In this document: piece by piece, positions 1 through 64,000 of the stretch
How the letters are laid out: every line of letters begins with the position of its first letter
Numbering within the stretch: the first letter of the stretch is position 1
NCBI GenBank assembly: GCA_964618415.1
Contig: CAZUAT010000006.1
Location: 1,025 to 65,024, forward strand
Origin: an uncultured Thermoanaerobaculia bacterium
GTDB lineage: Bacteria; Acidobacteriota; Thermoanaerobaculia; Multivoradales; JAGPDF01
Direction: 5' to 3'
Length of the DNA: 64,000 nt
Program-made: the position numbers and the translations under genes
The notes under the pieces: generated by a model
What the model was told of the DNA's origin: nothing
Seen by the model: the letters and a program-made list of their open reading frames with translations, nothing else
Database searches by the model: none

Positions 1-1040
1 CGATCGGTGGCGCTCGCGTACTCGACCCTCCCGAGCGCGGCGAGCGCCGCATGCTCGGGGCCGACCGCCGGGTAGTCGAGACCGGCGGACACGGAATGCG
101 TGGCTGCGACCTGGCCATGCCGGTCCTGCAGCACGACGGTGCGCGTGCCGTGCAGCACGCCGGGCGCGGCGCCGTGGCGGGCGAAGCGCGCCGCGTGCTG
201 CCCCGCCGCCGTTCCGGTGCCGCCCGCCTCGACGCCGACCAGTTCGACCTTCGGCTCGTCGAGGAAGGCCGTGAACAGGCCGATCGCGTTCGATCCGCCA
301 CCGACGCAGGCGATCGCCAGATCCGGCAGCTTGTGACCGGTCACCTCGCGGATCTGTCGCCGTGCCTCGTCACCGATCACGCGCTGCAGGTCGCGCACCA
401 TACGTGGGAACGGATCCGGGCCGAGCACCGAGCCGAGCAGGTAGTGGGTGGTGCGCACGTGGGTGACCCAGTCGCGCATCGCCTCGTTGATCGCGTCCTT
501 GAGCGTGCGACTGCCGCTGTCGACCGGCACCACCTCGGCGCCGAGCAGGTGCATCCGCTCGACGTTCGGGCGCTGGCGACGCATGTCCTCCGAGCCCATG
601 TAGACGACGCAGTCGAGGCCGAGCAGCGCCGCGGCCGTTGCAGTCGCGACACCGTGCTGCCCGGCGCCGGTCTCGGCGACCAGCCGGCGCTTGCCCATCG
701 TCTGCGCGAGCAGCGCCTGGCCGAGCGCGTTGTTGAGCTTGTGCGCTCCGGTGTGCAGCAGGTCCTCGCGCTTGAGCACGATGCGCGCACCACCCAGCCC
801 GGCCGACAGGCGATCGGCCGGCCAGAGCGGCGTCGGGCGGCCGGCGTAGCGCCGCAGCAGCTCGTCGAGCTGGCGCCGGAACGAACGGCTGCGCCGCGCC
901 CGGTCCCAGCCGCGAGCGAGCTCCTCGACCGGCGCCATCAACGTCTCGGGCACGAAGCGCCCGCCGAACTCGCCGAAGTGGCCGGCCGCATCGGGCCAGG
1001 CGGCGGGGCGTCCACCGCGCGCGCGTCGCACACTGCTCAT
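1..1040 (-). CDS. trpB: tryptophan synthase beta subunit (3' end runs off the window edge)
   Basis: My own translation of the minus strand from ATG 1040 gives [10 protein letters not shown]...[49 protein letters not shown]...[13 protein letters not shown]. This includes the PLP-lysine motif HTGAHK and the GGGSNA loop. The ATG overlaps the trpF stop (ATGA). The gene is absent from the ORF track because it is open at position 1. Confidence 0.93.
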
Positions 1041-1744
1041 CGTTCGACCTCCTCCTGCAGCGCTGCGAACAGCCGCCGCAGCAGTTCGCCATCCTTGATC
1101 CCCGGTGCCGACTCCACCCCGGAGGCCACGTCGATGCCGCGCGCGCCGCTCCCGCGCAGCGCCGTCGCCGCGTTGTCCGGCCGCACGCCGCCGGCCACGA
1201 AGACCGGGACCGGGCTCGCCGTCTTGACCAGCGAGCGAGCCCCGGTCCAGTCCCAGGCCTGGCCGGTGCCGCCGCGCCGGGCGCCTGCGGTGGGCGATTC
1301 GAAAAGAAAGGCAAAGACAAAGGCTTTCTGTCGAGAGACAAAGGCGCTGTTCGAGCGTTTGTGGCTGCTCCGGGCTGTCGCGGTCGTGGGAGCGGACGCT
1401 CCCCCGGACGTCACGGATAGCGCGCGCACGGTCCGCTCTCCGAAGCGGGCGCTGACGCTCTGCGGCTCGTCGCCGTGGAGCTGGATCAGATCGAGGCCGA
1501 CCTCTCCGGCGACCTCCTCGATCCAGGCCGGCGGCTGGTCGACAAAGACGCCGACCACACGCACGGCGGGATCGGCGAGGCGCGCGGCCTCGGCCACGGC
1601 GCGGGCACGCTCGAGGTCAGCAAGGTGCCGCGGCGAGCGCGGCCAGAAGTTGATGCCGACGAAGCCGGCACCGAGCGTGGCCGCGAGGGCGCCGTCCTCC
1701 GGTCGCGTCACACCGCAGACCTTCACCCACGGCGAGTCCGGCAT
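1037..1744 (-). CDS. trpF: phosphoribosylanthranilate isomerase
   Basis: Inner part of ORF 1037..2257. It starts [18 protein letters not shown] and contains [16 protein letters not shown] and VAGGVRPDN. It has an ATGA overlap with trpB and its start lies 3 nt after the trpC stop. It contains a low-GC segment (1299-1360) that makes one loop longer than in the TrpF proteins I remember. Confidence 0.9.
1299..1360 (+). repeat. low-GC purine-rich element, copy A (inside trpF)
   Basis: The sequence gaaaagaaaggcaaagacaaaggctttctgtcgagagacaaaggcg is an island of A/G in a roughly 70% GC gene. Positions 1307-1328, AAAGGCAAAGACAAAGGCTTTC, match 2489-2511 with one indel. Confidence 0.7.
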
Positions 1745-1746
1745 GG

Positions 1747-2759
<1,013 letters not shown>

Positions 2760-2760
<1 letters not shown>

Positions 2761-3767
2761 CACCGGAAGCTCCGCAGCTGCTCGAGCTTGGTGCGGGCGG
2801 CTCCCGTGGCGAGCAGTTCGCGCGCGGCCGCCGCGCCGTCGCGCAGCGTCGCCGCGCGCCCCGCGACGTAGAGCGCGGCTCCGGCGTTGACGGCGACCAG
2901 CTCGGCGAGCGCCCCGCCCTCGCCGTCCACCAGCCGCTCCAGCCGCGTTGCGTTCTCCTCCGGCGTCCCCCCGGCCAGCTCGTCGAGCCGCACCCGCGGC
3001 GCGCCGAGGTCGGCGGCGTCGAGTTCGAACAGCCGGACCTGCCGCTCCCGCACTTCGGCGACCCGGGTCGTCGTCGTCGTCGTGATCTCGTCGAGCCCGT
3101 CGCGGCCGTGGACGACCAGCGCATGCTCGGCGCCGAGCCCGGCGAGGACCTTGGCCACCGGCTCGACCCGCTCGGCGGCGTACACCCCGACGAGCTGCCG
3201 GCGGGCGCCCGCCGGATTGGTGAGCGGGCCGAGGAGGTTGAAGATCGTGCGCACGCCCAGCGCGCGGCGCACCGGGGCGACCGCGCGGGTCGCCGGATGG
3301 TGCAGCGGCGCGAACAGGAAGGCGATCCCGATCTCGTCCAGCTGCCGCCCCGAGGCCTCCGGTTCGACTTCGACCGGGACACCGAGCGCGGCCAGCAGGT
3401 CCGAGCTGCCCGAGCGCGACGAGATCGCCCGGTTGCCGTGCTTGGCCACCGGCGCGCCACCGGCGGCGGCCACCAGCGCCGCGGCAGTCGAAATGTTGAA
3501 CGTGCCGCGCCCGTCGCCACCGGTGCCGCAGGTGTCGATCGCGTCGTGGCGTCCGTGCGGGACCCGGAGCGCGCGCTCGCGCATGGCGGCGGCCGCGCCG
3601 AGGATCTCGTCGACCGATTCCCCCTTGGCCGCCAGGGCGGTGAGCAGCGCCGCGATCATCGGCTCGCCGACGGCACCGTCCATGATGCGGCCGAACAGCT
3701 CCGTCACCTCGCCGCGCCCGAGGCTGTCGCCGGCGAGCAGCCGCGCCAGCAGCGCGCTCTCGCTCAT
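2760..3767 (-). CDS. trpD: anthranilate phosphoribosyltransferase
   Basis: ORF 2760..3809, using the start MSESALLARLL at ATG 3767, which overlaps the trpG stop (ATGA). Motifs present are CGTGGDGRGTFNIST and KHGNRAISSRSGSSD. Confidence 0.93.
3067..3084 (-). repeat. trinucleotide microsatellite (GTC)5GTG, encoding a poly-Thr run in TrpD
   Basis: The plus strand reads gtcgtcgtcgtcgtcgtg. On the minus strand this is ACG x5 plus ACC, giving EITTTTTTRV. Confidence 0.8.
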
Positions 3768-4369
3768 CGCGACTCCGCCTCGGTATCCGCCTCCGCCCAC
3801 TCGGCGCACAGGGCAAGGAAGTTGTCGACCAGCTGCGGACCGGCCAGGGTGAGCACCGACTCCGGATGAAACTGCACCCCCCAGTACGGCAGCTCGCGAT
3901 GGCGCATCGCCATCACCAGCCCGTCGTCCTCGCTCCAGGCGACCGCTTCGAGGTCGGCCGGCAGCGAGGCCTCGTCGACGGTCAGCGAGTGGTAGCGGGT
4001 CGCCTCGAACGGATTCGGAACCCCCGCCAGCAGCCCCTCGCCGCGATGCCGCACCGACGACGTCTTGCCGTGGCGCGGCGCCGGCGCGCGGTCGACCGCG
4101 GCGCCAAACGACAGGCCGAGCGCCTGATGCCCGAGGCAGACGCCGAAGATGGGCAGGCGCGGCCGCCGCTCCAGCAGCGGCAGGCAGACGCCCGCCTGCT
4201 CCGGCCGGCCGGGCCCGGGCGAGAGCAGGATGCCGCGCGGCCGCCGCGCCAGCATCTCGTCGACCGACTCGGCGTCGTTGCGTAGCACCAGCGGTTCGGC
4301 GCCGGCGACCGCCAGCAGCTGCACCAGGTTGAAGGTGAACGAGTCGTAGTTGTCGATCACCAGAATCAC
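3764..4369 (-). CDS. trpG: anthranilate synthase component II (glutamine amidotransferase)
   Basis: C-terminal part of ORF 3764..5431. It reads VILVIDNYDSFTFNLVQ..., with the catalytic GVCLGHQ and FHPES. The GTG 4369 start overlaps the trpE stop (GTGA). Confidence 0.9.
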   Translation of the reverse strand: MILVIDNYDSFTFNLVQLLAVAGAEPLVLRNDAESVDEMLARRPRGILLSPGPGRPEQAGVCLPLLERRPRLPIFGVCLGHQALGLSFGAAVDRAPAPRHGKTSSVRHRGEGLLAGVPNPFEATRYHSLTVDEASLPADLEAVAWSEDDGLVMAMRHRELPYWGVQFHPESVLTLAGPQLVDNFLALCAEWAEADTEAESR

Positions 4370-5823
4370 GGCCGCCCCTCCTCGGCGCTCTCCAGCTGCT
4401 CGGCCAGCGCGACCGCGGCCAGCAGCCCGGCGGCCTTGTTCTCCGTTTCGGCCTGCTCGGCAGCCGGATCGGAGTCGGCGACGATCCCGGCGCCGGCGGT
4501 CACCGACACTTCGCGTCCCTCCGCCATCGGCCGCACGACCAGGGTGCGGATGGTGATGCAGGCGTCGAGGTCGCCGCTGAATCCGATGTAGCCGGTGGCG
4601 CCGGCGTAGAGCCCGCGCGCCTCCGGTTCGAGCGAGTCGAGGATCTCGATGGCGCGCAGCTTGGGTGCCCCCGACACGGTGCCAGCGGGGAAAGTGGCGA
4701 GCAGCACGTCCAGCGCGTCGCGACCGGGTGCCAGCTCGCCCTCGACGCCGGAGACCAGGTGCATGACGTGGCTGTACCGCTCGACCTCCAGGAACGAACG
4801 CACCTCGACACTCCCCGGCCGGCAGACCCGCCCCAGGTCGTTGCGTCCGAGGTCGACGAGCATCACGTGCTCGGCGCGCTCCTTCGGGTCGGCGAGCAGT
4901 TCGGCAGCCAGCGCGGCGTCGGCGGTCGCGTCGCCGCCGCGTCGGCGCGTGCCGGCGATCGGCCGGGTGACGACCCGGTCGCCGGTGAGCCGGACCAGCG
5001 CCTCCGGCGAGGCTCCGACCAGCGCCGCCTCGGGCAGCTCGAGCAGCACCATGTACGGACTCGGATTGATCCGGCGCAGGGCACGGTAGAGCGCCAGCGG
5101 TGAGGCGGTGGCACGAGCGACGAACCGGCGCGCCAGCACGACCTGAAAGATGTCGCCGGCGGCGATTCGCTCGCGCGCGGACGCAACCGCGGCGCGAAAT
5201 GCGGCGCCGTCCGGAGTTGCGGTGACCGGCGTCGGCGGCTGAGGCAATGTCGCGGGCAGCCGCACCGGCCGCGCCGCCGCGCCGTCGCCGAGAGCTGCTT
5301 CGAGGCGGTCGAGGGCCGCCTGCGCCTCCGCGGCGTCGCGTTCTCCAGGGATCTCGTGCGCCACCAGCAGCAGCTTCTGCTCGACATGGTCGAAGACGAC
5401 GACGTCGTCGAATCGCCCCAGCACCGCCCACGGTAGCTGCCAGGGGTCTGGCGGTCGGCCGGGCAGCCGTTCGACCGCCCGCACCAGATCGAACCCGAAG
5501 GTGCCGACGAAGCCGCCTGCGAACGGCACCCCCGCACGCTCGGCGCGCACCGCCGCCAGCTCGGCACGCAGCAGCGCCAGCGGCTCGCCGCGCCGCACCT
5601 CGGTGCCGCCGCCGGCTTCCACCTCGAGGCGATCGGCAAAGAGCCGCAGCAGCCGGCTCGGTCCGGCGCCGAGGAAACTCCAGCGCGCGACCTGCTCGCC
5701 GCCGGTGACGCTCTCGAAAAGGAAGCGCACCGGCGAGATCCGCCCCAGGCGCTCACAGGCCGCCAGCGGCGTCAGGGCGTCGGCGAGCAGCTCACGGGTG
5801 TGTGCGCGTGAGAGACCGCTCAT
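4366..5823 (-). CDS. trpE: anthranilate synthase component I
   Basis: ORF of 485 aa with a chorismate-binding domain (GTVSGAPKLRAIEILDSLEPEARGLYAGATGY). The ATG overlaps the aroDE stop (ATGA). Confidence 0.93.
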   Translation of the reverse strand: MSGLSRAHTRELLADALTPLAACERLGRISPVRFLFESVTGGEQVARWSFLGAGPSRLLRLFADRLEVEAGGGTEVRRGEPLALLRAELAAVRAERAGVPFAGGFVGTFGFDLVRAVERLPGRPPDPWQLPWAVLGRFDDVVVFDHVEQKLLLVAHEIPGERDAAEAQAALDRLEAALGDGAAARPVRLPATLPQPPTPVTATPDGAAFRAAVASARERIAAGDIFQVVLARRFVARATASPLALYRALRRINPSPYMVLLELPEAALVGASPEALVRLTGDRVVTRPIAGTRRRGGDATADAALAAELLADPKERAEHVMLVDLGRNDLGRVCRPGSVEVRSFLEVERYSHVMHLVSGVEGELAPGRDALDVLLATFPAGTVSGAPKLRAIEILDSLEPEARGLYAGATGYIGFSGDLDACITIRTLVVRPMAEGREVSVTAGAGIVADSDPAAEQAETENKAAGLLAAVALAEQLESAEEGRP

Positions 5824-7307
5824 TCGCCGAGTCCCAGCACTCTGCGCCCCAGATCGACGGGCAGCTCGCGTCCGGTCATGGCGCGGAACTGTGGGATCGC
5901 CTGGGCGAGCAGAACCTCCCGGCCGTCGATCGCCGTCAGGCCGCGGCGCCGCGCCGCCGCCACGAGAGCGGTCGGGGCCTCGCCATAGACCAGATCGACG
6001 ACGACGGCATCCGGGCGCAGGCGGTCGACCGGAAACGGAAGCTCGTCGGGCACTGCGTGTCCGAGCGGCGTGGCGTTGACCAGCAGATCGGGCACACCAG
6101 GGTCGAAGTCGACAGTCAGGACGAACGGCAGCGAGAGGGTGCGCGCCGCGGCCAGACCGCGCTCGCTGCCGCGATGGACGAACTCCACCGTTGCGCCGGC
6201 CTGCGCCAGGCCGAGCGCCGCCGCCCGGCCCGCCCCGCCGCAGCCGAACACCGCCGCGCGGCGCCCGCGCGGATCGATGCCGCGCGCCGCCAGCGCGCCG
6301 ACGACGCCTTCTGCGTCGGTCGACTCGCCCTCCCAGACGCCGTCGCGCCGGGTCAGCGTGTTGACCGCCTGCAGCCGGTTCGCGAGCGGACTGGTCGCGC
6401 CGGCGATCGCGAAGGCCACATCCTTGTGCGGCGTGGTCACCGACAGGCCTTCGAGCGGCAGCGCGAGAATGGACAGCGTCGCCGGTTCCACGACCTCGAG
6501 CCAGAACTCTCCGAACTGCGGCACCTCGAACGGCAGGTAGAGCGCCGGAATGCCGAGCGCCCGGTAGGCCGCGTTGTGCAGGCGCGGCGAGAGCGAGCCG
6601 AGCGCGCGTTCGCCCACGACACCGAACAGGCGCTCGACCGGCGGCAGCCCGGGCAGGCCGAAATCTCTCAGCAGCCGCTCGACGGTCGGCTGGCCCGGCG
6701 CCGCCGCGCGTCCGATGCCCGCGTAGACCACCGGAGCGCCGAGCCGCGGCGCGACCAGCCGCGTCCAGCTGCCGGTCGCCCCGCCGGCGAAAGCGATCAG
6801 ATCGTGGCGACCCAGGCTGTGCAGCAGTACCAGCGGCGCCAGCTCCTCACCCGACGCCTCGGCGGTCGGCACGATCTTGTACAGCCGGGCGGGCGTGCGC
6901 GACATGTGGTCGAACCGACCGCGCAGCGCCGCCAGATCGGCTGCCGGACCGTGCCAGCTGATGATCCGCTGCTCCGCCCGCACGGCGTCCAGCAGGCCGG
7001 GTTGCAGGTCGCGGTCGGCCTCCAGGTCGACGAGGTCGTAGCGCGGCGCCATCGCTTCGATCCGACGCCGGCGCGCCTCGCGCGGGCCGCCGGCCGCGCC
7101 TCCCTCGGCCCGACTGCGCAGGGTGTAGAGCCACCGGCCGGGAAAATGCGCGCGCAACGGCGCCGGATCGACGTCCCCGACGAGGTCGGCGCGGACTTCG
7201 ATCCAGTCCACCTGCCCCGCCAGCTCCACGAGCCGCGCCGGTTCGAGCGCCGATCGGTCGGCCGCCGTCGCCACGATCGTCGCCCGCGGCTCACCGCGAT
7301 CCGTCAC
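5820..7307 (-). CDS. aroDE: bifunctional 3-dehydroquinate dehydratase (type I) / shikimate 5-dehydrogenase
   Basis: ORF 5820..7319. The N-terminal half has type I DHQase features (IISWHG His, ARLYKIV Lys). The C-terminal half is AroE-like (SLSPRLHNAAY, VTTPHK, FGCGGAGRA). I prefer the GTG 7307 start because the SD GGGAGG lies 4 nt upstream; the ORF track uses TTG 7319. Confidence 0.88.
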   Translation of the reverse strand: MTDRGEPRATIVATAADRSALEPARLVELAGQVDWIEVRADLVGDVDPAPLRAHFPGRWLYTLRSRAEGGAAGGPREARRRRIEAMAPRYDLVDLEADRDLQPGLLDAVRAEQRIISWHGPAADLAALRGRFDHMSRTPARLYKIVPTAEASGEELAPLVLLHSLGRHDLIAFAGGATGSWTRLVAPRLGAPVVYAGIGRAAAPGQPTVERLLRDFGLPGLPPVERLFGVVGERALGSLSPRLHNAAYRALGIPALYLPFEVPQFGEFWLEVVEPATLSILALPLEGLSVTTPHKDVAFAIAGATSPLANRLQAVNTLTRRDGVWEGESTDAEGVVGALAARGIDPRGRRAAVFGCGGAGRAAALGLAQAGATVEFVHRGSERGLAAARTLSLPFVLTVDFDPGVPDLLVNATPLGHAVPDELPFPVDRLRPDAVVVDLVYGEAPTALVAAARRRGLTAIDGREVLLAQAIPQFRAMTGRELPVDLGRRVLGLGE

Positions 7308-7317
7308 CGTGCCTCCC

Positions 7318-7356
7318 AAAACGCAACAACCTCCTTCCGGTCATCCCGGAAGGAGG
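7318..7356 (-). terminator. intrinsic-terminator-like hairpin plus U tract; candidate trp attenuator
   Basis: The minus strand reads CCUCCUUCCGG-gauga-CCGGAAGGAGG, a perfect 11-bp stem with a 5-nt loop (7356-7330). It is followed by UUGUUGCGUUUU and lies 10-25 nt upstream of the aroDE SD and start. Confidence 0.6.
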
Positions 7357-7425
7357 TCGCTCTGGCGCTCCGCGCGCCGTTCGGTCTCGCCCCGGGTCGG
7401 CCGGGGTCGGGTCCGTCGCCCGGCC

Positions 7426-7503
7426 TCAGCCTGCGTGCATGTCGGTGCCGCACCACCAGCGGTGGCCGGACCGACGCGCGCCTGCCGAGACCGTCGACTC
7501 CAT
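7426..7503 (-). CDS. candidate trp leader peptide, MESTVSAGARRSGHRWWCGTDMHAG
   Basis: A 25-codon ORF runs from ATG 7503 to TGA 7426 and has adjacent TGG TGG codons at 7458-7453. It lies between a promoter-like element and the terminator hairpin, upstream of the trp operon. It is the tail of the spurious ORF 7426..8340 in the track. Confidence 0.55.
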   Translation of the reverse strand: MESTVSAGARRSGHRWWCGTDMHAG

Positions 7504-7513
7504 CGTGCGGCGG

Positions 7514-7542
7514 ATCTGACCAGAGCCCGCCGGGCCTGTCAA
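7514..7542 (-). promoter_or_regulatory. sigma70-like promoter candidate (TTGACA, 17 nt spacer, TCAGAT)
   Basis: On the minus strand the -35 TTGACA is at 7542-7537, followed by a 17-nt spacer and a -10 TCAGAT at 7519-7514. The leader ATG is only 10 nt downstream, so the leader mRNA would be nearly leaderless. The -10 element is weak. Confidence 0.3.
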
Positions 7543-7568
7543 GGCAGCGACCTGCGGGCCCGCACGCT

Positions 7569-9104
7569 CTATGGCGCCGTGGCGCTCCAGCCGGTGGTCG
7601 AGCCGTTGTTGAAGCCGTGGCGGAAGATCACGCTGGTACCGGGCTCGAATCCCAGGCAGGCCGGGAAACTCGCCGCGCGCGACACGACGTGCGAGACCAT
7701 CTGCGCCGGCACCCGATCGGGCGCCACGCCGTACGGGTGCCCCTGCCCGAACGTGTAGCTGACATTGCCGGTGACTCCACCGCTCAGCAGGTGGCAGTAG
7801 GACATGACCGTGCCGTTGGCCTGACCGGGCGATCCTCCCGTCGTGCTGCCCAGCCCCGGAAGGGTCGCCGGCGCGCCGCCAGGGTTGCAGGCGCAGCCGC
7901 TCACGTTCCAGTTCTGGGTCCCCGCGTTGCAGCTGTCCCCGTTGCCCTGCTCGTTGACGTAGCAGCGGTCGACCTGGCTCGGATTGCCACCGTTGTTGGC
8001 ATAGCAGTGGGTGTGCCGCGACGAGAAGTTGTGGCCGATCTCGTGCGAGGTCGCCATCAGGTCCCACACCACGGTCGGATTCTCGTAGGTGAAGTTGCCG
8101 GTCATGTTGCCGGTATAGCCGTACGCGCCGCCGTAGTTGCCACTGCCGGTGAACGTACACCCGGAGCCGGTGGTGTTGTAGTTGAACGGTCCGCCGCACA
8201 GCACGCTGAGCCAGGCCACGCCGCCGCCCGACGACTTGCCGCTCATCATGTGGGCGATGGTGCGCGTCTGGCCCACCATGTTGTCGTTCCAGTGCTTGCC
8301 GAAGTCGAACAGGTTGCAGATCGAGCTGGTCTGGTTCCATGGGTCGGCGGCGCTCGTCCAGAGGCGCAGATAGGAGATCTGCAGCGACGTGCCGACCTCC
8401 TCCTCGTAAAGGAGCGACATGTAGGCCATCAGGTCGGCCACGTAGTTGACCGCATCCTCGGTGTCGCCGAACCGGCTGTAGAACTCGAAGTCGGAGTCGA
8501 TGGCCACCCGCGCGGTGTAGCCCGGCGGCGTCCCGCCGAGCGGAGCGGCCTCGGGCACGGCGGCCGCGCCGAAGTCGAGCGGATCACCGGGCTGGGCGAG
8601 ATCCGGCTGCTCGCAGCGGAACGACCGACCCTCTGGTCGGGCGACGTCGACGCGGCGCACCTGCGGCACGCCGTCGGCGCCGGGCAGGATCAGGCGGAAG
8701 CCGTGCCAGTCGGAGGCGATGCCGCGCACGGTCCCGTCCGCGAGCGCCGAAACGAGGACCCGGGAGCCGGGTACTCCCTCGAACACGCCGCTGAATCGCA
8801 CCGTTCCCGGTCGATCGAGAAGGCGCTCGGACTGACCGTCGTGAGCCACCAGGCGCGCGTCCTCGGTGAACACCTCGACGCGCGCACCGACGAACGTCTC
8901 GGCGCGCGCTGCGTCCGGATCGTGAATGCCCACGATCCGCACAGCGGCAGCGGGAGCGAGCGCGGGGGCAACCCTCGCGAGATCCGCGGCGGCAATCTCG
9001 CGCGGCGGCGACTGTGGTCCACCGTCCGAGGCGGCAGCAACGGCTCCGCCGGCGCAGGTCGCCACAATGGCGATACCGGCAATCCACTCGAATCGCTTGA
9101 TCAT
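7569..9104 (-). CDS. secreted zinc metalloprotease (metzincin, reprolysin-like)
   Basis: ORF of 511 aa with an N-terminal signal-like segment (IAGIAIVATCAGGAVAAA). It has the metzincin motif HEIGHNFSSRH and a Cys-rich C-terminal half. Confidence 0.85.
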   Translation of the reverse strand: MIKRFEWIAGIAIVATCAGGAVAAASDGGPQSPPREIAAADLARVAPALAPAAAVRIVGIHDPDAARAETFVGARVEVFTEDARLVAHDGQSERLLDRPGTVRFSGVFEGVPGSRVLVSALADGTVRGIASDWHGFRLILPGADGVPQVRRVDVARPEGRSFRCEQPDLAQPGDPLDFGAAAVPEAAPLGGTPPGYTARVAIDSDFEFYSRFGDTEDAVNYVADLMAYMSLLYEEEVGTSLQISYLRLWTSAADPWNQTSSICNLFDFGKHWNDNMVGQTRTIAHMMSGKSSGGGVAWLSVLCGGPFNYNTTGSGCTFTGSGNYGGAYGYTGNMTGNFTYENPTVVWDLMATSHEIGHNFSSRHTHCYANNGGNPSQVDRCYVNEQGNGDSCNAGTQNWNVSGCACNPGGAPATLPGLGSTTGGSPGQANGTVMSYCHLLSGGVTGNVSYTFGQGHPYGVAPDRVPAQMVSHVVSRAASFPACLGFEPGTSVIFRHGFNNGSTTGWSATAP

Positions 9105-9175
9105 GGTCGGCTCCGTCTTCGGCCTGCAGAGAACTGTCGGCCGAGCTTACACCCCCGGGCCGGGCACCGGGCAGG

Positions 9176-9895
9176 TCAGAGTTCGGCCCGCACCCAGGCG
9201 GAGCGCCGCATCCGACCGGCGATTCGCTCGATCTGGCGCTGGTAACCGCGGCTGCTGACCCCCGGGTGCCAGCTCGAGGGGCGGGAGAGCCCCGCGGCCA
9301 GCTGCGCCGCCTCGCCCGCGTCCAGCGCCGCCGCCGACTTGCCGAAATATCGCCGGGCGGCGTTCTCGCATCCCCAGACGCCCGGCCCGAACTCGACGAC
9401 GTTGAGGTAAGTCTCCAGGATCCGTCGCTTGTCCAGGTGACGCTCGAGCTGCCGGGTCAGCAGCGCCTCCTCGACCTTGCGCAACGGGTTGCGGGAGGGC
9501 GACAGCCAGAGGTTCTTGGCCAGCTGCTGGGTCAGCGTCGAGGCGCCACGCGGCAGCTCCCTCTCCTCCCAGGCCTGCTTCGCCGCGGCACGGATCTCCT
9601 CCACCGCAAAGCCGCGGTGCGAGAAGAAGTCGATGTCCTCGGCCACCACCACGGCGTGCTTGAGTTCCGCCGAAATCGCGCGGTAGGCAACGAAGCGCAG
9701 GCGGGCGTCGCCACGTCGGCCGGCCGCTTTCTCGGCGGCGTTCCAGCGCTCCAGAAACGCCGTGGTCGCGGGATTCTCGCGCGCCAGCGCGGCCACGTCG
9801 GGCCAGGTGGCGACCCGGTAGCCGGCCCAGCCGGCCGGCGCCAGCGCCAGCAGTGTGAGCGCGCGCACGATCCACCGCCGCAGACTGCGTCTCAT
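9176..9895 (-). CDS. mtgA: monofunctional peptidoglycan glycosyltransferase
   Basis: Inner part of ORF 9176..10114, starting at MRRSLRRWIVRALTLLALAP (ATG 9895). GT51 motifs are present: EDIDFFSHRGF, RGASTLTQQLAKNL and KRRILETYLNVVEFG. Confidence 0.88.
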   Translation of the reverse strand: MRRSLRRWIVRALTLLALAPAGWAGYRVATWPDVAALARENPATTAFLERWNAAEKAAGRRGDARLRFVAYRAISAELKHAVVVAEDIDFFSHRGFAVEEIRAAAKQAWEERELPRGASTLTQQLAKNLWLSPSRNPLRKVEEALLTRQLERHLDKRRILETYLNVVEFGPGVWGCENAARRYFGKSAAALDAGEAAQLAAGLSRPSSWHPGVSSRGYQRQIERIAGRMRRSAWVRAEL

Positions 9896-9978
9896 GCCGA
9901 TCCACCCCGGTGGGACCACGCCGCCGCGCACCTCATGTCGAGAAAGCTTGCCACGGTGCGCTGCTAGATTGAGCGGCA

Positions 9979-10431
9979 ATGGGCCCGGAAACCACGATGC
10001 AGCGGCTGGTGCGCGCCGCCGCCTGGCTGGCCGGCGGCGCCGGTCTGCTCGGGTTCGCCGCCAGCGTCGACAAAGACCTCCTGCCGCCGCTCGCTCCCGG
10101 CTGGATCTGGCCACTTCACCTGGCGCTGGCCGCCCTCGGTCTGCTCGCCGGCCGCCTCGCGCGCCGGCGTGGAGTCGAGATCGACCGGGCGCGATTCGAG
10201 TATGCGGGCGACTCGCACGCGACGCGCGAGGAGGTGCGCGAGGCCCACCGGGAGGCCGAGCGGCTGCACCGGCTGACCTGGGTCGCGCTGGCCCTGGCGC
10301 CGCTCCTGCTCGCCTACTGGCTGGCCTACGAAATGCCGCCCGGCTATCCCTGGGGGCGCGCCCTGCCCGTCGCGCCGCTGGTCGGCCTGACGGTCAGCGC
10401 CCTCCTGCCGCCGCCGCGATCCCGGGTCTAG
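9979..10431 (+). CDS. hypothetical membrane protein
   Basis: ORF of 150 aa with strong GC3 bias and three or four hydrophobic segments. I recognise no family. Its stop overlaps the convergent PhzF-like gene stop within CTAG. Confidence 0.55.
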   Translation: MGPETTMQRLVRAAAWLAGGAGLLGFAASVDKDLLPPLAPGWIWPLHLALAALGLLAGRLARRRGVEIDRARFEYAGDSHATREEVREAHREAERLHRLTWVALALAPLLLAYWLAYEMPPGYPWGRALPVAPLVGLTVSALLPPPRSRV

Positions 10432-11252
10432 GGGGCAACTTCGGCGGCGCCGGTGAGCTGCGCCGTGAATACCGTCACGGCGTGGCCGCGCAGGCGGACC
10501 CGGTCGCCGGCCAGGGCGACTTCGACGCGGCCGCCGCGACGCGAGACCTGGCGTCCCACCAGTTCGGTGCGCCCCAACCGCTCGGCCCAGAACGGCGCCA
10601 GGGCGCAATGAGCCGAACCGGTGACGGGATCCTCGGGCACTCCGATCGCCGGCGCGAAGAAGCGCGACACGAAATCGAAGTCGCGCTCCGGATCGGCCTC
10701 GGCGGTGACGATCACGCCGCGCGCCGGCAGGGAGGCGAGCACCGCCAGGTCCGGTGTCAGGGCACGCACCGCCCACTCGTCGGCGAGCAGCGCCAGGAAG
10801 TCCTCCCCGCAGCTCTGCCACTGCGTGACCGGAGCGCCGAGCGCCGCGTCGAGGCCGTGCGGAGGCGTCGCGGCGACCGGAGCGCGGCTCGGAAAGTCGA
10901 GCTCGATCCGCCCGCCCTCCGCCGGCCGCGCCGACAGCTCGCCGGACAGCGTCTCGAAGATCGCCGGCTGGCCGGCCTCGAGCAGTCCGGTCTCCCACAG
11001 CACGTGCGCGGAGGCGAGCGTGGCATGGCCGCACAGCTTGACCTCGGCCGCCGGCGTGAACCAGCGCAGCTGCCAGTGTTCGGCTTGCGGCCAGAGAAAT
11101 GCGGTCTCGGAGAGGTTCATCTCCGCCGCGAAGGCGCGCATCCAGCGCTCCGGAGCCGGCCGCTCGAGCGGCACGACCCCGGCCGGGTTGCCCGCAAACG
11201 CTTCTTCGGTGAACGCATCCACCTGCCAGATCCGTGTCCCGGTCGTCTTCAT
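10428..11252 (-). CDS. PhzF-family isomerase-like protein
   Basis: ORF of 274 aa reading WQVDAFTEEAFAGNPAGVV...NLSETAF...CGHATLA...VTGSAHCALAPFW, which is typical of the PhzF/YddE fold. Confidence 0.85.
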   Translation of the reverse strand: MKTTGTRIWQVDAFTEEAFAGNPAGVVPLERPAPERWMRAFAAEMNLSETAFLWPQAEHWQLRWFTPAAEVKLCGHATLASAHVLWETGLLEAGQPAIFETLSGELSARPAEGGRIELDFPSRAPVAATPPHGLDAALGAPVTQWQSCGEDFLALLADEWAVRALTPDLAVLASLPARGVIVTAEADPERDFDFVSRFFAPAIGVPEDPVTGSAHCALAPFWAERLGRTELVGRQVSRRGGRVEVALAGDRVRLRGHAVTVFTAQLTGAAEVAP

Positions 11253-11288
11253 CGCTGCTCCTCTGCCCTCTATCGTGTGCGATCCGTG

Positions 11289-12494
11289 TCAAGCCGCCGC
11301 CGCGATCGCCGCCCGCGCCGCGATCTCCTCGCCGATTGCCAGCGATGCGGTGGCCGCGGGCGACGGCGCGTTGAGCACGTGCAGCATCCTGTCCGCCTCC
11401 AGCCAGACGAAATCGTCGACCAGCCGACCGTCGCGCCCGAGCGCCTGCGCGCGCACGCCGCAGCCGGCCGGCCGCAAGGCGTCGTCGGTGAGCTCGGGCA
11501 GCAGCCGGCGCAGTTCGGCGGCAAAGCGCCTCCGGCTCCATGCCCGCCGGTACTCGCGCCAGCCGATTCCGGCGTAGCGCGGCGCGAATCGCCAGAAGCC
11601 GGGGAAACCGAGCGTCGCCATCGCGTCGGCCGGGGAGAAGGCGGCGCGCGAATAGCCCTCCCGCTTCCAGGCCAGAACGGCGTTCGGTCCCGCCTCGATC
11701 GCGCCGTCGATCCGCCGCGTGAAGTGGACTCCGAGAAACGGCAGGTCGGGGTCCGGCACCGGGTAGATCAGGCCGCGAACCAGGTGGCGCGCGGCCGGCA
11801 CGAGCTCGCAGTAGTCGCCGCGAAACGGCACGATGCGCACGCCCGGTTCGAGGCCGGCGGCCACCGCCAGCCGATCGCTTCCCAGGCCTGCACAGCCGAC
11901 CAGGAACGGCGCCGCCCAGCGCGCCCCCTGCGACGTTTCGGCGATGACCTGGCCGTCCCGGCGCCGGATCCCGGTCACCCGCGCCGCCGTTTCGATACGG
12001 CCGCCAGCGGCTCGCAGGTCGTCCGCCAGCGCCGCCGCGACGCGGCGGTAGTCGACGATGCCGGTCTCGGCAACGTGCAGGGCCGCGACGCCGGCGGCGT
12101 GCGGCTCGACCTCCCGCAGGCCGGACGCATCCAGGCGCTCGAGTCCGACCAGGCCGTTGGCCCGGCCGCGCCGCTCGAGTTCGTCGAGCCGCGTCAGCTC
12201 GGCCTCGTCGAGGGCCACGACGAGCTTGCCGCACCGTTCGTGGGGGATGCCGCGCTCGGCCAGGTAGGCGTAGATCGCCCTGCGCCCGGCGGCGCAGGTC
12301 TCGGCCTTGCGGCTGCCAGGTCGGTAGTAGAGGCCGGCGTGGATGACGCCGCTGTTGTGGCCCGTCTGATGGGCGGCCAGCTCCGGCCCCGCTTCGAGCA
12401 GCGTCACCGCGCGCCCGTGGCCGACCGCCAGCGCGCGCGCGGCGGCGAGACCGACGATCCCTCCGCCCACCACCAGGATCTCCGCCGTGCGCAT
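11289..12494 (-). CDS. lhgO: L-2-hydroxyglutarate oxidase/dehydrogenase (FAD)
   Basis: Inner part of ORF 11289..13574, starting at MRTAEILVVGGGIVGLAAA (ATG 12494). It has a GXGXXG FAD fold and the HNSGVIHAGLYY motif. Confidence 0.85.
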   Translation of the reverse strand: MRTAEILVVGGGIVGLAAARALAVGHGRAVTLLEAGPELAAHQTGHNSGVIHAGLYYRPGSRKAETCAAGRRAIYAYLAERGIPHERCGKLVVALDEAELTRLDELERRGRANGLVGLERLDASGLREVEPHAAGVAALHVAETGIVDYRRVAAALADDLRAAGGRIETAARVTGIRRRDGQVIAETSQGARWAAPFLVGCAGLGSDRLAVAAGLEPGVRIVPFRGDYCELVPAARHLVRGLIYPVPDPDLPFLGVHFTRRIDGAIEAGPNAVLAWKREGYSRAAFSPADAMATLGFPGFWRFAPRYAGIGWREYRRAWSRRRFAAELRRLLPELTDDALRPAGCGVRAQALGRDGRLVDDFVWLEADRMLHVLNAPSPAATASLAIGEEIAARAAIAAAA

Positions 12495-12638
12495 CGGGCC
12501 TGGATCCTCGCACGCCGGCGGGGATGATGTAATGCTCCATAGCGCGACGGACCCCGACCGTGGCCTGATCGCGCTTCGGTCGCGGCGCCCCGCGGCGCCG
12601 TCCGTCCACGAGTCCGGCGACCAGGAGGTAGAAGAACC

Positions 12639-13217
12639 ATGTGGAAGCGAGAGAACGAGACCGCCGCCCCGGCATCGACGCCGACCGCCACCCCGCCCCC
12701 GGCCGGCGCGCCGTCCGCAGCGCCGAACCCGATGCGGGTCGATGGCGACGCCCGGCCGGCAGGCAGCAGCGAGCGAGCGGTGCTCTCCCCGTCGATCGTG
12801 CTGCGCGGCGAGGTGTCTGGCGACGAGGACCTGCTGGTCGAAGGCCGCGTCGAGGGCAAGATCTCCCTGCGCCAGAACGTCATCACGGTGGGGCCGAAGG
12901 GACGCGTGACGGCCGACGTCCACGCGCGGGCGATCCTGATCGAGGGCGAAGTCGAGGGCAATCTCGCCGCTGAGGAGCAGATCGTGCTGCGCAAGTCGGC
13001 ACGCGTGCGCGGCGACCTCGTCGCCCCCCGCGTCACCATCGAGGATGGCGCGCGCTTCAAGGGCACGATCGACATGGAGCCGAAGGCGGCACGCACCGGC
13101 GCGCCGTCCACCAACGCGCAGGCCTCGAACTCCGGCGGGCGCCCGGGTGGCCCGAACGCCAAGGAGGAGAGCGGACCGCGCCCGGTCGAGGCGAAGTCCG
13201 CCGCACAGGCGCGCTGA
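12639..13217 (+). CDS. bactofilin-family polymer-forming protein
   Basis: ORF of 192 aa with an AGGAGG SD upstream. The central beta-helical repeats (VLRGEVSGDEDLLVEGRVEGKISL...VHARAILIEGEVEGNL...VRGDLVAPRVTIEDGARFKG) are flanked by P/A-rich tails. Confidence 0.85.
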   Translation: MWKRENETAAPASTPTATPPPAGAPSAAPNPMRVDGDARPAGSSERAVLSPSIVLRGEVSGDEDLLVEGRVEGKISLRQNVITVGPKGRVTADVHARAILIEGEVEGNLAAEEQIVLRKSARVRGDLVAPRVTIEDGARFKGTIDMEPKAARTGAPSTNAQASNSGGRPGGPNAKEESGPRPVEAKSAAQAR

Positions 13218-13224
13218 TCGCCCG

Positions 13225-13932
13225 ATGAGCTGGATCCGTCCGTCGGCCGGGCGCGGAGACGCGCTCGCCGACGTTCCACTGCCGAGCGATCCTCCGCCGC
13301 CGGCCGAGCACCCCACGGCCGGGCTCAAGCACGTCTTCGCGCGTCTGCGGCGGCCGGGCGCCTCGGTGCTCGACCTCGGGCCGGCGCTGGCGGCCAACGT
13401 CGCATTCTTCAATCCGTTCGGCGCGCGCCTGCGCATCGCAGACCTCGACGCGGCGATCGACGAGGCGCACGCCCGTGACGTTCCGCTCCCGGTCTGGGAG
13501 CGGAACCTCGATCGCCTGCTGCCGCTGCGGGACGACGAACGCTTCGACCTCGTGCTCGCCTGGGACCTGCCCAACTACGTCGGCCGCGAGCAGTGGTCGG
13601 CGTTTGCGCGCCGCCTGACGCCGCGCATTGCTCCGGGAGGTGCGTTGCATCTGCTGGCCCGGGTCGGCACGAACATGCCCGCCCGTCCCTGCCACTACCG
13701 GATCCTGTCGGCCGACGTGCTGTCGGAGGACGCGCTGCTGGCCGAGACGGTGCCGGCGCCGCGCCTGCCACACGCCGAAGTCGAACGACTGCACCCCGGT
13801 CTCGTCGCGCCGCGCAGCCACCTCGGCAAGCACGGGGTGCAGGAGTACGTGCTGGAACCGGCCGCGGAACACGATCTGCCGCCGCGCCGCGTAGCCCAGC
13901 CGCGCCAGCGCAGCCGCCCGCGTCCGGCTTGA
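13225..13932 (+). CDS. methyltransferase-fold protein with a degenerate SAM motif
   Basis: Inner part of ORF 13045..13932, starting at MSWIRPSAG (ATG 13225, 8 nt after the bactofilin stop). It has VLDLGPALAANV in place of the usual VLDLGCGTG, and FDLVLAWD...PGGALHLL. Confidence 0.55.
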   Translation: MSWIRPSAGRGDALADVPLPSDPPPPAEHPTAGLKHVFARLRRPGASVLDLGPALAANVAFFNPFGARLRIADLDAAIDEAHARDVPLPVWERNLDRLLPLRDDERFDLVLAWDLPNYVGREQWSAFARRLTPRIAPGGALHLLARVGTNMPARPCHYRILSADVLSEDALLAETVPAPRLPHAEVERLHPGLVAPRSHLGKHGVQEYVLEPAAEHDLPPRRVAQPRQRSRPRPA

Positions 13933-13999
13933 AGCGGCCTGGCGGGCCACGCGCGTCGGCTCGCACACGGCATGCTAGCCTCCGAGGGGACTTCGCCCC

Positions 14000-16360
14000 G
14001 TGAGCACGACACCGATTCCAGAGGCCGTCCTCGAAGCCCTTGACGACGCCGCAGTGATCACCGACGGCGCCGGCACGATCCTCTGGGCGAGCCGCCGGCT
14101 GCTCGAACTGTTCGGCTACTCCGCCGGCGAGGTCGCCGGGCGCAAGCTGCCGCGCCTGCTTTCCTGGGAAGCGCGCGACAGCGACGCGGAATCGACGGCT
14201 GCCACGGGCGTGCGCCGACTCGAGGCGTTCCGCAAGGGGGGCGAGCCGTTCCCGGTCGAGGTGCGGCGCGTGCCGCTGGATGAGGCGCGGACCCTGGTTC
14301 TCGTGCGCGACGTGACCGCGATCGTCACCGCGCGGGCGCGGCTGCGCGAGTTCACCCAGGCAATCGAGACGGCCAGCTCGGGAGTCGCGATCGCCGATCG
14401 CGATCTGAAACTGCGGCAGGTCAACGCGGCGCTAGCCGGGATGTTCGGGATCGAGCGCCAGGAGCTGCTCGGCCAGTCGCTGCGCACGCTGTTCCCCGCG
14501 GCACTGGCCGGCCACGAGTTCCGGGACCTGGTCGAGCTGCGCGGGCTGGCCACCGAAAGCGAAACCCGGCGCCGCGACGGTACGCCGTTTCCGGTCGAGA
14601 TCAGCTTCGACCCGGTGCTCGACGAAGACGGCAGTGCGGTCGGCGTGGTGGCGATCGTGCAGGACATCTCGGACCGCCGCCGCACCGCCGAGGCGCTGCG
14701 CGTCTCCGAAGAGCGCTACGCGCTCGCCGTGCGCGGGGCGGCGGACGGCATCTGGGACTGGGATCTCGTCCACGGCCGGGTCTACTACTCGGACCGCTGG
14801 CAGTCCCTGGTCGGGCTCGCGCCCGGGGACGTCGCGCCGTCGCCGGACGAGTGGTTCTCCCGCGTCCATGCCGAGGACCTGCCGACGCTCACCGCGCGGC
14901 TCGACCGGCATCTGGCGGGCGAGACGACGCACTTCGAGATGGAGCACCGGGTTCTCCACGCCGACGGCACCTATCGCTGGATGCTGGCGCGCGGCGCCGC
15001 GGTCTGGGACGAAACGAACCGGGCGACCCGGATCGCCGGCTCGCAGACGGACATCACCGACCGCAAGGTCCACGATCCCCTGACCGGGCTGCCCAATCGC
15101 GCCCTCTTCCTCGACCGCGTCGAGCAGGCGCGCGCCCACGCCCGACGGCAGCCCAAGGCGCTGTTCGCAGTGCTGTTTCTCGATCTCGACCGCTTCAAGG
15201 TAGTCAACGACAGCCTCGGCCACTCGGCGGGCGATCAGCTGCTGGTTCAGGTGGCGCGCCGCATCGAGGCCTGCCTGCGCGGCGGTGACACGGTGGCGCG
15301 CCCGGGAGGCGACGAGTTCACCATCCTGCTCGAGGCCATCGAGTCACCGGAAGAGGCGATGCAGGTCGCGCAGCGGATCCACGACGCCCTGGCGCTGCCG
15401 TTCGCGATCAGCGGCCACGAGCTGTTCGTCACCGGCAGCATCGGCATCGCGCTGGCCGACCGCCTGGCCTCCGACCTGCCCGGCCTGGTGCGTGACGCCG
15501 ACACCGCCATGTACCGCGCCAAGGTGATCGGGCGCGGCCGTTCGCAACTGTTCTCCGGCGAGATGCGCAGCGAGATGCTGGCCCGCCTGCAGATCGAGAC
15601 CGATCTTCGGCGCGGCCTCGAGCGCGACGAGTTCGAGGTCTACTACCAGCCGATCGTTTCGCTCAAGGGCAACGTGCTCACGGGCTTCGAGGCGCTGGTG
15701 CGCTGGCACCATCCCGAGCGCGGCCTGCTGCTGCCGTCCGCCTTCATCACCATCGCCGAAGAGACCGGCGCCATCCTCCCACTCGGCATGTGGGTGCTCC
15801 ACGAGGCGTGCCGGCAGCTCGCGCAGTGGCGGGAACTCGAGCCGCAGTGGGCCGACCTGTCGATGAGCGTCAATCTCTCCCCCCGCCTGTTCAGCCAGCC
15901 GGACCTCGTCCGACTGGTTCGCGAGGCCCTGGAGGCCACGCGCGTGCCCGCCTCGGCACTCAAGCTCGAACTCACCGAAGGGGTGCTCATCGCCGAGCCC
16001 GACGAGGCGAACCGGATGCTGCGCGAACTGCGCCAGATGGGAGTCGGCATCTGCCTCGACGACTTCGGAACCGGCTACTCGTCGCTCTCCTACCTCAACC
16101 GGTTCGCCATCGACGTGCTCAAGATCGACCGCTCGTTCGTCCGCGAGCTGAGCGAGGGAGGCGACAAGGTCGAGCTGGTACGCAACATCGTGCGCCTGGG
16201 CGCCGACCTCGGCCTGACGGTCGTGGCCGAGGGGGTCGAGACAGCCGATCAGCGGCGATTCCTGGTCGATCTCGACTGTGAGCTGATGCAGGGCTTCGAG
16301 TTCAGCCGCCCGCTGCCTGCGGCGGACGTCTGGGCGCTGTTCCACGCGTCGCCCGGCTGA
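14000..16360 (+). CDS. PAS-PAS-PAS-GGDEF-EAL signalling protein
   Basis: ORF of 786 aa with three PAS-like modules. It has an intact RPGGDEFTILL motif plus EALVRWHHPERG and DDFGTGYSSLSYL. Confidence 0.92.
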   Translation: MSTTPIPEAVLEALDDAAVITDGAGTILWASRRLLELFGYSAGEVAGRKLPRLLSWEARDSDAESTAATGVRRLEAFRKGGEPFPVEVRRVPLDEARTLVLVRDVTAIVTARARLREFTQAIETASSGVAIADRDLKLRQVNAALAGMFGIERQELLGQSLRTLFPAALAGHEFRDLVELRGLATESETRRRDGTPFPVEISFDPVLDEDGSAVGVVAIVQDISDRRRTAEALRVSEERYALAVRGAADGIWDWDLVHGRVYYSDRWQSLVGLAPGDVAPSPDEWFSRVHAEDLPTLTARLDRHLAGETTHFEMEHRVLHADGTYRWMLARGAAVWDETNRATRIAGSQTDITDRKVHDPLTGLPNRALFLDRVEQARAHARRQPKALFAVLFLDLDRFKVVNDSLGHSAGDQLLVQVARRIEACLRGGDTVARPGGDEFTILLEAIESPEEAMQVAQRIHDALALPFAISGHELFVTGSIGIALADRLASDLPGLVRDADTAMYRAKVIGRGRSQLFSGEMRSEMLARLQIETDLRRGLERDEFEVYYQPIVSLKGNVLTGFEALVRWHHPERGLLLPSAFITIAEETGAILPLGMWVLHEACRQLAQWRELEPQWADLSMSVNLSPRLFSQPDLVRLVREALEATRVPASALKLELTEGVLIAEPDEANRMLRELRQMGVGICLDDFGTGYSSLSYLNRFAIDVLKIDRSFVRELSEGGDKVELVRNIVRLGADLGLTVVAEGVETADQRRFLVDLDCELMQGFEFSRPLPAADVWALFHASPG

Positions 16361-16952
16361 CCCGCTCGGCCCGCCGGCGCATCCAGACGCGCACCAGCAG
16401 GTCGCCAGGCAGGAACAGCACGAACGTCATCGCAACGACCAGCACGGCGCACCAGACCGCCGGTGGCATCCAGGTCTGGTCGATCCCGAACGGCGCCCAG
16501 ATCCAGTTGAGATTCTGCTCACGGGTGCCCAGCAGCATCCCCGCCGGCACGAGCAACGCCGCGAAGCCGGCCTCGAGTCGCAAGCCGCGGCGGTCGTGTC
16601 CCAGCCGCCCGACCAGCCAGAACAGCAGCGGCACCGTCCACAGGTGGAACAGCGACAGGCCGCGCAGCCAGAGCGGCTCGCCGGCGTCGAACATGTACTC
16701 GGTCCCGCCCACTGGATGCGTCCCGGTGAGCAGCCGTCCGAAGAAGTCGACCGCCCAGACCGTCTGAATCAGCAGCACTCCGGCCAGCTGCGACGAGGCG
16801 AGCAGCGCGCTGCCGCGCCAGATCGCCACCAGGGTGGCGAAGTTCGCGAAGTCGCACAGCCAGAGGAAGTTTGTCCAGCCGTTCTCGCGCCAGTAGAGCG
16901 GCACCCAGACGAGCATCCAGGCCGTGAACGCGAGGCGCACCCCGATCGGCAC
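16302..16952 (-). CDS. hypothetical polytopic membrane protein
   Basis: C-terminal third of ORF 16302..18143. It is a hydrophobic, W-rich sequence (WMLVWVPLYWRENGWTNFLWLCDFANFATLVAIW...). The start is uncertain (GTG 16952, GTG 16940 or ATG about 16914). The 3' end overlaps the convergent GGDEF-EAL gene by 59 nt. Confidence 0.55.
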   Translation of the reverse strand: MPIGVRLAFTAWMLVWVPLYWRENGWTNFLWLCDFANFATLVAIWRGSALLASSQLAGVLLIQTVWAVDFFGRLLTGTHPVGGTEYMFDAGEPLWLRGLSLFHLWTVPLLFWLVGRLGHDRRGLRLEAGFAALLVPAGMLLGTREQNLNWIWAPFGIDQTWMPPAVWCAVLVVAMTFVLFLPGDLLVRVWMRRRAERVSRATRGTAPRRPPQAAGG

Positions 16953-17032
16953 CGCCCGCGACCGGTCGGGCGGAACAGAAAGGGCCGGGACCCGCGAGGA
17001 GTCCCGGCCCAGATCGGCGGCGCGCGACGGGG

Positions 17033-19231
17033 TCAGAACCGGTAGCCGACCTGCCCGGTGATCTTGCGTCCGATGATGTCGCCGAAGAAATGCTGACGAA
17101 CCTCCTCGTCGGTCACGTTCGCGCCGATGATCTGGAGCGTCAGCCGCTCGTCGAGCAGGCGGACGCCCACTCCGACGTTGAGCATGGTGAACGAGTCGGT
17201 GAAGCCGACCGTGGCCGGCGACAGCGCCACGTCGCCCCAGAACGCTTCGTCCTGGTAGTTGACGTTGAGGTTGGTGAACCAGCGTCCGGCGTCGTAGCCC
17301 AGGCCGGCGTTGCCGCGCCACTCCGGCGCCAGGTTCTGCTCGCTGGTGTCCTCGATCCCCTCGAACTCCGCCTCGTCCTGCCACGACACGTTGACGAACC
17401 AGCTCCAGGGGCCGCGCCGCTGCTGCAGGGAAAGCTCGACGCCGCGATCGGTCGTTTCGCCGATGTTGCGGTAGCTGAAGCGAGCCGGGAACAGGCCGCC
17501 GAAGCCGACCACCGGAATCGTCGTGCCGGGCACCACACCCACGACCGGACAGGCCTGAAGCGGACCGGGGGCGAGCGGCTGCGGCGTCGGCGCGATCGCG
17601 AAGCACTGCCGGAACAGCGCCGCCACCACTGCCGGCGGCACGCCCGGCGGCAGCGTGGCGATCGTCTCGGGCGCGAGGATCACCGTCGGCGGCAGCAGCA
17701 CGCTGCCGTCCGGCTGCCGGCCGTACCGCAGCGCAGTAAAGAAGTCGATCGAGTCCTCGGTCCTGTTCTCGTAGGCGGCCACTGTCACGCTCAGGCCGTT
17801 GCCGAGGCTGCCGACGTAGCCGACCTCGTAGGCCGTCATCTGTTCCTCGACCAGGTTGAACCCGAGCAGCTCCGGTCCGCGCGCCGCGGCCGGAATGACG
17901 AAGGCGCCCGACGGCGGTCCGACCAGGATGTCGGCGTCGAGGTAGCTGTTGATCACCGAGGGAGTCCGGAACGCCTCGTTGTACGAGACGCGGAAGGTAT
18001 GGTTGGGCACCGGCGAGATCAGCAGGCTCGTGCGCGGCGTGAACACCCCGTCGTCGAGCGGATCGATGTCGTCGTAGCGCCCGCCGATCAGCCAGCGCAC
18101 CTTGTCCCCGAACAGGATCTCGTCCTGCAGGAAGACGCCCCATTCGTCCTTGTCCGTACCCGAAGGAGCGATCTCGAGCTCGAACTCCGACGTCCGGTAG
18201 TTGCCGCCGTACGTCAGGATGTGCATGCCCCCGGCCACCGAGGTGTTCGAGATGTCGGCGTTGAAGGTGTCGGTGGTGAACTCGAAGCCGAGTGGCCGAC
18301 CGTCCAGCCCGCGGGTGACCAGGTTGACCGAGTCGGCCGACAGGAAGTTGGCGAACAGCCCTGCGTTGAGCGCGCCGCGGGCGTAGTTGACCTTGCCGTA
18401 GGCCAGGTTCGAGCCCGAATCGATGGCGAACGGGCCGATGCCGCTGTGCACGATGCCGTCCGTGCCGGCGTAACCAGCACCGAACGTCAGGTACGAGGCG
18501 TCGTCGATGTCCCAGTCGAAGCGCATGTCGGCCTTGGGCTGCGAAGTGCCCTCGTTCTCGAAGGCCGGGATGCCGGCGAAGACCGGACGCTCGTAGGCGT
18601 CCTGCTCGAAGTAGCCGGCGGACATCTTGTAGCCCAGCTTGCCGGACACTCCGGCGTGGGTAATCGAGCCGTAGGCCGTGCTCAGTTCGCCGGCGCCTGC
18701 CAGGATCGAGGTCCCGGTCATCTCACTCGGCCGCTTGGTGATCAGGTTGACCACGCCGGTCATGGCGTTGGCGCCCCACACGGCGCTGCCGGGCCCGCGC
18801 ACCGCCTCGATCTGCTTGATCTCGCTCGGATTGACCGGCAGGAAGTCCCACATGACGAAGCCGAAGAAGTCGAGATAGATCGAGCGGCCGTCGAGCAGCA
18901 CGAGCTGCGAAGTCGACAGTGTGTTGGTCGACCCGCGAGTCGTCATGTTGATGTCGCGGGCGCTGGTTTGCGTGACGTTGACACCCGGCACGTTGCGCAG
19001 CAGATCGCCATAGTCGTCAGCGGGGATCGACTCGATAGTGCGCGCGTCGAGCACCGTGATGGCGGCCGGCGCCTCGTTGAGCGCCTGCTCGGTGCGCGAA
19101 GCCGTGACGACGATCACCTCCTCGACGGCATCGGCCGGCTCGTCGGCCGGAGGCTGCGCCTCCTGGGCCGGCAGCGCGGAAGCCACCGCGAGCAGCGACA
19201 GCGCGACACGCCACTTCAGCTCGGTTCTCAT
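17033..19231 (-). CDS. TonB-dependent receptor
   Basis: ORF of 732 aa with a signal peptide, a plug (VIVVTASRTEQALNEAPAAITVL, NVPGVNV, RGPGSAVWGANAMTGVVNLITK) and a beta-barrel ending GQVGYRF. Confidence 0.92.
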   Translation of the reverse strand: MRTELKWRVALSLLAVASALPAQEAQPPADEPADAVEEVIVVTASRTEQALNEAPAAITVLDARTIESIPADDYGDLLRNVPGVNVTQTSARDINMTTRGSTNTLSTSQLVLLDGRSIYLDFFGFVMWDFLPVNPSEIKQIEAVRGPGSAVWGANAMTGVVNLITKRPSEMTGTSILAGAGELSTAYGSITHAGVSGKLGYKMSAGYFEQDAYERPVFAGIPAFENEGTSQPKADMRFDWDIDDASYLTFGAGYAGTDGIVHSGIGPFAIDSGSNLAYGKVNYARGALNAGLFANFLSADSVNLVTRGLDGRPLGFEFTTDTFNADISNTSVAGGMHILTYGGNYRTSEFELEIAPSGTDKDEWGVFLQDEILFGDKVRWLIGGRYDDIDPLDDGVFTPRTSLLISPVPNHTFRVSYNEAFRTPSVINSYLDADILVGPPSGAFVIPAAARGPELLGFNLVEEQMTAYEVGYVGSLGNGLSVTVAAYENRTEDSIDFFTALRYGRQPDGSVLLPPTVILAPETIATLPPGVPPAVVAALFRQCFAIAPTPQPLAPGPLQACPVVGVVPGTTIPVVGFGGLFPARFSYRNIGETTDRGVELSLQQRRGPWSWFVNVSWQDEAEFEGIEDTSEQNLAPEWRGNAGLGYDAGRWFTNLNVNYQDEAFWGDVALSPATVGFTDSFTMLNVGVGVRLLDERLTLQIIGANVTDEEVRQHFFGDIIGRKITGQVGYRF

Positions 19232-19406
19232 GCTCGGACCTCCTCGTCCGCGGCTCCGCGTTCCTTCCGGGAACCGGAGCCGTGAAATTGAGTCAGTGCT
19301 CTCATGCTACCCTTCGCCCCGACACCCCACAAGGGTGCCGAACGCCGGCGGCCGGCGATCATTCGACGCGGATCCCAGGCCGCTGGACCCTGTCTCGGAG
19401 GAGCAC

Positions 19407-20222
19407 GTGAGCAACGCCCTGCCGCCGGTCCTGGTCGGATTCGATGCCTCAGCCGATGCCGTCCGCGCCGCGGACTGGGGAGCGGCCGTCGCCGCCGCCC
19501 GACCCGGCACGGCGCTGCACCTAGTGCAGGCGCTCTCCCTGCCGCCCATCCCGATGCATGCCACGGCACGCTCGGCGGCCGACGTTCTGCGCGTCCACGA
19601 GCAGGAGGCGCAGGCAGCGCTGGAGGCCGAGCGCGATCGCCGAAGTGCGGCCGGGCTGGCGGTGGAGATCCACCTGCGCCGCTGGCCTCCCGCCGAGACG
19701 GTTCTCGAGCACGCGGATGCGTCGGGCGCCGGCCTCATCGTCGTTGGCCAGCGCGGCAGCGCCACCAGCCGCGTGCTGCTCGGAAGCGTCTCCGGGAAGG
19801 TGGCGCGCAGCGCCCGGGTGCCGGTCGTCGTCATCCGGGGCGCTGGCGGGGCGGTCCCTGCCCGACGCGTGCTGCTGGCCGCGGACGGTTCGCCGAGCTG
19901 CCTCGCCGCGGCGGCCGCCGTCGCTACCTGGCTTCCCGAATCCCGGGTCACCGCCGTGCGCGTTCTCGAGCCCGGGGAAACGGCCGAGGCCGGCCCGCTG
20001 GTGGGGGCTCTCGAGGCGAGCGGCCTGGGCTCCGAGCGCTGCCGCCTGGAGTTCGCCCACGGGCCGACGGCGCGCACCCTGCTCGATCTGGCGCGCGACG
20101 GCGACTACGACCTGGTCGCGGCGGGCCGGCGCGGGCTTTCGGAGTGGGAGGGCCTGCTGACCGGCGCAGTCTCCGAGAAGCTCCTGCTGCTGGCGCCGTG
20201 CCCGATTCTGGTCGCCCACTGA
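19407..20222 (+). CDS. tandem universal stress protein (2 USP domains)
   Basis: Inner part of ORF 19038..20222. A GTG 19407 start follows GGAGGA. Each half ends with a G-x2-G-x9-GSVS-like motif (VVGQRGSATSRVLLGSVSGKVARSARVPVVVI and AAGRRGLSEWEGLLTGAVSEKLLLLAPCPILV). Confidence 0.85.
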   Translation: MSNALPPVLVGFDASADAVRAADWGAAVAAARPGTALHLVQALSLPPIPMHATARSAADVLRVHEQEAQAALEAERDRRSAAGLAVEIHLRRWPPAETVLEHADASGAGLIVVGQRGSATSRVLLGSVSGKVARSARVPVVVIRGAGGAVPARRVLLAADGSPSCLAAAAAVATWLPESRVTAVRVLEPGETAEAGPLVGALEASGLGSERCRLEFAHGPTARTLLDLARDGDYDLVAAGRRGLSEWEGLLTGAVSEKLLLLAPCPILVAH

Positions 20223-20272
20223 ACTTCCTCCACGGTCGGCACGTATCCGGAGGAAACCCCGGAGGCTGACCG

Positions 20273-21751
20273 ATGCCCCAGCAACGACCGACCACGCCGC
20301 CCGCCCGCCCGCACCGCCGCTCGCTCGCCCTGCGCGCCCTGATCGGCTGCTCCCTGCTGCTCGCCGGCAGCTCCGGCGGCGTCGCTCAGGAGTTGCCGCC
20401 GGCGGACCTGCGCCTCGCTGCAAGCGGCGTCGTCCTGCCCGAGGTGGCGCCCCCGGCCGACCCCAGCCAGACCTGGGCGCTCTACCTGCCGACCGCGTTC
20501 ACCGCGGAGCGGCGCTGGCCGCTGCTGGTGATCTTCGACCCGCGCGGCGCCGGCGCGAGGGCGGCCGATCTGTTCCGGCCCGCGGCGGAGGAGTTCGGAT
20601 GGATCGTGGCCGCGTCGAACCGCACCCGTTCAGACGGCGGCTCGCCGGCCGAGAATCAGCGGGCGATCAACAGCCTGCTCGGCGACGTCACGACGCGGCT
20701 GCCGATCGACCCGCAGCGGATGTACGCAGCCGGCTTCTCCGGTGGTGCGGTTCTCGCCTGGGCGGTCGGCGTGCTGGGTGGCGAGCTGGCGGGAGTGATC
20801 GCTGTCGGGGGGCGCCCCGCACCCGAGCATGCCGCCCGCCGACCGACCTTCCCGCTCTTCGCTGCCGCCGGCAGCGAGGATTTCAACTACCTGCCAACCC
20901 TCGACCTGGTGGAACATGCCGCAGCCGCCGGCGTGCCGACCCGGTTCGAAGAGTTTGCCGGACCGCACGCCTGGTGCCCCCCCGAGGTGGCCCGCCGCGC
21001 GGTGGCCTGGATGGAGCTCCAGTCCACCGCGGCACGAGCACAGCTGTCGCCGGAGCGCCTCGCAGCGCTGTTCGCCGAGGAGGTCGCCGCGGCCGATCGC
21101 AAGCTCACCGCGGGCGATCGGCTGGCAGCCCTGCGCGCGTGGCGCGAGATCGCCGATGCGTTCCGCTTTGCGCCCGCGATGGCGGCGCAGGTGGCAGAGC
21201 TGGAGCGGCGAGCGGCCGACCTGGCGGCCCAGCCCGAAACGTCGGCCGCCGAGAAGGCCGAGCGCACAGCGATCAAAGCGGAGCGGCAGGCTCAGGTGCG
21301 GCTCGGCCAGGCGATCGGCCTGCTGCAGGCCGAGCTGCCGCCCACCGCCGCCCGGGTCGAAAACGTGCTCGGCCTGGCCGACCTGCACCGGCGCAGCGCC
21401 GACAGCGGCCCCCGGGGCGCGGCGGCGCGGCGCGCGCTGGCCACGGCGCACGTCAACCTTTCTTTCTACCTCGGCCTCACCTGGCTGCAGGCAGGCGAAC
21501 TCGACCGCGCGCTACCGGCGCTCACCGCTGCCACGGCGATCCGCCCGGACGACCCGGTCAGCTGGTACAACCTCGCATGCGTGCGCGCCCGCCTGGGGCG
21601 CAACGCCGACGCGATCGAAGCGCTCGAGCGATCGCTCGAGGCTGGCCTGCCCCAGCCTGACAAGCTCCGTACCGACTCGGATCTCGACTCCCTGCGCCCG
21701 CTGCCCGCCTTCGCCGCGCTGCTCGAGCGGATCGATCCGGCCGGCGGCTGA
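20273..21751 (+). CDS. secreted alpha/beta-hydrolase (esterase-like) with a C-terminal TPR region
   Basis: ORF of 492 aa with a signal peptide. It has a nucleophile-elbow-like GFSGG and TPR-like helices at the C-terminus (WYNLACVRARLGRNADAIEALERSLEAG). Confidence 0.75.
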   Translation: MPQQRPTTPPARPHRRSLALRALIGCSLLLAGSSGGVAQELPPADLRLAASGVVLPEVAPPADPSQTWALYLPTAFTAERRWPLLVIFDPRGAGARAADLFRPAAEEFGWIVAASNRTRSDGGSPAENQRAINSLLGDVTTRLPIDPQRMYAAGFSGGAVLAWAVGVLGGELAGVIAVGGRPAPEHAARRPTFPLFAAAGSEDFNYLPTLDLVEHAAAAGVPTRFEEFAGPHAWCPPEVARRAVAWMELQSTAARAQLSPERLAALFAEEVAAADRKLTAGDRLAALRAWREIADAFRFAPAMAAQVAELERRAADLAAQPETSAAEKAERTAIKAERQAQVRLGQAIGLLQAELPPTAARVENVLGLADLHRRSADSGPRGAAARRALATAHVNLSFYLGLTWLQAGELDRALPALTAATAIRPDDPVSWYNLACVRARLGRNADAIEALERSLEAGLPQPDKLRTDSDLDSLRPLPAFAALLERIDPAGG

Positions 21752-21927
21752 ATTCGAATCCGGTTCCAGCAGTGGCATGACCGCGGCCCCGCCCCGCGGC
21801 GCGGGGCGCCCTCTCCTCCCGCGGCGCGGCGACGACGGACCGCCCAGGCCGTACGCTGCCGGGCGAGATGGACCGATCCGCCGACACGCCCAGGCTTGCC
21901 CCCAACTGGGCGCTCGACCCTCCCCCG

Positions 21928-22524
21928 ATGCGAATCTGCGTCGGCACGACGTTCTCACCGGCCAGCTACCGGATCGTCGAGACGGCAGCGGCACTCGCGG
22001 AGTCGCTGGCGGCCGCACTGCTGCTGGTCCACGTCGCGGCGCCCGGCGAGCCACCGGCCGCAGTGGAACAGCACGAGCGGCGGTTGCGATCGCAGGCCGA
22101 CCGGTTCGCCTCCGGCGTGCGCGCCACCCACGAGCTGCGCACCGATCGCGAGCCGTGGCGCGGGCTGCTCCGCGAGCTCGACCCGGCCGCCGACCTGCTG
22201 GTGGTCGGCGTGCACGAGTCGGACGGAGTGCTCGGCAAACAGATCGGCAGCGCCAGCCGGCAGCTCGTCCGGCATGCCGAGCTGCCCCTGCTGCTGATCC
22301 GCGGGCGCGGGCCCCACCCACCCGGCCGCCGCCCGCCGACGGCCGGCACCGGCCCTGCCATCGCCGCGGTCCTCGGCGACGAAGCGAGCCTCCTACCCTT
22401 GCCTCCCCGTGGCGGGCTGCAGGGGTGGTGGCACCGCCGCCGGCTGCTGCGCCGGGTGGAGCGGGCGGCGGCCAGCGTGCTGCTGGTTCCGACGCGGCGG
22501 GCCGCGTCGGCGCTCAGTTCCTGA
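21928..22524 (+). CDS. universal stress protein-like
   Basis: Inner part of ORF 21868..22524, starting at MRICVGTTF. It reads LLLVHV...LLVVGVHESDGVLGKQIGSASRQLVRHAELPLLLI. Its 3' end overlaps the convergent response regulator by 11 nt. Confidence 0.65.
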   Translation: MRICVGTTFSPASYRIVETAAALAESLAAALLLVHVAAPGEPPAAVEQHERRLRSQADRFASGVRATHELRTDREPWRGLLRELDPAADLLVVGVHESDGVLGKQIGSASRQLVRHAELPLLLIRGRGPHPPGRRPPTAGTGPAIAAVLGDEASLLPLPPRGGLQGWWHRRRLLRRVERAAASVLLVPTRRAASALSS

Positions 22525-23167
22525 GCTTGTCCGGATCGACCAGGCCGCGCCGCAGCGCGTGCGACACCGCCTGGGCGCGGTTGTGCAGGTGGAGCTTGTC
22601 CAGGATGTTACGCACGTGGAACTTGACCGTGTTCTCGCTCACCCCGAGCCGCTTGCCGAGCTTGACGTTCGAAGTCACCCCCTCGACCATCAGTTCGAGA
22701 ACCTCCAGCTCGCGCGCGGTGAGCGCGTCGAGATCCTGCACACGCGGCTCCGGCGGCTTGCGGAACTCGGTGAGCAACCGTCGAGCCAAAGCGGGCGTGA
22801 GCGCGGGCTCGCCGCGACCGGCCGCGTCGAGCAGCGAGAAAAACGGTTCGGCCTCCAGGTTCTTGAGCAGATAGCCCTGCGCGCCGGCCTTGAGCGTTTC
22901 GAACAGGGCCTCGTCATCGTCGGACGCGGTGAGAATCACGATCCGCACCGACGGCAGCTCGGAAGAGAGCTGGCGGGTTGCCTCCAGGCCTCCCATCTCC
23001 GGCATCGACAGGTCCATGAGCAGAATGTCCGGCCGCGTGCGGCGTGCCATCTCGATCGCTTCCCGACCGTTGGCGGCCTCTCCGACCACTTCGTGGCCGC
23101 GCGCCTCCAGCAGGCTGCGCAGGCTGTCCCGAAACAGCGCATGATCGTCGGCAATGGCGATCCTCAT
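22514..23167 (-). CDS. NarL/LuxR-family response regulator
   Basis: C-terminal part of ORF 22514..23965. It has a receiver domain (MRIAIADDHALFRD...DILLMDLSMPEMGG) and a LuxR HTH (LTARELEVLELMVEGVTSNVKLGKRLGVSENTVKFHVRNIL). The ATG 23167 start overlaps the kinase stop (ATGA). Confidence 0.92.
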   Translation of the reverse strand: MRIAIADDHALFRDSLRSLLEARGHEVVGEAANGREAIEMARRTRPDILLMDLSMPEMGGLEATRQLSSELPSVRIVILTASDDDEALFETLKAGAQGYLLKNLEAEPFFSLLDAAGRGEPALTPALARRLLTEFRKPPEPRVQDLDALTARELEVLELMVEGVTSNVKLGKRLGVSENTVKFHVRNILDKLHLHNRAQAVSHALRRGLVDPDKLRN

Positions 23168-24525
23168 CCCGCAACCCCTTTCGTGACCCTCAGAGCCCGG
23201 ACGGGGAGGTCGACCGACACCCGGGTCGGCCCCCCGTTGCGCGAATCGAGCTGGAGGTGGCCGCCCACCAGCTCGACCCGTTCCTGCATGCTGCGCAGGC
23301 CGAAGCGCGGCAGCGGGGCCGGCGGAGGCGCCTGCGGATCGAAGCCGACCCCGTCGTCCTCGATCTCCAGCCGCACCCGTTCGTCCTCGCGTGCCAGCCG
23401 CACCCTCACGCGCCGGGCGCCGGCGTGCCGGCGGACGTTGTTGAGCGCCTCGCCGGCCACGCGCAGCAGCTGAATCTCCACCTCCGGCTGCAGGGCGAGT
23501 GCCTCGTCGAGTTCGAGGTCGAGCTCGACGCCGGATTCGCTCGCCCACGTGGTCGCCAGGGCACGCAGTTCCTCGGCGAAGGATCGTTCCTGTTGGGCCG
23601 CCTCGCGCAGCGTGACGATCCCCTTGCGCACTTCCGAGTAGACCTCCCGGGCGGCAGCCGCCAGCTGGTCGAGCTGGGTCGCCGCGGCGGCTCCGTTGCC
23701 GGCCACCAGATGCTCGCGCACCGCCTGCGCCTTGGCATTCACGTAGGCGAGCACCTGGGCCGTGCCGTCGTGCAGGTCGCGCGAGATGCGGGCCCGCTCC
23801 TCGGCGACCGCCAGGTCGCGCAGCCTGCGGTTCAGGAACTGGTTGTCGATCGCGATCCCGACCTGGGTCGCGAAACGCTGCAGCGTCTCGGCGTCGCCCT
23901 CGGTGAACTCGCGCCGGTCGATGCGATCGGACAGGTACAGGTTGCCGCGGAACGGACCGCGGCACTCCACCGGGACCGCGAGGAGCGACTTCATCGGCGG
24001 GTGATTGGGAGGAAAGCCGGCGCTGCGCGGGTCCTGCCCGATGTTGGGGAGGCGCAGGATCTGGCCCTCGCGCAGCGGAACGCCGAGCAGCCCGCGCCCG
24101 CGCGGTGGCTCGCCGATCCGTTCGCGCATCTCGGCGCTTAGCCCGGAGGTGTGGAAGACCTGGATGCCGCCGTCATCGTCGACCACCGAGAGAGCGCCGT
24201 ACTCCGCGCGGACCAGGTCGCGCGCTTCGTCGACGACCCGCTGCAACAGCAGGTCCAGATCGAGAACGCGGTGGACGTCCTGCGCGGCGGCGTGCAGCAT
24301 GAGCAGTTCGCGGTTGCGCCGCACGAGCTCGTCCTGCAGGCGACGGAAGTAGTGGATCAGAACGGCAAAGAAGGCGACGGCACCGGCCACGACCAGGGCC
24401 TCGACGACCAGTTGGATCGGCCGCGTTCCGCCCACGTGCGCCACCGAGTAGCGGGACACGGCCAAGAGGGTCACGAGCAGGGCGAGGCCCAGGAAGCCGT
24501 AGAGCTGGAGGCGGGCGAGAGTCAT
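23164..24525 (-). CDS. GAF-domain sensor histidine kinase (HisKA_3 / NarX-DevS type)
   Basis: ORF of 453 aa with two N-terminal TM segments and a GAF domain. The H-box is ISRDLHDGTAQVL and the ATPase region includes EALNNVRRHA and DDGVGF. Confidence 0.9.
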   Translation of the reverse strand: MTLARLQLYGFLGLALLVTLLAVSRYSVAHVGGTRPIQLVVEALVVAGAVAFFAVLIHYFRRLQDELVRRNRELLMLHAAAQDVHRVLDLDLLLQRVVDEARDLVRAEYGALSVVDDDGGIQVFHTSGLSAEMRERIGEPPRGRGLLGVPLREGQILRLPNIGQDPRSAGFPPNHPPMKSLLAVPVECRGPFRGNLYLSDRIDRREFTEGDAETLQRFATQVGIAIDNQFLNRRLRDLAVAEERARISRDLHDGTAQVLAYVNAKAQAVREHLVAGNGAAAATQLDQLAAAAREVYSEVRKGIVTLREAAQQERSFAEELRALATTWASESGVELDLELDEALALQPEVEIQLLRVAGEALNNVRRHAGARRVRVRLAREDERVRLEIEDDGVGFDPQAPPPAPLPRFGLRSMQERVELVGGHLQLDSRNGGPTRVSVDLPVRALRVTKGVAG

Positions 24526-24720
24526 CGGCGCGCGGAGCTTATCGGAGCTGGACCGCCCCTACGGGTAGTTCCCCCTCCCCCCTCGACGCGACGTCGTCCC
24601 GCCTCGCCGAGTGAAGGCGCAGTCGCCGGCCCGGCCTACGCTGCCTCTCGGGAACTACGACGCCGCCTGCCGGGCAACGGAGCCTGCACCGCGAGCGTCG
24701 ACCGACCCGGGAGAAGGGTC

Positions 24721-25959
24721 ATGAGAACCGCGAAGCAGACTGCGTTGAAGACCGTCCTCGCCCTGGCCGTGGCGCTGGGTACCGGCGCCGCCAGCGCCCA
24801 GATCGAAATCGCCAGCTGGAACAACACCACCGTCTACCTCGGAGTCGACACGGTCGGCACCGTGCAGGCGCTGTCGCAGGAGAACGTCTACGACAACGCC
24901 ACCGGCCTCGAGGTCGCCGACCTCGATCCCGGCTTCCAGACCGCCTGGGGCAACCTGGCGATCTCGGCCACCTTCGGCAAGGAGAAGGAGGTCGAGATGT
25001 TCTTCGACCTGCTCATCAGCAGCCGCAGCCACCCGTCGACTACCTACGGTCACCAGGGCTATCTGATGGTGCGCGGGATGCCGGGCGACCTGAAGAACGT
25101 CCGCCTGCTCGATTCGCTGTTCGACAAGATCGACCTCAAGATCGGCCACTTCCATCTCGACTACGGCGACCACGGCTACCACCGGTCGGACAACGCGGCG
25201 ACCCAGAAGAACCCGCTGATCGGCAACTTCGTGATCGATCCGGAGCTGGTCGACATCGGGGCCGAGATCTCGAGTGAGCCGGGCAAGTTCAACTGGATGG
25301 TCGGTGTCTCCAACGGCACCAACACCGAGAACGTGCAGGACGGGCGCGGCAACGCGTTCCACGGCAAGGTCTGGCTCGACCTGGCGCCCGTGCGCGCCTC
25401 GATCTCCGGCTTCCGCGTCGACCACTCCGACAGCGCCACCGCGCGAGCCACTCTGTTCTCCGGCAACCGCGACGGCGAACGTTACGGCGGCGTGATCGGC
25501 GGCGGCCAGGCCCCGGGCCAGGTCCTGCCGGCCGGCGCCAAGGACGTGACTGCCTGGCAGGCCGACCTGACCTGGACCGGCGACAAGCTGTCGCTCTATG
25601 GTCACTACGGCAACACCGAGGATGCCGACATCAACGGCGTCGCCGAGGGCACCCCGACCGAGGAGTGGAACTACTATGCGGGGCAGGCGGTCTGGAAGTT
25701 CACCCCCAAGGTCCACGGCGCGGTCCGCTACAGCGCGGCCCGGGCGGACATCCTCAACGACGTCGCCTCGGACGGCAAGGTCGACCGGATTCAGATCGGC
25801 GGCGGGTACTGGCTGACCGACGAGCTGCTGGCCAAGATCGAATACGTGCACCAGGAGTACGACGGCTTCGCCGAGGGAGACGTGCTCAACAACAACATCC
25901 AGGCCTGGCGCGACCCGAGCTTCAGCGGCGTGGCCATGGAAGTTTCCTTCAGCTTCTGA
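24721..25959 (+). CDS. putative outer-membrane beta-barrel porin
   Basis: Inner part of ORF 24151..25959, starting at MRTAKQTALKTVLALAVALGTGAASAQ (signal peptide). It shows an alternating amphipathic pattern, is rich in G/Y/D/N, and has a C-terminal VSFSF. Confidence 0.65.
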   Translation: MRTAKQTALKTVLALAVALGTGAASAQIEIASWNNTTVYLGVDTVGTVQALSQENVYDNATGLEVADLDPGFQTAWGNLAISATFGKEKEVEMFFDLLISSRSHPSTTYGHQGYLMVRGMPGDLKNVRLLDSLFDKIDLKIGHFHLDYGDHGYHRSDNAATQKNPLIGNFVIDPELVDIGAEISSEPGKFNWMVGVSNGTNTENVQDGRGNAFHGKVWLDLAPVRASISGFRVDHSDSATARATLFSGNRDGERYGGVIGGGQAPGQVLPAGAKDVTAWQADLTWTGDKLSLYGHYGNTEDADINGVAEGTPTEEWNYYAGQAVWKFTPKVHGAVRYSAARADILNDVASDGKVDRIQIGGGYWLTDELLAKIEYVHQEYDGFAEGDVLNNNIQAWRDPSFSGVAMEVSFSF

Positions 25960-25989
25960 GCCTGGCGCGACGAGACACGGAGACCGACC

Positions 25990-26625
25990 ATGAAGCGCAT
26001 CGTCGTCATCCTGCTCGCCGCGGTGATCGCGGCCCCCGCCCTCGCCGGCGAGGGGCCGCAGTCGCCGCTCGCCGGCCCGGCCGAAGTCCGCGTGTCCGGC
26101 ACCTCCACCCTGCACGACTGGACGGTTGCCAGCCGCACGATCGAAGGGAGCCTCACGGTCAGTGACGCCTTTCTGGTCGACCCGACGCTCGCATCGGCGC
26201 CCGATCTCAAGGCCGAGGGGCCTGTGCCGGGCCTCACCGTGGTGATCCCCGCCACCAGCCTCAAGAGCGACAGTCCGAAGATGGACAAGGTAATGCACGA
26301 GGCGCTCGCGGCGGCCGCCCACCCGCAGATCCGCTTTGCCCTCACGGGGGCGTCGCTGGCGTCGGGTGCGGACCCGGCCAGCGGGGCGTTCCGTCTCGAC
26401 GTGCGGGGGCAGCTCACGGTGGCTGGCCAGACCCGCGAGGTCGCCTTCCCGGTCGACGTCCAGCGCCGACCCTCGGGTCAGCTGGTGGTGACCGGCGAGG
26501 TGCCGCTGAAGATGACCACGTTCGGGATCAAGCCGCCGACCGCCCTGCTGGGCACGGTGCGCTCCGGCGACGACATCCGGGTGACCTTCCTGTGGGAGGT
26601 CACCCCCACACCCCGGGTCCCTTGA
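25990..26625 (+). CDS. YceI-like periplasmic protein
   Basis: ORF of 211 aa with a signal peptide. YceI-type signatures are present: GTSTLHDWT..., ...IPATSLKSDSPKMDKVMHE..., HPQIRF and LTVAGQTREV. Confidence 0.8.
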   Translation: MKRIVVILLAAVIAAPALAGEGPQSPLAGPAEVRVSGTSTLHDWTVASRTIEGSLTVSDAFLVDPTLASAPDLKAEGPVPGLTVVIPATSLKSDSPKMDKVMHEALAAAAHPQIRFALTGASLASGADPASGAFRLDVRGQLTVAGQTREVAFPVDVQRRPSGQLVVTGEVPLKMTTFGIKPPTALLGTVRSGDDIRVTFLWEVTPTPRVP

Positions 26626-26626
26626 A

Positions 26627-27319
26627 ATGCTTGCGAGCCGGCCGAACGGGTGGCGCGTCGGGTGGTTCTCCCTCCTTGCGGCCTGCCTCGTGGCGGCGCC
26701 ACTGGCCGCGACGGACGACGCCGCAGCGAGCCGCTTCCCGCTCACCCGTTCGAGCCGACTCGTGCTCGAGGGCAACACCAACCTCCACCGCTTCCGCTGC
26801 ACTGCGGCCGGCCTCGAGGGGGCGATCGAGTTCGCCGCCGCCCGCGAGCCGCTGCTGGCCGCGCTGATCGCATTCGAGAGTGGTCACCCGGCGCCGGCTG
26901 ACTCGGCAGGCGCCCCGCTGCCGCCCCCCCGATTCGAGCTCCGGCTGCCGATCGTCCAGCTCGACTGCGCCAGCCGCGGCATCGAGCGCGACCTGCGCCA
27001 GGCGCTCGACGCCGAGCACTATCCGCACATCCGCTTCGAGCTGACCGGCGTCGAACAGGTTCGGCGCGCCGCAGCTTCGGAGTCGATCACACTGCTCGAC
27101 CTGGCCGGCGTGCTGACCCTGCGCGAGGTCTCCCGACCGGTGCGCACGACGATCACCGCCCGGCCCGCGGTCGACGGCAACTACCGCCTGACCGGTCAGC
27201 TGCCGCTGCGCATGACCGACTTCGGCATCCCGCCGCCGGTCGCCCTGTTCGGCCTGATCCGGGTCGACGACTCGCTGCTCCTGCGCTTCGACGTCGAAGT
27301 CGCCGTCGGCGCCCGCTGA
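26627..27319 (+). CDS. YceI-like protein, second and more divergent copy
   Basis: ORF of 230 aa that starts 1 nt after the previous stop. It reads GNTNLHRFRCTA...RDLRQALDAEHYPHIRFELT...LTLREVSRPV. Confidence 0.65.
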   Translation: MLASRPNGWRVGWFSLLAACLVAAPLAATDDAAASRFPLTRSSRLVLEGNTNLHRFRCTAAGLEGAIEFAAAREPLLAALIAFESGHPAPADSAGAPLPPPRFELRLPIVQLDCASRGIERDLRQALDAEHYPHIRFELTGVEQVRRAAASESITLLDLAGVLTLREVSRPVRTTITARPAVDGNYRLTGQLPLRMTDFGIPPPVALFGLIRVDDSLLLRFDVEVAVGAR

Positions 27320-27399
27320 CACGCCGACTCCGCCGTCCCACCCGGACGACCGCGCGAGAGCGGCGTTCCGGGTGGTAGTCTGCCCGCGGACCTCCAACG

Positions 27400-27858
27400 A
27401 TGGGTGGAATCGGGCCGCTGCGGATCGGAGTGGCATTGGTCCTGGGGCTGGCGACCGGGATCGGTGCCTATACGTTCCTGTACGCCGACGGCGCGTCCTA
27501 CCTGACCAACGATCCGCGCGCCTGCGCCAACTGCCACGTGATGGAGGAGCAGTTTGCGGGGTGGACGAAGTCGAGCCATCGCGCCGTGGCGGTCTGCAAC
27601 GATTGTCACACTCCCCCCGGATTCGCCAACAAGTACTTCACCAAGGCCCTCAACGGCTGGAACCACTCGCTCGCCTTCACGACCGGGCGATTCCCCGAGC
27701 CGATCCGCATCACCCCGCGCAACGAGCGGGTGACCGAGGCGGCCTGCCGCAGCTGTCACCTGCCGATCGTCGAGGCGATCGACTCCCATGCGCCGGACGG
27801 CCGGGCCGGGGCGCTGTCGTGTATCCGCTGCCACCGCAACGTCGGCCATCTGCACTGA
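27400..27858 (+). CDS. nrfH: tetraheme cytochrome c quinol dehydrogenase NrfH (NapC/NirT family)
   Basis: ORF of 152 aa with an N-terminal TM helix and four CXXCH motifs (CANCH, CNDCH, CRSCH, CIRCH). Confidence 0.92.
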   Translation: MGGIGPLRIGVALVLGLATGIGAYTFLYADGASYLTNDPRACANCHVMEEQFAGWTKSSHRAVAVCNDCHTPPGFANKYFTKALNGWNHSLAFTTGRFPEPIRITPRNERVTEAACRSCHLPIVEAIDSHAPDGRAGALSCIRCHRNVGHLH

Positions 27859-27885
27859 TGCCGCCTGTTCCGAGAGGACTCCGCC

Positions 27886-29390
<1,505 letters not shown>

Positions 29391-29394
<4 letters not shown>

Positions 29395-30758
29395 CCGCTG
29401 ACAGCGGGAGCGACGTAACCGCGAGCGCCGATCGAGCGGGTCGACTCCGACGGGTCGTCGGGCTGCCCGGAGCGGTGCTCCTCGGTCTCGGCTCGATCCT
29501 CGGCACGGGGATCTTCGTCAGCCTAGGCATCGCGGCGGGCGTCGCGGGTTCGGCCGTGATCGTCGCCGTCGCGCTGGCCGCCGTCGTCGCCGCGCTCAAC
29601 GGCCTGGCGAGCGCACAACTGGCGGCGAGCCACCCGGTGAGCGGCGGCACGTACGAGTACGGCTACCGCTACCTCGGTCCCACGCCGGGCTTCGCGGCCG
29701 GCTGGGTCTTCCTCTCCGCGAAGTCGGCATCGGCCGCGACCGCGGCGCTCGGCCTGGCCGGATACCTGCTCGCCGGGCTCGGCATCACCGATCGACCGAG
29801 CCGCATCGGCGTCGCGCTGCTGGCGATCGGCGCGCTCACGGCCGTCGTGGCGGCGGGCATGCAGCGGTCCATGCTCGTCAATGCCGCGATCGTCACCGTC
29901 ACCCTGCTCGCCCTCGGCGGCTTCGTGCTCGCCGGAGCGCGGGCCGCCAGCGCCGGCTTCGACGAGCACCTTGCCGGCATCTTCGACCTCGGCACGCAGG
30001 ACTGGCCCGCCCTGCTGCATGCGACTGCCCTGCTGTTCGTCGCCTACACCGGCTACGGCCGCATCGCCACGCTCGGCGAGGAGATCCGGGAGCCCGGGCG
30101 CAGCATCCCGCGCGCCATCGGACTGACGCTCGTCCTCACTCTGCTGCTCTACGGCGCGGTCGCCGTGGTCGCAGTGGGCGCGGTCGGAGCCGGCGGGCTC
30201 GCGAGCGCCACCTATGTCGCGGCGGCCCCGCTCGAGCGGATCGCCCGGGGATTCGCCGGGCGCGGGATGGCGGCGCTCGTCGCAATCGGCGCCGTAACGG
30301 CGATGCTCGGCGTGCTGCTCAACCTTCTTCTGGGCCTTTCCCGCGTCGTCCTGGCGATGGCCCGGCGGGGTGACCTGCCGCACCGCCTCGCGCGCGTCGA
30401 CTCCACCGCCGCATCGCCGCGGCGCGCCGTCGTGGCGACCGGAATCGGCATCGCCGCCCTCGCCGCCACCGGCGACCTCCGGCTCACCTGGTCGTTCAGC
30501 GCGTTCACCGTCCTCATCTACTACGCGGTGACCAACCTGGCCGCGCTCCGGCTGCCGCGCGATCAGCGTCCGTACGGCGCGTGGCTTCCCGCCTGCGGTC
30601 TCGTCGCCTGTTTCGGCCTGGCGTTCTGGATCGAACGGCCGATCTGGCTGGCCGGTCTCGCCTGGATCGCAATCGGACTGCTCGGCCGAGCCGCGATGCA
30701 CCGGCTGGCACGTCGGCGGGCCGATGCTAGAGTCCCGCCTCCCCGGAATCGCGGATGA
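29391..30758 (+). CDS. APC-superfamily amino acid/polyamine-type permease
   Basis: C-terminal part of ORF 28479..30758. It has about 12 TM segments (GSILGTGIFVSLG..., FVAYTGYGRIATLGEE). I propose a TTG 29391 start that overlaps the nrfA TGA (TTGA). Confidence 0.75.
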
Positions 30759-31492
30759 CGCTGCTGCCGACCTCTCCGTCGCGTCCCCTCCATCTCGTCC
30801 GTGCACTGCGGCACCGCCTTTCGGCGGCCCGCATCGCGCGCGGCCGGCAGCGGTTCGCCCGCGGCCACCTGGCGGGCCACGGACTCGAGATCGGAGCCCT
30901 GCACGCGCCGTTTCCCCTGCCGCCCGGCGCCACGGCGTCCTATGTCGACCGCCTGCCCGTCGACCAGCTGCGCCACCACTACCCGGAGCTCGTCGGCGAA
31001 CCGTTCGTCGAAGTCGACATCGTCGACCCCACCGGCCGGATGGCCGAGCTGCCCGAGGCTTCGCAGGCGTTCGTCCTGGCGATCCACGTCCTGGAGCATT
31101 GCGAGGATCCGCTCGGCATGCTCGCCGCCTGGCTGCGCGTGCTGCGTCCGGGAGGGGTACTGCTGCTCGCCGTTCCCGACCGGCGCTTCACCTTCGACCG
31201 ACTGCGGCCGGCGACTTCGCTCGATCACCTCTTCGCGGACCGCGCGGCCGGCCGCTGCACGGCGCGCCCGCGCGCCTACGCCGAATGGGTCGCCTGCACG
31301 GAGCAGCTCCCTCCAGACCAGGCGGAAGCACGGGCACGCGAACTCGAACGAACCGACTACAGCATCCATTTCCACGTCTGGGACGCGGCCGCCCTGACCG
31401 AAATGCTGAAAGCGGTCGCAGGGGCCGAGCTCGTCAGCTTCGCCCGCAATCGGAGCGAAAATCTCGCCCTGCTGCGACGCCCGGCGCCCTAG
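30755..31492 (+). CDS. class I SAM-dependent methyltransferase
   Basis: ORF of 245 aa reading GLEIGALHAP...VLEHCEDPLGMLAAWLRVLRPGGVLLLAVPD. It has an ATGA overlap with the permease stop. Confidence 0.75.
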   Translation: MTLLPTSPSRPLHLVRALRHRLSAARIARGRQRFARGHLAGHGLEIGALHAPFPLPPGATASYVDRLPVDQLRHHYPELVGEPFVEVDIVDPTGRMAELPEASQAFVLAIHVLEHCEDPLGMLAAWLRVLRPGGVLLLAVPDRRFTFDRLRPATSLDHLFADRAAGRCTARPRAYAEWVACTEQLPPDQAEARARELERTDYSIHFHVWDAAALTEMLKAVAGAELVSFARNRSENLALLRRPAP

Positions 31493-33966
31493 GCCCCTGG
31501 AGAGTCTGCGCCGCGCGGCGCCTCCAGGCAGTCGGCGATCGCTGCCTGCAGCTCCGCCAGCTTCGGAGGCTTGCCGAGGATTCGGTCGACGTTCGGCACC
31601 GACTCGCCCGCCGCCTCGAGTCGCTTTCCCCAGCCGGTGAGCAGGATCACCGGCGTGGACGGGGAGGCCGCCTTGACGGCGCTGGCGACCCGCTTGCCGT
31701 CCACGTGCGGCATCCCGAGGTCGGTGATGACGATCTCGAACGGTTCGCCGCGCTCCTGTGCCGCCTGGAATGACGCCACGCCCTCGGCCCCGCCCGCGGC
31801 AGCGGTGACCGCGTGGCCGGCGGCCTCGAGCGTCCTGCTGACGGCACGCAGCACGAGCGGATCGTCGTCCACCGCCAGAATGCGGAGTCGGCCGATCGGC
31901 GCGCTGACCGCGCCGGCCTCGCGCGCCACTGCGGAGCGGACGACCGGGACCGGCAGGAGGAGGCGGAACGTCGTGCCGACTCCCGGCGCGCTGTCGACTT
32001 CGATGTCGCCACCGTGGCGCTGGACCGTCCCGTAAACCATGGCGAGGCCGAGGCCGGTGCCACGATCACCCTTGGTGGTGAAGAACGGCTCGAGACACCG
32101 GCGCCGCGTGTCCTCGTCCATCCCGACCCCGGTGTCGGTCACCTCGATCACCGCGCGCTCGGCAGCCGCCGACCCGCTGCCCTTCTCCAGGCGAGTCACG
32201 AGCCGGATCCTGCCGCCGTCCGGCATCGCGTCGACGGCGTTGAACACCAGGTTGGTGAGTGCCTCGCGCAGCTCGCTTTCGACCCCCGTGACCGCCGGAT
32301 CGACCGGGTCGAGTGCCTCTTCCATCTCGACGACGACGCCGCGCTGCAGAGGAATCGCGCTCCAGCGAGCACGGGTGAGCTTGATCACCTGGCCGATCAA
32401 CGGATTGAGCCGCACCGGAAGCATCCGCATCTCGGGCTCGCGCTGGCGGTAGAACTCCTTGAGGCGTGCCACGGTCTCGGCGATGTCGTCGATCGCCCGC
32501 TGACCGATTTCGAGAAACTCGCGGGCGCGATCGCTCAGGCCCGGCTCGTCCTCGAGCAGCATCTCGGTGTAGAGCGAGATCGGCGAGATGGCGTTGTTGA
32601 TGTCGTGCGCGATGCCGCTCGCCATCTCGCCGAGAGCTCGCAGACGCTCCTGCTGCATCACCGTCTGCTGCGTCATCCGCAGGTCGTCGTAAGCGCGCTG
32701 CAGCGCGCCGTGCAGCCGCGCCTGGTGGATCGCCAGCGCGACATGCTCGCCCAGCTGGCGCAGGAACTGGCACTCGTCGCTGGAGAACGCGCCCGGATCG
32801 CGGCGGGCCACCATCAGCACTCCCATGGTGTCGCTCTCGACCTGGAGCGGTGCCACGACCAGAGAGCGCAGGCCGGCTGCCGCCAGGCGCGTCGGAAAAG
32901 CGGCGCGCGAACGCGCGGTGTCTGCCTCGTGGACCAGCTCGCCGGCCACGCAGCGCACCAGGCCGTTGGTGCCGAGCGGAATCTCGCCCTCCGGCTCCAC
33001 TCCGGTGCGGCCGGAGCTCTGCCGCGCCCGGTTTCCCATTCCCGCCACCGTGAGCGAGGCCGATCCCGGGTCGTAGAGGCAGGCAGCCGCGAAGTCGACC
33101 GGCAGGTCTTCCTCCAGGCTGGCAACCACGATGCCGAAAATGCTCGTCGCGTCCATCCGCTCGCCGATCGACCGCGTCAACCGGTCGAGCAGTTCGAGGT
33201 TGGCCAGCTGCGCGCGCACCTTGCCCTCCGCTGCCCGGCGGTCCCGCACTTCCGCCAGCAGGGCGCTCTCGCGCTGCTCGAGGCCGTCGAGCACGGCGTT
33301 GAAGGCGCGCGCCAGACCCGCCACCTCGTCACTGCCGCCCGCCTCGGCCCGCAACCCGTAGTCGGCCTCCTCTCCAATCCGCTTGGCAGTGCCGGCCAGC
33401 TCGAGGATCGGCGCCGTCACCGAGTCCCGAAGGCGCACCGACAGCAGCAGCGCCAATGCCAGGGCGCCAGCGAGCGAGACGACCGCGACACCGGCGAGCC
33501 GGCGCAGGCGACCACTCAGGAAGCTCAGGTCCGACCTCAGGAGGATCGTGCCGACGCGCCGGTCGTCGAGTTCGACCGGTCGGACCAGCGTCAGCCCGCC
33601 GTTGGCGAACGACTCGCCGACTCCGACCGGCGGCGACTTCGGCGGCCCGAGACCGGCATCGGGGCGGCTGTAGGCGGCGAACAGCTCCCCTTTGGCGTCG
33701 TACAGTCCCGCTGCCAGGACGTACGGTTCGACCTCGAGCGTCGCCAGCGTGGACTCGGCGGCCGCCGGATCCTCGAACACGAGTGCAGCACGGGAACCGC
33801 GGGCGAGCACGTCCGCGAGCACCGTCAGGTCGCGGATCATCGTGCGCCGCAGGTCACCGCGCTCGTAGGCCCAGAAAGTCAGAAAGGCGGCCACCATCGC
33901 CGCGCACGCGACGAGCAGGATGACCAGCGACAGGCGACGCCGCAGCGGCTGGTCGCGCAGCCGCAT
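31489..33966 (-). CDS. hybrid sensor histidine kinase (periplasmic sensor-HAMP-GAF-HisKA-HATPase-REC)
   Basis: ORF 31489..33969. The H-box is SGIAHDINNAISPI, and the ATPase region has DTGVGMDEDT and GTGLGLAMV. The C-terminal receiver reads RILAVDDDP...VITDLGMPHVDG. The ATG 33966 start overlaps the YfiR-like stop. Confidence 0.9.
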   Translation of the reverse strand: MRLRDQPLRRRLSLVILLVACAAMVAAFLTFWAYERGDLRRTMIRDLTVLADVLARGSRAALVFEDPAAAESTLATLEVEPYVLAAGLYDAKGELFAAYSRPDAGLGPPKSPPVGVGESFANGGLTLVRPVELDDRRVGTILLRSDLSFLSGRLRRLAGVAVVSLAGALALALLLSVRLRDSVTAPILELAGTAKRIGEEADYGLRAEAGGSDEVAGLARAFNAVLDGLEQRESALLAEVRDRRAAEGKVRAQLANLELLDRLTRSIGERMDATSIFGIVVASLEEDLPVDFAAACLYDPGSASLTVAGMGNRARQSSGRTGVEPEGEIPLGTNGLVRCVAGELVHEADTARSRAAFPTRLAAAGLRSLVVAPLQVESDTMGVLMVARRDPGAFSSDECQFLRQLGEHVALAIHQARLHGALQRAYDDLRMTQQTVMQQERLRALGEMASGIAHDINNAISPISLYTEMLLEDEPGLSDRAREFLEIGQRAIDDIAETVARLKEFYRQREPEMRMLPVRLNPLIGQVIKLTRARWSAIPLQRGVVVEMEEALDPVDPAVTGVESELREALTNLVFNAVDAMPDGGRIRLVTRLEKGSGSAAAERAVIEVTDTGVGMDEDTRRRCLEPFFTTKGDRGTGLGLAMVYGTVQRHGGDIEVDSAPGVGTTFRLLLPVPVVRSAVAREAGAVSAPIGRLRILAVDDDPLVLRAVSRTLEAAGHAVTAAAGGAEGVASFQAAQERGEPFEIVITDLGMPHVDGKRVASAVKAASPSTPVILLTGWGKRLEAAGESVPNVDRILGKPPKLAELQAAIADCLEAPRGADSPGA

Positions 33967-34535
33967 CACCGGGCCCCCCGCGTGGCGGTCCGGGTCTGCA
34001 CGGGACGGCCGAGCCGCAGCAGCTCGGAACTGACCCGCAGCCCGTGGCGGCGCGCCGCCTCCGGGTTGACCTCGAACCGGACCCGGCCGCGCTCAAGAAA
34101 AAAGTTGAAAGCGCCGCCCAGACGCGCGAAGTCCCGCACCTCGCTGACCGTCAGCGCGTAGGTCCCCTCGAATGCCTCCAGCACGTCGACCACCCGATCG
34201 GCCTCCGAAGCGGCGACGAACAGGACGTGACAGCGGGTGAGGGTTTCCGCATCGGTCGAGCGCACGGCGGCCACCGGTCGGCCGCCGATGTTCTGGTCGG
34301 CGAGCGTTTCGTCGAGCAGCATCCCGAACGGATCGTCGCCGAGCACGCAGATCCGCACTGGCGCTTCCGCGTCCTCGTACGACGAGGGGGGCCACTCGAC
34401 GAAGCGCGCGAAGTTGAGCAAAAAGGCGGCCTTGACCTCGTACTCGCTCGGACCGCCGTCGGGCGGGCCGCCGAGCATGGGCGCGCCGCACAGCAGGAGG
34501 AGTGCCATGAGAAGCCGCGCGGCCCGGCGTCGCAT
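33966..34535 (-). CDS. YfiR-like periplasmic protein (DUF4154 family)
   Basis: ORF 33966..34595. I prefer the start MRRRAARLLMALLLLCGAPMLGG (ATG 34535). It reads EYEVKAAFLLNFARFVEWP...ICVLGDDPFG...VLFVA...LTVSE...GGAFNFFLERGRVRFEVN. Confidence 0.8.
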   Translation of the reverse strand: MRRRAARLLMALLLLCGAPMLGGPPDGGPSEYEVKAAFLLNFARFVEWPPSSYEDAEAPVRICVLGDDPFGMLLDETLADQNIGGRPVAAVRSTDAETLTRCHVLFVAASEADRVVDVLEAFEGTYALTVSEVRDFARLGGAFNFFLERGRVRFEVNPEAARRHGLRVSSELLRLGRPVQTRTATRGAR

Positions 34536-34582
34536 GGGTGGCCGGCGGCCGCTCGCCGGCTCGCGCGCGACCGCGAAGCGCT

Positions 34583-36568
34583 TCAGGGCCGCCACGTCAA
34601 CCGCCCCGCCACAGCGCGTCGCACCACCACCCGGTTCGGGCCGGGGTAGCCGTACTCGGGGTGGTCGTCGTCGAGCAGATTGGTCCCGACCAGCTCGAAC
34701 TCGACGCTCTCCGTCGCCCGCCAGCCGAGGCGCAGATCGAGTTCGGCGTAGGAGGGAACCTCCCCAACCTCCAGACCGCTGTTGATCGGCAGCTGGTCGA
34801 CCCAGCGCAGCCCCGCATCGGCCTCGAAGCCGCGCCCGAAATCGACCGCGGCATGCAGCGAGAGCTGGTGCTCCGGGTCGGCCGTCTCGTTGTGGCCATC
34901 GTTGACGTCTAAGGCGCCAGACCTGACCCGCAGGTCGTGGTCCAGCAGCGTGTAGCCGGCGCGCAGTCGGATCCGCTCACTGGCCTGCAGCCGGCCGCGC
35001 AGCTCGATGCCGCGTGACGCTCCCTCCAGATTGTTCTCGAAGAACAGCGGCAGAATCGTCGCCGGCGTCGCGCTCGTGCTGCGCAGATTCCGCCAGCTGT
35101 TGTGAAATGCCGCCACGGAACCGGTGGCTCGCGCCCCGAGGCGACCGCGGGCGCCCAGCTCCCAGGCGAGCACCGACTCCGAGTCGAAATCCGGATTGCC
35201 GGCCAGGAGGACGAGCGGCGGCGCCGGCTGCGAAAGCTCGGTGTCGATGCGCGACGGGGTGCGCACGGCGCGCGAGACCGCTGCCCAGACCATGCCCCGC
35301 TCGCCCGGCCGCCACCGCAGGCGCACGCTCGGCTCGGCCTCGAAGCCGGTCACGTCGTTGTGCTCGAGCTTGGTGCCGAGCGTCAGCTCGAAGGCGTCCC
35401 GGATCCGGATCTGGTCCTGCACGAACGCGCTCCAGAGCCGGTGGAGGTGGCGCGGGGGCAGGAAGGCGAGCGCGGGCGCGTTGTCCACGTCGCTCTCCCA
35501 GTACCGGAAGCCGGCGCCCCAGGTGAGCGTGTGACGCGCGCCGGCCGCCACTCGATGCTGGAAGTCGACATCCCAGGTGTCGAGCCGGTCGCGCAGCTCG
35601 CCTGCCGGAGCGAGAGGGATCCCGCCCAGGAGCAGCGCCGGGACCGGCAGGTCGACACGGGTCCGATCGACGTACGCCTGAACCGAAATCTCCGAGCCCT
35701 CGCCGCGCGCGCGCGTCCAGCGCCCGAGCAGGTTGGCCCCGCGCACCCGTGCCGTGCCACCTTCGACCAGGCCGTCGTCACCGGCGTAGAGGTCGCCCTG
35801 GAGCGTCCAGCGGTCGTTCGTGGCCGCTGTGCCGTCGACCCGGAAGCCGGTGGCGGCGCGATCCCAGCCGTCGTCCGCCGATCCGCCGCCTTCGCGCCGC
35901 TCGTCGGCATGGTCGGCGTAGCGACCCCAGATCCGGTAGTGGCCTCGCTCGCCGAGCGTCCCGCCCCACCGCACGTTCGCCATGGCCTCGAGCTGCGAGC
36001 CGACGCCTGCCTGGACGAAGGCGCCCTGGGTCTCTCCGGCAGGCCTGGAGATCACGTTGATCACGCCGTTCACTGCGTTGGCGCCCCAGACCGACCCGCC
36101 CGGGCCGCTCACCACCTCGATCCGGTCGACGTCCTCGAGGAAGACATCCTGTGCGTTCCAGAAGACGCCCGAGAAGAGCGGCGTATAGACCGACCGGCCG
36201 TCGATCAGCACCAGCATCTTGTTGGCGAGCGCGGTGTTGAACCCGCGCGCGCTGATCGCCCAGTCGTGGGAGTTCTTCTGCGCGACGGCCAGGTTGCTGG
36301 CCAGTCGCAGCGCCCGCGGGAGGGTGTCGGCGCCCGAGCGACGGATCTCGTCGTTGGGAATCACCTGGATTGCCGACGGAGCGTCACCCAGCGCTTCGGG
36401 GCCACGCGTGACCGACGTGACCTCGATCGCCATCAGCTCTTCGAGGCTGAGCGTCGTGAGATCGGGCTCGCCACCTTCGCCGGCGAATGCCGGCGCGACC
36501 ACGACAAGCCACGTCAGCAGAACGTTCGCTGCGACGCGAGTCGATCCGGACGTCCGATAGAGCACCAT
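34583..36568 (-). CDS. TonB-dependent receptor (plug plus barrel)
   Basis: ORF of 661 aa. After the signal peptide comes the LSLEELMAIEVTSVTRGPE motif, then the plug (RVEVVSGPGGSVWGANAVNGVINVISR). Confidence 0.88.
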   Translation of the reverse strand: MVLYRTSGSTRVAANVLLTWLVVVAPAFAGEGGEPDLTTLSLEELMAIEVTSVTRGPEALGDAPSAIQVIPNDEIRRSGADTLPRALRLASNLAVAQKNSHDWAISARGFNTALANKMLVLIDGRSVYTPLFSGVFWNAQDVFLEDVDRIEVVSGPGGSVWGANAVNGVINVISRPAGETQGAFVQAGVGSQLEAMANVRWGGTLGERGHYRIWGRYADHADERREGGGSADDGWDRAATGFRVDGTAATNDRWTLQGDLYAGDDGLVEGGTARVRGANLLGRWTRARGEGSEISVQAYVDRTRVDLPVPALLLGGIPLAPAGELRDRLDTWDVDFQHRVAAGARHTLTWGAGFRYWESDVDNAPALAFLPPRHLHRLWSAFVQDQIRIRDAFELTLGTKLEHNDVTGFEAEPSVRLRWRPGERGMVWAAVSRAVRTPSRIDTELSQPAPPLVLLAGNPDFDSESVLAWELGARGRLGARATGSVAAFHNSWRNLRSTSATPATILPLFFENNLEGASRGIELRGRLQASERIRLRAGYTLLDHDLRVRSGALDVNDGHNETADPEHQLSLHAAVDFGRGFEADAGLRWVDQLPINSGLEVGEVPSYAELDLRLGWRATESVEFELVGTNLLDDDHPEYGYPGPNRVVVRRAVAGRLTWRP

Positions 36569-36690
36569 CTTCGTGCCCTCCGTATCGGTTCACGTTTCCA
36601 CCGCTCGCCGCAGTGCCGCGGACGGTCAGCTGGACGAGCGAGTGGGCTGGCGCTCGATTGTACTCGAACGTTCTCGCAGCGCCACCCCGA

Positions 36691-37713
36691 TCATCCCGCT
36701 CGCGCCGGCTCCCACGATCGCGCGAGCGTCAGCAGGCGCGACACGAGCGCGGGATAGTCGAGGCCGGCCGCAGCCGCCGCCTCGGCGAACTCCTCACCGC
36801 GCGCGATCTGGGGATTCGGATTTGCCTCGATGACGTAGGGCTGGCCGGCCGGAGTCAGTCGCAGGTCGATCCGCGCGCAGCCGTTGAGGTAGAGCACCCG
36901 GAACACGCGTCGGGCGAGCCGCTGCAGCCGGTCCTCCATCCCCTCCGGCAGGTCGTCTGCGGGGCCAATGGCGATCCCATGCCGCTCCTGATAGGCGGAG
37001 TTCCACTTCGTCCGCGCGGTTGCGATCTTGCGTGCCGATTCGGGCATGCGGTCGAAGTGCAGTTCCCACACCGGCAGCGCGCGCAGCCGCTCGTTGCCGA
37101 GCACGCCGACGTACAGCTCGCGTCCCTCGATGTAGCTCTCGACCAGCGCATCGGTGCCGCAGCTCTCGTGCACGAACCGGATCCGATCCGCCAGCTTCTC
37201 GTCCGACTCGACCACCGAGGCCTGAGAGATGCCGATCGACGCGTCGAGCGCCAGCGACTTGACGAACAGCGGAAAGCCCAGCCGACGGGGGCGCCGGAAT
37301 TGCTTCCCGCGCGGCGCGACGACGAAGTCGGCGGTGCGGATCCGGTGGTACGCGAGCAGCTTCTTGGCGACCGATTTGTCGCGCGCCAGCATGAGGCCCC
37401 GGGAGTTGCAGCCGGTGTAGTGGATCCGCTTGAGTTCGAGATAGGCGACCACGTTGTGATCGAAGTGCGCCACGTCGTCGAAGCATTCGAGCAGGTTGAA
37501 CGCCACGTCGGGGGGTTCGACCTCCACCGCCCTGCGGATCGGATCGAGATCGCCGCTCACGCCGACCATCGTCACCTCGTGGCCGAGCGCCTCGAGGCAC
37601 CGGGCGACGTCGTACTCGGTGCGCCAGGGGGCCGAGCGAACCTCTTCGGGAAGCGCCTCACGCGGCGGGATCAGGTGCGCGTGCACCAGCATGAGCACCT
37701 TCAAACGTTTCAC
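36691..37713 (-). CDS. D-alanine--D-alanine ligase-like ATP-grasp enzyme
   Basis: C-terminal part of ORF 36691..38553. It reads VKRLKVLMLVHAHLIPP...ARDKSVAKKLL...FPLFVKSLALDASIGIS...VESYIEGRELYVGVLG...RIDLRLTPAGQPYVIEANPNP. The GTG 37713 start overlaps the upstream stop (GTGA). Confidence 0.85.
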   Translation of the reverse strand: MKRLKVLMLVHAHLIPPREALPEEVRSAPWRTEYDVARCLEALGHEVTMVGVSGDLDPIRRAVEVEPPDVAFNLLECFDDVAHFDHNVVAYLELKRIHYTGCNSRGLMLARDKSVAKKLLAYHRIRTADFVVAPRGKQFRRPRRLGFPLFVKSLALDASIGISQASVVESDEKLADRIRFVHESCGTDALVESYIEGRELYVGVLGNERLRALPVWELHFDRMPESARKIATARTKWNSAYQERHGIAIGPADDLPEGMEDRLQRLARRVFRVLYLNGCARIDLRLTPAGQPYVIEANPNPQIARGEEFAEAAAAAGLDYPALVSRLLTLARSWEPARAG

Positions 37714-38768
37714 AGCGCAACCCGATGGCGACCGCTGTGCAGGTAGTTCATCGTCTGGACGGCCACCAGCACGGCCAGGTCGAGACGAGTCGCCTCCGGC
37801 GGGCCGGCGAGGCGGAGGCCGAGCTGGCGGCAGCGCACGATCATGTCCGCGAGCACGCGGTCGATCGTGTACTGGTACTGCCGCGTCCAGCGGCCGACCC
37901 GGCGCCGGATCTCCCGCCGGTGCCGCTGGATGAACGCGGCGGCGGTCGGGTTGGCCGCGTGCTCGAGACGATCCGAGAACAGGCGGCGCAGCTCCCGGTC
38001 GTGAAAGGCCGGCCGATCGACCCCGTAGTGATCGCGCTTGGCACTGTAGTGCTCGCGCAGGGTACGTTCCAGAGTCGGCAACGGATCGACTTCTTCCCCA
38101 CCCGACACCCGTGGCGCCCGACCGGCGAGCGACCCCATCAACTCGTCCATGTACTCCAGCTTGCGCAGCGCCGGCCAGCCGGCGTAGCGCTCCCGCCACC
38201 GCGAGGTCGGGTCGAGCCAGACGGCGAACGTCTCGGCGAAGTCCTCGTCCGGATGCGCCTGCGCATACCAGTCGTCGAGATGGATGACGTGGCTCTGACT
38301 GTACGGGCGCGGCGTGTAGAACTCCGGATACGGCTGCCGCGTGCTGCCGAACAGCTCGATTCGACGCCGCCGTCGGCGCAGCTGGAACGCGTTCTCGATC
38401 GCATGCCCGGTCTCGTGGCGCAGGATCTTCATGCACCAGATCCGCGTGCCGCCCTCGACTTCCAGCATCTGTGCCTGCTCGAGCCGGGCGAGACGCGGAT
38501 GGGCGAGATAGAACGGAATGGCGATGCCGGGCACGCCGTCCGGCGTGAACCACTCTTCGGCGAGCCAGAAGTGGGGCTGAAAGCGCAGGTCGCGGGCCGT
38601 CAGTTCGGCGCGCAGCTGATCGATCGCCGCCGCCAGCTCGCCGCCGATCGTCAGGTCGAGCTGACGCAGCTCGAGTTCGAGCAGTTGCTCGTCGCTCCAG
38701 CCCTCCCAGACAGCGGGCGGAAGGCGCGCCGGAGGGCTCCCGGCCGGACGACGCGTCGCGTTCTCGAT
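37710..38768 (-). CDS. putative zinc metallopeptidase (HExxH); the N-terminus lacks a canonical start codon
   Basis: ORF 37710..38534 carries ILRHETGHAIENAF. The 80 in-frame codons upstream (WEGWSDEQLLELELRQLDLTIGG...RFQPHFWLAEEWFTPDG) look like genuine conserved N-terminal sequence but contain no ATG, GTG or TTG. The 5' boundary is set provisionally at ATC 38768, 9 nt after the SD GGGAGG. Confidence 0.6.
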   Translation of the reverse strand: MENATRRPAGSPPARLPPAVWEGWSDEQLLELELRQLDLTIGGELAAAIDQLRAELTARDLRFQPHFWLAEEWFTPDGVPGIAIPFYLAHPRLARLEQAQMLEVEGGTRIWCMKILRHETGHAIENAFQLRRRRRRIELFGSTRQPYPEFYTPRPYSQSHVIHLDDWYAQAHPDEDFAETFAVWLDPTSRWRERYAGWPALRKLEYMDELMGSLAGRAPRVSGGEEVDPLPTLERTLREHYSAKRDHYGVDRPAFHDRELRRLFSDRLEHAANPTAAAFIQRHRREIRRRVGRWTRQYQYTIDRVLADMIVRCRQLGLRLAGPPEATRLDLAVLVAVQTMNYLHSGRHRVAL

Positions 38769-38774
38769 ACCCGC

Positions 38775-40946
38775 TTACCTCCCGGCGGCCGACGGACCGG
38801 TGGCCGTTCCGGTCGGCGCCGGAACCGGGAAGCCGCGGCTGCGCAGCAGCGCCCCGATGCCGGCGTCACGCCCGCGGAAAGCCCGGTAGCCGTCCGCCGC
38901 GTCCACGGTGTTGCCGACCGAGAGCACCCGGTCGCGCAGCCGGCTCGCGACCTCCCGATCCCACGGGCCGCCCGCCTCTCCGAACGCCTCCCACGCGTCC
39001 GCGGTCAGCGTGTCGGCCCAGAGGTAGCTGTAGTAGCCGGCCGAGTACGAGTCGCTCGAGAAGAGGTGCGAGAAGTGCGGCAGCCGGTGGCGCATTACGA
39101 TCTCGCCCGGCATACCGATGCGCTCGAGCGCCTGGCGTTCGAAGGCGTCGGGGTCGATCGGTTTGCCTGCCGCCAGATGGAGCTGCATGTCGACCAGGGC
39201 GCTGGCCAGGTACTCGACGGTCGCGAAACCCTGATTGAACGTGGACGCGCGCTCCAGCCGCTCGACGAGGTCGCGCGGAATCGCGGCGCCGGTGGTCGCG
39301 TGGCGGGCGAAGCGGTCCAGCACCTCGGGCGTCGAGAGCCAGTTCTCGAGCAGCTGCGAGGGAAACTCGACGTAGTCGCGCGGCACTGCGGTGCCGGCAA
39401 GGCTCGGATAGCTGACGTTCGAAAGCAGGCCGTGCACGGCGTGGCCGAACTCGTGGAAGAGCGTCTCGGCATCGTCCCAGCTGATCAGCACGGGCTCGCC
39501 GGGCTTGCCCTTCACGAAGTTCGAGTTGTTCGAGACGATCGTGGTCACCTCTGCGTCCAGGCGCTCCTGGCGCCGGTAGGTGGCCATCCAGGCGCCCGAG
39601 CGCTTGCCCGGGCGCGCGAACGGATCGAAGTACCAGAGGCCCACCTGCCGCTGCCCGCCGGTGCGCAGGTCGACCACCTTCCACACCCGGATGTCGGGAT
39701 GCGCGACCGGCAGATCGCGCACCTCGACGAAGCCGAGCCCGAACAGCTCCCCGGCGACGTGGAACATCCCTTCACGCAGCAGATCGAGCTGCATGTAGGG
39801 ACGCACGCTGTCGGCGTCGAACGCGTAGCGCTCGGAGCGCACCTTCTCGGCATAGAACCGGTAGTCCCACGGCTCGATACGGAACCGCGGCGTGCCGGCG
39901 GCATCGGCCTCGCGATCGGCGATCGCCTGCATGTCGGCGACCTCCTCGCGCACCCGGGCCACGGCCGGCGCCCAGACCGCGTCCATGAGTTCCATCGCCC
40001 GCTCCGGCGTCCCCGCCATCGTGTTGCCGAGTCGCCAGTGGGCGTGCGTATCGAAGCCCAGCAGGAGCGCCCGCTCGTGACGCAGGGCCAGGATGTCGGC
40101 GATGACGCCGTTGTTGTCGTGGCTGTCCCCGTTGTCCGCGCGGCTGTAGTAGGTGCGCCAGACCTTCTCGCGCAGGTCGCGGCGCGTCGACCAGGCCAGG
40201 AACGGCTCGACCGACGAGCGCGTGTTGGCCACCGCGTGCGCGGCCTTGCGGCCGCGCTCGGAAGCCACAGCCGCCGCGCCCGCGAGCACCGATTCCGGCA
40301 GCCCGGCGACATCGTCGGGAGCCAGGTCGAGCACGTAGTCGGTCTCGTCGGCGAGCACGTTCTGACGGAAGGTCGCAAAGAGGCTGGCGAGCCGCTGATT
40401 GATCGCCGCGAGCCGCGCCTTGGCCTCCGGCGCCAGACGCGCTCCGGCGCGCACGAACCGGTCGTGATGGAACCAGGCCAGGCGCTGCTGCTCGGCGTCG
40501 AGCCCGGCGCTGTCGCGGGCCTCGTAGACCGCCTCCAGCCGGGCGAACAGGCGGGCGTTCTGGAAGATGGCGTCGTCGAGTGCGGCCATGCGGGGAGCAA
40601 ACTCCCGCTCCACCGCCTGCAGCTCGGAAGAGGACAGCGTGCCCGCGTAGACGCTGAACACCGCCTGGACGCGGTCGAGCTGGCGGCCCGCCCGCTCGAG
40701 CGCCAGCACGACGTTGTCGAAGCTCGGCGGCGTGGGGTCGGCGGCGATCGCCTCGATCTCGATCAGCTTGGCCGCCATCGCCGCCTCGAGCGCCGGCGCA
40801 AACTGCTCGACGCGGACGGAATCGAACGGCGGCGCGCCACCGTGCGGGCCGGCCCACGGAGCGAGCAGCGGGTTGGCCGTCGCCGGGGCCGCGGTGGCCA
40901 GGAGGGCCGCGGACAGGCCGAGGCGGGTCAGCATCGCATGATCCAT
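38775..40946 (-). CDS. dcp: peptidyl-dipeptidase Dcp (M3 family)
   Basis: ORF 38775..41012, using the start MDHAMLTRLGLSAALLATAAPATA (ATG 40946, with GGAGGAG upstream). It has the HEFGH zinc motif and M3-type sequence throughout. The stop is TAA. Confidence 0.9.
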   Translation of the reverse strand: MDHAMLTRLGLSAALLATAAPATANPLLAPWAGPHGGAPPFDSVRVEQFAPALEAAMAAKLIEIEAIAADPTPPSFDNVVLALERAGRQLDRVQAVFSVYAGTLSSSELQAVEREFAPRMAALDDAIFQNARLFARLEAVYEARDSAGLDAEQQRLAWFHHDRFVRAGARLAPEAKARLAAINQRLASLFATFRQNVLADETDYVLDLAPDDVAGLPESVLAGAAAVASERGRKAAHAVANTRSSVEPFLAWSTRRDLREKVWRTYYSRADNGDSHDNNGVIADILALRHERALLLGFDTHAHWRLGNTMAGTPERAMELMDAVWAPAVARVREEVADMQAIADREADAAGTPRFRIEPWDYRFYAEKVRSERYAFDADSVRPYMQLDLLREGMFHVAGELFGLGFVEVRDLPVAHPDIRVWKVVDLRTGGQRQVGLWYFDPFARPGKRSGAWMATYRRQERLDAEVTTIVSNNSNFVKGKPGEPVLISWDDAETLFHEFGHAVHGLLSNVSYPSLAGTAVPRDYVEFPSQLLENWLSTPEVLDRFARHATTGAAIPRDLVERLERASTFNQGFATVEYLASALVDMQLHLAAGKPIDPDAFERQALERIGMPGEIVMRHRLPHFSHLFSSDSYSAGYYSYLWADTLTADAWEAFGEAGGPWDREVASRLRDRVLSVGNTVDAADGYRAFRGRDAGIGALLRSRGFPVPAPTGTATGPSAAGR

Positions 40947-41045
40947 TTCTGCGCTCTCCTCCGGATCGGCCCCGGTCGCGAGCCGCGCCGGGTCCAGACG
41001 TCGATCGGTCATCCAGGGGATTCTACGTCCGCGGCGACAATCGGT

Positions 41046-43109
41046 TCAGGCGAGGTCCGGCCGAGTGTCGGTACGCTCCTGGAACGGTCGGGCGGTGTCG
41101 AGCAGCCGTTCGAACTCGTCGAGCGGCAGCGGTCGACTGAACAGGAAGCCCTGCATGCGGTCGCAGTGCAGCATCTCGAGCACCGCCATCTGCCCTTCCT
41201 CCTCCACTCCCTCGGCCACCACCTCGAGTCCCAGCCCGTGTGCGAGCTGGACGACGGCACCGACGATGCGGGAGTCGCGAGGCCGGCGTCCCAGGTCGCG
41301 GATGAACGACGAGTCGAGCTTGACGATCTCGATCGGCAGCTCGCGCAGATAGGACAGCGACGAGTACCCGGTGCCGAAATCGTCGACCGCCACGCGGGTA
41401 CCGCGCGCCCGCAGTTCGGCCAGCCCGGGCACCGGATCGTGGACCTGCAGGAGCGCCATCGTCTCGGTGATTTCGAGTTCCAGAGCGTGCGCGGGCAGCC
41501 CGGTCTCGGCGAGCACCGCGGCGACCCGGGTCGCCAGCCAGGGATCCTCGAACGCGCGCGCAGTCAGGTTCACCGCCACGCGCAGGTCGCCGCCGAACCG
41601 CCGCCGCCATGCGGCCGCCGCCGCGCAGGCGTTGCGCAGCACCCAGTGGCTGATCGCGTCGCTGACTTCAGCGCTCTCGGACGCGAACAGGAACTCCGGC
41701 GGCGAGAGCAGCCCGCGCTCGGGGTGCCGCAACCGCAGCAGTGCCTCCGCGCCGACGATCTCGCCGCTGCCGCAGCGTACGATCGGCTGGAAGCGCAGCT
41801 CGAGGTCGCTCTCGAGCCGTCCTTCTCGCAACGCCTGCTCGAGCGCGAACGGCTCGCGGGAGGCCTCGATGCGGGCGGCATCCCAGATCTCGACCCGCCC
41901 TCCTCCGGCCGCCTTGGCGCGGCTCATCGCGGCGTCGGCTTTGCGCAGGAGGATGGCCGCTTCGACTCCGTGCTCGGGGCAGAGCGCCACCCCGATGCTG
42001 GCCTCCGGCTGCAGCTGGTGCCCCCCGACGCGCAACGGCTCCTGCACGCGCTCGAGCAGCGCTCGCGCGCGGGCTTCGGCGCGCTCCGCCTCCCGCGTCC
42101 CTGGCAGCAGCATCGCGAACTCGTCGGCCCCCAGGCGGGCGACCATCTCTCCCTCGCCCGCGCTTCTGAGCAACCGGTCCGACACGGCGGCGAGCACCTG
42201 GTCCCCGGCCTCGTGCCCGGCCCGCTCGTTGATTGCCCGGAAGCGGTCGAGGTCGATCGAGATCAACGCACCGCCGGCGCTGTCGCCGCTCATTCGCGAA
42301 AGCCAGCCACGCAACCGCTCGACGAACAGCTGGCGATTGGGCAGACCGGTGACCGGATCGAAGAACGCGAGTCGTTCGATCTGCCGCGACGCCTCCCGCA
42401 GGCGATACTGCTCTTCCTCGAGCAGCCAGACGACGATCCCGACCCCCAGCGTGCCGGTGAGCAGGCCGTTGACCGGCACGTCGATGGCGATCGGCAGCGC
42501 CTCGATCCAGCCGGCGACCGCGGCAAAGTGCAGCAGCTGCTGAGCGCCCTTGGCGATGAACGCGAAGCGGACGAAGCCGGGCCCCGACTCAGCCTTGGAG
42601 CGACCGTGAGCAACGCGCGCCAGCACCAGTCCGGCGCCCAGCAGCGCGATGCCGATCACCAGCGCGCGGACGCCCACCCGCACCAGGTGCCGTTCCGCCG
42701 AGGCACCGGGTTCGAAGGCCCACAGCAGCGTGGTCGCCAGGCCGAGCGCCAAGAGGATGCCGAGAATCAGCTGCTGGCCCCGCCGCGACAGCGCCCGCCC
42801 GGTGGCGATCGACGCCGCGCCCATCAACAGCAGGGCGGCGTGCCAATAGCCGCCGATCGAGTAAATCGAGCCGGTCAACAGGCGCAGCGGATCGCCGGCC
42901 GGCACCGCCTCCATGCGGGCCACCGACCAGGCGGCGGCGAGCGAGGCCGCTGCGATCGCCATCCAGGCCCCGGCCCAGTCGCGCAGATAGCCGCGACCGA
43001 TCCGCCGGTAAAAGCGCAGCAGCAGGACTGCCATCACCAGCGAGAACAGCGCGTGGCTGGCCAGTCCCGCGACTCCGATCAGAACCTCCGGTCGCAGGCT
43101 TTCGTCCAT
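41046..43109 (-). CDS. membrane-anchored GGDEF(degenerate)-EAL protein
   Basis: ORF of 687 aa with about 7 N-terminal TM segments. The GGDEF motif is degenerate (RLGADEFAMLL). The EAL domain looks intact (EALLRLRHPERG, DDFGTGYSSLSYL). Confidence 0.9.
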   Translation of the reverse strand: MDESLRPEVLIGVAGLASHALFSLVMAVLLLRFYRRIGRGYLRDWAGAWMAIAAASLAAAWSVARMEAVPAGDPLRLLTGSIYSIGGYWHAALLLMGAASIATGRALSRRGQQLILGILLALGLATTLLWAFEPGASAERHLVRVGVRALVIGIALLGAGLVLARVAHGRSKAESGPGFVRFAFIAKGAQQLLHFAAVAGWIEALPIAIDVPVNGLLTGTLGVGIVVWLLEEEQYRLREASRQIERLAFFDPVTGLPNRQLFVERLRGWLSRMSGDSAGGALISIDLDRFRAINERAGHEAGDQVLAAVSDRLLRSAGEGEMVARLGADEFAMLLPGTREAERAEARARALLERVQEPLRVGGHQLQPEASIGVALCPEHGVEAAILLRKADAAMSRAKAAGGGRVEIWDAARIEASREPFALEQALREGRLESDLELRFQPIVRCGSGEIVGAEALLRLRHPERGLLSPPEFLFASESAEVSDAISHWVLRNACAAAAAWRRRFGGDLRVAVNLTARAFEDPWLATRVAAVLAETGLPAHALELEITETMALLQVHDPVPGLAELRARGTRVAVDDFGTGYSSLSYLRELPIEIVKLDSSFIRDLGRRPRDSRIVGAVVQLAHGLGLEVVAEGVEEEGQMAVLEMLHCDRMQGFLFSRPLPLDEFERLLDTARPFQERTDTRPDLA

Positions 43110-43210
43110 CGGGTGGGCGGATTCTATGACCGGGCGGCCCGGCGCGGATGCCGCTGGCCGGAAGGCGTCCGGGCGGCCGAGGACCGCGGGGCCTGTGATG
43201 AAATGCCGCC

Positions 43211-44539
43211 ATGCCGCAGCGTGCCTCCCGCATCTTCGTTCTCGACACCTCGGTCATCCTTTACGACGCAAATGCCATCTTCAGCTTCAAGGAGCACGAC
43301 GTGGCGATTCCGCTCACCGTGCTCGAGGAGCTCGACCAGTTCAAGAAGGGCGACACGGTCGTCAATCTGCAGGCACGCGAGTTCATCCGCCACCTCGACA
43401 AGCTCTCTCGCCACGACCTCCTGCAGGAGTGGATCCCGCTCGACGGGCCGGACCTCGGCCGGATGCGGGTCGTGCGCGAGGACTCGGCGGCGGTCGATGC
43501 CCGCGCCCTTTTCGGGTCGGACAAGAACGACCATCGCATCCTGAATGCCGCGCTGGCGCTCACCGAAAGGGAGCCGGACCGCGACGTCATCCTGGTCTCG
43601 AAGGACATCAACCTGCGCATCAAGGCGCGCGCCCTCAGCTTGCGGGCCGAGGACTACGAAACCGTCCGTGTACAGGACGTCGACCACTTGTACCGCGGCA
43701 AGTCGGAGATCGACCTCGACGACCCGGCTCCGGTCCAGAAGCTCTACGCCGAGGGCGCGATCGACCCGGGGGAGGTCGGCGCCGAGGCCCCGCTCGCCAA
43801 CCACTACTTCATCCTCAAGAGCCCGCAGAACTCGGCGCTCGTCTGGTTGAATCCCGCCAGCGGCCTGCTCGAGCGCGTCCACAAGGTGCCGGCATACGGC
43901 ATCTCGCCGCGCAACGCGGAGCAGACGTTCGCGCTGCACGCCATCCTGAATCACCACGTCCCGCTGGTCTCGATCTCGGGCAAGGCCGGAACGGGCAAGA
44001 CGCTGCTCGCACTCGCGGGAGCGCTGGAGCGGCGGCGGGACTTCCGGCAGATCTACCTGGCGCGACCCCTGGTACCGCTCTCGAACAAGGACATCGGCTA
44101 CCTGCCGGGCGACATCAAGTCGAAGATCAACCCGTACATGGCGCCGCTGTGGGACAACCTGTCGGTGATCAAGCACCAGTTCGACGAGAAGGAGCGGGAC
44201 TTCAAGCGCCTGGACGAGATGGTCGAGGCCGAGAAGCTCCACATCACGCCGCTCGCCTACATCCGCGGCCGCAGCTTTTCGAACATCATGTTCATCGTCG
44301 ACGAGGCGCAGAACCTCACGCCGCACGAGGTGCGCACGATCATCACCCGCGCCGGCGAAGGCACCAAGATGATCTTCACCGGCGACATCTTCCAGATCGA
44401 CACGCCGTACCTCGACGCCCAGTCCAACGGACTCTCCTACCTGATCGATCGCGTCAAGGGCAATCGCCTGTACGCCCACGTCAACCTGGACAAGGGCGAA
44501 CGCAGCGAGCTGGCCGACCTGGCCAGCATGATGCTCTGA
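43211..44539 (+). CDS. PIN-domain / PhoH-like ATPase (YlaK-type)
   Basis: ORF of 442 aa with an N-terminal PIN domain (FVLDTSVILYD...). It has Walker A GKAGTGKT and Walker B IVDEAQN. Confidence 0.92.
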   Translation: MPQRASRIFVLDTSVILYDANAIFSFKEHDVAIPLTVLEELDQFKKGDTVVNLQAREFIRHLDKLSRHDLLQEWIPLDGPDLGRMRVVREDSAAVDARALFGSDKNDHRILNAALALTEREPDRDVILVSKDINLRIKARALSLRAEDYETVRVQDVDHLYRGKSEIDLDDPAPVQKLYAEGAIDPGEVGAEAPLANHYFILKSPQNSALVWLNPASGLLERVHKVPAYGISPRNAEQTFALHAILNHHVPLVSISGKAGTGKTLLALAGALERRRDFRQIYLARPLVPLSNKDIGYLPGDIKSKINPYMAPLWDNLSVIKHQFDEKERDFKRLDEMVEAEKLHITPLAYIRGRSFSNIMFIVDEAQNLTPHEVRTIITRAGEGTKMIFTGDIFQIDTPYLDAQSNGLSYLIDRVKGNRLYAHVNLDKGERSELADLASMML

Positions 44540-44543
44540 GTTC

Positions 44544-45254
44544 TCAGGCGACCGGCGCGGCCCCGCGCGCCCGGGCGAGCAGGCGCGCCCGGCGGCTGCC
44601 CATGCGATAGCCCAGCACGCCGTGGACCGGTCCGAGCACGGCGTAGAACATGCCGGCCAGGCCGACGGTACGCTCGGGCAGCAGCAGCGCCAGACTGATC
44701 GCGATCAGGCCGACGATCGTCGTGGCCGCGTGGCGAGCGAGTCCCGCCAGAGCGTCGTGGGCGGCCAGCTCGTCGAGCTCGAGTTGGACCCGCTGGCGCC
44801 ACACGCGGAAATAGAGCGCCATCAGGCCGAGGAAGACCGCCACGAATCCGATGCCGTAGACGACGAGCAGCCGGCGGCCGTCGCCGAGCACGGCAGCCGC
44901 CTCGGGTTGCGGCCCGAGCCCGGTCCACATCGCCACCAGTCCACTGAACAGGAACTTCAGCGGAAAGACGTAGAAGAGCACGACGAACAGCAGGACGGCG
45001 TTGAGCGTGATCGTGACCCCGTCCTCGCGGCCGAAGCGGCGGAAGAACAGGAAGTGCTCGTACCAGACCCAGACGATGAACGCGAAGCAGATGCCGAAGG
45101 CGAGAAAGCCTTCCATCGTCTCGAGCAGCTCGTGAAAGCTCGACGGGACCTCGAGAGAGACCACCAGCAGTGTAAGTGCGAACGCGAACACCGCGTCGCT
45201 GAACCCCTCGACGCGCGAGACCTCCCGTCCCGACCCGGGTCGTAGCGTGAGCAT
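44544..45254 (-). CDS. TMEM175/DUF1211-family potassium channel-like protein
   Basis: ORF of 236 aa with the hallmark RVEGFSDAVFAFALTLLV and six TM segments. Confidence 0.8.
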   Translation of the reverse strand: MLTLRPGSGREVSRVEGFSDAVFAFALTLLVVSLEVPSSFHELLETMEGFLAFGICFAFIVWVWYEHFLFFRRFGREDGVTITLNAVLLFVVLFYVFPLKFLFSGLVAMWTGLGPQPEAAAVLGDGRRLLVVYGIGFVAVFLGLMALYFRVWRQRVQLELDELAAHDALAGLARHAATTIVGLIAISLALLLPERTVGLAGMFYAVLGPVHGVLGYRMGSRRARLLARARGAAPVA

Positions 45255-45315
45255 CGATGCCTCTCTCTCCGGAAGGGTTCAGCCTATGCCAGCGGCCGCC
45301 CCCCGTTCGGCCAGA

Positions 45316-45356
45316 TTTCTACCCTGGTTGACACTTTCTACCGTTCCACCTATCCT
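45316..45356 (+). promoter_or_regulatory. sigma70-like promoter (TTGACA, 17 nt spacer, TATCCT) with two TTTCTACC direct repeats; candidate vapBC promoter and operator
   Basis: The -35 is at 45328-45333 and the -10 at 45351-45356. TTTCTACC occurs at 45316-45323 and 45335-45342, flanking the -35. This is a locally AT-richer patch about 75 nt upstream of the vapB ATG, which has an AAGGAGG SD. Confidence 0.5.
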
Positions 45357-45433
45357 AACGAGGCGATCCCTCGCGGGCAGGAGCGGGCAGGCGGGCGCCG
45401 GCAGATCCGGCGTCGGACCAAGGAGGTGGCAGC

Positions 45434-45667
45434 ATGGCGCTCAACATCAAGAATCCTCACGTCGAGAGCCTGGCTACGGAAGTCGCCGAGCTGACCGGCG
45501 AGTCGAAGACCGAGGCGATCCGCCGCGCGCTCGAGGAGCGCCGACAGCGCCTCTCGTTTCAGGTCGTTCACGAGAACCGTGCCGAGGAACTGCGCTCGTT
45601 CCTCGAGCGCGAGGTCTGGTCGGTGATCCGCGCCCGCTCGGCCGGTCGCCGTCTTGCTTCGCGCTGA
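45434..45667 (+). CDS. vapB: VapB-type antitoxin (Rv0623/PSK-like N-terminus)
   Basis: ORF of 77 aa reading MALNIKNPHVESLATEVAELTGESKTEAIRRALEERRQRL..., which is typical of this antitoxin family. It ends 73 nt before vapC and lacks the usual ILGYxxxG tail. Confidence 0.75.
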   Translation: MALNIKNPHVESLATEVAELTGESKTEAIRRALEERRQRLSFQVVHENRAEELRSFLEREVWSVIRARSAGRRLASR

Positions 45668-45740
45668 GCCGCGCCGCCCTGCCGCACCCGCAACGCTCTC
45701 CCCGCCCCGGCAGCCCCGGAGTCCGCCCCGCCTCGCGCCG

Positions 45741-46139
45741 ATGATCGTCGACTCCTCCGCCGTCACCGCCATCTTCCTGCGCCGCCCCGGCCACGAACGC
45801 CTGCTGGCAGCGCTCGCCGGCACGCAGCGCGCCGGCATCGGCGCGCCCACGCTCGTCGAGGCCGGCTGCGAGCTGGCCGCGGCGACGGGGCACGACCTCG
45901 GCGGCCTGCTGGCGCGGTTCATTCAGGAGTTCGACATCGAAGTCGTGCCGTTCAGCGAGGCGCACGCCCGCGCCGCCGCCGAGGCGTGGCGGCGTCACGG
46001 TCCCGGCCACGGGCGGGCCGGCCTGGACTTCGGGGACTGCCTCGCCTACGCCGTCGCGCGCCTGGCGCGCAAGCCGCTGCTCGCCGCCGACGATCGATTT
46101 ACGCGCGCCGGCCTGGACGGCGCCGACAGCACGCACTGA
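45741..46139 (+). CDS. vapC: PIN-domain toxin VapC
   Basis: Inner part of ORF 45654..46139, starting at MIVDSSAVTAIF. Acidic PIN residues are present (D4, E in TLVEAG, FGDCLAYA). Confidence 0.85.
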   Translation: MIVDSSAVTAIFLRRPGHERLLAALAGTQRAGIGAPTLVEAGCELAAATGHDLGGLLARFIQEFDIEVVPFSEAHARAAAEAWRRHGPGHGRAGLDFGDCLAYAVARLARKPLLAADDRFTRAGLDGADSTH

Positions 46140-46173
46140 GCGCGTCGGCACCCCGGGGACGGTTCGCCGCCTC

Positions 46174-47610
46174 GTGCATACTTCGGGTGTCGTGCGCGAG
46201 ACTCCGGCCGCACCCCGCCTGGCGCCCTGCCTGACGCTGCTTGCCGCAGCCGTCGCTCTGAGTGCGGCGGCGACCGGAGGCTCCACACCTGCGCCGGCCG
46301 AGGTCGTCCTTCGCCTGCGGGTAAGCCCGGCAGAAACCGCGCCGGCGCGCCGATTCGAGCTGACGGCGGCCGCGCCCGCCGAGGTCAGCGCGCTGCGTGT
46401 CGAGCTTGCAGGCAGCGAGGTCACACGCCTCGACCGGCGGCCGTTCGCCACAACTCTGCGGCTGCCCGATCTCGGCCGACCACACTGGCTGATCGTGGTG
46501 GCACTCGACGCCGAGGGCCGCGAGATCGGCTGGGAGGGTCGATACCTGCGCAGCCCCGAGGACCGGCCGGCAGCGCATCTGCGGCCGACAGCGGACGGCG
46601 GACTCGCGGTGCTGATCGAGGCGACGCGCGGCGACCATGTCGTCGCCGTCGAACTGGTCGATTCGACCCGCACACTGGCGCGGCGCACCCGGCCCCCGTG
46701 GCGCTTCCGAGACGAGGAAATGGCGACCGCGGGTGAGCCGGCAGGCGCTCCGCCGGGGGTGAGGATCTGGTTCGAGCGCGGCTCACCGCTCGAGCTCTGG
46801 CAGCTGCCCGCCGAGGTCGGCGAGTCGATCGACGTGCGGCTCGGCCAGGCACGGCTGATCGTGCCGGCCGAGACGGTGAAGCCGAGCCGCGAAACCGTCC
46901 GCGCGCTCTGGCGAAGTCGCGAGCAGCGCGTCCTGCGCGTGGTCGGCGGACCGGACGAATCACTCGAGATCGGGCTGCTCGTGGATGTCTCGACGAGCAC
47001 GGCGAGCCATTTCGAAGCGTTCCGCCGCGCCGCAACGCGCAGCGCGGCGACGGTGGCCGGTCCGTCCGACCGGCTGTTCGTCGCCGAGTTCGCCGGCACC
47101 TCACGGCTGCTCGCTTCCGGGCGCGGCCGCGTCGCGGAGGTGCTCGGCGCGCTGCCGGCGGCCGGCGGCCAGGGCGCCTCGGCGGTGTCGCCCGCGGTCG
47201 CCTGGGCGCTCAGTCAGTTCCACGGCGATGACGCGCGGGCGGCGCTGCTGGTGGTTTCCGACGGCTGCGAAACCACGCCGCGCACGAGCATCGGTCGGTT
47301 CGTGCCACTGGCTCGCGAGCGTGGCATCCCGGTGCACCTGCTGCGGCAGAGCGGTGACTGCCCGGTTCCGGCATCCCGGTCTCCGGGCACCGTCACGCCG
47401 CCCCGCGTCCTCGCGCAGCAGCAGCGGGACGACCTCGAGCGCGCCGTGCGGGCCACGGGCGGCGAGGTGCACGTCTTTACCGACGAGGCCGCCCTCGAGG
47501 CGCGGCTCGACGGCCTCGTCGCCGCGCTGCGCCGTCAGTGGCTGGTGGTGTTCGAGCCGGAGTCGGACGCAGTCGACAGCCGTGACGTCCGCGTCGAGCT
47601 GCGGCACTGA
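46174..47610 (+). CDS. VWA-domain protein (resembles the 'VWFA-related acidobacterial domain' family)
   Basis: ORF of 478 aa with a signal peptide and a VWA core (IGLLVDVSTSTASHF...LLVVSDGCETT...GIPVHLL). The C-terminus reads LRRQWLVVFEP. Confidence 0.7.
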   Translation: MHTSGVVRETPAAPRLAPCLTLLAAAVALSAAATGGSTPAPAEVVLRLRVSPAETAPARRFELTAAAPAEVSALRVELAGSEVTRLDRRPFATTLRLPDLGRPHWLIVVALDAEGREIGWEGRYLRSPEDRPAAHLRPTADGGLAVLIEATRGDHVVAVELVDSTRTLARRTRPPWRFRDEEMATAGEPAGAPPGVRIWFERGSPLELWQLPAEVGESIDVRLGQARLIVPAETVKPSRETVRALWRSREQRVLRVVGGPDESLEIGLLVDVSTSTASHFEAFRRAATRSAATVAGPSDRLFVAEFAGTSRLLASGRGRVAEVLGALPAAGGQGASAVSPAVAWALSQFHGDDARAALLVVSDGCETTPRTSIGRFVPLARERGIPVHLLRQSGDCPVPASRSPGTVTPPRVLAQQQRDDLERAVRATGGEVHVFTDEAALEARLDGLVAALRRQWLVVFEPESDAVDSRDVRVELRH

Positions 47611-47619
47611 GCCCGGCGC

Positions 47620-50589
47620 CTACCAGTCCACTTCCACCCGCACGCGACCCGAGCGGGTGGCCACGACGACGTGCCCCTCGCGTCGACCGAACAGATAGAC
47701 GTCGCGCAGCAGTTCGACGTCACGGCGGCAGTACTCGATCACCTGCTCGAGCTGGCCGGCACGGACCCACTCGAGACTCTGCAGGCCGTCGGCCGACTTG
47801 GTGGCCCCGAGCGTCTCCTGAGCGACGTGGCCGAGCCCGACCCGGAAGCCAAGCCGCGCGTGAAGGCTCTCGAGCAGGTCGAGGGTGGGCAGCGTCCGCG
47901 CATAGTCCTCACCCGTGTAGCCGGAGAGCACGGCGTAGTCGAAGCGGCGCGAGTTGTAGCCGACGACCAGCCGCGCCGCCTTGAGCGCGGCGACCAGATC
48001 GCCGACCTGCGCCTCGCGGTAGACCTCGAACCGGCCCTCTTCGAGAAACAGCGCCACCGCCACGGCGACGCCCATGCGGTGCGCCTTGCCCCAGCCGCCC
48101 ACCTCGTCGGCCGAGCGCAGCGTCTCGATGTCGAACAGCACCGTCGCTCCCGAGGTCCGTTCGGCGCGCGCCGGGGGCGGGACGACCTCCTCGGCGACGG
48201 GAGGGCGCGCCGGGGCCGGCCGCGGTGGGGGCGGCGCCTCTCGCTCCGACGTGGCCGGCGCCGGAGAGACCTGCGCCGCAGCCGCCAGCATCGCTCGCGC
48301 CAGCAGCAGTGCCCCGCCTTTGTCGAGCGGCCGGTTACCGTTGCCGCACTTGGGACTCTGCACGCATGCCGGACAGCCGTTCTCGCACCCGCACGCGGCC
48401 AGCAGATCGACCGTGCGCTGCAGCAGTTCGGGCAAGCGGTGTAGCGCCCGGCGGGCGATCCCAACCCCGCCCGCGTGCGCCTCGTGCACGAAGAAGCCGG
48501 GGGCTCCCAGCTGCGGATGGCCCACCAGCGAGATGCCGCCCAGATCGTTGCGGTCGCACAGCACCAGCGAGGGCAGCAGACCGATCGTGGCGTGCTCGAG
48601 CGCATGCAGCGATCCGAGCAGGCTGTGGCCGGCGGCCTCGCAGGCCGCAGCTGCCACCGCCGGCGGGCAGAGCCAGAAGCCGTGCGGCTGGGTCACCACC
48701 GGTGGCAGGTCGAGATGATGCTGATCGAGCACATCGAGCCCTTGAGAGCGCCGGCGCTCGTACCCGACGACCCGCTCGGTCACCCGCAGTCGGCCCCAGC
48801 CTCCGCGCAGCTCCCCCGCCGCCCCGCGGTCTCGGGAACGCTCGGCGCAGGCGTCGGCAGCGAGCGTTTCGAACTCCTCGAGAACTTCCGTCTCCTTCTC
48901 ACTGAGCGCCGCGGTGTACCAGTCGACGTCGGCGCGCACGACGCGCACTTCACTGGTCGCCAGCTCCAGGCTGGCGACGGCATACTGACGTCCCGCGTGC
49001 AGATAGATCGCGCCCGGATGACATTCGGCGAAAACCCGCGCGCCGTCGACCGTGCCGACGGTGCGCCCAGATTCCGACTCCACGATTGCGAAGCTGCCGC
49101 CGGTACCGCGCAGGGAGACATCGCGGTGCGGCCGCCGCGCCAGCGCGAGCAGCCGGTCGCCGTCGGCTCCTCGCACCAGCGCGCCGTCCCGTAGCAGCGT
49201 GCCCACCACCGGAGCAAACCGCTCCAGCAGGGGCGCGTCGGCGGCCAGGTCGAGCGGGCGCTCAGCCGCCGCGCAGACCAGATGCTGGGCCGCAACGAGT
49301 TCGTTGTCCGGGTCGACGAACAGGCGTTCGCTCGCCCGCTCGACGAACTGCTCGGGATGGTCGAGGACCCACTGATCCAGCGCGTCGGGCAGGGCGACCA
49401 GCACCGTGACCGACTCGCGCCCCGAGCGCCCGACACGGCCCGAGCGCTGACGGGTCGCCATGACACTGCCGGGATAGCCGACCAGAATGCAGGCGTCGAG
49501 GCCGCCGACGTCGATGCCGAGCTCGAGGGCCGAGGTGGCGATGACGCCGTCCAGTTCGCCGGCGAACAGGCGCGCCTCGATCTCGCGTCGCTCCTCGGGC
49601 AGGAAGCCGGCCCGGTAGCTGCGCACGCGCCGCACCAGATCCGGCTCCCGTCGTTCCAGCCAGCGCCAGAGCAGCTCGGTGATCCGCCGCGCGCGCGTGA
49701 AGACGATCGTCTTCTGCCCGCCGCGCACCAGTTCGGCCAGCAGCTCGATCGCCGTCGTGTAGGGGCTTGCCAGCGGCCGGACGAGCAGGAAGCGTCGGCG
49801 CTCGCGCGGCGCCCCGGATCGGTCGATCTCGCGAAACGGCGCTCCGGCCAGCGCGGCTGCGAACTCGCCGGCCCCCGACGCGGTCGCCGAGGCGGCGATC
49901 ACCGACGGCGGCCGGCCAGTCGCGCCGCCCGCGGCAGCAGCCAGCCGTCGCAGCCGACCGAGCACATGATGAAAGTGGCAGCCGAAGATCCCCCGGTAGA
50001 TATGGAGTTCGTCGAGCACGATCCAGCGCAGCTCGCGCAGGAACGCCTCCCAGGAGGCCGCGCCGGGCAGGATGCCGAGGTGCAGCATGTCGGGATTGGT
50101 GATCAGCACGCGCGGCGGCCGCCGTCGGATGCGAGCGCGCGTGGCGGACGGCGTGTCGCCGTCGTAGATCTCGCATGAGGCGAGATCTGCGTCGACGCCC
50201 GCCGCTGCAACCAGGGCCTGCCAGCGCGTGCGCTGATCCTGCCCCAGCGCCTTGAGCGGAAACAGGAAGAGAGCGCGCCCGGGTCGCCCGGCGACCACCT
50301 CTTCGAGCACCGGAAGCTGGAAGATCAGCGACTTGCCCGACGCCGTCGGGGTGGTCACCAGAACGTTGTCGCCGGCGCGCGCGGCGGTGAGCGCTTCGAC
50401 CTGATGACTCCACAGCTGGTCGATCCCGGCCGCCGCGAGGGCGTCCCGAATGGCGGTCGGCAAAGGCGGCTCCGGCTGCGCACACCGCTCGGGCTCGGCG
50501 GCCAGCTCGAGTTCGGCCACCAGCTGGGCACCGAGCCGCTCCCGCAACCGGTCGAGAACGCCGGCGAGCGGCGGGCTGGCGGCGCTCAC
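47620..50589 (-). CDS. MrfA/YprA-like DEAD/DEAH helicase with a DUF1998 Zn module, fused to a C-terminal DEDD 3'-5' exonuclease domain
   Basis: ORF of 989 aa. Helicase motifs are TPTASGKS, DELH and the QRSGRVGR region. The DUF1998 module reads CENGCPACVQSPKCGNGNRPLDK and is followed by a P-rich linker. The last 175 aa (47623-48147) carry FDIET, GYNSRRFDYAVL and YCRRDVELL. The GTG 50589 start overlaps the LOG stop (GTGA). Confidence 0.88.
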   Translation of the reverse strand: MSAASPPLAGVLDRLRERLGAQLVAELELAAEPERCAQPEPPLPTAIRDALAAAGIDQLWSHQVEALTAARAGDNVLVTTPTASGKSLIFQLPVLEEVVAGRPGRALFLFPLKALGQDQRTRWQALVAAAGVDADLASCEIYDGDTPSATRARIRRRPPRVLITNPDMLHLGILPGAASWEAFLRELRWIVLDELHIYRGIFGCHFHHVLGRLRRLAAAAGGATGRPPSVIAASATASGAGEFAAALAGAPFREIDRSGAPRERRRFLLVRPLASPYTTAIELLAELVRGGQKTIVFTRARRITELLWRWLERREPDLVRRVRSYRAGFLPEERREIEARLFAGELDGVIATSALELGIDVGGLDACILVGYPGSVMATRQRSGRVGRSGRESVTVLVALPDALDQWVLDHPEQFVERASERLFVDPDNELVAAQHLVCAAAERPLDLAADAPLLERFAPVVGTLLRDGALVRGADGDRLLALARRPHRDVSLRGTGGSFAIVESESGRTVGTVDGARVFAECHPGAIYLHAGRQYAVASLELATSEVRVVRADVDWYTAALSEKETEVLEEFETLAADACAERSRDRGAAGELRGGWGRLRVTERVVGYERRRSQGLDVLDQHHLDLPPVVTQPHGFWLCPPAVAAAACEAAGHSLLGSLHALEHATIGLLPSLVLCDRNDLGGISLVGHPQLGAPGFFVHEAHAGGVGIARRALHRLPELLQRTVDLLAACGCENGCPACVQSPKCGNGNRPLDKGGALLLARAMLAAAAQVSPAPATSEREAPPPPRPAPARPPVAEEVVPPPARAERTSGATVLFDIETLRSADEVGGWGKAHRMGVAVAVALFLEEGRFEVYREAQVGDLVAALKAARLVVGYNSRRFDYAVLSGYTGEDYARTLPTLDLLESLHARLGFRVGLGHVAQETLGATKSADGLQSLEWVRAGQLEQVIEYCRRDVELLRDVYLFGRREGHVVVATRSGRVRVEVDW

Positions 50590-51428
50590 TCGCTGGGCAC
50601 GGGCTGCGGCGGCGACGGCAGATCGCGCTCGCCGAGAATCCGGATGCGGCGCGGCGTCAGGCGCAGCCCCGCCTCGTCGCGCGCATACCGCTCGAGCAGC
50701 TCCAGCGCCTCATCCGGCGAGTCGGTCAGGTGGAGGCGATCGATGTCAGCCTCGTCGATCGTGCCGGCGGGGACCATCGACTCGCGCATGAGTTCGAACA
50801 GATCGCGCCAGTACTCGGAACCCATCAGGATCAGTGGAAAGCCCTGCATCTTGCCGGTCTGGATCAGCGTCGCCGTTTCGAACACCTCATCGAGCGTGCC
50901 GAAGCCGCCCGGCAGCACGACGAAGCCGTACGAGTACTTGACCAGCATCACCTTGCGCACGAAGAAGTAGCGAAACTCGAGGAAGCGGTCGAGATACGGG
51001 TTGGGCTCCTGTTCGAACGGCAGCTCGATGTTGCAGCCGATCGACCGCCCGCCCGCTTCACGCGCCCCCCGATTGGCCCCCTCCATGACCCCGGGGCCGC
51101 CCCCCGTCAGCACCGTGAAGCCGGCCTCGGCGATCCGCCTTCCCATCTCGCGCGCCAGTTCGTACCACCGGTGACCGGGCGGAAACCGCGCCGAGCCGAA
51201 CACCGTGACGCAGGGGCCCACGAAGTGCAACGTCCGAAAGCCGCGCAGAAACTCGAGCACGATGCGGTTGAGCCGCCGCAGTTCGACCAGTCGCCAGTCC
51301 GGGCCGCGCAGGAGCGCCCGGTCGCCGTCCGTGCGGCCCCGCCTCGGCGCCTTCCCCGTACGCGCCGCTGTGCGCCTCCCGCCGTCCTTGGCCCTGTGTG
51401 CGTCGTCGCGCTGGTCTCGATCGGACAT
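50586..51428 (-). CDS. LOG-family (TIGR00730-type) nucleotide phosphoribohydrolase
   Basis: ORF 50586..51443; I prefer ATG 51428 (MSDRDQ). It reads VTVFGSARF...TGGGPGVMEGANRGA...LPGGFGTLDEVFE. Confidence 0.85.
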   Translation of the reverse strand: MSDRDQRDDAHRAKDGGRRTAARTGKAPRRGRTDGDRALLRGPDWRLVELRRLNRIVLEFLRGFRTLHFVGPCVTVFGSARFPPGHRWYELAREMGRRIAEAGFTVLTGGGPGVMEGANRGAREAGGRSIGCNIELPFEQEPNPYLDRFLEFRYFFVRKVMLVKYSYGFVVLPGGFGTLDEVFETATLIQTGKMQGFPLILMGSEYWRDLFELMRESMVPAGTIDEADIDRLHLTDSPDEALELLERYARDEAGLRLTPRRIRILGERDLPSPPQPVPSE

Positions 51429-51495
51429 CGCGGCAGTGTACAACTCGCGGGCCGCCGACTCGCGCTAGGCTCCCGCCCCGGATTCCGGAGGCGCG

Positions 51496-52740
51496 ATGAC
51501 TCACACCGACCAGCAGGCCGAATCGAGCCCGTTCGAGCTCGACGCCGCCACCCACTCACTGGCGACCCGCCTCGCCTACCTGCCGCCCGAGGAGGCCGCA
51601 GCGGCACTCAGCGATGTCCCTGACGAGCGGGCGGCAGGCGCCCTGACTCTGCTCACCCCGGCGACGGCTCTCGACGTGCTGTGGGAGCTCGAACCGGTGC
51701 ATCGCAGTCGACTGGCGGCCGCGGCGCCCGGCGGCATGGTCGATGCGTGGATCGCCGAGTCGGCCTGGGAGGACGGCACCATCGGCCGCCTTATGGAAAA
51801 GCCGCGCGCGGTCTTCCGCCCCGAGACGACGGTGGGCGAAGCGACCGAGCGGTTGCGCGAACTCACCCGCCGCGTCCACGTGGTCTACGGCTTCGTGACC
51901 GACGCCGACGGTCTGCTGCGCGGCGTCTTCACCTTCCGCGAGCTGCTGTTTGCTGCGTCGACCGACCGTCTGGACTCGATCATGGTGCGCGATCCGTTCG
52001 CGCTGCGTCCGGAAATGACCGTGCTCGACGCGGCGCGCGCCGTCGTCACGCTGCACGTGCCCGCCTATCCCGTGTGCGATTCCAGCGGCCGGTTGATCGG
52101 GCGGGTCGCGGGGCGGACGCTCTTCGAGCAGGAGGCGATCGAGATCAGTGCCCAAGCCGGCGCCCTGGTCGGTGTCGATCGCGAGGAGCGCCTGGCAACC
52201 CGCTGGCCGCGCAGCCTGAAGTTCCGTCACCCCTGGCTGCAGCTCAACCTGGTCACCGCGTTCGTCGCCGGCGGCGTGGTGGCGCTTTTTCAGGACACCG
52301 TCGACCGGCTGGTCGTGCTGGCGATGTTCCTCCCCGTGCTGGCGGGTCAGTCCGGCAACACCGGCTGCCAGGCGCTCGCGGTCACCCTGCGCGGACTCAC
52401 GCTGGGCGAACTCGACGACGGCAACCGCCGCCGCCTGTTCGCCAAGGAGGCCTGGCTGGGCTTGCTCAACGGGGCGCTGGTGGGAATCGTCGCCGCCCTC
52501 GGCATGCTCGGGGTGGCGATCTCCCAGGGGCGGACCGACGGCCTGCGCCTCGGGCTGGTCGTCTGGCTCGCGATGGTCGGCAGTTGCGCCATCAGCGGTG
52601 TCTCCGGAGCGTTGGTGCCGCTGACGCTGAAGAAGCTCGGCGCCGACCCCGCCACCGCTTCGAGCATCTTTCTGACGACCGCCACGGACGTCATCAGCAT
52701 GGGCCTGCTGCTCGGGCTGGCGACGCTTCTCGTGCCCTGA
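51496..52740 (+). CDS. mgtE: magnesium transporter MgtE
   Basis: ORF of 414 aa with an N domain, tandem CBS domains and a TM domain carrying FLPVLAGQSGNTGCQALAV and FLTTATDVISMG. Confidence 0.9.
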   Translation: MTHTDQQAESSPFELDAATHSLATRLAYLPPEEAAAALSDVPDERAAGALTLLTPATALDVLWELEPVHRSRLAAAAPGGMVDAWIAESAWEDGTIGRLMEKPRAVFRPETTVGEATERLRELTRRVHVVYGFVTDADGLLRGVFTFRELLFAASTDRLDSIMVRDPFALRPEMTVLDAARAVVTLHVPAYPVCDSSGRLIGRVAGRTLFEQEAIEISAQAGALVGVDREERLATRWPRSLKFRHPWLQLNLVTAFVAGGVVALFQDTVDRLVVLAMFLPVLAGQSGNTGCQALAVTLRGLTLGELDDGNRRRLFAKEAWLGLLNGALVGIVAALGMLGVAISQGRTDGLRLGLVVWLAMVGSCAISGVSGALVPLTLKKLGADPATASSIFLTTATDVISMGLLLGLATLLVP

Positions 52741-52802
52741 CCGCGCCGCGGGCGTTTCGCCCGCGGAACGCGCGACGCAATCGGTTCGAGTAAGCTGACG
52801 TC

Positions 52803-53291
52803 ATGAGCAATATCCGTCGTCCGTTCGCCTTCACGACCACCCTCGCGGTCACGCTCGCGGCCGCCCTGCTCGCCGGCGCCTGTGACCGCGACGCCGGGCC
52901 GGCGTCGAGCTCTGCCTCAGTTGGCGACCGCGACTACCGCATCGCCGGCGAGGTCGTCCGCCTGCCCGACGAGCGCGATCCGCAGGTCTGGATCCGCCAC
53001 GCCGCGATTCCCGACTTCGTCGACGCTGAGGGAAACAGGGTCGGAATGGAGTCGATGATCATGCCGTTCCCGCTGGCTCCCGGCCTCGACGCAGCCGGCC
53101 TGACGCCCGGCGATCGCATCGCCTTCACCCTCGCGATGCGGTGGAACGACCGGCCGGCCAACGCGATCACGGCAATCGAGCCCCTGCCGGCCGGCGAGGC
53201 GCTGCCCTGGGATCCGGCGCCGGAGGCGGATGCGGATCCGGGCGCGGCGCCGGCGGACGCCGACAGTCAGTCGTCCGACAGCCCGAGATAG
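52803..53291 (+). CDS. CusF-like copper-binding lipoprotein (tentative)
   Basis: ORF of 162 aa with a lipobox LAGAC. The small beta-barrel-like core has MESMIMPF and GDRIAFTL, and the tail is acidic. Confidence 0.5.
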   Translation: MSNIRRPFAFTTTLAVTLAAALLAGACDRDAGPASSSASVGDRDYRIAGEVVRLPDERDPQVWIRHAAIPDFVDAEGNRVGMESMIMPFPLAPGLDAAGLTPGDRIAFTLAMRWNDRPANAITAIEPLPAGEALPWDPAPEADADPGAAPADADSQSSDSPR

Positions 53292-53872
53292 GCGGCCGCC
53301 CGCAGCAGCGCTGCGATCGACTTGCCATCGTCGATGCCGCCCGACAGCGCGCGTTGGACCGCCTCAGCGAGCGGCAGCGCCACGACGTCCAGCTGTTCGT
53401 CGGCCTGCAGATCCTGCCTGCCGGGCCCGAGCTCTCGGGCCAGGTAGAGCCAGATCCGCTCGTCGGTGAAGCCGGGCGTCGTCCAGATGGACCCGAGCGA
53501 AACCAGCTCACCCGCCCGCATTCCGGTTTCCTCCTCGCACTCGCGGCGCGCGCAGACCTCGGGCGTCTCACCGGGATCGAGCTTGCCGGCCGGCACCTCG
53601 AGCAGCCACTCGCCCCCGGTGGCGTGCCGGTACTGACGCACCAGCAGCACAGTGCCGTCGGCAGCGACCGGCACCACCGCCGCCGCGCCGGGATGCGCGA
53701 TCAACTCGAGTTGGGCGCGCCGGCCCGGCGCGAACTCGACCTCGTCAACACGCAGCCGGATCACCCTTCCGTCGAAGATCGACCGACTCGATACGACGGT
53801 CGCTGCGCCTTCGTCTCCCGGCTCGGCGCCGGCCCGGCGTCCGTCCTCGCCCTTCGAAGCCGACTCGCTCAT
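53267..53872 (-). CDS. Nudix hydrolase (ADP-ribose pyrophosphatase-like)
   Basis: Inner part of ORF 53267..54193, starting at MSESASKGED (ATG 53872). The Nudix box is GKLDPGETPEVCARRECEEETG. Confidence 0.85.
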   Translation of the reverse strand: MSESASKGEDGRRAGAEPGDEGAATVVSSRSIFDGRVIRLRVDEVEFAPGRRAQLELIAHPGAAAVVPVAADGTVLLVRQYRHATGGEWLLEVPAGKLDPGETPEVCARRECEEETGMRAGELVSLGSIWTTPGFTDERIWLYLARELGPGRQDLQADEQLDVVALPLAEAVQRALSGGIDDGKSIAALLRAAAYLGLSDD

Positions 53873-53912
53873 GGGACGATTCTTCCACGGCGGGACGGAT
53901 AGAATTTCGTCG

Positions 53913-55064
53913 ATGGCCGACTTCGTCTGGATCGACCGCGCCGACGCGCTCGCCGAGGCCGCCGAGCGCTGGCGCGGCGCCGGGCCGGTCGCGATCGACA
54001 CCGAGTTCGTCTTCGAGCGCACCTTCCGGCCGCGGCTCGGCCTCATCCAGGTCGGTGCCGGTGGCGCGGCGACGCTCATCGATCCCCAGCGCAGCGGCGA
54101 CCTCGGTCCGCTCGCGACCCTGCTGGCCGACCCCGAGGTCCGCAAGCTGCTGCACGCCGGCTCCGGCGACGTGCCGATCCTGCGCCGTGCCACCGGCGTC
54201 GCACCGGCCGGGCTGCTCGATACTCAGATTGCGGCGGCCCTCGCCGGCCTGGGAGTGGGGCTCTCCTATGCCGCGCTGATCCGCGAACTGCTCGGCGTCG
54301 ACCTGCCCAAGCACGAGACGCGCACCGACTGGCTGCGCCGCCCGCTGTCGCCCGAACAGCTGCGCTACGCCGCCGACGACGTGCTCTACCTTCCGGAGGC
54401 CGCGGCACGGCTGGAGGGGCGGCTGCTCGAACTCGGGCGGCTCGAGTGGGCGCTCGAAGACTCCGCTGAGATCGCCACGCTCGAGGACCGCAGCGATCCC
54501 GAGGAGGCCTGGCGGCGGGTGCGGGGGCTCGAACGGCTGCCCGAACGTCCGCGGCGGATCGCGCGCCTCCTGGCTGCATGGCGGGAGCGCGAGGCCGAGC
54601 GCCTCGACCTGGCGCGGCCGTTCCTGCTGCGGGACGCCACGCTGGTCGCGCTGGCGCGTCGCGACGCGATTGACGAGAAGGAGGCGACGGGTCTGCCCGA
54701 GTTCGACCGCCGGCGCCACGCCGGCCACGTCGCAGCCTGGCAGGCGGCACTCGCGGCCGCGCGCGCGGCCGTGGACGCGGATCCGCGCGCCGGGAGCGCT
54801 CCGCCGCGGGAGGCCTCGCCGCTCGACCGCGACGATCGGGAGCGCCTCGAGGCCGCCATCCACGAACTGGTGAGCCGGCGAGGAGTCGAGCTGGGCCTGC
54901 CGCCCGAGCTGCTGCTTTCGCGCCGTCAGCGCGGTCGCCTCTACGCGGCCTGGGACGGCCGCGCGCCGCTCTCCGCGCCGCTCTCCGGCTTCCGGCGCCG
55001 CCTCTTCGCCGAGGAGCTCGACGCCCTCGCGGCCGACTTCGCGCCCGCCGTTCGCGGCGGCTGA
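53913..55064 (+). CDS. rnd: ribonuclease D
   Basis: Inner part of ORF 53652..55064, starting at MADFVWIDRADAL. It has DEDD motifs (AIDTEF..., LLHAGSGD, YAADDVLYL) and an HRDC-like C-terminus. Confidence 0.88.
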   Translation: MADFVWIDRADALAEAAERWRGAGPVAIDTEFVFERTFRPRLGLIQVGAGGAATLIDPQRSGDLGPLATLLADPEVRKLLHAGSGDVPILRRATGVAPAGLLDTQIAAALAGLGVGLSYAALIRELLGVDLPKHETRTDWLRRPLSPEQLRYAADDVLYLPEAAARLEGRLLELGRLEWALEDSAEIATLEDRSDPEEAWRRVRGLERLPERPRRIARLLAAWREREAERLDLARPFLLRDATLVALARRDAIDEKEATGLPEFDRRRHAGHVAAWQAALAAARAAVDADPRAGSAPPREASPLDRDDRERLEAAIHELVSRRGVELGLPPELLLSRRQRGRLYAAWDGRAPLSAPLSGFRRRLFAEELDALAADFAPAVRGG

Positions 55065-55100
55065 TCCCGACCAACGGCGTCGCCGCTCAGCGGCGGCGGC

Positions 55101-55973
55101 TCACGGCGTCGACGATTCGGCCTCGGTGGCCAGGCGCTCCGCGAGGCGGCCGGCAATCGCCGCCGCATAGGCTGCACAGCGGCCACGGTCCACCAGTCCG
55201 TCCGGGGAACCGAGGCGAGTGCGCAGGTCGCTGGCCGACGGGTGTGGGGTGATCAGGATGGCGCAGTCGAGCGCCGCCAGCTTCTCCAGTCCGGCCCGGA
55301 AGGCGGCGACGTACGCGGGATGGTCGCTGAAGCGGTAGTCGTCACGGCTGAGCGGCGACAGGCTGTCGGCGTACACGATCGGCAGGCAGCGCTCGCCGTC
55401 GCACGATTCCCACCGCCAGCTGAGCGCTCCCGGCGTGTGGCCCGGCGTCGCGATCGGCGTCAGCGCGAGGCTACCGAGCACGACGGCGACGCCTTCCCGA
55501 ACGAGACCGTCCACTCGTGCCGCGGGAAACGGTTCGTGCATGCCGGCCTGTGGATCGTCGGGCGCAGCGACCCCCGAACTCAGGACCGGAGCCGCCGCTA
55601 CGGAGGCCAGCAGACGCGCGCCGGTGACCTGCTGGAGGCGGGCCAGCCCGGCGACATGGTCGAAGTGCTCGTGGCTGTGCAGGAGCAGCCGGACGTCGGT
55701 GAGTGCGAACCCGAGCGCGACGATGTTGGCCGCGACCGCATCCGCTCCGGCGGCGGTGCCGCCATCGATCAGCACGTGCCCCTGATCTCCCGCCACCAGG
55801 ATCGCCGTGATGCCGCAGGTGCCCACGTAGTAGCTGTTGCCGAAAATCCGAAACGGCGGCCCCGGCTCGTCCCAGTCGTCCCAGTCGCCGCACCGCTCGA
55901 TCCAGGCGCGGTGTGCGTCGGCAGACCCGGCCGCGTCGGAAAGGCCGCCGGTGGCACAGCCGCCGAGCGCCAC
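55101..55973 (-). CDS. subclass B3 metallo-beta-lactamase-fold lipoprotein
   Basis: ORF of 290 aa with the HSHEHFDH zinc motif, TPGHTPG, and a B3-like N-terminus (PFRIFGNSYYVGT). The in-frame upstream sequence FSCRRAARALASWIGLVALGGC is a textbook lipoprotein signal peptide but has no ATG, GTG or TTG, so the true start may be CTG 56024. Confidence 0.8.
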   Translation of the reverse strand: MALGGCATGGLSDAAGSADAHRAWIERCGDWDDWDEPGPPFRIFGNSYYVGTCGITAILVAGDQGHVLIDGGTAAGADAVAANIVALGFALTDVRLLLHSHEHFDHVAGLARLQQVTGARLLASVAAAPVLSSGVAAPDDPQAGMHEPFPAARVDGLVREGVAVVLGSLALTPIATPGHTPGALSWRWESCDGERCLPIVYADSLSPLSRDDYRFSDHPAYVAAFRAGLEKLAALDCAILITPHPSASDLRTRLGSPDGLVDRGRCAAYAAAIAGRLAERLATEAESSTP

Positions 55974-56012
55974 GAGGCCGATCCAGCTCGCCAGAGCGCG
56001 TGCTGCGCGGCG

Positions 56013-56054
56013 GCAAGAAAACAGAACGCCCCGCCGGCCGAGGCCGACGGGGCG
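56013..56054 (-). terminator. intrinsic terminator downstream of csp copy 1
   Basis: The minus strand reads GCCCCGUCGGCC-uc-GGCCGGCGGGGC (one G-U pair), followed by GUUCUGUUUUCUU. Confidence 0.7.
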
Positions 56055-56077
56055 AAAGGAAAGAGAAGGACGAAGGC

Positions 56078-56281
56078 TCAGAGGCGGACGACGTTGCGGG
56101 CCTGCAGGCCCTTCTGCCCCTCGACCGCCTCGAACGACACGCGGTCACCCTCGTTGAGCGAGCGATAGCCCTCGCTGAGGATGGCGGTGTGGTGGACGAA
56201 GACGTCCGGCCCGCTCTCGCGGGAGATGAAGCCGTAACCCTTCTCGTTGTTGAACCACTTGACGGTTCCCTGCTCGGTCAT
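56078..56281 (-). CDS. cspA: cold-shock protein (CspA family), copy 1
   Basis: ORF of 67 aa reading [31 protein letters not shown], with the RNP1 and RNP2 motifs. An AAGGAG SD is present. Confidence 0.95.
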
Positions 56282-56474
56282 GCGTGACTCCTTGCTGCTG
56301 GTACTGCGGTTGTAGGTGCCGACTGCCGGAAGTGGCAGGCAGCGGGTGCGTCCCGGTCAGGGGACACATTTCGAAGAATCGGAACCGATCGAAATCCGAG
56401 CGACAGGTCGCTCCTGGGCACGGAAGCACCGGCCTGCGGAGTCGGGCGCATGGGACGCGGATCGGGAGAGAGGA

Positions 56475-56503
56475 GGCTGTGCCGACGGGCCGCCGGCACA
56501 GCC
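56475..56503 (-). terminator. hairpin downstream of csp copy 2 (terminator-like, weak U tract)
   Basis: GGCUGUGCCG-9 nt-CGGCACAGCC forms a perfect 10-bp stem. It is followed by UCCUCUCUCCCGAU, which is pyrimidine-rich but not a clean U run. Confidence 0.45.
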
Positions 56504-56525
56504 GGAAAGTGCGAATCGGGAGGGC

Positions 56526-56729
56526 TCAGAGACGGACGACGTTGCGGGCTTGGAGGCCCTTCTGTCCATCGACGACTTCGAACGAGACGCGATCGCCCTC
56601 GTTGAGCGACCGGTACCCCTCGCTGAGGATGGCGGTGTAGTGGACGAAGACGTCCGGCCCGTTCTCACGGGAGATGAAGCCGTAACCCTTCTCGTTGTTG
56701 AACCACTTGACGGTTCCCTGCTCGGTCAT
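56526..56729 (-). CDS. cspA: cold-shock protein (CspA family), copy 2
   Basis: ORF of 67 aa that differs from copy 1 at 4 residues. The 26 nt upstream of the ATG are identical to copy 1 (CAGTACCAGCAGCAAGGAGTCACGC). Confidence 0.95.
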
Positions 56730-56915
56730 GCGTGACTCCTTGCTGCTGGTACTGCAATTGGCGATGCCGGCCGCAGTGACTGGCGGACGGCTGTTGCAAC
56801 CCGGTCAGAGGCCGGACCATCCGACCCAATGCCCAGGCGACCCGACTGAAATGCGGAAAAGCGGAGCAGATACACGAAACGTTCGGGGGATCGAGGAGGG
56901 GGGTGTTCGGCTGGA

Positions 56916-57698
56916 TCAGTCGGGAAGTTCGAGAGGAGCCTGCCACAGATCCCCGACCGATGCAAGCGCCTCGGTCCCGGGCAGGCCGGCGGCCTCCACG
57001 GCCCGCCGGAGGTCGTCCGGCCAGGGGGCCTCGAACCGCGACGGCACCCGCCCGGGCAGTTCGAGCCGCCAGGCGTGCAGGAGAGCCCGGCCCGGGTCGA
57101 GCGCGGCGCGGACGGCAGCGTCGCGCACGCCGTGATGCCTCGGCCCGCCGTAGAGGTCGTCGCCGACGATCGGATGCCCGGCCGCCGCGAGGTGCACCCG
57201 CAGCTGGTGCGTCCGCCCGGTGCGCGGCCAGAGGGCCACCAGCGCGACGTGCGACGCCGCGCCGACCACCCGGTAGTCACTGTGGGCCGGACGACCGGCA
57301 GGGTCGACCCGCATCCGCCGGCGATCGGCGCGGTCCGGGCCGAGCGGCGCTGTGTACCGGCCGACCGCGGGGCGAGGGCGGCCCCAGACCACGGCGAGAT
57401 AGACCTTTCCCAGTCGCCGGGCGGCAATGGCGCCAGACAGGTCGCGGTGGGTGTCGGCGTCGAGCGCCAGCAGCACCAGCCCCGACGTGGGCGCATCGAG
57501 GCGGTGGACCAGATGAAGGTCACGCCCGGCGAGCAGCGCCCGCTCGGCCGCCGGGAGTGCCTCGACCAGCCGGCCCGCCGCCGCGGCCGGCTCCCGTCTC
57601 GAGGTCGCCAGGGAGAGCCCCGGGGGCTTGGCTACGACCGCAAGCCCATCGTCCAGGTGGATCAGCTGCGCCTCTGCCGTTGGTGAGGCACCGCTCAT
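56916..57698 (-). CDS. rluA: RluA-family pseudouridine synthase
   Basis: Inner part of ORF 56916..58151, starting at MSGASPTAEAQ (ATG 57698, with an ATGA overlap to the upstream gene). It has the catalytic HRLDAPTSGLVLLA and GRTHQLRVH. Confidence 0.85.
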   Translation of the reverse strand: MSGASPTAEAQLIHLDDGLAVVAKPPGLSLATSRREPAAAAGRLVEALPAAERALLAGRDLHLVHRLDAPTSGLVLLALDADTHRDLSGAIAARRLGKVYLAVVWGRPRPAVGRYTAPLGPDRADRRRMRVDPAGRPAHSDYRVVGAASHVALVALWPRTGRTHQLRVHLAAAGHPIVGDDLYGGPRHHGVRDAAVRAALDPGRALLHAWRLELPGRVPSRFEAPWPDDLRRAVEAAGLPGTEALASVGDLWQAPLELPD

Positions 57699-59143
57699 GG
57701 CGCGAACTGCGACATGGTCACGAGGTCGGCCTTCGACCCGAAGAAGAGTCGAAAGTAGCGGCGTCGCATGACGGGGTCCGGATCTACGAACCGCTCGCCG
57801 ACGGCGCGCGTGACCTCCGAGTCCGGGAAGTGCTCGACCAGCCAGGCCGCCGCATTGCCGCCCACCGGCTGGGTAACCCGACTGGCCACCGGGTCGCCGG
57901 CGGTCACCTGCTCGAACGCAGGGGGCCACGGGTGGTAGGCGCCGAGGGCGGCGGCCAGGAGGGAGGGACCGAGCAGCGCCGCCAGCGCCACCCGACCGGC
58001 GCGAGGCACCATCGCGACCGGGGCCGCGAGCAGCAGCAGCGGTTGAATCGGAATCAGGTAGCGGTAACCGTACGACCACCCACCGTAGGAGCCCGCCAGC
58101 AGGGCGTGGACGAGCACCTGAAACACGAGCGCAGCGGTGAGCCAGCGCCACTGAGGAGTCTCGCCCGCCAGCGCGCCGCCGTCACCCGGTCCGTCGCGCC
58201 CCGGTGCCCGGCGGCGCACGTGCATCGCCAACCCGGCCACCCCGACGAACAGAATCGGTGAGACGAGAAACAGGCCGTGCCCGCCGAACAGGATCTCCAG
58301 GCCGTAGCGCGGACTCTGCGGCAGCACGACCCCGGCCAGACTCGGGCCGGCCTGCGCCGAGAGGTCGACGGCCCCGGGCACGAACTTGGGCGGCAGGACC
58401 GAGCCGGTCGTCGCTACGTTGGTGGCCACGGCCAGGACGAGCCCGATCGTGGCGCCGCCCAGAAAGCGGACGACCATGGAGCGCCGCGGCCGCGGGAGCG
58501 TGCCCGTGCCGCCGCTCAGCAGCATGCCGAGCAGAAACGGCGCCGCACCCAAGCCCGGCAGCAGGTCGATGGCCGCCGCCAGTCCGGTCGCCGTCCCGCA
58601 AGCCAGCGGGCGGCGGTCGAACGCGGCCAGCACGGCCAGCAGCATTGCGAGCGCTGCCGGAACGTGGTTGTTGAAGGTGACGGCGTAGCTGGTGACCAGT
58701 GTCCCGCCGCCGAGTCCCAGCGTCAGCAGTGTCCGGCCAGCGCGTGCAAGGTCGGGCACCGCGGCCAGCGCACCGTCGAACCGAGCGACCAGGAGCGCCG
58801 CCGGAAGGCCGACCAGCAGCCACGTCAACAACCGGATGACCCGGCCGCCGCTCCGCGGATCGGCCAGCCGCCAACCGGTCACGGCCCGCAGCGGGGCGTA
58901 GAGCGCCGCCGCCGTGAACGCGAGCAGCGGCGGCTTGTTCGAATACTCTCGACCGTCGAGCAGGACCCGGTCGACGGTGGCACGGAATCGCGACGATTCG
59001 ATCGACGGCGTGCCGTAGTCGACGAGCGCCTCCACCTGAGCCCAGCGCGAGGCGTCGTTGCCGGCGCTGAAGACCCCCGCGTGCGTGCCGGCTCCGTATG
59101 CGGCGGCAGCGAGCACGAATATCGCGACCGCGCGGCGGGTCAT
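57695..59143 (-). CDS. polytopic membrane protein, GT-C (ArnT/PMT-like) glycosyltransferase fold suspected
   Basis: ORF of 482 aa with at least 10 hydrophobic segments. Its general layout resembles the family 39/83 glycosyltransferases. I recognise no diagnostic motif with certainty. Confidence 0.5.
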   Translation of the reverse strand: MTRRAVAIFVLAAAAYGAGTHAGVFSAGNDASRWAQVEALVDYGTPSIESSRFRATVDRVLLDGREYSNKPPLLAFTAAALYAPLRAVTGWRLADPRSGGRVIRLLTWLLVGLPAALLVARFDGALAAVPDLARAGRTLLTLGLGGGTLVTSYAVTFNNHVPAALAMLLAVLAAFDRRPLACGTATGLAAAIDLLPGLGAAPFLLGMLLSGGTGTLPRPRRSMVVRFLGGATIGLVLAVATNVATTGSVLPPKFVPGAVDLSAQAGPSLAGVVLPQSPRYGLEILFGGHGLFLVSPILFVGVAGLAMHVRRRAPGRDGPGDGGALAGETPQWRWLTAALVFQVLVHALLAGSYGGWSYGYRYLIPIQPLLLLAAPVAMVPRAGRVALAALLGPSLLAAALGAYHPWPPAFEQVTAGDPVASRVTQPVGGNAAAWLVEHFPDSEVTRAVGERFVDPDPVMRRRYFRLFFGSKADLVTMSQFAP

Positions 59144-59155
59144 CGGTTCAGAGGA

Positions 59156-59680
59156 TCACAAACAGATTTCCGCGCCGGTACCCGCGATCCGGTAGACGTA
59201 CCACGGGCCGTCGGCGGGAACGGTGGACTCGTCGAAATCGCGCCCCTGCTCGTGCGCCTCGTGTTCGAGGTGAATGATGTATCCCTCGCGGTCCAGTTCG
59301 AGACGCTCGACCGTGCCCTGCGCCCGGGCGCGCCGGCCGCGCGCATCCTTTGGGAAAACCATGACGCCGTCCTCGACCTTCACCTTGAGGGTCCGGGCCC
59401 CGTCGGCCGCACGCAGTTCGAGCCAGCAACCGGCCATCTGGCAGACGTCGGCAATCTCGGCTTCCACCAGTACCGACTGCCCGACGAACTCCTCCGGACG
59501 ATCGAGGATGTCGGCAATGGCGGTTGGCGCGTCGAGATTGACTCCGGCGCCAAACGACTCGGCCCGGCACTCTCCGGCCCGTGCCGCGGAGGCGGCGAGG
59601 ACCGACAGGAGCCCCACCACGGCCAGCCGGGTGGTGCGGCGGGAAACGGCGGACGAGCGGCAAGAGCTGCGATTCATCAT
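59156..59680 (-). CDS. DUF4920-like secreted protein
   Basis: ORF 59156..59740, using the start MMNRSS (ATG 59680, with an AAGGAGG SD 6 nt upstream). It has a signal peptide and the motif VCQMAGCWLEL. Confidence 0.65.
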   Translation of the reverse strand: MMNRSSCRSSAVSRRTTRLAVVGLLSVLAASAARAGECRAESFGAGVNLDAPTAIADILDRPEEFVGQSVLVEAEIADVCQMAGCWLELRAADGARTLKVKVEDGVMVFPKDARGRRARAQGTVERLELDREGYIIHLEHEAHEQGRDFDESTVPADGPWYVYRIAGTGAEICL

Positions 59681-59883
59681 GGACGACCTCCTTGCCGATC
59701 CTAAGGCATCCGACCGCAGTGGGCATCGAGGTGGCGCCATGGCGGCGCCGGGCAGGACGTCTGGCGGTGCGCCCGGACAGCCGCGATAGACTGAGCCGTC
59801 CGTCGCCCCGGCGGCCGGCCGAGATCCGGCGCCCGCGGGCCGATGCGCGATCGCACGTTCACCTTCGAAGGAGACCGACCCCG

Positions 59884-60966
59884 ATGAATCTCCCCCAGCT
59901 CTCGCCCGTGAACCCGCGCGCCAGCCTGGCGGCCCTTGTGCTCGCCCTGGCCAGCCTCACCGCGCCCGCCTGCGCCGCCGATTCCAAGCCGCAGCCGGCC
60001 GCGGCGGCGCCCGAAATCCTGGCCGAGGTTGCGGGTCAGCCGGTCACTCTCGCCGACGTCGAGGAGCTGATCCGCCCGCAGCTCGCCGAGCTCGACAAGC
60101 AGCGCAATGCGCTGATCGAGCAGGCGCTCGAGCGGGTGGTCGAGGACCGCATCCTGGCCGCTGAGGCCAAGGCCCGCGGCGTCTCGGTCGAGGACTTCCT
60201 GGCGGCCGAGATCGACGCCAAAGTGGGTCAGATCGGCGATGCGGAGGTCGACGCCTTCTATGCCGAGAACCAGGGCCGGATCAATCGCCCGCTGGCCGAG
60301 ATCCGGCCGCAGATCGCGCAGTTCCTGGGCGACCAGAAGCGCGAGACCCTGCGTTCCGACCTGGTCGGCGCGCTGCGCGGCAAGCACGGCGCGAAGATCC
60401 TGATGGAGGTCGACCGGGTCGAGGTCGCCGAGGGCAACGGACCCGCCAAGGGCCCGGTCGGTGCCCCGGTCACGCTGATCGAGTTCTCCGACTTCGAGTG
60501 CCCGTACTGCAGCCGCGTCGTGCCGGCGATCGAGGAGGTCGTCGCGACCTACGGGGACCAGGTGCGCGTGGTCTTCCGCCAGTTCCCGCTCAACATCCAT
60601 CCGCGCGCCCAGAAGGCGGCCGAAGCCTCCCTGTGCGCCAACGACCAGGGCAAGTTCTGGGAGCTGCACGACGCCATGTTCGCCAACCAGCGGGCGCTCG
60701 GAGTCGACCAGCTCAAGGCGCATGCCGGCCAGCTCGGCCTCGATCAGGCCGCCTTCGACAGCTGCCTCGACTCCGGCAAGTACGCGGCCCAGGTCGCTAC
60801 CGACCTCGCCGAGGGACAGCGGGCGGGCGTGAGCGGCACCCCGGCGATGTTCGTCAACGGGCGATTCATCTCCGGCGCCGTGCCGTTCGCCACCCTCTCG
60901 CGGGTGATCGACGACGAGCTGCTGCGCAAGGGGATCACCCCGGTCAAGAAGGCCGCCGCCGAGTGA
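59884..60966 (+). CDS. DsbA-family thiol:disulfide oxidoreductase with an N-terminal SurA-like chaperone segment
   Basis: Inner part of ORF 59581..60966, starting at MNLPQLSPVN (ATG 59884). It has a signal peptide, the CPYC active site (FSDFECPYCSRV) and GVSGTPAMFVNG. Confidence 0.85.
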   Translation: MNLPQLSPVNPRASLAALVLALASLTAPACAADSKPQPAAAAPEILAEVAGQPVTLADVEELIRPQLAELDKQRNALIEQALERVVEDRILAAEAKARGVSVEDFLAAEIDAKVGQIGDAEVDAFYAENQGRINRPLAEIRPQIAQFLGDQKRETLRSDLVGALRGKHGAKILMEVDRVEVAEGNGPAKGPVGAPVTLIEFSDFECPYCSRVVPAIEEVVATYGDQVRVVFRQFPLNIHPRAQKAAEASLCANDQGKFWELHDAMFANQRALGVDQLKAHAGQLGLDQAAFDSCLDSGKYAAQVATDLAEGQRAGVSGTPAMFVNGRFISGAVPFATLSRVIDDELLRKGITPVKKAAAE

Positions 60967-61436
60967 CCGGGCTGGCGCTCTTCTCCCCCGACTGGGCGGC
61001 GGCCTTCGAGAGCGAGCTGGCGGACGACCCCGGATTCCGGCCGCTCGCCGCGGCGTGGGGGACGTCCCTGCTACTCGTCCTCGCGCCGGAAGCCGGGCAG
61101 GCGGGAGAGGAGCGCGCCCTCTTTCTGGACCTGGCGCACGGCGGTGATCGCCGTGCCGGTTGCAGCGTCCGTCCGGCGGTGCGGGGTGACTCCGATGCGG
61201 CGCGCTTGCGGGTGAGCGGTCCGGTCGCGGCGTGGCAGCAGCTGCTGCGCGGCGAGATCGAGCCGTCGGCCGCTCTGATGTCTGGCCGGCTGCGGCTCGA
61301 GCGCGGCTCGCTGCTGTCACTGCTGCCGCACCTCGAAGCGTCGCGCCGCATCTTCGCGGCGGCGCGGCGCACGGCTGCCCGCTTCGATGCCGCCCTCCAG
61401 CGCGACCCCCTCACGGCGGGAGCCGATCTGAGATGA
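60963..61436 (+). CDS. SCP2 sterol-binding-domain protein
   Basis: C-terminal part of ORF 60498..61436. The GTG 60963 start overlaps the DsbA stop (GTGA). It reads FSPDWAAAFESELADDP...ALMSGRLRLERGSLLSLLPHL. Confidence 0.65.
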   Translation: MTGLALFSPDWAAAFESELADDPGFRPLAAAWGTSLLLVLAPEAGQAGEERALFLDLAHGGDRRAGCSVRPAVRGDSDAARLRVSGPVAAWQQLLRGEIEPSAALMSGRLRLERGSLLSLLPHLEASRRIFAAARRTAARFDAALQRDPLTAGADLR

Positions 61437-62515
61437 CTGCCGGGCCGGCCACCTATCTGGTCACCGGTGCCTGCGGGTTCATCGGTTCGAACTTCGTCCA
61501 CTACCTGCTGGACCGCCTGCCGGACGCCCGCGTCGTGGCGGTGGACAACCTGTCGTTTGCCTCGAACGAAGCCAACCTCGATGCGGTGCGCGACCGGATC
61601 CGGTTCGTGGTCGGCGACATCTGTGACTTCGCCGGAATGATCGAGCTGTTCCAGCGCGTGCGCCCGGACTATGTCGTCAACTTCGCCGCCGAGAGCCACA
61701 ACGACCGCGCGGTCATCGATCCGTCGTCGTTCGCGCGGACAAACGCCCTGGGCGCGCAGACGCTGCTCGAGGTCTCGCGCCGGGAGCCGGTACGGCGCCA
61801 CCTGCACGTCTCGACCATCGAGGTATACGGCGAGCTGGCCGACGGCGCGCCCTACTTCACCGAGTCGAGTCCGCTCAACGCCAAGACACCGTACTCGGCC
61901 GCCAAGGCAGCCGGCGATCAGTTCGTGCGCGCCTACATGCAGACCTATCGCGACATGGACATCGCGATGACGCACTGCGCCAACAACTTCGGGCGCTTCC
62001 AGTTTCCCGAGAAGCTGATCCCGCTGATGATCACCAACGTCCTGCGGGGGCGCAAGGTGCCGGTGTACGGGGACGGGCTGCAGCTGCGCGACTGGCTGCA
62101 TGTCGACGACCACTGCGGCGCCATCCTCGCCATCCTCCACGGACCGAAGCCGGAGATCTCCGAGGCGGCAGCGCTCGATGCCGGCCTGCTGCCGATCTGG
62201 GACATCTCGTCGCGCAACGAGCGAACGAACCTCGAGATCGTTCGCGCGGTCCTCGAACTGCTGGACCGTCGTCCCGAGGAGTGGATCGAGCACGTTCCCG
62301 ACCGCCCCAACCACGACCGGCGCTACCTGATCGAGCCCGCAAAGCTGGAGTCCCGGCTGGGCTGGCGGCCCGAGGTGCCGTTCGAGGCCGGTCTCGAGGC
62401 GACGGTGCGCTGGTACGTCGACCACCGCGCCTGGTGGGAGGCGATTCTCGCCCGCACCGGCGAGCTCGCCTTCGACTGGAGCGGTGGCGCGAAGCCCCGT
62501 CCGACCGGCGGCTGA
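61433..62515 (+). CDS. rfbB: dTDP-glucose 4,6-dehydratase
   Basis: Inner part of ORF 61232..62515, starting at MTAGPATYLVTGACGFIGSNF (ATG 61433, ATGA overlap). It has the YSAAKAA catalytic YxxxK and the GDGLQLRDWLHVDDH motif. Confidence 0.88.
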   Translation: MTAGPATYLVTGACGFIGSNFVHYLLDRLPDARVVAVDNLSFASNEANLDAVRDRIRFVVGDICDFAGMIELFQRVRPDYVVNFAAESHNDRAVIDPSSFARTNALGAQTLLEVSRREPVRRHLHVSTIEVYGELADGAPYFTESSPLNAKTPYSAAKAAGDQFVRAYMQTYRDMDIAMTHCANNFGRFQFPEKLIPLMITNVLRGRKVPVYGDGLQLRDWLHVDDHCGAILAILHGPKPEISEAAALDAGLLPIWDISSRNERTNLEIVRAVLELLDRRPEEWIEHVPDRPNHDRRYLIEPAKLESRLGWRPEVPFEAGLEATVRWYVDHRAWWEAILARTGELAFDWSGGAKPRPTGG

Positions 62516-62546
62516 CGTCGCCACGCAACGACCCCAGGAGGCCGAG

Positions 62547-64000
62547 ATGACCGAGACCGCTCCCCCCGCCGACCGCACCGTGCTGACACGCGCCAGCGTG
62601 CTGGCCGACTATCGGACCGGCTGGCTGAGCCGTCACGCGTCGTTGATCGGCCGCCGCGAGGTGCTGACCGGCAAGGGAAAGTTCGGCATCTTCGGTGACG
62701 GCAAGGAGCTCGCGCAGCTCGCCATGGCGCGCGCCTGCCGCCCCGGCGATATCCGCTCCGGCTACTACCGCGACCAGACATTCATGTTCGCCGTCGGCCA
62801 GCTGACGCTGGAGCAGTTCTTCGCCGAGCTCTACGCCGACGCAGATCCCGTGCGCGAACCCAACTCGGCCGGCCGTCAGATGGGGTCTCACTTCGCCACC
62901 CGCATGCGCGGCTCGGACGGCCGCTGGCTCGATCTCACCGCCGCCCCGCACTCCTCGGCCGACATGTCGCCGACTGCCGGACAGATGCCGCGCCTGGTCG
63001 GACTCGGATGGGCCTCCCGCCTCTACCGGGAGCTGCCCGGCCTCGCCGACCGGCAGCAGTTCTCGCGTCGCGGCGACGAAGTCGCCTTCGGCACCATCGG
63101 CAACGCCTCCTGTGCCGAGGGGCACTTCTGGGAGGCGATCAACGCCATCGGCGTGCTCGGCGCCGCCGTCGTGCTGTCGATCTGGGACGACGGCTACGGC
63201 ATCTCGGTGCCCAACGAGTATCAGATCGCCAAGCCCGATCTGTCCGAGATGCTGTCGGGGTTCCAGCGCCGACCGGGCACCCGGGAGGGACTCGACATTC
63301 ACTCGGTGCGCGGTTGGGACTACCCGGCGCTGGTCGAGACCTACCTGCTGGCCACGGCCGCCGTGCGTCGCGAACACGTGCCGGCGGTCATCCACGTCTC
63401 GGAGGTGACTCAGCCGCAGGGCCACTCCACCTCCGGATCGCACGAGCGCTACAAGTCCAAGGAGCGCCTGGCCTGGGAGGAGGAGTTCGACGGGCTGCGA
63501 CGGATGGGCGCCTGGATGATCGAGCAGGGGATCGCCGACCGCGAGACGCTCGAGCAGGTCGAACAGGAAGCGGCGCAGGAGGTGCGCGAGGCCCAGCGCC
63601 GAGCGTGGCAGGCATTCGAGGACTCGGTGCGACAGGAGCACCTGCAGTTCGTCGACCTGGCCGAGGCGGTTGCTGCTCGCTCGCCCCACCGCGAGCGGAT
63701 CGCGACGGTGCTCAACGGGCTCGCCCGCCAGCAGCCGATCCTGCGCCGGGGCCTGCAGGCGGCGGCCCACGAGATTCTGATCGAGACGCTGGGCGAGAGT
63801 CACCCGGAGCGAGCCGCCCTGGCAGGGTGGACGGAGCTGCACCGGCGCAGCGGTGAGGATCGATACGGCTCTCACCTGCATGCCGGCGACGAGCAGTCGC
63901 CCTTGTCCGTGCCGGCGGTGCCGGCGCGATACGCCGACGATGCGCCAGTCGTCAACGGTTTCGAAGTGCTCAACGCCGCCTTTGCGGCCGCCTTCGAGCG
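62547..64000 (+). CDS. TPP-dependent 2-oxoacid dehydrogenase E1 component (fused alpha/beta type), 3' end beyond the window
   Basis: My own translation from ATG 62547 (AGGAGG SD at 62536) gives MTETAPPADRTVLTRASVLADY...GKGKFGIFGDGKELAQLA...GTIGNASCAEGHFWEAINA...IWDDGYGISVP. The frame is open to position 64000 and is not in the ORF track. Confidence 0.8.
   Translation, partial: MTETAPPADRTVLTRASVLADYRTGWLSRHASLIGRREVLTGKGKFGIFGDGKELAQLAMARACRPGDIRSGYYRDQTFMFAVGQLTLEQFFAELYADADPVREPNSAGRQMGSHFATRMRGSDGRWLDLTAAPHSSADMSPTAGQMPRLVGLGWASRLYRELPGLADRQQFSRRGDEVAFGTIGNASCAEGHFWEAINAIGVLGAAVVLSIWDDGYGISVPNEYQIAKPDLSEMLSGFQRRPGTREGLDIHSVRGWDYPALVETYLLATAAVRREHVPAVIHVSEVTQPQGHSTSGSHERYKSKERLAWEEEFDGLRRMGAWMIEQGIADRETLEQVEQEAAQEVREAQRRAWQAFEDSVRQEHLQFVDLAEAVAARSPHRERIATVLNGLARQQPILRRGLQAAAHEILIETLGESHPERAALAGWTELHRRSGEDRYGSHLHAGDEQSPLSVPAVPARYADDAPVVNGFEVLNAAFAAAFE

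Follow-up and report, generated by a model that had tools for sequence, protein, structure and literature searches.

A putative leader-peptide transcription attenuator before an aroDE-trp operon in Thermoanaerobaculia, and a family of related elements with candidate Trp and His sensor codons

We analyzed a 64,000-nucleotide stretch of DNA from an uncultured Thermoanaerobaculia bacterium (here, the window), in which a shikimate-pathway fusion gene is followed by trp genes on the minus strand. The gene upstream of the leader region is an ORF at 9104..7569 (minus strand), a metalloprotease by its Pfam match, and aroDE starts at GTG 7307 on the same strand. Pfam matches downstream were to a DHquinase_I and shikimate dehydrogenase fusion (aroDE), TrpE, TrpG, IGPS (TrpC), and PRAI (TrpF). 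A 349-amino-acid ORF at the trpD position was assigned by that position and by tblastn, with which it recovers the corresponding ORF 3' of trpG in related loci, and not by Pfam; trpB was recognized by its motifs and runs past the left edge of the window. The aroDE-trpEGDCFB operon of the original prediction is thus borne out, and neither hisZ nor hisG was found in the window. That prediction had proposed a classical trp attenuation layout between the protease and aroDE genes, and each feature it listed was located at its coordinates on the minus strand. It had also taken the genome to be acidobacterial, which agrees with the AroDE homologues at 54 to 75% identity: these belong to metagenome-assembled genomes (MAGs) of class Thermoanaerobaculia, phylum Acidobacteriota.

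The leader region, the 230 bases that precede the operon, opens with a promoter-like pair, a −35 box TTGACA (7537..7542, minus strand) and, after a 17-nt spacer, a −10-like box TCAGAT (7514..7519, minus strand) that lies 10 nt before the leader ATG. The leader ORF (7426..7503, minus strand; ATG 7503, TGA 7428-7426) has 25 codons plus the stop codon and encodes MESTVSAGARRSGHRWWCGTDMHAG. Its tandem Trp codons, UGG UGG (7453..7458, minus strand), are the proposed stall site and stand 24 to 27 nt (8 to 9 codons) 5' of the stop codon. Followed upstream, the leader reading frame continues for 304 codons without a stop, into the protease gene; this is an artefact of GC-rich sequence, so the ATG alone delimits the leader ORF. 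Because only 8 to 10 nt separate the −10 box from the ATG in the window's clade and the leader ORF has no Shine-Dalgarno sequence, the 5' untranslated region is probably about 0 to 3 nt long and the ORF probably leaderless or nearly so.

Six RNA segments, all on the minus strand, run from within this ORF to the approach of aroDE. S1, GUCGGUCCGGCC (7464..7475), lies inside the ORF and, in the absence of a ribosome, can pair with S2. S2, GGCCGGG (7419..7425), begins 1 nt past the leader stop codon, where a ribosome at that codon would mask it. S3, CCCCGGCC (7399..7406), assigned from its sequence and from conserved helices, is a partner of either S2 or S4. S4, CCCGGGGCGAG (7386..7396), assigned from covariation and folding, pairs with S3 as an anti-antiterminator or with S5 as an antiterminator. 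S5, CCUCCUUCCGG (7346..7356), is the terminator 5' arm by sequence and folding, and positions 7355-7345 double as the 3' strand of the antiterminator. S6, CCGGAAGGAGG (7330..7340), is the terminator 3' arm, as its pairing in relatives indicates. Together S5 and S6 make the predicted perfect 11-bp hairpin (7356-7330, loop GAUGA), which is followed by an interrupted U-rich tract, UUGUUGCGUUUU (7318..7329, minus strand), and then by GGGAGG (7317-7312), a second Shine-Dalgarno sequence that with the GTG at 7307 occupies 7305..7317 on the minus strand; the tract and this start region were read directly from the sequence. The hairpin occurs once in the whole window, and no further copy of the element was found there.

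S2:S3, S3:S4, S4:S5, and S5:S6 are successive, mutually exclusive helices. The original prediction had read three GC-rich pairings in this region. In the first, S1:S2, GUCGGUCCGGCC (7475-7464) faces GGCCGGGCGAC (7425-7415), and both segments are present in the window. The other two, of GGCCGGG with CCCGGCC (7405-7399) and of CCCCGG (7406-7401) with CCGGGG (7395-7390), are likewise present and correspond to the helices S2:S3 and S3:S4, which are conserved in relatives. Simple consensus scans of the window called neither the promoter nor the terminator; the −10 box lacks A at position 2, and the U-tract is broken up and weaker than the family consensus, UUUUCGUUUU.

We compared this region with its counterparts in 80 genome loci and 80 metagenome loci, in which the element was found by anchoring on the stop codon of the small upstream ORF and then with a sequence profile. 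The profile matched 67 of the 80 genome loci and the window (68 of 81 sources), once each, as well as 49 of the 80 metagenome loci. Pooled, the matches come to about 100 distinct sequences; the counts given below cover 103 leaders, 97 upstream regions for the promoter, and 100 or 57 sequences for the helices. Most matches lie immediately 5' of aroDE and a few 5' of hisZ-hisG. The layout common to the relatives is TTGACA, an ORF of 23 to 30 codons, its stop codon, CCGGG-type helices, a 10- to 11-bp hairpin, a U-tract, and aroDE; the segments after the stop codon are S2 GCCGGG, S3 GUCCCGGC, S4 CCCGGGACGAG, S5 CCUCCUUCCGG, and S6 CCGGAAGGAGG, and after these come UUUUCGUUUU and the start of aroDE. 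With a profile E of 6e-11, the window diverges somewhat from the rest of the family. This conservation of the small ORF, its Trp codons, and the helices across about 100 distinct sequences indicates that the features in the window are more than chance.

TTGACA was an exact match in the upstream regions of 95 of 97 distinct relatives, compared with 0 of 96 control stretches inside aroDE, which upholds the promoter as predicted. The position of the −10-like box is shared as well: 17 to 18 nt past TTGACA the family has a TNNAAT-like box, read in relatives as TCTAAT, TCGAAT, TGGAAT, or TGTAAT. The predicted ORF was confirmed, with homologous ORFs in the relatives and its Trp codons conserved; of 103 distinct leaders, 102 have one or more Trp codons among their final 16. 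Most relatives have one Trp codon rather than two, and many leaders carry two or three (WW, WGW, WGWW). The leader stop codon sits 0 to 7 nt before the S2 core in 102 of the 103 leaders, and its type varies (UGA 55, UAG 44, UAA 4). His codons vary synonymously across the leaders (CAU 181, CAC 76). A ribosome covers about 12 nt 3' of its A site, and under this assumed footprint the leader geometry, with a stop codon adjoining S2 and Trp codons 8 to 9 codons upstream, fits a choice of fold by ribosome position.

That promoter also bears on whether the hairpin is simply the terminator of the upstream metalloprotease gene, as might be supposed from its place on the same strand, 3' of that gene's stop codon. 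The hairpin stands about 210 nt past that stop codon with the conserved promoter in between, and among the 80 genome loci just one (L002) has a protease homologue upstream, compared with 67 that have the element. Synteny thus goes against this reading, which the original prediction had itself raised as a threat, and we reject it as having next to no chance of being right.

The helices were conserved in their pairing and, to differing degrees, in the pattern of their changes. S2:S3 was 96% paired (57 sequences). Among 100 distinct sequences, S3:S4 was 96.5% paired, with three pairs altered on both sides, and the terminator S5:S6 was 97.8% paired, with six pairs altered on both sides, so that the predicted 11-bp hairpin shows compensatory changes in relatives. 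Taken jointly, the terminator and S3:S4 had 97% of cells paired and nine two-sided pair changes, and none of 500 shuffles did as well; unguided RNAalifold recovered exactly these two helices. The S1:S2 pairing is weakly supported in relatives, since in only roughly half of them does S2 find its best in-ORF partner no more than about 6 nt from a Trp codon. An outer helix, UCCGUG:CACGGA, was paired in only 70% and was not relied on. The four CCGGG-like segments will pair mutually by sequence alone.

The original prediction could not make out a clear antiterminator by eye, but one can be drawn: S4 (7396-7386) can pair with the terminator 5' arm (7355-7345). In the window this helix joins CCCGGGGCGAG to CUC/UUCCGGG, and in the family it joins CCCGGGA(C)GAG to CUC(C)UUCCGGG; the S4 strand reads CCCGGG(A/G)CGAG across the family, with 95% of cells paired with S5. 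Covariation here is thin because the paired bases are almost invariant: two-sided changes were seen at only two pairs, a result equalled by 67 of 500 shuffles. Until S6 emerges, S4:S5 is the fold of lowest energy for the nascent window RNA. Median isolated-helix free energies in the family were −13.1 kcal/mol for S2:S3, −16.1 for S3:S4, −22.8 for the S4:S5 domain, and −20.7 for the terminator; the window values were −17.4, −11.9, −27.8, and −25.3 kcal/mol, respectively. None of 200 shuffled versions of the window region folded as well as the region itself (z = −4.5), which in GC-rich sequence is weak evidence when taken by itself.

Folding with ribosome masks found the S4:S5 antiterminator in the nascent RNA, but the terminator won at equilibrium in every masked state. 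Thermodynamics by itself thus does not reveal the switch, which would have to be a kinetic one. The same holds for the E. coli trp attenuator, with a terminator that wins at equilibrium and a kinetic switch. In the nascent RNA with a ribosome at the stop codon, equilibrium folding had S4:S5 beating S3:S4. In the window, masked folding also let the 5' part of the leader ORF pair with S2 behind a stalled ribosome.

The genes that follow the element differ among the relatives, and the leader codons differ with them. At most loci the genes after aroDE are hisZ and hisG (Pfam PF13393 and PF01634) and not trpE, and at a few the element stands directly before hisZ-hisG. A typical his-linked leader ends in ...AWGWRAHHHSVS*. 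At least three His codons fell within the last 16 codons in 73 of 74 his-linked leaders (aroDE-hisZ-hisG or hisZ-hisG directly), compared with 1 of 22 trp-linked leaders (aroDE-trpE, as in the window), a Fisher p of 6e-19 that is not corrected for phylogeny. On a neighbor-joining tree of AroDE the his- and trp-linked states interleave. By parsimony on that tree, the cargo switched at least 11 times and the His-run status changed at least 12 times, and the tree has 14 separate all-trp clades. Individual leaders record such changes. In L015, a 1-nt deletion frameshifts CAU CAU CAC (HHH) to two Ile codons and an Ala (IIA), with the geometry re-established by a new stop codon; in one lineage the run decays in steps from HHH to HHR to PHR; and where aroDE stands alone (L081 and L082), the leader has one Trp codon and no His. 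This cargo comparison is the strongest evidence for the attenuator reading.

Trp is kept in all 22 trp-linked leaders, as is the terminator. The terminator, promoter, and ORF persist in leaders that have lost their His codons, which leaves the Trp codons as the candidate stall site; the operon would otherwise terminate constitutively. Trp-linked and his-linked leaders do not differ in their number of Trp codons (p = 0.6), and leaders directly before hisZ-hisG still carry Trp. Pairing of the RNA through S1, and not sensing, may thus account for some of the Trp conservation. A role in structure alone is argued against by one his-linked lineage (L088 and L089), in which the RNA persists although Trp has been lost. 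The original picture of a Trp-sensing trp leader stands in that Trp is conserved and the codons track the cargo, and it needs revision in that the family mostly has a single Trp codon and, as we read it, is mainly a Trp+His leader for aroDE-hisZ-hisG, of which the window would be a Trp-only derivative before aroDE-trp.

The equal Trp counts and the Trp before hisZ-hisG alone would also be expected if the element had sensed only His, so that when trp genes replaced hisZ-hisG it became a relic, either a constitutive partial terminator or an mRNA-stabilizing hairpin, with Trp codons left for pairing only; that S2's best partner in the ORF often overlaps the Trp codon points the same way. We think this improbable. 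The ORF, stop position, promoter, and helices are all kept in 22 trp-linked sequences from 14 clades, where an attenuator with no sensor would always terminate before an essential biosynthetic operon. Many leaders also carry two or three Trp codons, beyond what pairing needs, and L088 and L089 indicate that Trp is not structurally required.

Sequence conservation in S3 to S6 exceeds the demands of base pairing, as it would if the small ORF were incidental and the conserved blocks CCCGGGACGAG and CCUCCUUCCGG were binding sites for a metabolite, tRNA, or regulatory protein. A riboswitch or protein-binding RNA of this kind would leave unexplained the synonymous His codons, the fixed stop position, and the frameshift that tracks the cargo. 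At E ≤ 10, Rfam gave only three weak matches for the window region, to unrelated microRNA and sRNA families (best E = 0.8), and none for the his-type relative L042; among the covariance models without a match in either sequence were the T-box (RF00230), the riboswitch families, Trp_leader (RF00513), and His_leader (RF00514). We consider such a ligand-binding RNA very unlikely, and on these results the element is, by sequence, an analogue of the Rfam Trp and His leaders and not a homologue.

Taken together, the conserved ORF, promoter, and helices and the leader codons that match operon content favor leader-peptide attenuation, and we consider it likely that the window leader is a classical transcription attenuator for aroDE-trpEGDCFB. 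Several features of that class are present: a leader ORF of the translated type, matching sensor codons, and a hairpin terminator before the first gene. The comparative evidence thereby supports the classical layout of the original prediction. In the mechanism we propose, transcription would start just 5' of ATG 7503 from TTGACA-17 nt-TCAGAT, and a ribosome would translate the 25-codon leader while the polymerase transcribes the six-segment relay. With Trp plentiful, the ribosome would reach the stop codon (7428-7426) and cover S2 (7425-7419); S3:S4 would then pair, the S5:S6 hairpin (at least 11 bp) with its U-rich tract would form, and transcription would end before aroDE. When charged tRNA-Trp is low, the ribosome would stall on UGG UGG (7458-7453), leaving S2 free to capture S3; S4 would then pair with the terminator 5' arm (7355-7345), the terminator would be blocked, and the polymerase would read through. 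If the leader were not translated, S1:S2, S3:S4, and S5:S6 would all form, giving termination. We infer the transcription start, the geometry of the ribosome footprint, the kinetic order in which the segments fold, and how the leader responds to tRNA charging.

The same leader-driven switch could instead act mainly on translation, with S5:S6 hiding a ribosome-binding site that the switch exposes. In his-type relatives the sole aroDE Shine-Dalgarno sequence, GGAGG, lies inside S6, the hairpin 3' arm, with a UUG start about 8 nt further on, and the window has an in-frame TTG at 7319, an alternative aroDE start 10 nt after the GGAGG of its own hairpin 3' arm. Against this, the window, L001, and L009 have a separate Shine-Dalgarno sequence, GGGAGG, 3' of the hairpin and before the called start codon, and a U-tract follows the hairpin family-wide, which points to termination. 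We therefore regard mainly translational control as an unlikely account of the element. In the his-type loci, where the Shine-Dalgarno sequence is the terminator 3' arm, translation may be gated as well, and termination and translational gating could operate together; for the window, the second Shine-Dalgarno sequence after the hairpin (as in L001 and L009) points to termination as the operative mode.

The cargo comparison suggests a wider reading, to which we give slightly less than an even chance: a rewirable two-input attenuator in which Trp reports on the shikimate/tryptophan branch and His on hisZ-hisG, re-specified by point mutation or frameshift as the downstream genes changed (at least 11 times by parsimony), in which a single Trp codon and a leaderless ORF suffice and of which the window is a Trp-only end state. 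The mechanism itself would be classical; what is apparently undescribed is the element, a conserved family whose sensor codons (Trp and His) appear to change with the genes controlled.

Leader-peptide attenuation is documented mainly in Proteobacteria and Actinobacteria, with a few Firmicutes cases. The original prediction knew of no described trp attenuator in the Acidobacteria, and our literature search, with subscription-only papers outside its reach, also found no description of an acidobacterial or Thermoanaerobaculia leader-peptide attenuator. A 2010 survey (PMC2965389) states that predicted acidobacterial attenuators were essentially unannotated and that, apart from a Firmicutes his leader of its own, the leader peptides known at that time were confined to Proteobacteria and Actinobacteria. 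If the reading is right, leader-peptide attenuation extends to a class with almost no cultured members in a major soil phylum, and one RNA scaffold whose sensor codons changed with operon content many independent times would be an unusually clean natural experiment. Since the codons change with the cargo repeatedly, it would give comparative evidence for selection on the codons and not on the RNA alone. The small ORF and the element could be annotated in hundreds of MAGs, and Trp- and His-responsive operons would become predictable from the leader. It also raises the question of whether one Trp codon can suffice to drive attenuation.

Among known systems, a Trp-sensing arrest peptide of the TnaC type would be expected to regulate in the direction opposite to that of an aroDE-trp leader, and the TnaC-type pattern W-x3-D-x7-P-stop is absent from these leaders, in which the Trp-to-stop distance is 8 to 12 codons and no Asp or Pro is conserved. 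The enterobacterial his leader is a six-segment relay (A:B, C:D, E:F versus B:C, D:E), the logic that we propose for S1 to S6. That attenuator (hisL, RF00514) has consecutive His codons before the ATP-phosphoribosyltransferase gene (Johnston et al. 1980, as summarized in PMC3896937), as do the family members before hisZ-hisG. It has no sequence or structure homology with the Thermoanaerobaculia family, as judged by the lack of an Rfam match, and it has seven His codons, whereas the family has three to four His and one to three Trp codons and aroDE as its first gene; the window copy is without any His run. The window element shares with E. coli trpL (RF00513) and the actinobacterial trp leaders (Corynebacterium and Streptomyces, as cited in PMC4833913) a short ORF whose stop comes a few codons after tandem Trp codons, and in those systems, too, ribosome position selects between an antiterminator and an intrinsic terminator before trpE. 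It is not homologous to trpL, it has six segments instead of four, it would gate a shikimate-pathway fusion gene as well as trp genes, its ORF is probably leaderless, and most members of its family have a single Trp codon.

Mycobacteria have leaderless polycysteine short-ORF attenuators (bioRxiv 10.1101/834739). These resemble the window element in placing an amino-acid-sensing short ORF at or near the transcript 5' end, before a downstream operon. They differ in phylum, amino acid, and RNA, and the leaderless status of the window ORF is read from spacing only. The E. coli thr (Thr+Ile) and ilvGMEDA (Leu/Val/Ile) leaders combine codons for several amino acids, as the family described here would in a single leader. 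Those amino acids belong to one branched pathway, whereas the Thermoanaerobaculia family joins Trp and His, in front of an operon linking a shikimate-pathway enzyme with the first step of His synthesis.

The most frequent arrangement in Thermoanaerobaculia was aroDE-hisZ-hisG, as at positions 2974 to 6293 of L042, one of the related loci found through AroDE homologues, and in most of loci L003 to L160. This operon places a shikimate-pathway fusion enzyme and the first step of histidine synthesis behind a single Trp+His leader. Within the L043 lineage, the element lies 3' of aroDE and immediately upstream of hisZ-hisG (L043, positions 4636 to 4751; also L038, L058, L063, L075, L096, and L113). 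There the leader is longer (MMTANRTPNRAPLAILSIGEGVVASSAWAWRHHHHSSI) and has retained its Trp codons.

At positions 2850 to 2900 of L015, where trpE is 3' of aroDE, one nucleotide that sister loci possess has been deleted. The loss puts the HHH codons out of frame, and this frameshift converts the peptide CWRSSAHHHAH to CWRSSVIIACVR. Leaders lacking Trp codons altogether were confined to L088 and L089, where they end in the tail TLRGRVRVAVHHHPVI; both loci are his linked, and their RNA scaffold is intact.

Upstream of the leader ATGs of all loci, the spacing between the -35 box and the ATG fell into two classes. In about 40 loci, including the window, it was 31 to 34 nt, which implies that these leaders are near-leaderless. 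In about 48 loci, it was 43 to 51 nt, giving a short UTR that contains a GGGA-type Shine-Dalgarno sequence.

In the window, the leader reading frame is open over 304 codons (7426 to 8340, minus strand) and overlaps the protease gene in another frame; this long ORF is spurious, as is typical of high-GC DNA. The upstream gene itself encodes a reprolysin-like (M12) metallopeptidase (7569 to 9104, minus strand). Because its synteny is confined to the closest relatives (L002), it is unrelated to the element.

Some aroDE-trpE loci (L121, L147, L057, and L079) lack the element but have different small ORFs in which Trp codons stand in tandem: ...RCWWSYAQPYV* about 130 to 140 nt upstream of aroDE in L121 and L147 and CWW(P/F)GD... 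about 218 nt upstream of aroDE in L057 and L079. These ORFs may represent a second type of Trp leader, either unrelated to the element or highly diverged from it.
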